Source: Candidatus Kuenenia stuttgartensis
GTDB taxonomy: Bacteria > Planctomycetota > Brocadiia > Brocadiales > Brocadiaceae
Length of the DNA: 32,000 nt
Reading direction: 5' to 3'
Assembly: GCF_900232105.1 (NCBI RefSeq)
Contig: NZ_LT934425.1
Span: 1,500,001 to 1,532,000 of the forward strand
Every line of letters starts with the position of its first letter. The stretch's first letter is position 1. A model generated the notes under the pieces. That model saw only the letters and a list, made by a program, of their open reading frames with translations, searched no databases and had not been told where the DNA came from. The position numbers were made by a program, and so were the translations under genes. Below are positions 1 through 32,000 of the stretch, in pieces.

Positions 1-97
1 CGTCTGCGCTATGAATTTGTTCCGAACGACTTTTGATTTTTCCAAGGGCTTCATCAATCTGATGGAGTATTGACAGAACAAGGTCATTATCAAACAT
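1..97 (-). CDS. hepT: HepT-like (DUF86) toxin, N-terminal fragment cut by the window edge
   Basis: A minus-strand ATG at 97..95 sits in ATGTTTGA, overlapping the stop of the upstream nucleotidyltransferase gene by 8 nt. My translation, MFDNDLVLSILHQIDEALGKIKSRSEQIHSAD, resembles DUF86 N-termini. The order NTase then DUF86 is the canonical MntA-HepT arrangement. Confidence 0.5.
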   Translation of the reverse strand, partial: MFDNDLVLSILHQIDEALGKIKSRSEQIHSAD

Positions 98-380
98 AGA
101 CGCCCTCTTTCTCTATGCGTTCTTTAAGAAAAGGGTTCATCTTTTCCCGCATCCTGACAATATCAACCTGTTTCCGCACCCGGCTTTCAATCTCTTCCTT
201 TATGTGCACCATTGCAAACGGGTTGGGAGTCTTTGTTTTTATACAGACGTCAACATCACTGTCCTCCCTCGCTTCATCCCGAGCAATCGAACCGAAGATT
301 CCGATTTCAAGTATGCCGTATTTATCCGCAAAGTTCTGTTTGAAGTCGCGCAAAATGGCTAGTATATCATCTCTTCCCAT
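90..380 (-). CDS. mntA: MntA-type minimal nucleotidyltransferase (antitoxin partner of HepT)
   Basis: 96-aa ORF. GIFGSIARDEAREDSDVDVCI is the GS...DxD signature of the minimal NTase fold. It is translationally coupled to the downstream DUF86-like fragment. Confidence 0.8.
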   Translation of the reverse strand: MGRDDILAILRDFKQNFADKYGILEIGIFGSIARDEAREDSDVDVCIKTKTPNPFAMVHIKEEIESRVRKQVDIVRMREKMNPFLKERIEKEGVYV

Positions 381-482
381 TATCTGCCTCCTACTGCATT
401 TATTGCCAATATCTTCTTTCCATAACTACACCTCAATGACCTTGAGACCTTCAAACCGCAAAGGGAATAAAGGCTAGGATCA

Positions 483-1106
483 TTACCGTTTCATCAACTT
501 TCCCTGGCTTTGAGCAGTTTTGATGACAGGATGATTAGCCGTAAAGATTTGTATCCCCGGCACTGTGACAAAGTCGCCATCATCGGTAATGACCTTTAGC
601 ACACCTGCCTTTGAAATAGCTTCAAGGATAAACAGATCGTAGCCGTCGAGAGGCTGACTCGAAAGCCTTGAGAGAGCAGCATTAGTAACCTGTTCATCTA
701 TTTGAAGGTCAAGCGTTTGAGCCATTGTGTTAACCTGGCTCCAGGCGGTTTGAACTTCTGCTACGACATTGGCCCGTTCTGTTGAATGGTTATGGCGGTA
801 TTCTTTACTACCCAAGGCCCCATTAGAGCGGCTGTAAATCTCCCGCTCCGTCCTTTCGATCAGGTGTGCTAATTCTGCCAGAGAAAGTCCGCATCTGTGG
901 AGTTGGCTTTTCGCTGAAATGGTCTTGCTGATGTATGATGGATAGTCGTTTGTTTGATAAGGTTTGGGACGCGTATCCGCCAGATCTGCCCTGGAATAAG
1001 TAACCCAGTACCATACATTGGTATCCACAAGAAAGATATCGTCTTGCCCCGGTGTGTCATTGCGAATATCGATTACTTCGGCATGGACTGTATAATTGAT
1101 TGCCAT
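483..1106 (-). CDS. PIN-like nuclease domain protein (207 aa, longer than a minimal PIN)
   Basis: Acidic residues occur in PIN order: FLVDTNVW, LAELAHLIE, LDGYDLFILEA, VITDDGDF. Its ATG overlaps the stop of the upstream STAS-like gene (TAATG at 1104-1108). Confidence 0.6.
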   Translation of the reverse strand: MAINYTVHAEVIDIRNDTPGQDDIFLVDTNVWYWVTYSRADLADTRPKPYQTNDYPSYISKTISAKSQLHRCGLSLAELAHLIERTEREIYSRSNGALGSKEYRHNHSTERANVVAEVQTAWSQVNTMAQTLDLQIDEQVTNAALSRLSSQPLDGYDLFILEAISKAGVLKVITDDGDFVTVPGIQIFTANHPVIKTAQSQGKLMKR

Positions 1107-1453
1107 TATAAAGCCTCGGACTGTTCAAGCAGGACTTCGTCAACGGCCTTACGAACGTTAGGGTTGGAATAATACTCTTTAGAGTTCTCAATAACTCTTT
1201 TGAGAACCGCTAAACCTGTAGGGACAATGTTTGTAATTTTGAGGAGGCGGTTAAGGTCGTCAGGTTTAATATCTTTGAGTAGCCGACCAATGGCGGCATT
1301 AAAGAACGGTGATGCAAATATTTTCACATCCTTAAAATCAAGGGCAACGATATTGCCGCCTGATAATTCAGGGTGTATCAAGTTGAAAATTTTCTGACCG
1401 TCCTCCAGTGTAATGCAGTTTTCACCAACCAGATCAAATACGTTTATCTTCAT
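1106..1453 (-). CDS. STAS-like small protein (DUF4325-type)
   Basis: 115-aa ORF. The segment LDFKDVKIFASPFFNAAIGRLL and the overall size match the STAS-like/DUF4325 pattern. GGAGG lies 7 nt upstream of the ATG. Confidence 0.6.
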   Translation of the reverse strand: MKINVFDLVGENCITLEDGQKIFNLIHPELSGGNIVALDFKDVKIFASPFFNAAIGRLLKDIKPDDLNRLLKITNIVPTGLAVLKRVIENSKEYYSNPNVRKAVDEVLLEQSEAL

Positions 1454-1594
1454 TTTAAAACCTCCATTGATTAAAAAAGCGGCTCTTCAACAACTTCTGA
1501 CGCCAAGTGGTAATATGATTCATCACAAATAAAAGTTATATTTATAAGAGTTCCTTCAAAAAATGTAGACCTGTTCAAGAACTCTTCCCGCTTG

Positions 1595-2356
1595 CTATCT
1601 ATGTATAGCATAACCCTCATGGCTAAATACCTCAAGTTTTCCCTTATTGATTTTTACGAACTCTTTAAGCAGATCAAGCCCCAGACCTCTATTATTTGGC
1701 TTCGTGGTTGTCCCGCGCTGAAATGCCCATTTCAGGCAGCTTGCGGCGTTCAAGGAGTGCGCCCGCGGATCATGTTTGAAAAACATTCTTACATTTGACG
1801 GTATCCCAACGCCAAAATCCACAACTGAAAGTTTAAGTTCATGTTTATTCGGGTAATGTTGACCGCAGCTAAAGATACCAATGGGCGACTGGCCATGCTC
1901 AAAGGCATTGGCGTAAATCTCCCAGACCCTGCCAACAATGGCATCCTTCAGCATTTCACTCACAGGAACCCATCCTCGCCCCAGCCAATTCGTTTTCAAG
2001 TAGTCAACCAGAACAACTTTATCTTGGCAAAAATCCTCACGATACGGGATTGAATTACCAGACCATGGAGCGCCGCCAAATCCTAATGTTGAAAAAAACC
2101 CATTCTGTTCCAAGTTTACTTTTATTTTTGGGTGAATCGTATCCAAATCAAATCGAACAATCCCGCCTCTGGCTTGAATTAACCGAGTAAGCCCACCCAG
2201 AAAGGCAACGGCATTATGGCGTAAAAACCTACAACGGTTAAATTCAAATGTCACATCCAGATTGTCGTTATTTACCTGATTCCAGAGGTTAAACAAGACA
2301 TCAAAATCTGCGGTAGTGTAGTCATTGATTGTAGGTATAGAGAGCGTTATCTTCAC
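1595..2356 (-). CDS. GHKL (histidine-kinase-like) ATPase, RsbW/SpoIIAB-type, with a STAS-like N-terminal region
   Basis: 253 aa with N-box EIYANAFEHG, G1 box VVDFGVGIP and G2 box GLGLDLL. The N-terminal ~100 aa (FEFNRCRFLRHNAVAFLGGL...IKVNLEQNGFF) look antagonist/STAS-like. The GTG start overlaps the stop of the hsdS remnant (GTGA). Confidence 0.65.
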   Translation of the reverse strand: MKITLSIPTINDYTTADFDVLFNLWNQVNNDNLDVTFEFNRCRFLRHNAVAFLGGLTRLIQARGGIVRFDLDTIHPKIKVNLEQNGFFSTLGFGGAPWSGNSIPYREDFCQDKVVLVDYLKTNWLGRGWVPVSEMLKDAIVGRVWEIYANAFEHGQSPIGIFSCGQHYPNKHELKLSVVDFGVGIPSNVRMFFKHDPRAHSLNAASCLKWAFQRGTTTKPNNRGLGLDLLKEFVKINKGKLEVFSHEGYAIHR

Positions 2357-2574
2357 AACTCCCCTCTAAAGGCCTTTGCCAGTAAGGCTGGAGTAAAGAC
2401 TGCCAGTTCTGCCTCTGTCTCGGATTGCAATTGTTTAAGTTCTTCCGATTTCCTTTGAAGACCGTTGAGATATTCAACAATACTGCGCTGTTCTGCTTTA
2501 TCATTAGGGAATCTCATAGAAAGCGGACCAACTCCGTTTTGGTTTTTGTATAGCCCTGTTTCCTGGAAAAACAT
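2353..2574 (-). pseudogene. hsdS: Type I restriction-modification specificity subunit (HsdS), C-terminal remnant
   Basis: In the 73-aa ORF, AEQRSIVEYLNGLQRKSEELKQLQSETEAELAVFTPALLAKAFRGEL matches the conserved C-terminal coiled-coil region of HsdS. No TRD1, hsdM or hsdR is present in the window. Its ATG abuts the MITE-like insertion. Confidence 0.65.
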
Positions 2575-2580
2575 GATTAA

Positions 2581-2680
2581 TGTAACACTTTAGTTTTTTG
2601 GAAAAACAGGGACGAAGCATTTGCCCGTTTGGGCAAGAATGCATTTATGGCAATTTACAGCAAATGCTTCGCCCCTACAC
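2581..2680. mobile_element. MITE-like ~99-100-bp insertion flanked by a TGATTAA(T) direct repeat
   Basis: TGATTAAT occurs at 2574-2581 and again at 2681-2688. The insert starts with the dispersed motif TGTAACACTTTAGTTTTTTGGAAAAA. It also contains a 17-bp stem with 1 mismatch (AGGGACGAAGCATTTGC at 2609-2625 against GCAAATGCTTCGCCCCT at 2660-2676) and an inner TTGCCC-GTTT-GGGCAA hairpin. Confidence 0.6.
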
Positions 2681-2688
2681 TGATTAAT

Positions 2689-2834
2689 AGATACATGCAT
2701 CCATCGCTTTTCAGACGCAGTGTTTTCACAAATTCTGGTTTTGAGTGTCCAGACACATAGACTTTGAAAAAATAGCCACCCCCTGTAAACGCAATGGTAT
2801 GGTGCTCCTCTTGTATCCCCTTATTTCCAGCAAG
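2689..2834 (-). pseudogene. Upstream piece of the interrupted hsdS-like reading frame
   Basis: 48 open codons (LAGNKGIQEEHHTIAFTGGGYFFKVYVSGHSKPEFVKTLRLKSDGCMYL...) are in frame with the 2574..2353 ORF once the insert and one repeat copy are removed (...CMYLLI-MFFQETG...). As it stands, the frame stops 10 codons into the insert. There is no start codon, and stop codons lie immediately upstream. Confidence 0.4.
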
Positions 2835-2840
2835 TCAATA

Positions 2841-3058
2841 TTATTTTCCAGTCTCTACAGGTATCATCACACTTATTTCTTTCAGTGTTACAAGCCTGGA
2901 AGTATCGGGTATTTCAATTTCAAGAGTGGTAAGCCCTGCTTGTCAAGATGAAGAATTACACCCTCCTTCAAATCTATTGAGTCACCAAGCGTACCATCTC
3001 TAAGCTCTATCAGAACAATATCAGCTTCCTTTGAATATTTTATCTTCAGATGTACCAC
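2841..3058 (-). pseudogene. DUF2283-like small gene, apparently frameshifted
   Basis: My minus-strand translation from GTG 3058 (AAGGAGG lies just upstream) is VVHLKIKYSKEADIVLIELRDGTLGDSIDLKEGVILHLDKQGLPLLKLKYPILPGL*, stopping at 2888. The family-typical C-terminus LEIEIPDTSRLVTLKEISVMIPVETGK* lies in another frame and ends at 2841. The usual MKIKY start is CTG here. Confidence 0.45.
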
Positions 3059-3183
3059 CTCCTTTATAATAACGTTCTCTATAAGGGAAATCCACTGTGA
3101 GCAATATTGGTATAGATGATAGGAAATTGCTTTTCCCCATTAGGCGGTCAGATTAGCAAAAACATGGAAATTTGCAAAATTTT

Positions 3184-3741
3184 TTATTTTATCGGCTTTA
3201 TTGAATATTTATCTTTCACTTTTTCCCACATCGTCTCGGCAGCCTGCACCGAAGGTTTGCCCGCTTCTAAATGAACGAGTTTGCCGTCACGATCGTAGAC
3301 CAGGACAACCGTCTTTTTCTTAGGCACTTTCAGGGCCCGGCGGATCTCTCCGCCGTTGTCGATCAGGAGAAGCGGCTCCTTGCCGAACTGGTAATCCTTC
3401 TTCATTCCCTTGATGGCCGCGCCCTTAAATAAGCTCGGTTGCATGTCTTCCAGGAAAGCCAATTTGGCTTTGGAACCCGCTTTGGCTTTTAAGAGATACT
3501 TATTCCACTTTTCCTGGGCGGATTTATTCTTCAAAATAGGCGCCGTCACCACCAGCACTATGCCATCTTTGGAAATACTCTCGTTCGTAAACGTATTTCC
3601 ATTCGGGTCATTCAGAGAAAAGGCGGGAAGTGTTTGAGCGAAGAGCGACGCATCTGGGACTCCGAGGGTGTGTATTTTCTCTGTACAGGACACACTCGTC
3701 AACACAATGATTAAAGCAATAAATAGAAGCCAGTTTTTCAT
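3184..3741 (-). CDS. Exported protein, possible lipoprotein, with redoxin-like layout but no CxxC
   Basis: I prefer the internal ATG at 3741, which gives the signal peptide MKNWLLFIALIIVLTSVSC. PAFSLNDPNGNTF...GIVLVVTAPILKNKSAQEKW resembles the thioredoxin-fold/redoxin layout but lacks cysteines. The functional call is tentative. Confidence 0.5.
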   Translation of the reverse strand: MKNWLLFIALIIVLTSVSCTEKIHTLGVPDASLFAQTLPAFSLNDPNGNTFTNESISKDGIVLVVTAPILKNKSAQEKWNKYLLKAKAGSKAKLAFLEDMQPSLFKGAAIKGMKKDYQFGKEPLLLIDNGGEIRRALKVPKKKTVVLVYDRDGKLVHLEAGKPSVQAAETMWEKVKDKYSIKPIK

Positions 3742-4098
3742 GAGTTCATCTTTTTCAAAGCACCTGGTGACCCTGTATGATCCGAACGAGGACCACAACC
3801 ACGGCGATTACCCACAACATACGCTCATCCTTTCCCCCCCTCTTATCTGATCCCGCTTACACTTCGCTTGATCATGATTCAGGTTAATAGATATGTGAAT
3901 GTGCGCCACAGAGATTTCGCTATTACGCAGCTTATAATGTTGTTGTGTTGGCGTAGGTTACAAAGATTGAACAGCAACGCCGCCATTCAGATAGTACGAT
4001 ACATCCTGCCTTCTGATTGCTGACTTCTGTTTTTCTACCTTCGTTGCAGCTCCGTATTTCAAAATAGATGCTTTGTAGACAATGGAGTGCGAGTTTAA

Positions 4099-4123
4099 CA
4101 CGGACAAACGGGGTTTGTCCGTG
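4099..4123 (-). terminator. GC-rich hairpin downstream of hutU
   Basis: CACGGACAAA-CGGGG-TTTGTCCGTG is a perfect 10-bp stem lying 56 nt past the hutU stop. Neither strand has a clean U-tract after it, so terminator function is uncertain. Confidence 0.3.
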
Positions 4124-4178
4124 CCACCCTTATAAAAAAACTAACATTTTGCGGGCATTTTGAGTATAGCAAAAGAAA

Positions 4179-5864
4179 CTACTCCGGTATTTTTACGCCC
4201 TTTTCCTTTGCAACAATAATTGCATCTTCGTATCCGGCGTCGACATGGCGTGCGATTCCTATGCCTGGGTCTGCGGTTAAAACCCTTTCAAGTCTCTTGT
4301 CTTTCTCTGCGGTTCCGTCAGCAACGATTACCATTCCCGCATGGAGAGAGTTTCCTATCCCCACGCCGCCGCCATGGTGAAAACTTACCCAGCTTGCGCC
4401 ATTCACTGCGTTCAGGGCAAAATTCAATAACGGCCAATCGGCAATTGCATCGCTGCCGTCTTTCATGTTTTCCGTTTCCCTGTAAGGAGAAGCAACAGAA
4501 CCGCAGTCAAGATGGTCTCTTCCGATAACCACAGGCGCTTTCACCACACCCCTTCTTACCATATCATTAATAATGAGTCCCATCTTTGCGCGTTCGCCAT
4601 ATCCCATCCAGCAAATCCTTGCGGGAAGCCCTGCTTGTGGTACCTTTTGCCTTGCAAGGTTTATCCATCGAACGAGAGCCGTATCATCAGGAAAATTTTC
4701 AATAATCGCCTGGTCTATCTTATCGATGTCCGCCGTATCCCCCGATAACGCAGCCCAGCGAAACGGGCCTTTCCCCTGGCAAAACAACGGCCTGATAAAT
4801 GCGGAGACAAAGCCGGGATACCAGTAGTTCCCGTGTGAATCACGCATGGAAACACCGGCAAACTCCGCCTGTGAACGCAGATTGTTGCCGTAGTCAAAGC
4901 ATATTGCCCCGTTTCTCTGCATCTGTAAAATCGCCTTTACGTGTTCGATAATGGCGTCAAAGACCTTTTCCTTATAGACCCGTTTATTTTTCTCCCGCAC
5001 GTTATCCAATTCTTTTAAATCGCCCACCGGCACGTAGGACATTAAATCATGCGCCGGGGTTTGATCCGTTACGATATCCGGGGTTATTCCGCGTTTTACC
5101 AGTTCCGGATGAATAACAGCGGCATTCCCAACCAGTCCCACTGAAAGGGGTATTTGCCGGGATTTTGCATCAGATATCCACGACAATGCCTCATCAAGGC
5201 TCTCTGTGATTTTGTCACAATATCCCTCTCTTACCCTTTTTTCTATACGGTCCTTTCGCACTTCCACACAAAGGACTACCCCGTCATTCATTGTTACCGC
5301 AAGGGGCTGTGCGCCGCTCATGCCACCCATACCCGCGGTAAGCACGAATTTCCCCTTTAAAGAATCGGTATTCAGTACTTTTTTCGCCAATGCCGCGAAG
5401 GTTTCGTAGGTACCCTGCAAAATTCCCTGAGCGCCAATATAAATCCAGCTTCCTGCCGTCATCTGTCCATACATAGTAAGGCCGAGGGCGTCGTAATTAT
5501 CAAATATATCCTGGTTTGCCCATCCGGGGACAAGGTTGGCGTTTGCGAGGATGACCCTTGGCGCCCATTCATGCGTTTTTGCCACGTACACCGGCTTCCC
5601 CGACTGTACACAGAGCGTTTCGTCTTTTTTTAATGTTTTTAATGCGGCAACAATCCTTTGATATTCCTTCCAGTTCCTTACGGCGCGTCCATTCCCGCCA
5701 TATACAATAAGTTCTTCCGGCTGAACGGCGATATCAGGGTCAAGATTATTCATCAACATGCGCAACGCCGCCTCGCTATCCCAGTTGTCGCAGTTGAGGG
5801 TAGTTCCTGTGGGCGCCTTAATCGGGCCTTCCGGTCTGAATTCATAAAACATCGGTCGGGTCAT
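4179..5864 (-). CDS. hutU: Urocanate hydratase
   Basis: The protein shows full-length urocanase-like sequence ([74 protein letters not shown]). I prefer the ATG at 5864 (AAGGA upstream) over the TTG at 5873. Confidence 0.9.
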
Positions 5865-6055
5865 AAGTATCAATTCCTTAAAAATCTTTAGAGGTAATTT
5901 ATTTTCACAAATGTGTCCTGTTTTAGGGGATATTACCTAAAAAAGGGGACAAGGGGGTTGTAATTTTGCATGTATTTCGAGTAAGCTGAACTGTTGGAAA
6001 AAGAGTTTATATTTATTTGAAGAAAAAAGCAATTTTAAAAATGATGCACACAACT

Positions 6056-6241
6056 CCTAAACTGGCATGGTTATAATCAAACAAACACGAAACGTGAAAT
6101 ACGAAAGGGGAACCTCGGATTAAAAGAAATCTCCAGTCTCCAATTACTAATGACTAATGACCAAATAAGGTACTGATTGCGTTCTTAAGCCGGAGCTTTT
6201 GAACGAGTTTTTTCAATTTTTCAAAAAACTAAATTGTTACA
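6056..6241 (+). repeat. Longest copy of the mosaic intergenic repeat (modules M1-M6)
   Basis: It reads CCTAAACTGGCAT...CAAACAAACACGAAACGTGAAATACGAAAGGGGAACC...CTCCAGTCTCCAATTACTAATGACTAATGACC..AAGGTACT...TTTTTCAAAAAACTAAATTGTTACA. Each module recurs elsewhere in the window (see the other repeat features). It ends 30 nt before the ogg start. Confidence 0.7.
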
Positions 6242-6271
6242 ATGAATTTGTAATGTGGGATTCATAATACC

Positions 6272-7081
6272 TTGCCAAAACTAGCGGTAAAAGATTTTAA
6301 TCTCAGCCACACACTCTTATGCGGCCAATTGTTCCGGGTGAAAAAAATAGACGATTGGTTCTACGTTGCAGCAAAAAACCGAATATTCAAAATCCGGCAG
6401 TTATCAGAGCATGTGGAATATTATGGCGTCGGCAAAAAATTCTTAACGAATTTTTTTGCGCTTGATGAACCGTATGGCGATATACTATCGCAAATAAATA
6501 AGGATTCACACATGAACAGTGCGATAGGGAAGTTTTACGGATTGCGTATCGTGCGGCAGGATCCCTGGGAGTGTTTGATATCGTTTATGTGTTCTTCCGC
6601 CGCAAACATTCCAAAGATACAGTTAAACCTTGAAAATCTCTCAGAGTATTTTGGCGAGAAAGTGCGGCTGCATGATTTCGAATGGCACACCTTTCCCCGT
6701 CCGGGTAAACTGGACGATTACCAGCAGATTTTAATGGCAAAGACAGGATTCCGTGCAGTACATATTAAAAAGGCAAACGATACCATCAACGATGCTTTTT
6801 TAACTGCATTAAACAAACTCCCCTATCCGGAGGCTAAAAAAGCCCTGCTGCAGATTCCAGGCGTCGGAAACAAGATTGCAGACTGCGTTCTCTTGTTTTC
6901 CCTTGGGTTTTCAGAGGCGTTTCCTATTGATACATGGATAAAAAAAATCCTCCAGCGGCTTTATTTTAAAGATGAAACCGTATCAAATAATGAATTGCAC
7001 ACGTTTGGGGTGCATTATTTTGGGAAATACGCAGGATACGCCCAGCAATTCCTCTATATGCTTGCAAGAGAAAATAAATAA
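6272..7081 (+). CDS. ogg: 8-oxoguanine DNA glycosylase/AP lyase (OGG1-type, HhH-GPD)
   Basis: The HhH-GPD motif LLQIPGVGNKIADCVLLFSLG carries the catalytic Lys, and the Asp lies in AFPIDTWIKK. The N-terminal region is OGG_N-like. The start codon is TTG. Confidence 0.8.
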   Translation: MPKLAVKDFNLSHTLLCGQLFRVKKIDDWFYVAAKNRIFKIRQLSEHVEYYGVGKKFLTNFFALDEPYGDILSQINKDSHMNSAIGKFYGLRIVRQDPWECLISFMCSSAANIPKIQLNLENLSEYFGEKVRLHDFEWHTFPRPGKLDDYQQILMAKTGFRAVHIKKANDTINDAFLTALNKLPYPEAKKALLQIPGVGNKIADCVLLFSLGFSEAFPIDTWIKKILQRLYFKDETVSNNELHTFGVHYFGKYAGYAQQFLYMLARENK

Positions 7082-7209
7082 CCCGCGTTTTTGTTAACAA
7101 ACGATGGATGAAGTGCTGCCAAAAATGCGTGGATTTTAAAAAATATTTGCGTTAAGATGAGAGTTTAATTGTTTATTTGATTATTTAAATAAGAGGGAGA
7201 ATATGTAAA

Positions 7210-7410
7210 ATGGGTGAAAATAAAGTAATTACCAAGGATATGATTATTAATGATGTGATACAAAAATATTCTAAGACAATTGGTATTTTTAAGGATTTTG
7301 GCGTAGATTCCTGCTGCGGCGGTGGGTTCAGCATCGAAAAAACAGCGGCAATGAGCGGGGGAGATATGGAAAAACTGCTTGAGAAACTGAATAAGGCGAT
7401 CGACGAATAA
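7210..7410 (+). CDS. Stand-alone ScdA_N (DUF542)-type small protein
   Basis: 66 aa. FKDFGVDSCCGGGFSIEKTA matches the D-x-CCGG signature of the YtfE/ScdA N-terminal domain. AGAGGGAG lies upstream of the ATG. Confidence 0.65.
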   Translation: MGENKVITKDMIINDVIQKYSKTIGIFKDFGVDSCCGGGFSIEKTAAMSGGDMEKLLEKLNKAIDE

Positions 7411-7618
7411 CAACGGCAGACAGGTGGCGAGGCTGCATAAGCACTAAGTTAAAATGACTGATTAATTTAAACGAGCAAGGCAAGATGTCCGTGTTTTTCG
7501 AGGGCATCCCCGACCTCCGAATGAATAACGAAAGTCGAACAAGGAATTCCGAATCATGAAGTAGGAGTGTATGCAATACGCCACCACACCATGCTGCAAA
7601 ACATCGCTATTATTGGAG

Positions 7619-7643
7619 TTTTTCAAAAGACTAAAGTGTTACA
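7619..7643 (+). repeat. 25-nt dispersed motif, copy C (TTTTTCAAAAGACTAAAGTGTTACA)
   Basis: Near-identical to the copies at 2581-2606 (reverse), 6217-6241 and 12288-12305 (reverse). It lies 160 nt upstream of comM. Confidence 0.7.
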
Positions 7644-7802
7644 AAGTGACATTATCAATGGCTTTAGCCCTCAGGTAAAGTTAACCCAATACGTTCCACT
7701 GCCCAGGAAATAAAGGTTAATCAACATGGTCATATGTTAATTTAAATCTCGGGTTTAATAGTGTAATTTAAACCTGACTTTATCCCGCTGCGACCCGATT
7801 AT

Positions 7803-9335
7803 ATGCTGGCAAATGTAAAAAGCGTTTCTGTTTATGGTATTGAAGGATATCTGGTGGAAGTAGAGATATGTATCGTAAAGGGAGAGATGCCTTCTACGAT
7901 TATTGTGGGGCTGCCGGATACTGCGGTAAAGGAGAGCCGGGACAGAGTAAAGGCTGCGCTGAATAACAGCGGTTACCGGTTCCCCAGTAATGTCATAATA
8001 AACCTTGCGCCTGCGGACAGAAAAAAGGAAGGGCCTGTTTTTGAACTGCCGATTGCGGTAGGGATCCTTGCCGCTACAGGCCAGTTAGAAATATCTGATC
8101 TGCACGAATATGCCATTGTGGGTGAATTATCATTAGATGGAAAGGTGCGCCCGGTAAAAGGCTGCCTGCCGATGGCATTGAAATGTCGTGAACTGGGAAT
8201 AAGGAAGCTAATCCTCCCTTCCGTGAATGCGCCTGAGGCAGCGGTAGTGGAAGGGATCGACATTCTGCCGGTTGAAACGTTTGAGCAAACGGCAGGAATC
8301 CTTTCAAAGGCAATCGTCCCTGAAAAATTCCGGATCGATCCCGACAAGATGTTCGGGAATCATACGGGATATGATGTTGATTTTGCAGAGATAAAGGGCC
8401 AGGAGCATGCAAAGCGGGCGTTAACCGTCGCGGTGGCGGGCAATCATAATGTACTGCTGGTTGGGCCGCCGGGGGCGGGGAAAACAATGCTTGTGCAGCG
8501 TATCCCTACGATCATGCCGCAGCTTACCCTTGAAGAGGCTCTCGAAACCACAAAAATATACAGCGTGCTGGGGCTTCTGGATGCAAAGAAATATTTAATT
8601 GCAACAAGGCCGTTCAGGGCGCCCCACCATACCATCAGCACTGCAGGATTGATTGGCGGCGGGTCTGCCCCAAGGGCGGGAGAAATCAGCCTTTCACATA
8701 ACGGGGTATTATTCATGGACGAACTTCCCGAGTTCGACAGAAAAACGCTGGAAGTGCTTCGCCAGCCGCTGGAGACGGGCGATGTTACAATATCGCGGGC
8801 TATGAATTCGGTGACGTACCCTGCCAGTTTTATGCTGGTGTGCGCAATGAACCCTTGCCCGTGCGGATACTATACCGACAGGAAAAAGGAATGCCGCTGC
8901 ACTTCATATCAGATACAAAAATACTCTTCCAAGGTATCAGGGCCTCTGATGGACAGGATTGATATCCATCTGGAGATACCGGCGGTAAGTTACAGGGAGC
9001 TTTTATCGGACGCAGAAGGACATTCCTCTGAATCGTTAAGAGAAAAGACAGTTCGTGCGAGAGAGATACAGAGAGAACGCTTTCATGGACAAAAAATAAA
9101 GGTAAATGCACATATGACTTCAAAACAGCTAAAAAAATATTGCGTGCTGGACAAGCAGGCAGAATCGTTGCTGCATCAGGCAATGGTAGCGCTGGGCATC
9201 TCCGCCCGCGGACACAGCAAAATACTAAAGGTTGCCCGCACCATTGCTGATCTGGACGGGAGCGATGCAATAAAAGAGGAACATATTTCTGAAGCGACAC
9301 AGTACAGAAGCCTGGACAGAGGGCTGCAGAAATGA
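7803..9335 (+). CDS. comM: YifB/ComM-family Mg-chelatase-like AAA+ ATPase
   Basis: It has a Lon-protease-like N-terminal domain (LAPADRKKEGPVFELPIAVGIL), Walker A LVGPPGAGKT, Walker B VLFMDELPEF and the C-terminal Mg_chelatase_C pattern. Confidence 0.9.
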   Translation: MLANVKSVSVYGIEGYLVEVEICIVKGEMPSTIIVGLPDTAVKESRDRVKAALNNSGYRFPSNVIINLAPADRKKEGPVFELPIAVGILAATGQLEISDLHEYAIVGELSLDGKVRPVKGCLPMALKCRELGIRKLILPSVNAPEAAVVEGIDILPVETFEQTAGILSKAIVPEKFRIDPDKMFGNHTGYDVDFAEIKGQEHAKRALTVAVAGNHNVLLVGPPGAGKTMLVQRIPTIMPQLTLEEALETTKIYSVLGLLDAKKYLIATRPFRAPHHTISTAGLIGGGSAPRAGEISLSHNGVLFMDELPEFDRKTLEVLRQPLETGDVTISRAMNSVTYPASFMLVCAMNPCPCGYYTDRKKECRCTSYQIQKYSSKVSGPLMDRIDIHLEIPAVSYRELLSDAEGHSSESLREKTVRAREIQRERFHGQKIKVNAHMTSKQLKKYCVLDKQAESLLHQAMVALGISARGHSKILKVARTIADLDGSDAIKEEHISEATQYRSLDRGLQK

Positions 9336-10822
9336 ATATCCTTTTGATAGATCCACCGTTTTACCGGTTCTTCCAATATTACAACCGGTATTTCCCCCTG
9401 GGTTTGAGCTATCTGGCGTCCATACTGAAAAAAGCAGGGCACAATGTGACGATTTATGACGCTGACTGCAATAAAGACTCCAAAGGAATGGACTATACCA
9501 GATTGCCGGAGATGTATGCCGCTTATTTAAAAGAGCTGAGAAATCCGGAAAATCACATCATAAAAGAACTATCGGAAACACTGAAAACCTGCCGGCCGGA
9601 CATTGTAGGAATTACCGTAATGACCCCAAAAGCGGCATCTGCTTTTACCGTAGCGTCATTGGTGAAAAAATACGATAAAAAATGCCACGTGGTTTTTGGG
9701 GGCCCTCACGCAACATTAAAACCTGAGGAAGTATTAACGATCTCCGGAGATGTTGACTTTGTTATCAGCGGGGAAGGCGAAGGCGCTTTTCCGGAACTGG
9801 TACACTTGCTGGAGAAAAAAGAAGGGGGATTTGAGAAAATAGCAGGCCTCTCCTATTACAGGGACGGCAGGAAAGCAAGCAGCGGTTCGGGAAAATTTAT
9901 TGATAATCTGGACACGCTGCCCTTCCCCGACAGGGAATCTTTGTTGGGGGCAGATACCTACACATCTGAGGACATGGGGCTGATAATGGGGAGCAGGGGC
10001 TGTCCGTTTAACTGCTCTTATTGCGCCACACAAATCTGGACAAGGAAAGTAAGGTATCGTTCAATACCAAATATCATTGAAGAAATAAAATACGTTAACG
10101 AAAGATATGGCACACACCAGTTTACCTTCAAAGACGACTCTTTTACCGTTAGCAAAAAAAGGGTTGCGGAGTTTTGTGATGCATTGTTAAAAGTAGGGCT
10201 GAAGGTAAAATGGGACTGCAACACAAGGGCTGACCTGGTAGACCTTCCCCTACTTAAAACGATGAAAAAAGCAGGCTGCAACAGTATTAAGGTAGGCGTT
10301 GAGTCCGGCAGTGAAAGAATCCTGAAGATTATGGACAAAGGAGTGTCATTGGAGCAGGTAAAGGAATCCGCAAAACTTTTCCGGAAGGCGGGGATACACT
10401 GGACGGCATATTTCATGATGGGTGTGCCTACGGAGACAAAGGAAGATGTAAAAGAGACCGTAAAGCTGCTGTATGAAATCAAACCAAGCTTTGCATCGGT
10501 GGGGGTGTATGAACCGTTTCCCGGCACAAAATTGTTCGATATCGGCGTTGAAAGGGGGCTGGTGAAAAGGGATATGGCGTATGAAGAATATTTTCTGCGG
10601 ATACCCAGCGACTATTATCTAAAGGATGTGAAAAAAAGAAGCGATACGATGGATGAGGAAGAATTCACTGCCCTTGAAAGGGAAGTAAAAGAAACGTTTC
10701 ATGATTATAACAAAAATATCACCCGCATATATGAAAGGGCAAAGGCAAGAAGCTCGGTCTATGTGCGCAATCCTAAGATTTTTTTGAGCGATATTGAAAA
10801 ATTTCTCGGGTGGATGAGATAA
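9332..10822 (+). CDS. B12-binding-domain radical SAM protein
   Basis: The N-terminal region is cobalamin-binding-like (LLIDPP..., GITVMTP, VVFGGPHAT). The radical SAM cluster motif is CPFNCSYC. Its ATG overlaps the comM stop (ATGA). Confidence 0.8.
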   Translation: MNILLIDPPFYRFFQYYNRYFPLGLSYLASILKKAGHNVTIYDADCNKDSKGMDYTRLPEMYAAYLKELRNPENHIIKELSETLKTCRPDIVGITVMTPKAASAFTVASLVKKYDKKCHVVFGGPHATLKPEEVLTISGDVDFVISGEGEGAFPELVHLLEKKEGGFEKIAGLSYYRDGRKASSGSGKFIDNLDTLPFPDRESLLGADTYTSEDMGLIMGSRGCPFNCSYCATQIWTRKVRYRSIPNIIEEIKYVNERYGTHQFTFKDDSFTVSKKRVAEFCDALLKVGLKVKWDCNTRADLVDLPLLKTMKKAGCNSIKVGVESGSERILKIMDKGVSLEQVKESAKLFRKAGIHWTAYFMMGVPTETKEDVKETVKLLYEIKPSFASVGVYEPFPGTKLFDIGVERGLVKRDMAYEEYFLRIPSDYYLKDVKKRSDTMDEEEFTALEREVKETFHDYNKNITRIYERAKARSSVYVRNPKIFLSDIEKFLGWMR

Positions 10823-10834
10823 AGAGATAGAACA

Positions 10835-12217
10835 ATGAAAATTCATTATCCGGTTTCCCGAAGAAAAATAGTACTGGTGTTGGGAGATATCTGCATCGTA
10901 AACCTTGCAATATTGTTATCTGCAATCGTTCGTCTGGGCGTTGAGGGCGGGCTAAGTTACGTAAGAGGAAATCCCTTGTCGTTTGCGGTTTACGGCATTG
11001 TTCTTATAACAATATTCTCCTTTGCGGATCTATACGATACCCGTAAGGACTATAAATCTATCGGCACTGCCCTCTCTATCATTTTCGCAACTGCAGTAGC
11101 CTTTGTTATAACGACGTTTATATTTTACATAAATGGATCATTGAAGATAGGAAGGGGCGTTTTCTTCATCAATGGAGCGCTCATTATTGTCTTTATTACG
11201 GGCTGGAGAATGCTCTACAGTTATATAATAGAGCAGCCGCTTTTTAACAGGAGGGCGCTTATTATAGGCGCCGGTTGGGCAGGAAGAACCATTTTAGGGG
11301 AGATTCGCAAGGCAAAAAAAGCGGGAATAAAAGTGACGGGGTTTATTGACGATGATCCGGAAAAGTTAAACACGCAAATATGCGGAGCGCCCGTCCTGGG
11401 AGACCGGTCTGTTATAAACAAGGCCATCCGGCAGCAGAATATCGACACTGTTATCTCTGCCATAACTCATGAAAAACATGCAGATCTGATTAAAACGTTG
11501 ATCCATTGCTCATGGAACGGCGTGGACGTAATCGATATGCCTACAATATACGAACAACTAACCGGCAAGATACCGTTTAAACATATTAATGACATGTGGA
11601 TGCTGCATGTAGTTATAAGCAAGCCAAAATTATACGGCAAATTTATTAAACCTGTTTTAGAGACCATTATTTCCCTACTATTATTCATCATATTAATGCC
11701 TGTAATGGCGATAACTGCCGTTTTGATTAAAATTACGTCGAGGGGAGGTATTTTTTATACGCAGGAACGGATGGGAAAAGACGCCGGGAGGTTTACCATT
11801 ATTAAATTCCGGACGATGGTAGCCGATGCAGAATCACAGACAGGGGCTGTTTATGCAGCGGACAATGATCACAGGATTACGAAGGTGGGAAGGCTTCTGA
11901 GAAAATGGAGGCTGGACGAGGTTCCGCAATTATTGAATGTGATTAAGGGCGATATGAGTCTGGTTGGCCCGCGTCCGGAGAGGGAAATATTCATAAAAGA
12001 ATTTGAAAAGAATATACCGTTTTATTCCCAGCGGCTTGCCGTGAAACCAGGATTAAGCGGATGGGCACAGGTGAAATATCCCTATGCATCTACCATTGAA
12101 CAAACAGAAGAAAAACTACAATACGATTTGTACTACATAAAAAATATGTCCTTCCTGCTGGACACTGTCGTATTATTAAAAACGGTGAGGGTGATGCTGT
12201 TTGGGAAGGGTAAATAA
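10835..12217 (+). CDS. Polyprenyl-phosphate glycosyl-1-phosphate transferase (WbaP/EPS initiating sugar transferase family)
   Basis: It has N-terminal TM helices, a central Rossmann-like region (IIGAGWAGR), and the C-terminal sugar-transferase signature RLLRKWRLDEVPQLLNVIKGDMSLVGPRPE. Confidence 0.85.
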   Translation: MKIHYPVSRRKIVLVLGDICIVNLAILLSAIVRLGVEGGLSYVRGNPLSFAVYGIVLITIFSFADLYDTRKDYKSIGTALSIIFATAVAFVITTFIFYINGSLKIGRGVFFINGALIIVFITGWRMLYSYIIEQPLFNRRALIIGAGWAGRTILGEIRKAKKAGIKVTGFIDDDPEKLNTQICGAPVLGDRSVINKAIRQQNIDTVISAITHEKHADLIKTLIHCSWNGVDVIDMPTIYEQLTGKIPFKHINDMWMLHVVISKPKLYGKFIKPVLETIISLLLFIILMPVMAITAVLIKITSRGGIFYTQERMGKDAGRFTIIKFRTMVADAESQTGAVYAADNDHRITKVGRLLRKWRLDEVPQLLNVIKGDMSLVGPRPEREIFIKEFEKNIPFYSQRLAVKPGLSGWAQVKYPYASTIEQTEEKLQYDLYYIKNMSFLLDTVVLLKTVRVMLFGKGK

Positions 12218-12225
12218 AAAAAACA

Positions 12226-12273
12226 GGAAATACTAAAGGGGAACCACAGATTTCACATATTGCACAGATTAAG
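12226..12273 (+). repeat. Mosaic repeat, modules M2/M3 (GAAATACTAAAGGGGAACCACAGATTTCACATATTGCACAGATT)
   Basis: It shares GAAATAC.AAAGGGGAACC with 6095-6115. It shares AACCACAGATT.CA with 19551-19579 and 24497-24515. Confidence 0.6.
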
Positions 12274-12287
12274 AAAAACCAGAATAT

Positions 12288-12305
12288 TGTAACACTTTAG
12301 TTTTT
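12288..12305 (-). repeat. 25-nt dispersed motif, copy D (truncated)
   Basis: The plus strand reads TGTAACACTTTAGTTTTT. The reverse reads AAAAACTAAAGTGTTACAAT. It lies between the convergent ends of the sugar transferase and PH-domain genes. Confidence 0.6.
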
Positions 12306-12320
12306 AATGGTAACCTTACC

Positions 12321-12818
12321 TTACGAAAGGATGTTTTTCATCAAAGAGCGCCTTTCGTTATAGGAAACCCTTTCCCGGGTAATAAGTTCCCGTATTTGGT
12401 GGGGGTTTTTAATGCCTTTAAGCGTATACGTAATGGTATTTGTGAAAATTTTGAGAGTGCCGACCCGGAGGCGTTTTTGAATAGCACCCTGGTGTATGAG
12501 TATTTTGTTAATGTCGTTATAGTCTATTTTCTTAAGACGGGTCGAAAAAGGCCCTTCTATAAGGAATAACCCGTTTTGGGCAATATAATATTTTGAAATG
12601 CAAATGGTGAGCACTCCATAACAAAAAAGAATACTGCCAAATGATAACAGACAAAGTCCAAAGGGAGAGTGGATTCCGTGCCACCGGAGGCTTAAAAAAA
12701 AAGAAAGCACGGAGATAAAAAACAGCAGCCAATACTGTTCTATACGTGGTTTTAGTATTGTTTGCGGCGTATTTTTTGCAAAAACAGGCAGTGAATTCGG
12801 AGCGTTTAGTTCATCCAT
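12321..12818 (-). CDS. Membrane protein with bacterial PH (YdbS/bPH_2-like) domain
   Basis: Two TM helices (YWLLFFISVLSFFL, LCLLSFGSILFCYGVLTI) are followed by IDYNDINKILIHQGAIQKRLRVGTLKIFT, which is typical of the bPH_2 fold. Confidence 0.55.
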   Translation of the reverse strand: MDELNAPNSLPVFAKNTPQTILKPRIEQYWLLFFISVLSFFLSLRWHGIHSPFGLCLLSFGSILFCYGVLTICISKYYIAQNGLFLIEGPFSTRLKKIDYNDINKILIHQGAIQKRLRVGTLKIFTNTITYTLKGIKNPHQIRELITRERVSYNERRSLMKNILS

Positions 12819-12942
12819 TTTTTTTAAATGAGAGTATCTGTTCCGGAATTAACGGCAAAAAACAGCATGTCATTAAAAATATTTATACGGGTTCTCTTTA
12901 CCAATGAGTCACATTTTATGTATAGGAATTTCAATATTTTTA

Positions 12943-13000
12943 GTTAAGCAATGAATAAAAATAAATGTCGTTGGATTTTTTTCTTTTAAAAACCCAACCT
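12943..13000 (-). repeat. 58-nt repeat, copy Y (reverse orientation relative to 22033-22090)
   Basis: The reverse complement AGGTTGGGTTTTTAAAAGAAAAAAATCCAACGACATTTATTTTTATTCATTGCTTAAC matches 22033-22090 at about 48 of 58 positions. It contains the hairpin GTTGGATTTTT/AAAAACCCAAC. Confidence 0.7.
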
Positions 13001-13151
13001 GATTTAATAGTACGTAGCTAATTCATTGCGGTCGCATAAGAGGAGTAAATTATAAGTAAGGGCTTCTTGCAAGTCAAGGCAATACAAATGGCATTATCTC
13101 AACCTTAACCGTAATCTTAAATTTTTACTATTTAAAATATCTGAGAATATT

Positions 13152-14282
13152 ATGAAAAAAGCTTTAATAACCGGAATTACCGGACAAGACGGCTCCTATC
13201 TTGCAGAATTTCTCCTTTCCATGGGCTATGAAACTCACGGCCTTATTCGCAGATCCAGTACCTTTAACACCGGCAGGATTGATCACCTCTACCGGGACCC
13301 CCATGACCCCGATGCACGGCTTTTTTTGCATTACGGAGACCTTTCCGATTCGGGACAAATAACAAACCTCATCTATAATATTCAGCCTGATGAAGTATAT
13401 CACCTGGCAGCGCAAAGCCATGTACGCGTTAGCTTTGATATGCCTGAATCCACTGGGGATATTAGTGGCCTGGGCACAACAAGGTTGTTAGAGGCAGTAA
13501 GGAGAAGCGGCATTAAAACCAAAGTGTATCAGGCAAGTAGTAGCGAGATGTTCGGAGATGCCCTTCCTCCTCAAAATGAGGAAACACATTTCAGGCCAAG
13601 AAGCCCCTATGCTGCAGCCAAAGTCTATGCCTACTGGATGACAGTTAACTATCGGGAGGGGTACAATATGTTTGCCTGTAATGGAATCCTCTTTAATCAC
13701 GAATCACCCAGAAGAGGCGAGACTTTTGTAACAAGAAAGATAACGAGGGCGGTGGCAAACATCGTTGCCGGAAAGCAAAAGAAATTGTATTTGGGTAATT
13801 TGGCGGCCAGAAGGGACTGGGGTTTTGCCCCGGAATATGTAGTGTGCCAATGGTTAATACTTCAACAGGAAAGACCGGATGATTATGCGATAGGAACCGG
13901 CGAAAGCCATTCGGTAAGAGAATTTGTCGAAATTGCCTTCAAACTTGTTGGGGTTGATTTGGAATGGAAGGGAAAAGGCGCCGAAGAAAAAGGCGTCGTT
14001 CGCTCCTTAACCTCCGCCTTATCCTCAACCTCCGCACTTAAAACCGGCGACGTCCTTGTTGAAATCGATCCCAGATACTTCAGGCCTACAGAAGTAGACT
14101 TTTTATGTGCCGACATAACGAAGGCACAAAAAAAATTAAACTGGGCGCCGAGGGTTACATTTCACGAGCTTGTCCAAATTATGGTTGACTCTGATATGGA
14201 ATTGGCCGGTTTAAAATCATCGGGCGACGGCGTCAGGATTCTGAGACAGAAGGGGATTGGCTGGATAGGGGAAATACCATAG
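13152..14282 (+). CDS. gmd: GDP-mannose 4,6-dehydratase
   Basis: It has [38 protein letters not shown], the catalytic [10 protein letters not shown] motif, and [17 protein letters not shown]. Confidence 0.92.
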
Positions 14283-14340
14283 GACTGAAGGGCAGAAAGC
14301 ATATAGCCATGGGTGAAACCCAATAAGCGCTATAGAAATT

Positions 14341-14570
14341 CCTAAGCTGGTATAGCCAGAACCAAACAAGCGAGAAATTAAAAATACGAAACCCGAAGTA
14401 CGAAACAAATTTGAAGAACAATGCATAAAATTCAAAACAAATCCAAAACATACAACAAGTATGAAGCACGAAACGCGAGATACAAAAGAAGCGCTTGTTT
14501 AGAATTTCAAATCATTTTGTCATTAGAATTTGTTTCGGATTTCGTGTTTCTTATTTCGTATTTCACCTTT
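14341..14570. repeat. Mosaic repeat forming a long imperfect hairpin in the convergent gmd/U32 gap
   Basis: CCTAAGCTGGTATAGCCAGAACCAAACAAGC (M1) is followed by the arm AAATACGAAACCCGAAGTACGAAACAAATT (14382-14412). The inverted arm AATTTGTTTCGGATTTCGTGTTTCTTATTTCGTATTT lies at 14528-14563. The first ~72 nt match the reverse complement of 27140-27210. Confidence 0.7.
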
Positions 14571-14615
14571 AAATATTTTGCCAAGAAGTCTGGGGCCGGC
14601 CTGGCAACCTGAACT

Positions 14616-17225
14616 CTACAGTAGCCCCCTTTCAAAATTCCCCATCACGGAATTATTGACCTTACTCATGGTTTGAATTTTTGAAAATATATCCTGCACC
14701 ATTTCAGGTGTATAATCCTTATAACATAAGTCAACCCTGAAGTCCCTTTGACCGCCATCAATCAGTTTCGGAATGTACTGAATAAGGGAAAATGGCTTTT
14801 GTCCAATCACTACTGTCCTGCAATCCTCATTTATGGCTGTAAAGCGGTCGCCATATTCATTTTCCAGTGTCATTTGACTGAAACCGCACCAATTCTTTCC
14901 AGGACACTCCCTTTTCATGTTTGCCCAAATGCAGGTCTCTGAGGTAAAGAGCGGGGTATCCTGATAAATAATCAACTCAGCATGGGGAGAAAACAGCTTT
15001 TCCAGATTCTCTTTGTCATCTTCCGGAGAGAGCGTATATCTGCAGAATCCCAACTCGCGCAGTTTAATCGCAGAAAGCGGATTCAGACAATAGAAAGGGT
15101 AATCGGCATACAATTGTACCTCTGCGTCTTCAAATAACTCAATTGCACCGGGGTTGGAGATATGGAATTGCCGAAACCCCTGTGAGAGCAACTCCTGTAC
15201 GGCCTTCTTACAATACCCGTAGGTCATGCATCCTATCCCTGTATCCCTCATGATGGCGGGTAATGAGAAAACGATCTTGTCTCTTCCATTTGATGGAGAG
15301 ATATTTTCATTATTTTCTCCGCAAGTGTATAACAACGCACTTAATCCCCTTTTGTTAAAGGATGTTTGATTATGGCTTTGCAGTGCCAGGAGATCCCCAA
15401 TCGTTTCCTCGGTAAGGACTATATATATCTTGTGAACCGTTTCCAGTGGGATGTGGTTTAAATAGTCCGGTTTATCTACCTTCAGAGATAGCCTTATTCC
15501 TCCGGCAGAAACATCCCTATGTACTGGATGAGTAAATTCAATCCACTCCCCCTTAACCCACTTCTTTATGCTTTCACACCTGCGATCCCTGTCCTTGTGC
15601 CATTCTTCATAAAATATCCGGAAATACTCCCTTCGGATTTCATTTAACACGCTGAGCGGAACAAATAATTCATCGGAAATTTCTGTATGAATATCTTTCA
15701 GCTCAAAGGACGTCTCGCCCAGGCGGGAAAAGCACTCTTTTACCTGTTCTCTTTCTGTTGTCCTGTGAATGCTCTTTTCCAGTTTCACCGAAAAATTCAT
15801 GGGAAACGAGAAATACCTTGCCGTGCCCTTTATGTCTATGCCGTCAGGCATTATTTTGATTTCCAAATCCACGGGCATCCTGGAAGCCTCTGATTTTTTC
15901 GGTACTTTTGGCGCAAAATATTCTTTGATCTTTTGCGAAGAGAGCAAGTACAACCTTGCCCCTACCCCAGGTTGATATTGCCGTTCTGTGTCGATCATGG
16001 CAATATCACCTGCCTTTATACCAAACACCCTCTTCCCATTGACCCTGATATTCCTTACGGGTAACAAGGCGGGTTCCTTTGCGCCATTCTCAAAAAACTG
16101 TAATAAATCCCTTACACCGATTTCAGCATCTGCCCGAACGGTAATGCAGCCCTTTCCCTGTTTTGTTACCTCACCCGCATAAGCGCCTATATTTGCAGGA
16201 TAGAATGGATTGATCGCGTCTGAGGCCTTGACTTGTTTATTATTGGAGAATCGTTCTATATCCTGTACGAATTTTGGGGATTTTACAACTGCCCCGCCTT
16301 GCGAAGGATGAGACAAGAAAGGGGCATTTTCCGGGCGTGGCGCATATTTGTTATTGCTGTTTTTTTTACCTTGTTGATACGTTTCTTCAAACAGGTATGA
16401 GTAAGTTGTTTCCCGGCTAAATACGGTATTCATGAGATGAATGGCGTTGTCCATATCTTCAAGCGTGCCATCAATTGCCTGGCGATAGACATGTGTCGCT
16501 GCGGCAACGTATTCAGCCGATTTCATACGGCCTTCAATCTTAAAGGAGTGAATCCCTGCCGCCATTAACCTGTTTACATGGGTTAAAGTACGGAGGTCTT
16601 TCATAGAAAACAGATATCCGCCTTCACCCTGCGGTGATTTATAATACATCCTGCATGGCTGTGCGCAGCGGCCCCGGTTCCCGCTACGTCCGCCCATTAC
16701 ACTGCTAAAGAAACATAACCCTGAATAGGAATAACACAATGCCCCGTGGACAAATACCTCAATCTCCATGTTGGAATTTAGTGCAATATTTTTAATCTCA
16801 TCCACCGACAACTCTCTGGACAAGACGACTCGTTTAAACCCCATCCTTTCCATCTGTTTTACCCCGGCAAGATTATGAATAGTCATTTGCGTACTGGCGT
16901 GAAGGGTAAATTGAGGGAATTGAGATTGTATCAGGAAAAGAAGCCCCAAATCCTGAATAATCAAAGCATCTGGCCGTAATTCATCAAGTGCGATGAGATA
17001 TTCCACGACCTTTTCCAATTCGTCGGTTTTAATCAGGGTATTAATGGCGACGTAGACCCTGACGGACATTTTGCGGGCATAGGCAATGGCCTTGCGGACG
17101 TCGTCGATGGAAAAATTACACGCACTTGCACGTGCGCTGAAATCTTTTAAGCCAACATAAATAGCGTCAGCGCCATTTTCAACGGCGACAAAAAAACATT
17201 CCATATCGCCGGCGGGAGAGAGCAA
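14616..17225 (-). CDS. U32-family protein (peptidase U32 / Fe-S enzyme type) with DUF3656-like middle region and a second U32-like C-terminal part
   Basis: ELLSPAGD...AVENGADAIYVG is the usual U32 N-terminus. CYSYSGLCFFSSVMGGRSGNRGRCAQPC is a C-x6-C-x15-C-x3-C cysteine motif. The annotated start is TTG, directly after an A9 run (see findings). Confidence 0.85.
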   Translation of the reverse strand: MLSPAGDMECFFVAVENGADAIYVGLKDFSARASACNFSIDDVRKAIAYARKMSVRVYVAINTLIKTDELEKVVEYLIALDELRPDALIIQDLGLLFLIQSQFPQFTLHASTQMTIHNLAGVKQMERMGFKRVVLSRELSVDEIKNIALNSNMEIEVFVHGALCYSYSGLCFFSSVMGGRSGNRGRCAQPCRMYYKSPQGEGGYLFSMKDLRTLTHVNRLMAAGIHSFKIEGRMKSAEYVAAATHVYRQAIDGTLEDMDNAIHLMNTVFSRETTYSYLFEETYQQGKKNSNNKYAPRPENAPFLSHPSQGGAVVKSPKFVQDIERFSNNKQVKASDAINPFYPANIGAYAGEVTKQGKGCITVRADAEIGVRDLLQFFENGAKEPALLPVRNIRVNGKRVFGIKAGDIAMIDTERQYQPGVGARLYLLSSQKIKEYFAPKVPKKSEASRMPVDLEIKIMPDGIDIKGTARYFSFPMNFSVKLEKSIHRTTEREQVKECFSRLGETSFELKDIHTEISDELFVPLSVLNEIRREYFRIFYEEWHKDRDRRCESIKKWVKGEWIEFTHPVHRDVSAGGIRLSLKVDKPDYLNHIPLETVHKIYIVLTEETIGDLLALQSHNQTSFNKRGLSALLYTCGENNENISPSNGRDKIVFSLPAIMRDTGIGCMTYGYCKKAVQELLSQGFRQFHISNPGAIELFEDAEVQLYADYPFYCLNPLSAIKLRELGFCRYTLSPEDDKENLEKLFSPHAELIIYQDTPLFTSETCIWANMKRECPGKNWCGFSQMTLENEYGDRFTAINEDCRTVVIGQKPFSLIQYIPKLIDGGQRDFRVDLCYKDYTPEMVQDIFSKIQTMSKVNNSVMGNFERGLL

Positions 17226-17362
17226 TTCCGGTTTTTTTTTGTTGGGAGTAAACGTTTGGCATCTCCATACGACAATATACGTAATAAAGTAGGTTTTCGA
17301 AAATTCTCAATAAACAGAAAGCCTTGCAACGTTGTAAAGTTCAGGCATGAAGGTACATTGGA

Positions 17363-17405
17363 GACTCTGTATCAGTCGACAAATTTCAAATTGCAGATTG
17401 AGGAC
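17363..17405 (-). repeat. Mosaic repeat, module M4 copy
   Basis: The reverse complement GAGTCCTCAATCTGCAATTTGAAATTTGTCGACTGATACAGAG aligns with GAGTACTCAATCTGCCATTTGCCGATTGCCGACTACCGACAGAAG at 20705-20749. It starts directly after the HNH stop. Confidence 0.5.
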
Positions 17406-17768
17406 TCAGGATTGCAGACTGTCTTCTTGTTTGTTTTCTGGCTGTACCATATCCCCTTGCGGTGAGGCATTCTGTTGTTTCAATTTATTCAATACAATTT
17501 CAGCCGGTGTTAAGTACTTTTTCTTATTGTTACATTCCTTACAACACGGGACGATATTCCCCTTTGTGCTTCTACCACCCCTTGAAAGCGGTACTACATG
17601 GTCCATAGTAAGCTTATCGGGGGAGAATGTTTTCTGGCAATAATGACATATTCCCCGCGATATTTTGTTTAACCACCATTGCGTTTTTCGCATCTCCTGC
17701 GCCTTCAATTTTTCCCTGGCTATATGTTTTGGATCTTTCTCGATATGAATCCAGTCAGACATGTTCAA
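17406..17768 (-). CDS. Small HNH endonuclease-domain protein
   Basis: CHYC...MDHVVPLSRGGRSTKGNIVPCCKECNNKK is an HNH motif with a CxxC...CxxC zinc-finger arrangement. Confidence 0.8.
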   Translation of the reverse strand: MNMSDWIHIEKDPKHIAREKLKAQEMRKTQWWLNKISRGICHYCQKTFSPDKLTMDHVVPLSRGGRSTKGNIVPCCKECNNKKKYLTPAEIVLNKLKQQNASPQGDMVQPENKQEDSLQS

Positions 17769-17909
17769 TCTCTTTTTTTAAAGGTATTATGTTCATGCGA
17801 TAATAAATTATTGTTCTTATTATTATAGGTTTTTTTGGCTTACAAGGAAAGAGGGAACAAAAAACACATTGATCATCAAATTAAATGACCTGCCCGCAGA
17901 TAAAAATGC

Positions 17910-17939
17910 TTGAAGAATCATTGAATCCCCTGTTACAAT
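17910..17939 (+). promoter_or_regulatory. Candidate sigma-70 promoter for rfbA-rfbC
   Basis: The layout is TTGAAG (17910-17915), an 18-nt spacer, then TACAAT (17934-17939) preceded by TGT (extended -10). It lies 125 nt upstream of rfbA. Confidence 0.4.
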
Positions 17940-18064
17940 TCGGACACCACATTTGCCTGAAGGGCGACATCCTTCTTTTCGCTTTTTGAAAAATCTCAAT
18001 AAAATAAACATATAGCGTAACCATGCGCCCATTAGATTCATTATTTACCAAAGATTAAAATACC

Positions 18065-18955
18065 ATGAAAGGCATAATCCTCGCCGGAGGCTCCGGCACA
18101 CGGCTTTATCCCATTACAAGGGTGGTAAGCAAACAGCTTTTACCCGTTTTCGATAAACCGTTGATTTATTATCCCTTGTCGGCATTATTGCTGGCGGGAA
18201 TAAGGGAAATACTCATCATCTCTACCCCAAGAGATCTGCCGCAATTTAAAGAATTGCTCGGCGACGGTTCATCATTAAACATTTCGATTTGTTATGCAGA
18301 GCAACCCGCCCCGGAAGGTTTGGCGCAAGCCTTCATTATCGGGAAACCCTTTATCGGCAAGGACTCTGTCGCCCTTATCCTGGGGGACAACATTTTCTAT
18401 GGTCACGGGCTTCGTGAAATATTTAAAAACGCCACCCAAATCAAAAAAGGGGGATTAATCTTCGGGTATCACGTTCATGACCCTGAACGATACGGCGTTG
18501 TAGAATTCGACCAGAACGGAAAAGTCATCAGTATCGAAGAAAAACCCAAAAAACCTAAATCAAAATACGCTATCCCCGGCATATACTTCTACGACAACGA
18601 TGTAATCAAGATTGCTGAAAATCTTAAACCTTCCGCCAGGGGAGAACTGGAGATCACGGATGTGAATGTAACCTATTTAAAAAGAGGCGATCTTTGTGTA
18701 GAACTTTTAGGGAGGGGGTTCGCATGGCTTGACACCGGAACGCATGAATCACTCCAGCAGGCGTCCAGCTATGTCCAGGCAATACAGGAACGACAGGGAA
18801 TAAAAATCGCCTGTATCGAAGAACTCGCATACCGGTTGGGATACATTGACCGGGCGCAATTAAAAGCGCTTGCCCTTGATATGTTAAAAAATGATTATGG
18901 ACGTTATATCATGGCAGTCATTGAAGAAGAGGAGATAAAAGAATATGCCCTGTGA
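18065..18955 (+). CDS. rfbA: Glucose-1-phosphate thymidylyltransferase
   Basis: [18 protein letters not shown] and the full-length RmlA-like sequence ([32 protein letters not shown]). Confidence 0.93.
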
Positions 18956-19508
18956 ATTTGCAAAGACCGCCTTGCCGGAGGTTGTGCTCATCAAGCCGCA
19001 GGTTTTCAGAGACGATAGAGGGTTTTTCCTGGAAACCTTTCACAAAAATAAATACGCGGAAGTGGGAATTTCTGGCAATTTTGTACAGGATAATCACTCT
19101 TACTCTAAAAAAAATACGCTAAGAGGCCTGCACTACCAACTCTTGCATCCGCAGGGAAAACTTGTCTATGTTATCTCCGGAGAAATTTTTGACGTCGCGG
19201 TGGACATCCGGAGGGGATCTCCCTCTTTTGGAAAATGGACAGGCGTCCATTTATCCGCTGAAAACAAATACCAATTGTATATCCCCGAAGGATTCGCACA
19301 TGGTTTTCTGGTCCTGAGCGAAACGGCAGACGTATTATACAAGTGTACGGAAATTTACACGCCCGACGATGATTATGGTATCCTCTGGTCGGACCCAGCG
19401 ATAAACATAACGTGGCAATCCTCTTCGCCAATCCTCTCAAAAAAAGACCAGGAATACCAAACATTAAAGAACATACCGGAAACGCTTTTGCCGTTATACA
19501 AAAAATAA
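18945..19508 (+). CDS. rfbC: dTDP-4-dehydrorhamnose 3,5-epimerase
   Basis: RmlC cupin motifs are present: [46 protein letters not shown]. It overlaps the rfbA end by 11 nt. Confidence 0.92.
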
Positions 19509-19546
19509 GATGCCATCGGAGGCTTCAGCTTTCTCGATAAAAAAAG

Positions 19547-19579
19547 ATTGAAACCACAGATTGCATAAATTTCACAGAG
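19547..19579 (+). repeat. Mosaic repeat, module M3 copy (GATTGAAACCACAGATTGCATAAATTTCACAGAG)
   Basis: It shares the AACCACAGATT.CA core with 12241-12270 and 24497-24515. Confidence 0.5.
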
Positions 19580-19723
19580 TATTTTTATGGTACACGGCAA
19601 TAGGAGGAATTTAACGGTGAAATGTTTCCATGATGATACAACAACCATATTTTAATGCTATTAACCCTATAAAACTTACGCTCTCGTTCATAAGTAGCGT
19701 TTTTTAAAGAGGTGGATTAACCT

Positions 19724-20680
19724 ATGATTCTCTTACAATCTCTCTTATTTTGTGCCGGCATTGCCGCTCTTTATTTTGGCGCCGAATGGCTTGTCAAAGG
19801 GGCGTCGCGATTCGCGTATTTTCTTAATATTAAACCTATTATCATCGGTCTTACCATTATTGCCTTTGGCACATCTGCTCCTGAACTCGTTACAGGAATT
19901 ATTTCCGGGATAAGAAATTTAAATGACATCGCAATAGGGAACGTCATTGGAAGCAATATCGCCAACGTTGGACTGGTACTTGGGGTAACCGCAATAATCC
20001 TTCCACTGAAAGTGGAAATGAACCTCCTCCGCAGGGAAATCCCAATTATTATAGGCATTTCAGGCCTTTTGTATCTGATGTGCAGAAACGGCATTCTTAG
20101 CCGTTGGGAAGGCGGCCTGCTGGTGGTGGGGATTGTAGTCTATACCTGCTATATTTCCCGGAGTGCCAAAAAAGAATCAAAGGTAATCGAGGAGGAATTT
20201 GCAGATTTTATTAGCAAAAAAAACACACTTTCTCTCGATATTTTGTTCATGTTTATCGGCCTTACAACGCTTATCGGGGGCGCACACCTGCTGGTGAATT
20301 CTGCAATTTATCTGGCGCGCAACTTTGGCATAAGCGAACTCGTTGTTGGTCTTTCCGTTGTTGCGGTAGGTACTTCTCTTCCGGAATTGGCAATATCAAC
20401 CGTTGCTGCTTTTCGGAAAGAATCGGATATCTGCGTAGGCAACGTGCTGGGAAGCAATATTTATAATATTCTCGCGGTGCTTGGAATCACCGCTATTATA
20501 CACCCGCTGCAGATTAATACCTCTTCTTTGCAATTTGATATGCCGGTTATGATCGTCTTCAGCCTTCTGCTTATTCCCATGATTATGAGAAAGTTTATAC
20601 TTACCAGGTGGGAAGGTGTTTTTTTACTGGTTGGATATATTTTTTATATGATAGCTATTTACAAAAAATGTATCTTTTAA
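19724..20680 (+). CDS. Ca2+/Na+ antiporter (CaCA family, YrbG-like)
   Basis: It has about ten TM helices and two alpha-repeats, GNVIGSNIANVGLVLG and GNVLGSNIYNILAVLG. Confidence 0.88.
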   Translation: MILLQSLLFCAGIAALYFGAEWLVKGASRFAYFLNIKPIIIGLTIIAFGTSAPELVTGIISGIRNLNDIAIGNVIGSNIANVGLVLGVTAIILPLKVEMNLLRREIPIIIGISGLLYLMCRNGILSRWEGGLLVVGIVVYTCYISRSAKKESKVIEEEFADFISKKNTLSLDILFMFIGLTTLIGGAHLLVNSAIYLARNFGISELVVGLSVVAVGTSLPELAISTVAAFRKESDICVGNVLGSNIYNILAVLGITAIIHPLQINTSSLQFDMPVMIVFSLLLIPMIMRKFILTRWEGVFLLVGYIFYMIAIYKKCIF

Positions 20681-20682
20681 AT

Positions 20683-20768
20683 CCCTAAGCTGGCAAACAT
20701 TCGGGAGTACTCAATCTGCCATTTGCCGATTGCCGACTACCGACAGAAGAAAGGTACTACTGTTCACC
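20683..20768 (+). repeat. Mosaic repeat, modules M1-M4-M5
   Basis: It reads CCCTAAGCTGGCAAAC...CTCAATCTGCCATTTGCCGATTGCCGACTACCGAC...AAAGGTACTACTG. It begins 2 nt after the antiporter stop and fills the convergent gap to waaF. Confidence 0.6.
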
Positions 20769-20785
20769 TGTAATTGTCATTTCTT

Positions 20786-21859
20786 CTAAAGGTAGTGGCG
20801 AAGCACTTCCAGGCTTACCCCTGCAACCCTTTCCGGTTTTATTTGGGTCATGCATCTGTGGTCTTTCGGACAAACCTTTAATTGACATGCAAGGCAATCC
20901 ACCTCCGCACGTATCACCTCTCCTGTTTCTTCAGGAGAACATGTGTATCGCGGGTCATTTGGCCCCATTAGCGTAATAACGGGTTTTTTAAAAGCCACTG
21001 CTATGTGCCTTGGCCCGGAATCAACGGAAATCAACAAATCACATCGTTGAATAATTGATTTTAAAATTTCCAGGTCAAGCGCTCTGTCTGCTAAATTTAT
21101 TATCTTTGATTTTGCTTTCTCTTTGATATCTTCGCCTAATTTCACCTCATGAGGGGCGCACACAACAGCAATATTGCTTCTAATTTTTGACTGGATAATA
21201 TCAGCCGTTCTGGCAAATCCTTCTGCCGTCCAGCATTTTGAAGACCCATAGGCCGCACCTGGATTTAAGAGAATAAGTGGTCTTCCATTGTTAAAGCCAT
21301 ATTCCTCAAACATTTCCGCAGTACATTTCTGCCCCCGTTCGGTTACAAACAACTCCAGCTTCTTTGAGCGTACAGCGCATCCGATTTCAGAACATAACCG
21401 TAAGTAATACTCTGTCATATATGTCGGCAAAAACCTTCCATTTTCCATTAACCGGTTGACCCCATCGGTTAACAGAAAACCGCGGGCATCTCTTTTATAA
21501 CCAATACGGCGCTTTACACCCGCCAGCCGGAATAGTAACGCAGAACTGAATGAATTGGGGAATAAAAACCCCAGGTCATACCGATTCCTTCGTATTTGCA
21601 TAACGAGAGAAACATATCCCATGTATTTTACCTGTGAGTTATGCGAATCAGTCTCCACTATTTCATCGAACCACGGAGTGTTATCGATTAATCTCCTGAC
21701 GTATGGTTTTAAGAGAATGGTTATTTTTGCGCGGGGAAAGTTTTCACGAATACACCTAAACGCGGGAGTGGCCATAACCACGTCGCCAACCCAGTTTGGA
21801 GATCTGATAATTATTTTGTTTACCGCATCGGCGATAGTTTCATTTCTCTTTCGTATCAT
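20786..21859 (-). CDS. waaF: ADP-heptose:LPS heptosyltransferase II (GT9)
   Basis: It has KIIIRSPNWVGDVVMATPAFRCIRENFP, the GT9 fold pattern, and the C-terminal cysteine cluster CLACQLKVCPKDHRCM. Confidence 0.8.
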   Translation of the reverse strand: MIRKRNETIADAVNKIIIRSPNWVGDVVMATPAFRCIRENFPRAKITILLKPYVRRLIDNTPWFDEIVETDSHNSQVKYMGYVSLVMQIRRNRYDLGFLFPNSFSSALLFRLAGVKRRIGYKRDARGFLLTDGVNRLMENGRFLPTYMTEYYLRLCSEIGCAVRSKKLELFVTERGQKCTAEMFEEYGFNNGRPLILLNPGAAYGSSKCWTAEGFARTADIIQSKIRSNIAVVCAPHEVKLGEDIKEKAKSKIINLADRALDLEILKSIIQRCDLLISVDSGPRHIAVAFKKPVITLMGPNDPRYTCSPEETGEVIRAEVDCLACQLKVCPKDHRCMTQIKPERVAGVSLEVLRHYL

Positions 21860-21911
21860 AATTTCTGCTCACTGCCCAAAAAGTATTGAAAAGCACGCGT
21901 TCTTTTTTCTG

Positions 21912-21940
21912 TTGACATGTCCCTTTAATGCGATATTAAT
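21912..21940 (+). promoter_or_regulatory. Candidate sigma-70 promoter facing the sensor kinase
   Basis: TTGACA (21912-21917) is followed by a 16-17-nt spacer and then TATTAAT (21934-21940). It would give a ~400-nt leader containing the 58-nt repeat and the 28-bp palindrome. Confidence 0.35.
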
Positions 21941-22032
21941 ATGTGCAGGGTATTTCCTGCCAATTTACCAATAACAAATATGTTTAAACAAAAAACCAGC
22001 CACCCGGTGGGGGGATGTCCGATTCTTAAATT

Positions 22033-22090
22033 AGGTTGGGTTTTTAAAAGACAAAGATCCAATGACATTAATTTTTACCCACCACTTAAT
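22033..22090 (+). repeat. 58-nt repeat, copy X
   Basis: AGGTTGGGTTTTTAAAAGACAAAGATCCAATGACATTAATTTTTACCCACCACTTAAT matches the reverse complement of 12943-13000 at about 48 of 58 positions. Confidence 0.7.
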
Positions 22091-22114
22091 ACCCTCCCAA
22101 GAAGGGAATTTAAT

Positions 22115-22142
22115 GCAGAGACGCACGGCCGTGCGTCTCTGC
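22115..22142. repeat. Perfect 28-bp palindrome GCAGAGACGCACGG|CCGTGCGTCTCTGC
   Basis: I read it directly. The two 14-nt halves are exact reverse complements and form a GC-rich island in an AT-rich spacer. Confidence 0.9.
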
Positions 22143-22344
22143 TAATCAATGCCTTACGGTTATGCATCTTGAAAAACGAGCATAAAAAACAAGAAGTTGA
22201 TGGATAGTAGTACGAAGAAAGATTTGCAAAAAGAAGTTTTTACAGGGCAATATATATGACATGCACAATCCGTAGTTGCCCTTTTTTAAAGAATTATACA
22301 TTTTTTGTCACACTTTTATAGGGATAAAATCTCCAAACACGCCT

Positions 22345-24471
22345 ATGCCTCTTTATGAAATTATTTCCATTATTGGTTTCATCGTGGGAACGATTCTTCA
22401 CATCGTTTTATCCGTACTCATTGGGCAGCGAAGACACAAGAAGAGAAGTGAATTTATTTTTCAGTTTCTTGTTATTAGTGTCGCAATGTGGCATTTAGGG
22501 AATACCGTTTATCTCTTTAGTTCTATTTTGTTCGACAAAAATCTCTTCCCGGTAAATTTCATTGCTGACGCAATTTCGTATGCCGGCATTGGGCTTATGC
22601 CCAGCTTATTGCTTCATACCGCCATTTCATTTTTATATGAAAACGGTTTTACGATAAGAAGGTCCTTGCAGAAGCTTATTTTAATTGCAATATATTTTCC
22701 CGTTCTCCCCTTTTCATTCGTTATAAAAAAATTCATCCGCCTGGAAGAATCTTATTTGGTCGCCCATAGCCAGCTTGTAAAGCCGTTTATCGTCTGGCTG
22801 ATAGTAGCATTGCTTATTTCTGCGTACATCTCCAAATGGCTGGCAAAAAATGCAGAAGAAAAAGAGGAACAAAAATTCCTTATGGCTATTTTCTGGGTAT
22901 TGATAACCATAGCGGTTTTCATTGGATTTACCGTAATCCTCGAAGGCAGGAAAATAGCTTATATCGGCGACTATCTGGTGCTTGTCTCCATGTTATCTTC
23001 CATTTTTCCCAGCATCGTCTTTTCCTATTACGTTTATCGCTATAATTATATGGAATTTGTTTTAAGAAGGAGTATTTTTTACTCTTTCCTCACCTTTGTC
23101 ATCATCTGTCTCTACTATTTCGGAATAAAGCAATTTAGCAAGTTTATGGAAATAAAGTATGCAATACATTCCAAAACACTGGAGGCGGTCTTTGTAATAA
23201 ACCTTGTTTTCTGGTTTCCAACAATTAAAGAAAAGTCTCAAAAACTTTTCAGGAAGATACTCTTTTTTCGAAGCTCGGATACGGAGTATCTTTTAAACGA
23301 ATTAAATCATGTCATAAGCACAGACCCTCTTGTCAACATCACGGCACTCCTTGAAAATGTTGTCTTTTCTATTAAAAAAGCGACCTCGATTAAAACAATA
23401 AACCTCGTTCTCATTAAAAAGAACAGGATTCAAATCATCGGAGACAAAAAAAATGACGTTATTGCACTTGCAAATTTGCATAATATTATACAATTTTATT
23501 CATCGGGAGAGCTTGTGGAATTAAACCGATATGAAGTAAAGGACGCTGCCGTCATTAGTGAAATGCGGTTATTGGAGGCTATTTTTATCTTTCCTGTCTT
23601 TGTAAAAAGAAGGCTGAAAGGGATATTGTGTATGGGCAGGGCAAAACGCGGTATGCCGATCGCCTCTGATAATTTAGATCAATTAATGATTATTGCAAAC
23701 GAGATTGGTTCCGCGCTTGAAAAATCAAAGATCATCGAAGAAAAACTTTTTCTTGAGAGAAAAATGCTAGAAAACGAAAAATTATCCAGTCTCGGACGCC
23801 TCTCTACAAGCGTTGCCCATGAAGTAAAAAATCCCCTTAGTTCCATAAAGGCTATCGTCCAGGCAATGTGCGAAGATTTAGAAAAGGAGCATCCTTTACA
23901 AAAAGACCTTGATATCATTGTCGGTGAAATCGACCGGCTGAACAAAGTGGTAAACCAATTGCTTCTCTATGCAAAGCCCAGTGGGAACATGCAGGAACAT
24001 GTGAAAATAAAAGAGGTTATTGATTCAACACTGGTAGTGCTAAACCATGAGGCGAGGCAAAACAATATTGCGATATTATGTAATATTTCTGAAGCACTTC
24101 CACTTATATATGCTGATAAAGCCGCATTAAAGGAGGTATTTTTCAATCTTATCCATAATGCCATTCAGGCAACCCCTCCCAATGGAAAAATCTCCATCGA
24201 TGCAGACCTCATTCCAACAAAGCATTTTATTCAGATAAAAGTCACGGATACCGGGCACGGCATACCGCAGGATTCTCTGCAAAAGATATTTGATCCATTT
24301 TTTACTACGAAACAGACGGGAACCGGCTTAGGGCTTTCCGTTGTTAAAAAGAAATTAGAGGACATGCACGCCACCATTCATGTTGAAAGCAATGGGGACG
24401 GAACAACCTTTGTTATAGACGTCCCATTCGAGCAAATGCAACCCCAAGCTGGCATAGGCGAAGACAAATAA
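22345..24471 (+). CDS. Sensor histidine kinase with polytopic N-terminal membrane domain
   Basis: It has multiple TM helices over the first ~300 aa. The H-box is SVAHEVKNPLSSI, the N-box FFNLIHNAIQA, G1 DTGHGIP and G2 GTGLGLSVV. I prefer the ATG at 22345 over the TTG at 22276. Confidence 0.85.
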   Translation: MPLYEIISIIGFIVGTILHIVLSVLIGQRRHKKRSEFIFQFLVISVAMWHLGNTVYLFSSILFDKNLFPVNFIADAISYAGIGLMPSLLLHTAISFLYENGFTIRRSLQKLILIAIYFPVLPFSFVIKKFIRLEESYLVAHSQLVKPFIVWLIVALLISAYISKWLAKNAEEKEEQKFLMAIFWVLITIAVFIGFTVILEGRKIAYIGDYLVLVSMLSSIFPSIVFSYYVYRYNYMEFVLRRSIFYSFLTFVIICLYYFGIKQFSKFMEIKYAIHSKTLEAVFVINLVFWFPTIKEKSQKLFRKILFFRSSDTEYLLNELNHVISTDPLVNITALLENVVFSIKKATSIKTINLVLIKKNRIQIIGDKKNDVIALANLHNIIQFYSSGELVELNRYEVKDAAVISEMRLLEAIFIFPVFVKRRLKGILCMGRAKRGMPIASDNLDQLMIIANEIGSALEKSKIIEEKLFLERKMLENEKLSSLGRLSTSVAHEVKNPLSSIKAIVQAMCEDLEKEHPLQKDLDIIVGEIDRLNKVVNQLLLYAKPSGNMQEHVKIKEVIDSTLVVLNHEARQNNIAILCNISEALPLIYADKAALKEVFFNLIHNAIQATPPNGKISIDADLIPTKHFIQIKVTDTGHGIPQDSLQKIFDPFFTTKQTGTGLGLSVVKKKLEDMHATIHVESNGDGTTFVIDVPFEQMQPQAGIGEDK

Positions 24472-24560
24472 ACAAGAAAGGCGAAATACGAAACAAGAAC
24501 CACAGATTACACAGCACTTCGTCATAAGCTCAGTCGAACGATTGCATAGATTTAAAAAAA
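24443..24560 (+). repeat. Mosaic repeat, modules M1-M2-M3, overlapping the kinase 3' end
   Basis: It reads CCCCAAGCTGGCATAGGCGAAGACAAATAAACAAG..GCGAAATACGAAACAAGAACCACAGATTACACAG...GATTGCATAGATTT. The first ~29 nt encode the last residues (PQAGIGEDK*) of the kinase. Confidence 0.6.
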
Positions 24561-24649
24561 ATCGTCACAAGCCTGCAATTAACCGATTTCACTATTAAAT
24601 ATTTTGAGAAAAAGTGCCGGGAAATTACTGATAAGGTACTACTATTATT

Positions 24650-26062
24650 ATGACAACAAAGGAAACCATGCACACAAATTCTATCTTAATCGTCGATGAT
24701 GAAAAAGCTGCACGCTACGGCATGAAAAAGATTTTACAAAGGGACCACGGTTCCATCTTTGAAGCAACAAACGGCATAGATGTTTTACAAAAAATACATA
24801 CGTTGCAGCCAGCCCTTATATTTTTAGATATAAATATGCCTCAGCTCGACGGACTAAAAACGCTTGAAAAGATACGTGAAATGAAACATCCCCCGCTTGT
24901 GGTTATCGTTACGGCGCACGGTTCGGAAAAGATTGCCGTGGAGGCCATGAAAAAGGGCGCATACGATTACATAGCAAAGCCTTACGAAATGGAAGAACTA
25001 CGCATTATCACCAGGAACGCGCTGGAGAAAATAGCTCTTCAGGAAGAAAATACCCGCTTGCGCATGGAGATTGGAATGCTTGAGGGATATGGAGAGCTTC
25101 TCGGCCAAAGCAAGATCATGCAGGAGGTTTTTGACCGGATAGAAAAAGTAGTTACCGCTGATGTTACGGTACTGCTTCAGGGAGAGAGCGGCAGTGGTAA
25201 AGAACTTGCGGCGCATGAGATTCACCGGAGGAGCAAAAGGAAAAACGGTCCGTTTATTGTGATGAATTGCGCTGCCGTGCCGGAAACGCTTATTGAAAGC
25301 GAGCTTTTCGGGCATGAAAGGGGATCCTTTACCGGCGCAACAGAAAGGCGCATGGGTAAATTTGAGATGGCAAATAATGGCACTATTCTGCTGGATGAAA
25401 TAGGGGATATGAGCCTCAGCACACAATCAAAACTCCTGCGGGTACTGCAGGAACAAAAATTTGAACGTCTGGGCGGCACGGAAACACTGGCGGTTGATGT
25501 AAGAATCATCAGCGCCACCCACCGCGACCTGGAAGAGGAAATAGAAGAAGGCCGGTTCAGAGAAGATTTATACTATAGAATAAATGTCGTAAATATAAAA
25601 ATTCCGCCGTTAAGAAAGAGAAAAGAAGACATACCATTGCTGGTAAACCGGTTCATACAACATTTCAGTAAAAAACATTATAAAAATGTTGTTTCTATTT
25701 CAAATGACGCCATGAAAAAACTTAGTGCATACAATTGGCCGGGAAACATTCGTCAGTTAAAGAACACCATAGAAAGCGCCATAGTTCTTACAAACAACGA
25801 TGTTCTTGATATTTCAGACCTCTCTGAAGACATAATACGGGAGGAAAAAACCCCGGATTCAACAAAAAATGTACATTACCATCTCTCATTTCGTGAAGCG
25901 AAAAAGATCCTTATTGAAAATTTCGAGAAGGATTTTATCAGTAAGAAACTTGAGGAATGCGGTGGCAATATCAGCCATACGGCAGAGGCATTAGACATGC
26001 ACCGTCAAAATCTGCAGCAAAAAATAAAAGATTTACAGCTAAATAAAGATATCAAAGAATGA
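24650..26062 (+). CDS. Sigma-54-dependent response regulator (NtrC/AtoC family)
   Basis: The REC domain has ILIVDDE and FLDINMPQLDG. The AAA+ domain has Walker A GESGSGKE, the sigma-54 contact loop GSFTGA (a GAFTGA variant) and Walker B ILLDEIGDM. The C-terminal Fis-type HTH is GGNISHTAEALDMHRQNLQQKIK. Confidence 0.92.
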   Translation: MTTKETMHTNSILIVDDEKAARYGMKKILQRDHGSIFEATNGIDVLQKIHTLQPALIFLDINMPQLDGLKTLEKIREMKHPPLVVIVTAHGSEKIAVEAMKKGAYDYIAKPYEMEELRIITRNALEKIALQEENTRLRMEIGMLEGYGELLGQSKIMQEVFDRIEKVVTADVTVLLQGESGSGKELAAHEIHRRSKRKNGPFIVMNCAAVPETLIESELFGHERGSFTGATERRMGKFEMANNGTILLDEIGDMSLSTQSKLLRVLQEQKFERLGGTETLAVDVRIISATHRDLEEEIEEGRFREDLYYRINVVNIKIPPLRKRKEDIPLLVNRFIQHFSKKHYKNVVSISNDAMKKLSAYNWPGNIRQLKNTIESAIVLTNNDVLDISDLSEDIIREEKTPDSTKNVHYHLSFREAKKILIENFEKDFISKKLEECGGNISHTAEALDMHRQNLQQKIKDLQLNKDIKE

Positions 26063-26123
26063 AATGAGTGTATGGGTCGAAAGACAAACAGTAATATCAT
26101 CATGATGAATCGGCCGGACAAAA

Positions 26124-26768
26124 TCATTTCCGGTTTTTGTCAAAGTAGGGAAATGCCGTTAAAAGCAACGATTCTATTTCATCGGACATTGTATTAAACT
26201 CGTACAAATTTGGTTCTTTGGCGCCGGCGCCGAGGAATCCGGCACTGCCAATAGTGTCTCGTAAACCTGAAAATCTTTCTATAATCTCCTTGTGCAGTGA
26301 AGTAGCATGCCTTTCGTCATAAGCCAGGACATTTCCTGCCAGCAAGGCAGTATAATACTCTTCTGCTAATCGAAGCCGTACTTTTGCACGAACAAAAATT
26401 TTCAGTAGTTCTTTTTTGTTGTAATAAAACTTTTCCTTTATTGCAAAAAAAACGAGCGTTGCCATTTGATTGCACAAATTGCGGAAATCCTGCTCTCGTA
26501 ATGTAACAGCAAACAGGGGTTTAAAGTCTATATTAAACAGAGTATTAATGTCATTTATACGATCAGTAATATTTTCAATCTCGTTTTGAACCATTAGCCA
26601 ATTATCTTGTTTCCCGTGAAAAATGATCGCCTTAAAAGTCGTAATCAAAGGGTCTTCTTCCCTTTTGTAACCATAACTATAAGCCGTTTTCCCGGTTGAT
26701 AAAACAATACCGGCAAAAAAACACAAATAAATAATAACTATTTTTATCATACATTCCCCTATCTTCAT
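26124..26768 (-). CDS. Hypothetical exported protein
   Basis: 214-aa ORF with an N-terminal hydrophobic signal-like segment (MIKIVIIYLCFFAGIVLS; an alternative start is at 26750). I recognise no family. Confidence 0.5.
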   Translation of the reverse strand: MKIGECMIKIVIIYLCFFAGIVLSTGKTAYSYGYKREEDPLITTFKAIIFHGKQDNWLMVQNEIENITDRINDINTLFNIDFKPLFAVTLREQDFRNLCNQMATLVFFAIKEKFYYNKKELLKIFVRAKVRLRLAEEYYTALLAGNVLAYDERHATSLHKEIIERFSGLRDTIGSAGFLGAGAKEPNLYEFNTMSDEIESLLLTAFPYFDKNRK

Positions 26769-27053
26769 AAAGCTGCAAAAGTATCCTGCCTGGTAATTGT
26801 GGATGCCTATTTACCACTACAGCGACATTTTATCCTTGCCCTACCTGTTAATTTTGTCAGGGTTGTTTCATTCATAAATTCAGGAAAAAACTATTAGCAT
26901 GAATATAACATGATTACGCGACAATAATAAAACAAGAACTGTTTGCATTCTGCAACAAACGTATGTTATATTCCGTGAATTATCAGGATGTATACGACCG
27001 TACCGCAGCAGTGATTTATTTATATTTTTTAACAAAATATCTAATGGTGAACT

Positions 27054-27210
27054 CCGAAATGCTAAATACTAAACAAATTCCAAAATACAAAATCCCTATG
27101 AAAAAAACCGGGTTTTGAACATTTGAAAATTAAAAATTAGAATTTGTTTCGTATTTCGTGCTTCGGATTTTTTATCTCGTGCTTGTTTGGCACTGGCTAT
27201 GCCAGCTTAA
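27054..27210 (-). repeat. Mosaic repeat (M1+M2) with a long imperfect hairpin
   Basis: The arms CCGAAATGCTAAATACTAAACAAATTC (27054-27080) and GAATTTGTTTCGTATTTCGTGCTTCGG (27140-27166) are complementary at 22 of 27 positions. The M1 end CTTGTTTGGCACTGGCTATGCCAGCTTAAG is the reverse complement of the 14341 copy start. Confidence 0.7.
27188..27203 (+). promoter_or_regulatory. Sigma-54-like -24/-12 element inside the M1 repeat module
   Basis: TGGCAC-TGGCT-ATGC has GG and GC at the canonical 12-nt register. It lies 23 nt upstream of the small ORF start. The -12 region is ATGC rather than TTGC, and the site is quasi-palindromic. Confidence 0.3.
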
Positions 27211-27225
27211 GAGGGAGAAATAAAG

Positions 27226-27393
27226 GTGGATATTTTAAAACAAGTCGCTGAATTAAAAGAATTTTTAGGAAAGGTCTATTGCTTTATCGAAGAAAATGAA
27301 GATTCATTCAAAGATGGCGTAGAGGCGGAAGAAATGAAAAATGGGCTTTGGAACTGGATGCAGGCATTGGCACAATTCTTACCCGAACATTAA
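27226..27393 (+). CDS. Small hypothetical ORF (55 aa, GTG start)
   Basis: My translation is VDILKQVAELKEFLGKVYCFIEENEDSFKDGVEAEEMKNGLWNWMQALAQFLPEH*. GAGGGAG lies 8 nt upstream. It falls below the 60-aa cut-off of the ORF track, and I recognise no family. Confidence 0.35.
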   Translation: MDILKQVAELKEFLGKVYCFIEENEDSFKDGVEAEEMKNGLWNWMQALAQFLPEH

Positions 27394-27458
27394 TTTTTTG
27401 CCAGTACCGCATTTTAAGACTATTCGGTAAGTAAAAGCAGCCCATGGTTTTTAAATAC

Positions 27459-27487
27459 TTGACAAAACATATTTACCTGCTTAGAAT
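27459..27487 (+). promoter_or_regulatory. Candidate sigma-70 promoter for gap
   Basis: TTGACA (27459-27464) is followed by a 17-nt spacer and TAGAAT (27482-27487). A 7-bp hairpin CTTTTCC-TGTG-GGAAAAG at 27495-27512 lies in the predicted leader. Confidence 0.5.
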
Positions 27488-27582
27488 ACCGTGTCTTTTC
27501 CTGTGGGAAAAGTGCCCCCCTTTTTATAAACTATAAATGGTAAGTGAAATACGTATTTTTAATATTTTAGGACAAAAAATAA

Positions 27583-28593
<1,011 letters not shown>

Positions 28594-28767
28594 AAAAAAC
28601 ATCCGTTTTCTTGTGTAATGAAAAATGCCCATTCCCTGCAAAGTAACGAATATTTATTTAAACGAGTAATATTTAGCGCTTTCTCCAATAAGTTTCCTGC
28701 AAGCCAAAACGGTTTTTCTCCTGCGTTATTTCTAATAAACCTCATTTTAAAGCATAATAATATTTAA

Positions 28768-29961
28768 ATGAAAAAACTATTTATAAAAGACCTGGCGGTT
28801 AGAAAAAAGAAGGTTATGGTACGTACGGATTACAATGTACCATTAGACGAAGATGGGAATATAACCGATGATACCAGGATTCGCGCAACATTGCCAACCA
28901 TCAACTATTTGCTGGATGAGGAAGCAAAGGTAATTATTGCGTCTCATCTGGGAAGGCCCGTCGGCGCAAATCCGAAATACAGTTTAAAACCTGTAGCAAG
29001 GCGTCTGCAACGTTTTCTGACGGAAAAAGTCAAGATCACGCTTGCGGAGGACTGTATTGGCGAAGAGGTAAAAAAACAGGTAGAGGCAATGAATTACGGA
29101 GACGTGCTACTGTTGGAAAACTTAAGGTTTCATCCCGGCGAGCAAAAAAACGATGCCGGGTTTGCGAAAGAGCTTGCGGGTTTATGTGATTTATTCGTAC
29201 AGGATGCATTCGGAAACTGCCACAGAAATCATGCTTCGATGGTCGGGATAGTCCGGTATGTGCCTGCGGCAGCCGGGTTTTTGATCAAGAAAGAGTTGGA
29301 CTATTTTGAAAAATCCGTCAACGATCCTATACGTCCTGTTATTGCCATTTTGGGAGGCTCTAAGGTCTCTGACAAAATAAAGATCCTTGAAAATCTTGCC
29401 AAAAAGATGGATAAAATCATCATCGGCGGGGCAATGGCATTTACCTTTCTTAAAGCACAGGGAATACCGGTTGGGAAATCGCTGGTTGAAGACAGTATGA
29501 TTGAGACGGCAAATAATCTAATGGATTATACAAAGAAAAATGGCACAAAATTATATTTACCGGTGGATTTCGTTGTGGCGGAAAAATTTGACAAAACGGC
29601 GGAAACAAAGGTAGTGCCATTTCAGGAAATACCAGAAAGATGGATTGCCCTTGACATAGGCCCTGCAACGATAAAACTTTTTTCCGCGGTATTGCAGGAC
29701 GCAAAAACAATTTTATGGAACGGCCCTATGGGGGCGTTTGAAATTGATGCATTCAGCAGAGGAACATACGCCATGGTAGATATCGTAACAAGTTCTCACG
29801 CATCCACCGTAGTGGGCGGCGGTGATACCGACATGGCGTTTCACAAAGCAGGGAAAGCGCACGAGGTATCATTTATTTCAACCGGCGGAGGGGCTTTTTT
29901 GAAATTATTGGAAGGCGGAGATCTCCCCGGGATAGCATCGCTTACGGACAAAAAAATATAA
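28768..29961 (+). CDS. pgk: Phosphoglycerate kinase
   Basis: It has VRTDYNVP, ASHLGRP, LLENLRFHPGE and GGGDT...STGGGAFL. Confidence 0.95.
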   Translation: MKKLFIKDLAVRKKKVMVRTDYNVPLDEDGNITDDTRIRATLPTINYLLDEEAKVIIASHLGRPVGANPKYSLKPVARRLQRFLTEKVKITLAEDCIGEEVKKQVEAMNYGDVLLLENLRFHPGEQKNDAGFAKELAGLCDLFVQDAFGNCHRNHASMVGIVRYVPAAAGFLIKKELDYFEKSVNDPIRPVIAILGGSKVSDKIKILENLAKKMDKIIIGGAMAFTFLKAQGIPVGKSLVEDSMIETANNLMDYTKKNGTKLYLPVDFVVAEKFDKTAETKVVPFQEIPERWIALDIGPATIKLFSAVLQDAKTILWNGPMGAFEIDAFSRGTYAMVDIVTSSHASTVVGGGDTDMAFHKAGKAHEVSFISTGGGAFLKLLEGGDLPGIASLTDKKI

Positions 29962-30022
29962 TATACGGACATCTTCCGTAACTTCTCTATTGATCTATGC
30001 TAAAACAAAGGAAATACGAAGA

Positions 30023-30721
30023 ATGAGAAATAAGATTAAAATATCCGCTTCAATACTGGCGGCAAATCCCATGCGCTTTGAAGAAGAAATCAAACGCATT
30101 GAAGCGGCGGGAATCGATCTCATTCATATTGATGTTATGGACGGCCATTTTGTCCCCAATATTACCATAGGGCCTTTTATTGTTGCGGGGATAAGGCGGA
30201 TAACAAATATACCATTAGATATACATTTAATGATCGAACATCCGGAACGTTATGTGGAAGCATTTGCCGGGGCGGCGGAAGGCAATGGAATAATTACATT
30301 TCATATTGAGACGGTAAAAAACCCCAAAGAGATTATTTCTCTGATCAAAAGTACGGGGATGAAAGTTGGTATATCGTTAAATCCGGGTACGCCCGTAGAA
30401 ATGATAGAAAATTTTCTGGATCAGGTAGATATGGCGCTCGTCATGTCGGTAAATCCAGGTTTTGCTGGCCAGAAATTTATTCCAATTGCCTTGCCTAAGA
30501 TTGCAAGGCTCCGCGATAAAGCGCCGGATAAAATGGATATTCAGGTAGATGGAGGAATTACACCAGACAATATTTCCCAGGTAGTAAAACAAGGGGCAAA
30601 TGTAATCGTAGCCGCTTCTGCTATTTTTAAAACGAGTGACCCTGGCAATGCGATTAAATCCCTGAAACAAATTGCCGAACAAACCATGGAAAAAGATGCT
30701 GTTAATCTTGTTAACAGATAA
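30023..30721 (+). CDS. rpe: Ribulose-phosphate 3-epimerase
   Basis: It has SILAANPMRFEEEI, HIDVMDGHFVPNITIGP, MSVNPGFAGQKF and VDGGI. I prefer the ATG at 30023 (AAGGA upstream) over the TTG at 29990. Confidence 0.9.
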   Translation: MRNKIKISASILAANPMRFEEEIKRIEAAGIDLIHIDVMDGHFVPNITIGPFIVAGIRRITNIPLDIHLMIEHPERYVEAFAGAAEGNGIITFHIETVKNPKEIISLIKSTGMKVGISLNPGTPVEMIENFLDQVDMALVMSVNPGFAGQKFIPIALPKIARLRDKAPDKMDIQVDGGITPDNISQVVKQGANVIVAASAIFKTSDPGNAIKSLKQIAEQTMEKDAVNLVNR

Positions 30722-30827
30722 ATTCCTTTTTATTGTCCAAAGAAGTTGTTTCCTGGAAATATATAAAAATAGCTTGTTTTTTGGTTAAAAAGTTTTAAAC
30801 TATCTCTTGTTTTGTTGACGGTTTTTG

Positions 30828-30952
30828 TAACTATTCAGCGTAAACGATACACGGCTCATTCCCAAACCTTGTACTGAACATAGTGAAGTATCTGTTTGGA
30901 AACGAGTTGCGCTCTGATCTCCGGTAGTTTAATAAATTACGCTGAATAGTTA
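30828..30952. repeat. 16-bp perfect inverted repeat enclosing 93 nt (MITE-like or structured RNA)
   Basis: TAACTATTCAGCGTAA (30828-30843) pairs with TTACGCTGAATAGTTA (30937-30952). A nested pair TTCCCAAAC (30859-30867) / GTTTGGAAA (30894-30902) has one mismatch. Confidence 0.7.
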
Positions 30953-31089
30953 TTAGTTTTTCTGTATTTCACAATAGTATATATGGGATATTTTGCACGG
31001 GAAAACGTTGCATAAGTGGTCAAAAACAATGTTTGCCAATGATGGAGCGAATATCCCTTTTGTTAATTTAATGGGGGCATGGCAATTCA

Positions 31090-31908
31090 ATGGTGTTCTT
31101 TAGAAAAAAGAAAGATATGCCAAACGGCTTATGGATAAGCTGCGACTGGTGCAAAAATTTGGTATATAGGAAAACCGTTGAAGAAAGCTTCCAGGTTTGT
31201 CCCGAGTGTGATTACCATTTTCGCATTTTTAGCAGGGACAGATTAAAATTGCTGCTTGATGAAGACAGTTTCGAAGAGTATTGGACTGATATGAAGCCCA
31301 CCAATCCTTTGAATTTTTTTGACCGCATGTCATACCCAGAAAGGGTTACTGCCGACCAGCTTAAATCCGGACTGAAAGAGGCCGCTATAGTTGGAAAAGG
31401 AAAGGTGAATGGCGCTGACATCATGATAGGGATTACCGATCCCAGCTTCATAATGGGAAGTATGGGTTCTGTGGTTGGGGAGAAGATTGTCCGCATAACA
31501 GAAAAGGCTATGGATCAAAAATTCCCTTTGGTGATTATTTCTGGTTCAGGCGGAGGAGCTCGCATGCAGGAGGGTATTTTTTCTCTTATGCAAATGGCAA
31601 AAACGAGCGCCGCCATAGCAAGGTTTCAACGGGCGGGCGGGCTATACATATCGGTATTAACCGATCCTTCACTGGGTGGAGTAATGGCAAGTTTTGCTTC
31701 ATTGGCAGATATTACTATTGCCGAACCAAAGGCGCTGATTGGTTTTGCAGGTCCCAGAGTAATTCAGGAAACAATAAAACGAACACTTCCTGGTAATTTT
31801 CAGCGGGCGGAATTTTTGCTTGAGCATGGTTTTCTTGATATGATTGTACATCGTAAAAACATGAAGCATGAAATTTCAAGGTTGATTCAATATTTGCATG
31901 TTAATTAA
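31090..31908 (+). CDS. accD: Acetyl-CoA carboxylase carboxyltransferase beta subunit
   Basis: It has the N-terminal zinc ribbon CDWCKNLVYRKTVEESFQVCPECDYHFR and the carboxyltransferase core GSMGSVVGEKI, SGSGGGARMQEG. Confidence 0.92.
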   Translation: MVFFRKKKDMPNGLWISCDWCKNLVYRKTVEESFQVCPECDYHFRIFSRDRLKLLLDEDSFEEYWTDMKPTNPLNFFDRMSYPERVTADQLKSGLKEAAIVGKGKVNGADIMIGITDPSFIMGSMGSVVGEKIVRITEKAMDQKFPLVIISGSGGGARMQEGIFSLMQMAKTSAAIARFQRAGGLYISVLTDPSLGGVMASFASLADITIAEPKALIGFAGPRVIQETIKRTLPGNFQRAEFLLEHGFLDMIVHRKNMKHEISRLIQYLHVN

Positions 31909-31917
31909 TAAAAATCT

Positions 31918-31992
31918 TCCTCGGTAGCTCAATGGTAGAGTGGGTGGCTGTTAACCACTAGGTTGTAGGTTCGAATCCTACCCGAGGAGCCA
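31918..31992 (+). tRNA. tRNA-Asn (anticodon GTT), CCA encoded
   Basis: I folded it by hand. The acceptor stem is TCCTCGG/CCGAGGA and the D stem is GCTC/GAGT. The anticodon stem is GGTGG/CCACT with loop CTGTTAA. The T arm is GTAGG-TTCGAAT-CCTAC. The discriminator is G and a terminal CCA is present. Confidence 0.9.
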
Positions 31993-32000
31993 ATCTTAAT

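What the first reader, a model, noticed from the sequence alone, without database searches (positions are those of the whole stretch)
483..2574. GHKL ATPase + STAS-like + PIN-like cassette fused behind an hsdS remnant: candidate partner-switch-controlled nuclease (defence/TA-like) module
Four minus-strand ORFs are chained with almost no spacing. First is the hsdS C-terminal remnant (2574..2353), joined by a GTGA overlap to the GHKL ATPase. That ATPase is 253 aa (2356..1595; N-box EIYANAFEHG, G1 DFGVGIP, G2 GLGLDLL), and its first ~100 aa themselves look STAS/antagonist-like. After a 140-nt gap comes a 115-aa STAS-like protein of the DUF4325 type (1453..1106). Its LDFKDVKIFASPFF segment sits where SpoIIAA/RsbV-type STAS proteins carry the phospho-serine loop. 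A TAATG overlap then joins it to a 207-aa PIN-like protein (1106..483). That protein carries the D/E/D/D set FLVDTNVW, LAELAHLIE, LDGYDLFILEA, VITDDGDF and is roughly 70 aa longer than a minimal PIN. A GHKL kinase plus a STAS protein is the logic of partner-switching modules (RsbW/RsbV, SpoIIAB/SpoIIAA). Here the output position is taken by a predicted RNase rather than a sigma factor, and the STAS-PIN pair is laid out like antitoxin-toxin. The context is that of a defence/TA islet: a decayed type I R-M, a HepT/MntA pair about 100 nt away, a MITE-like insertion and a decayed DUF2283 gene. I do not recognise this trio as a named defence or TA system, but I cannot consult catalogues from here.
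Basis: partly seen in the sequence, partly recalled or inferred. Interest (0 to 1): 0.75.

Follow-up and report, generated by a model that had tools for sequence, protein, structure and literature searches.

The report
Known VapKSC kinase-controlled toxin-antitoxin, decayed
The three genes are a copy of VapKSC, a phage-defence toxin-antitoxin system published in 2026 in which a kinase releases an RNase-type toxin from its inhibitor; the finding is real but already known, and in this copy the kinase gene is broken.

Summary
The four minus-strand ORFs are real and sit at the stated coordinates. The trio (GHKL, then STAS/DUF4325, then PIN) keeps its order and strand in about 76 of 80 species-level genomes from many phyla, and in 5 viral contigs. 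It is not new. It is VapKSC (Chambers et al., EMBO J 2026, PMC13373217; PDB 9z7o). In that work VapC was toxic, VapS neutralised it, and a phospho-mimic at VapS S48 abolished neutralisation. The operon gave about 2-log protection against one phage. Activation of VapK by ssDNA is the authors' model and was not tested. The window proteins match Escherichia VapK, VapS and VapC at about 54, 40 and 47% identity, and keep VapS S48, VapC D28 and the VapK F54 equivalent. The paper's Dataset EV3 lists Candidatus Kuenenia stuttgartiensis, the organism of this window.

Two corrections apply. The "140-nt gap" is the out-of-frame 3' end of vapK, caused by a 1-nt insertion at 1603 that is seen in four assemblies, so the kinase is probably dead. 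The hsdS stub is a relic: in 29 of 80 relatives vapK directly follows hsdS in a type I R-M operon.

Novelty: already known.

The parts
1471..2356 (-). vapK, a STAS + GHKL Ser/Thr-kinase gene, here a frameshifted pseudogene. The 5' part is 2356..1604 (called ORF 1595..2356, 253 aa). The extra base is C at 1603. The 3' part, 1602..1471, codes in another frame for IDSKREEFLNRSTFFEGTLINITFICDESYYHLASEVVEEPLF*.
   Evidence: Homologues are 291-297 aa. The DNA alignment with L006 and L007 shows a 1-nt insertion. The repaired protein is 54% identical to Escherichia VapK over 275 aa, E=2e-103. The N-box EIYANAFEH, G1 DFGVGI and G2 GLGLDLL are invariant in A1. AF2 and Foldseek give an N-terminal STAS-like domain (RsbS 6jhk_A, prob 0.99) plus a GHKL domain (SpoIIAB 1tid_A, prob 0.99). 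The frameshift is present in 4 assemblies.
1106..1453 (-). vapS, the STAS/DUF4325 antitoxin (115 aa). It has the conserved phospho-acceptor Ser48 (IFASPFF) and the C-terminal inhibitory region (about residues 94-115).
   Evidence: Pfam DUF4325 E=9e-16. It matches PDB 9z7o_A 'Escherichia VapS' at E=1.7e-22 over residues 2-112, about 40% identity. It is identical to KsCSTR_08970.
483..1106 (-). vapC, the PIN-domain toxin (207 aa). The catalytic residue is D28. E78, D157, D175, D176 and D178 are invariant.
   Evidence: It matches PDB 9z7o_C 'Escherichia VapC' at E=1.9e-52 over residues 1-205, about 47% identity. The profile of 32 homologues gives E=2.2e-67. Pfam PIN E=2.9e-4.
2353..2574 (-). hsdS C-terminal stub, a relic of the type I R-M operon that precedes vapK in relatives. 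Homology to relatives' HsdS runs from 2356 to about 2544-2616.
   Evidence: PADLOC Specificity_I C-terminal hits. tblastn with the HsdS proteins of L006, L013, L022, L010 and L056 matches only their last 39-97 residues. In 29 of 80 relatives a full or half hsdS lies directly upstream on the same strand, and in 21 of those the spacing is -4 to +4 nt.
2608..2676 (.). A 17-nt inverted repeat (arms 2608-2624 and 2660-2676) at about the point where hsdS homology ends. It may mark the deletion or insertion breakpoint.
   Evidence: unique in the window.

Best explanation
The cassette is a vapKSC operon, a three-component kinase-controlled type II-like toxin-antitoxin and anti-phage system. VapC, a PIN nuclease, is held inactive in a VapS2VapC2 complex by the STAS protein VapS. 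In the published model, VapK (an N-terminal STAS-like domain plus a GHKL kinase) is switched on by single-stranded DNA that arises from DNA damage or phage infection. [quoted passage not shown] VapS falls off and VapC arrests growth, probably by cutting rRNA or tRNA.

Shown experimentally in the Escherichia orthologue: VapC toxicity, rescue by VapS, the effects of S48E and of the C-terminal deletion, the crystal structure, and about 2-log phage protection that was lost in the D28A, S48A and F54A mutants.

Inferred by the authors only: ssDNA binding and the kinase reaction itself.

Inferred here for the Kuenenia copy. The locus descends from an hsdR-hsdM-hsdS-vapK-vapS-vapC unit. It has lost hsdR, hsdM and most of hsdS. 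It has also acquired a recent +1 insertion that removes the last 43 residues of VapK, which form the final strands of the Bergerat-fold sheet. The kinase trigger is therefore probably dead. The intact VapS-VapC pair persists as an untriggerable and possibly addictive TA remnant.
For: Homology to the characterised system: VapK 54% identity, E=2e-103; VapS E=1.7e-22 and VapC E=1.9e-52 against PDB 9z7o. The functional residues are conserved: VapS S48, VapC D28, and VapK F44, which aligns with Escherichia F54 in CRFLRxNAVAF. The experiments and model are in PMC13373217 sections 13-14. Dataset EV3 of that paper lists Candidatus Kuenenia stuttgartiensis and strain CH1 as vapKSC carriers, and the window's VapS is KsCSTR_08970.

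The trio is invariant. The order GHKL>DUF4325>PIN holds in about 76 of 80 GTDB species loci, and the exceptions are three contig ends and one decayed copy. It also holds in 5 IMG/VR contigs where VapK identity falls as low as 29%.

The frameshift is shown and occurs in four independent assemblies. The AF2 model places strands 242-255 and 259-278 at and after the break. dN/dS is about 0.1 for all three genes, including the out-of-frame tail, so the frameshift is recent. The R-M ancestry rests.
Against: Nothing about the Kuenenia proteins themselves has been tested. VapK kinase activity and ssDNA activation were not demonstrated even in Escherichia, because VapK was insoluble there. My AF2 model of VapC is only moderate (pLDDT 75), and its best fold match is a weak VapC hit (3zvk_A, E=0.06), so the PIN assignment rests on sequence. 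The claim that the truncated VapK is inactive is an inference from the fold. The published dataset still lists this gene as VapK. Whether vapS and vapC are still expressed after loss of the upstream operon is unknown; the promoter scan found no more sites than chance.
Confidence: 0.85

Rival explanations
1. The locus is a fully working VapKSC. Either the 253-aa truncated VapK is still an active kinase, or the two vapK fragments complement each other, or ribosomes bypass the frameshift.
For: The frameshift allele is stable across four assemblies. The downstream 43 codons are still open and differ at only 2 of 42 positions from P0124, which is 83% identical to the window VapK overall. The ATP-binding motifs (N-box, G1, G2) all lie upstream of the break. 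The published dataset lists the gene as VapK.
Against: The break removes part of strand 242-255 and all of strand 259-278 of the predicted GHKL sheet, together with the family-wide conserved C-terminus. The site (GCU AUA C AUA GAU AGC) has no slippery sequence at which the P-site tRNA could re-pair after a +1 shift (own knowledge of frameshift sites). The intact tail is equally expected from a recent mutation.
Confidence: 0.1
2. The system is an R-M guard of the PrrC type. VapK senses the state of the adjacent type I R-M enzyme, for example its inhibition by a phage anti-restriction protein, and not free ssDNA. In that case the Kuenenia copy lost its sensor input when hsdRMS was deleted.
For: 44 of 80 relatives have type I R-M genes within 6 kb. 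29 have hsdS directly upstream on the same strand, and 21 of those have spacing of -4 to +4 nt. The association recurs with two different HsdR families: about 780 aa with EcoEI_R_C, and 1070 aa with T1RH-like_C. Other restriction-linked genes (Fic, RhuM, Ymh, Mrr_cat, SIR2_2) share these loci.
Against: The paper's assays were done with the vapKSC operon on its own, and it protected against Bas42. The Escherichia locus has no PADLOC hit within 10 kb. The F54A mutation in the predicted ssDNA site abolished defence. About 45% of my loci, and most rows read in Dataset EV3, have no type I R-M nearby.
Confidence: 0.12
3. The whole locus is an inert fossil. After hsdR, hsdM and the operon promoter were lost, vapK, vapS and vapC are no longer expressed, and the intact ORFs only reflect how recent the decay is.
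For: The upstream operon is deleted down to a stub of 63-97 codons. No promoter-like site stands out above chance. vapK is already broken. About 10 of 80 relatives show fragmented vapK or vapC.
Against: vapS and vapC are complete and keep every invariant residue. Across the 80 loci vapS is never lost while vapC is intact. The one locus that lacks vapS (L044) also has only a vapC fragment. This is the pattern expected if an expressed toxin makes the antitoxin indispensable.
Confidence: 0.2
4. The system is a classical partner switch. The GHKL protein binds and sequesters the PIN nuclease as RsbW or SpoIIAB binds sigma, and unphosphorylated STAS displaces it.
For: The domain logic is the same as RsbW/RsbV. 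Foldseek matches SpoIIAB and RsbS.
Against: The 9z7o crystal structure and the pull-downs show that VapS, not VapK, binds VapC. VapS alone rescues VapC toxicity. The phospho-mimic releases the toxin; it does not re-sequester it.
Confidence: 0.03

Closest known systems
VapKSC of Escherichia sp. E4736 (Chambers, Rani, Min, Villa, Corbett, EMBO J 2026, PMC13373217; PDB 9z7o)
   Same: It has the same three genes in the same order. VapK is 54% identical, VapS about 40% and VapC about 47%. S48, D28 and the F54 equivalent are conserved. The Kuenenia locus is listed in the paper's Dataset EV3.
   Different: The window's vapK carries a +1 frameshift that removes the last 43 residues. The window copy sits behind an hsdS stub, whereas the Escherichia locus has no PADLOC hit within 10 kb.
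CapK-CapS (same paper)
   Same: It is a STAS + GHKL kinase that phosphorylates a conserved serine in a STAS-domain partner in response to ssDNA or DNA damage. It often lies immediately downstream of an R-M system (88 of 443 cases).
   Different: CapK has an extra N-terminal HTH. CapS carries a wHTH and is a transcriptional repressor of a downstream immune operon. Here the STAS protein has a short C-terminal helix and inhibits a nuclease directly.
SpoIIAB/SpoIIAA and RsbW/RsbV partner-switching modules
   Same: A GHKL Ser-kinase phosphorylates a STAS protein on a conserved serine. The folds match (1tid_A and 6jhk_A, both prob 0.99).
   Different: In those modules the kinase is itself the anti-sigma factor and the STAS protein is the anti-anti-sigma. 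In VapKSC the STAS protein is the inhibitor of the output, the output is a PIN nuclease, and the kinase carries its own fused STAS-like domain.
VapBC type II toxin-antitoxin systems
   Same: The toxin is a PIN-domain protein with the acidic quartet. The antitoxin gene lies immediately upstream and overlaps the toxin gene. Neutralisation is by direct binding.
   Different: The antitoxin is a STAS protein and not a DNA-binding RHH, AbrB or PHD protein. It does not displace the active-site Mg2+. Release is by phosphorylation and not by proteolysis. VapC here is about 70 aa longer than minimal VapCs.
PIN.4 subgroup of Matelska et al., NAR 2017 (PMC5499597)
   Same: [quoted passage not shown]
   Different: That survey did not note the kinase and proposed no function. 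I did not verify that the window protein is in their PIN.4 sequence set.
PrrC/EcoprrI and other restriction-linked (rlo) genes embedded in type I R-M loci (own knowledge, not tested here)
   Same: An abortive-infection RNase module is encoded inside or at the end of a type I hsd operon.
   Different: PrrC is an anticodon nuclease with an ABC-ATPase domain. It is held latent by the R-M enzyme and activated by a phage anti-restriction peptide. No such dependence is known for VapKSC.

Membership tests
VapKSC | A three-gene operon in the order kinase, STAS protein, PIN protein on one strand, tightly spaced | tested here: met
   vapK runs 2356..1471, vapS 1453..1106 and vapC 1106..483. There are 17 nt between the repaired vapK stop and the vapS ATG, and vapS and vapC overlap by 1 nt. 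The same order holds in about 76 of 80 relatives.
VapKSC | VapK has a CapK-like STAS domain and a GHKL kinase domain, and is homologous to Escherichia VapK | tested here: met
   54% identity over 275 aa, E=2e-103. The AF2 model has an N-terminal STAS-like domain and a GHKL domain, with Foldseek hits to RsbS and SpoIIAB. N-box, G1 and G2 are present.
VapKSC | The VapK reading frame is intact | tested here: not met
   A 1-nt insertion at window 1603 truncates the protein at 253 of about 294 aa, in four assemblies. This bears on whether this copy works, not on family membership.
VapKSC | VapK has the conserved aromatic residue of the predicted ssDNA site (Escherichia F54) | tested here: met
   Window F44 in RCRFLRHNAVAF aligns with F54 in HCRFLRPNAVAF. 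The position is invariant in 20 homologues.
VapKSC | VapS has a STAS domain with an absolutely conserved Ser/Thr (S48) and a C-terminal inhibitory region | tested here: met
   DUF4325 E=9e-16. It aligns with 9z7o_A over residues 2-112 with S48 conserved in FASPFFN. It is 115 aa against 116 aa in Escherichia.
VapKSC | VapC is a PIN nuclease with catalytic D28, homologous to Escherichia VapC | tested here: met
   E=1.9e-52 against 9z7o_C. D28 and the other acidic residues are invariant.
VapKSC | VapC is toxic, VapS neutralises it, phosphorylation releases it, and the operon protects against phage | not testable with these tools
   This was shown only for the Escherichia orthologue.
RsbW/SpoIIAB-type partner switching | The GHKL protein itself binds and sequesters the output factor, and unphosphorylated STAS displaces it | not tested
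   The published structure and pull-downs of the orthologue show that the STAS protein binds the output, which argues against this arrangement. Nothing was tested on the window proteins.
VapBC (canonical type II TA) | The antitoxin has a DNA-binding domain (RHH, AbrB, PHD or HTH) and autoregulates the operon | tested here: not met
   The upstream protein is STAS/DUF4325 with no DNA-binding domain hit.
Type I R-M system | Complete hsdR, hsdM and hsdS genes | tested here: not met
   Only the last 63-97 codons of hsdS remain. No hsdM or hsdR lies upstream in the window or in L001.

The most novel reading that the evidence does not exclude
In the clade that includes this copy, vapKSC is not a free-standing TA. 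It is the hard-wired 3' module of type I R-M operons (hsdR-hsdM-hsdS-vapK-vapS-vapC, with hsdS stop and vapK start overlapping). It would work as a coupled second layer. DNA fragments or ssDNA produced when the R-M enzyme and host exonucleases attack incoming DNA, or a failing R-M enzyme, would fire VapK and release the RNase. The Kuenenia locus would then record how such a unit decays: R-M is lost first, then the kinase, and the addictive VapS-VapC pair goes last. The published paper discusses R-M coupling for capKS but not for vapKSC.
Probability: 0.3. Interest if true: 0.45.

Novelty: already known. Interest (0 to 1): 0.22.

Why it matters
The finding shows that a sequence-only reader reconstructed, independently and almost exactly, the logic of a defence system that was published with structures and genetics in 2026. 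As biology, it adds one more annotated VapKSC copy, which the authors had already listed.

Two things go beyond the paper, and both are modest.

1. This copy, and about one in eight relatives, is partly decayed, and the pattern fits toxin-antitoxin addiction. The kinase or the toxin breaks. The antitoxin is never lost while the toxin is intact.

2. In a species-level sample, more than half of the closest relatives sit in type I R-M loci. About a third follow hsdS directly, with overlapping stop and start codons. This extends to vapKSC the idea of R-M-coupled layered defence that the authors raised only for capKS.

Tried and rejected
- PADLOC 2.0.0 and NCBIfam gave no system-level hit for VapS or VapC. 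The catalogues held here predate the naming.
- Full-text searches for DUF4325 and for STAS-like plus defence gave only the PIN.4 remark and prophage annotation tables. The decisive lead came from the PDB sequence search, which pointed to the 'VapS' paper.
- Kaur et al. 2020 (PMC7159879) mentions STAS and PIN only in unrelated contexts.
- The Foldseek search of my VapC model was uninformative. The model has pLDDT 75, the best hit was VapBC2 at E=0.06, and 9z7o is not in that library.
- The PDB profile search with the VapK alignment hit only CheA and ZraS ATP-binding domains, weakly.
- tblastn of VapC against the plasmid and phage collections found nothing. An IMG/VR scan did find 5 full trios.
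- The promoter and terminator scan of 1..3200 was at chance level.
- Rfam found nothing in 1..4200.
- The 'MITE' idea: the inverted repeat at 2608-2676 has no other copy in the window, so multi-copy status is not supported here.
- I considered programmed frameshifting at the vapK break and rejected it, because the site has no slippery sequence.
- The N-terminal extensions of about 100 aa in some VapK homologues have no Pfam match.
Full report
**Observation.**
They are the PIN-like gene 483..1106 (207 aa), the DUF4325 gene 1106..1453 (115 aa), the GHKL gene 1595..2356 (253 aa, GTG start) and an hsdS C-terminal stub 2353..2574 (73 aa). The GTGA and TAATG overlaps are real.

- Pfam gives DUF4325 at E=9e-16.
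- PIN (21.9 bits, cut-off 23.6) and HATPase_c (25.4 bits, cut-off 26.4) fall just under their cut-offs.
- The stub matches only the C-terminal end of type I specificity subunits.
- The neighbouring 96-aa ORF (90..380) is an MntA-type nucleotidyltransferase. In the longer contig L001 a HepT gene follows it.
- The organism is Candidatus Kuenenia stuttgartiensis. The VapS protein is identical to KsCSTR_08970.

Homologues of the GHKL protein are 291-297 aa, not 253. The window reads ...HEGYAIHR*, where relatives read ...HEGYAIIDSKREEFLNRSTFFEGTL...EEPLF. That missing tail is encoded, in another frame, by 1602..1471. A DNA alignment with L006 and L007 shows a single inserted C at window 1603.

The '140-nt gap' is therefore the 3' end of a frameshifted gene. 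The true distance from the kinase gene to the STAS gene is 17 nt. The same allele occurs in three JGI metagenome contigs and one Logan assembly, so it is a real mutation of this lineage and not a sequencing error.

**Conservation.**
The three proteins have 1393 (PIN), 1155 (GHKL) and 448 (DUF4325) relatives at E<=1e-3 in the 90%-clustered protein collection. A scan of one genome per GTDB species with a GHKL alignment (A1) confirmed 172 relatives, of which the best 80 were returned. My own HMMs for the three families show GHKL>DUF4325>PIN, in the same order and on the same strand, in about 76 of those 80 loci. The exceptions are three contig ends and one decayed locus.

The hosts span Planctomycetota, Nitrospirota, Desulfobacterota, many Cyanobacteria, Bacteroidota, Ignavibacteria, Chlorobi, Verrucomicrobiota, Gammaproteobacteria, Chloroflexota, Desantisbacteria and an archaeal MAG. 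VapK identity to the reference is at least 50% throughout, which implies horizontal spread. Five IMG/VR contigs also carry the full trio, some with VapK identity as low as 29%. No copy was found in the plasmid or phage record collections.

**Identification.**
A sequence search of the PDB was decisive. The window PIN protein matches 9z7o chain C, 'Escherichia VapC' (E=1.9e-52, residues 1-205). The DUF4325 protein matches 9z7o chain A, 'Escherichia VapS' (E=1.7e-22).

The source paper is Chambers, Rani, Min, Villa and Corbett, EMBO J 2026 (PMC13373217; bioRxiv February 2026). [quoted passage not shown] The paper reports:

- 289 vapKSC operons in IMG, 36% of them within 10 kb of a PADLOC hit.
- A 3.4 A VapS2VapC2 structure.
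- VapC toxicity, abolished by D28A.
- Rescue by VapS, lost with S48E or with deletion of residues 94-116.
- About 2-log protection against phage Bas42, lost with VapC D28A, VapS S48A or VapK F54A.

The authors' model is ssDNA, then VapK, then phospho-VapS, then free VapC. They state that the kinase reaction and ssDNA activation could not be tested, because VapK was insoluble.

Dataset EV3 of the paper lists 'Candidatus Kuenenia stuttgartiensis' and strain CH1. In CH1 the VapK and VapS gene identifiers skip one number. That is consistent with the extra small ORF the frameshift creates, although I could not check it.

**Membership.**
I recovered the Escherichia VapK sequence from the authors' AlphaFold 3 file. 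It is 54% identical to the repaired window VapK over 275 residues (E=2e-103). F54 aligns with window F44 in the invariant CRFLRxNAVAF motif. VapS is about 40% identical and VapC about 47% identical to the crystallised proteins. VapS S48 (IFASPFF) and VapC D28 (FLVDTNVW) are conserved.

An AF2 model of an intact homologue (P0124, 83% identical to the window VapK; pLDDT 82.8) shows an N-terminal alpha/beta domain and a C-terminal GHKL domain. Foldseek matches RsbS (prob 0.99) and SpoIIAB (prob 0.99), along with GyrB, TopoVI-B and WalK. My VapC model is mediocre (pLDDT 75) and its fold hits are weak, so the PIN assignment rests on sequence.

**Context.**
The hsdS stub is not a coincidence. I clustered the flanking ORFs of the 80 loci and ran Pfam on them. 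The commonest arrangement is hsdR (about 780 aa; ResIII plus EcoEI_R_C), then hsdM (about 510 aa; HsdM_N plus N6_Mtase), then hsdS (about 400 aa), then vapK, vapS and vapC, all on one strand.

- The gene directly upstream of vapK is a Methylase_S protein in 28 of 78 loci.
- 44 of 80 loci have type I R-M genes within 6 kb.
- 29 have an hsdS-cluster gene immediately upstream on the same strand. In 21 of those the spacing is -4 to +4 nt, as in the window.
- In five Nostocales loci the trio lies instead between a divergent 1070-aa HsdR of another family and hsdS/hsdM. The association therefore arose at least twice.
- Other neighbours are typical restriction-linked genes: SIR2_2, Fic, RhuM, Ymh, Mrr_cat, Z1, a PLD-SNF2 nuclease-helicase, and an S8 peptidase with an AAA ATPase.

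The window stub aligns only with the last 63-97 residues of relatives' HsdS, at 86% identity to L006. Homology ends near a unique 17-nt inverted repeat at 2608-2676.

The paper notes R-M adjacency for capKS (88 of 443) but not explicitly for vapKSC. In the part of Dataset EV3 that I read, RM_type_I appears in only a minority of rows. My sample is biased towards the closest relatives of the Kuenenia protein.

**How this copy most likely works.**
The family mechanism is as published. For the window copy, the frameshift removes part of predicted strand 242-255 and all of strand 259-278 of the GHKL sheet, together with the conserved ...EEPLF C-terminus. The kinase is therefore probably inactive.

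dN/dS against L006 and L007 is about 0.1 for vapK, vapS and vapC, and about 0.03-0.04 for the now out-of-frame tail. The tail differs from P0124 at only 2 of 42 positions. The lesion is therefore recent.

Across the 80 loci, vapK is fragmented in four (L014, L020, L022, L073) and vapC is fragmented or truncated in about six. vapS is missing only where vapC is also destroyed (L044). This is what addiction logic predicts. The trigger and the toxin can decay, but the antitoxin cannot be lost while the toxin is intact.

I therefore read the Kuenenia locus as a decaying hsdRMS-vapKSC unit. R-M is gone and the kinase is disabled, but VapS and VapC are still intact and probably still form an inhibited complex. 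Whether they are expressed is unknown.

**Rivals.**
- A working system despite the frameshift is possible but unlikely (confidence 0.1).
- A PrrC-like guard of the R-M enzyme fits the genomic linkage. It is weakened because vapKSC alone protects E. coli and the predicted ssDNA-site mutant is dead (confidence 0.12).
- A wholly silent fossil cannot be excluded (confidence 0.2).
- A strict RsbW-type partner switch is contradicted by the VapS2VapC2 structure (confidence 0.03).

**Verdict.**
The system is already named, structurally and genetically characterised, and this locus is already catalogued, so novelty is 'already known' and interest is low. The small additions are the vapK frameshift and the quantified type I R-M linkage.

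Noticed in passing
window 1603 (vapK, minus strand): A single inserted C frameshifts vapK. The same allele is in three JGI contigs and one Logan assembly. The published VapKSC dataset lists this gene as VapK without comment.
   Followed up: yes
L006-L085 (80 genome loci): Decay is asymmetric. vapK is fragmented in L014, L020, L022 and L073. vapC is fragmented or truncated in L008, L011, L013, L031, L066 and L044. vapS is absent only in L044, where vapC is also destroyed. This fits antitoxin addiction.
   Followed up: partly
window 483-2356 compared with L006 and L007: Relatedness is mosaic. vapK is closer to L006 (87% against 80% aa identity). vapS is much closer to L007 (93% against 77%) and vapC is also closer to L007 (80% against 73%). 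This suggests recombination between modules of different vapKSC alleles.
   Followed up: no
P0148, P0158, P0170, P0173, P0175, P0193, P0202, P0237 (VapK homologues of 392-413 aa): A subset of VapK proteins carries an N-terminal extension of about 100 aa. In P0148 it contains CxxC pairs and so looks like a Zn ribbon. It has no Pfam match. It sits where CapK carries its HTH domain.
   Followed up: partly
alignment A1, last 5-6 columns (window 1471-1488, out of frame): VapK ends in a conserved acidic-hydrophobic tail (E-E-P-L-F, or P-F). The AF2 model predicts it to be disordered (pLDDT below 50). It could be a docking motif, but its function is unknown.
   Followed up: no
window 2608-2676: A 17-nt inverted repeat (94% complementary, 35-nt spacer) lies where hsdS homology ends. 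It could be a breakpoint scar or a terminator-like hairpin.
   Followed up: partly
window 2888-3058 (minus strand): The DUF2283 ORF of 56 aa matches Pfam positions 1-38 of 49 (E=1.2e-7). It looks like a small gene missing only its last few profile positions, and is not obviously decayed.
   Followed up: no
window 1-380, and L001 11977-15727 (beyond the window start): The MntA gene (90..380) is followed by a HepT gene that the window start cuts. The longer contig then has an AAA_15/AAA_21 ATPase (537-651 aa) and a second MntA-HepT pair. Together these form a small defence/TA islet next to recG.
   Followed up: partly
L061, L069, L082, L085: A SIR2_2-domain protein of 980-1312 aa lies directly upstream of vapK on the same strand. 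In L069 and L082 it is inserted between a type I R-M gene and vapK. It is another candidate defence effector sharing the R-M-linked slot.
   Followed up: no
L024, L034, L037, L038 (Nostoc and Chroococcales loci): A subtilase (S8, about 830 aa) and an AAA ATPase (about 330 aa) lie directly downstream of vapC in four cyanobacterial loci.
   Followed up: no
L086-L090 (IMG/VR contigs): Complete vapKSC trios occur on predicted viral or proviral contigs, including divergent ones with 29-35% VapK identity. The GenBank phage collection has none.
   Followed up: partly
PMC7924643, Francisella prophage KIRK, Fhv_0046-0048: A 293-aa hypothetical protein is followed by a 112-aa DUF4325 protein and then a 125-aa transmembrane protein, next to the CI repressor and integrase. 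This may be a VapK/VapS-like pair with a non-PIN third gene.
   Followed up: no
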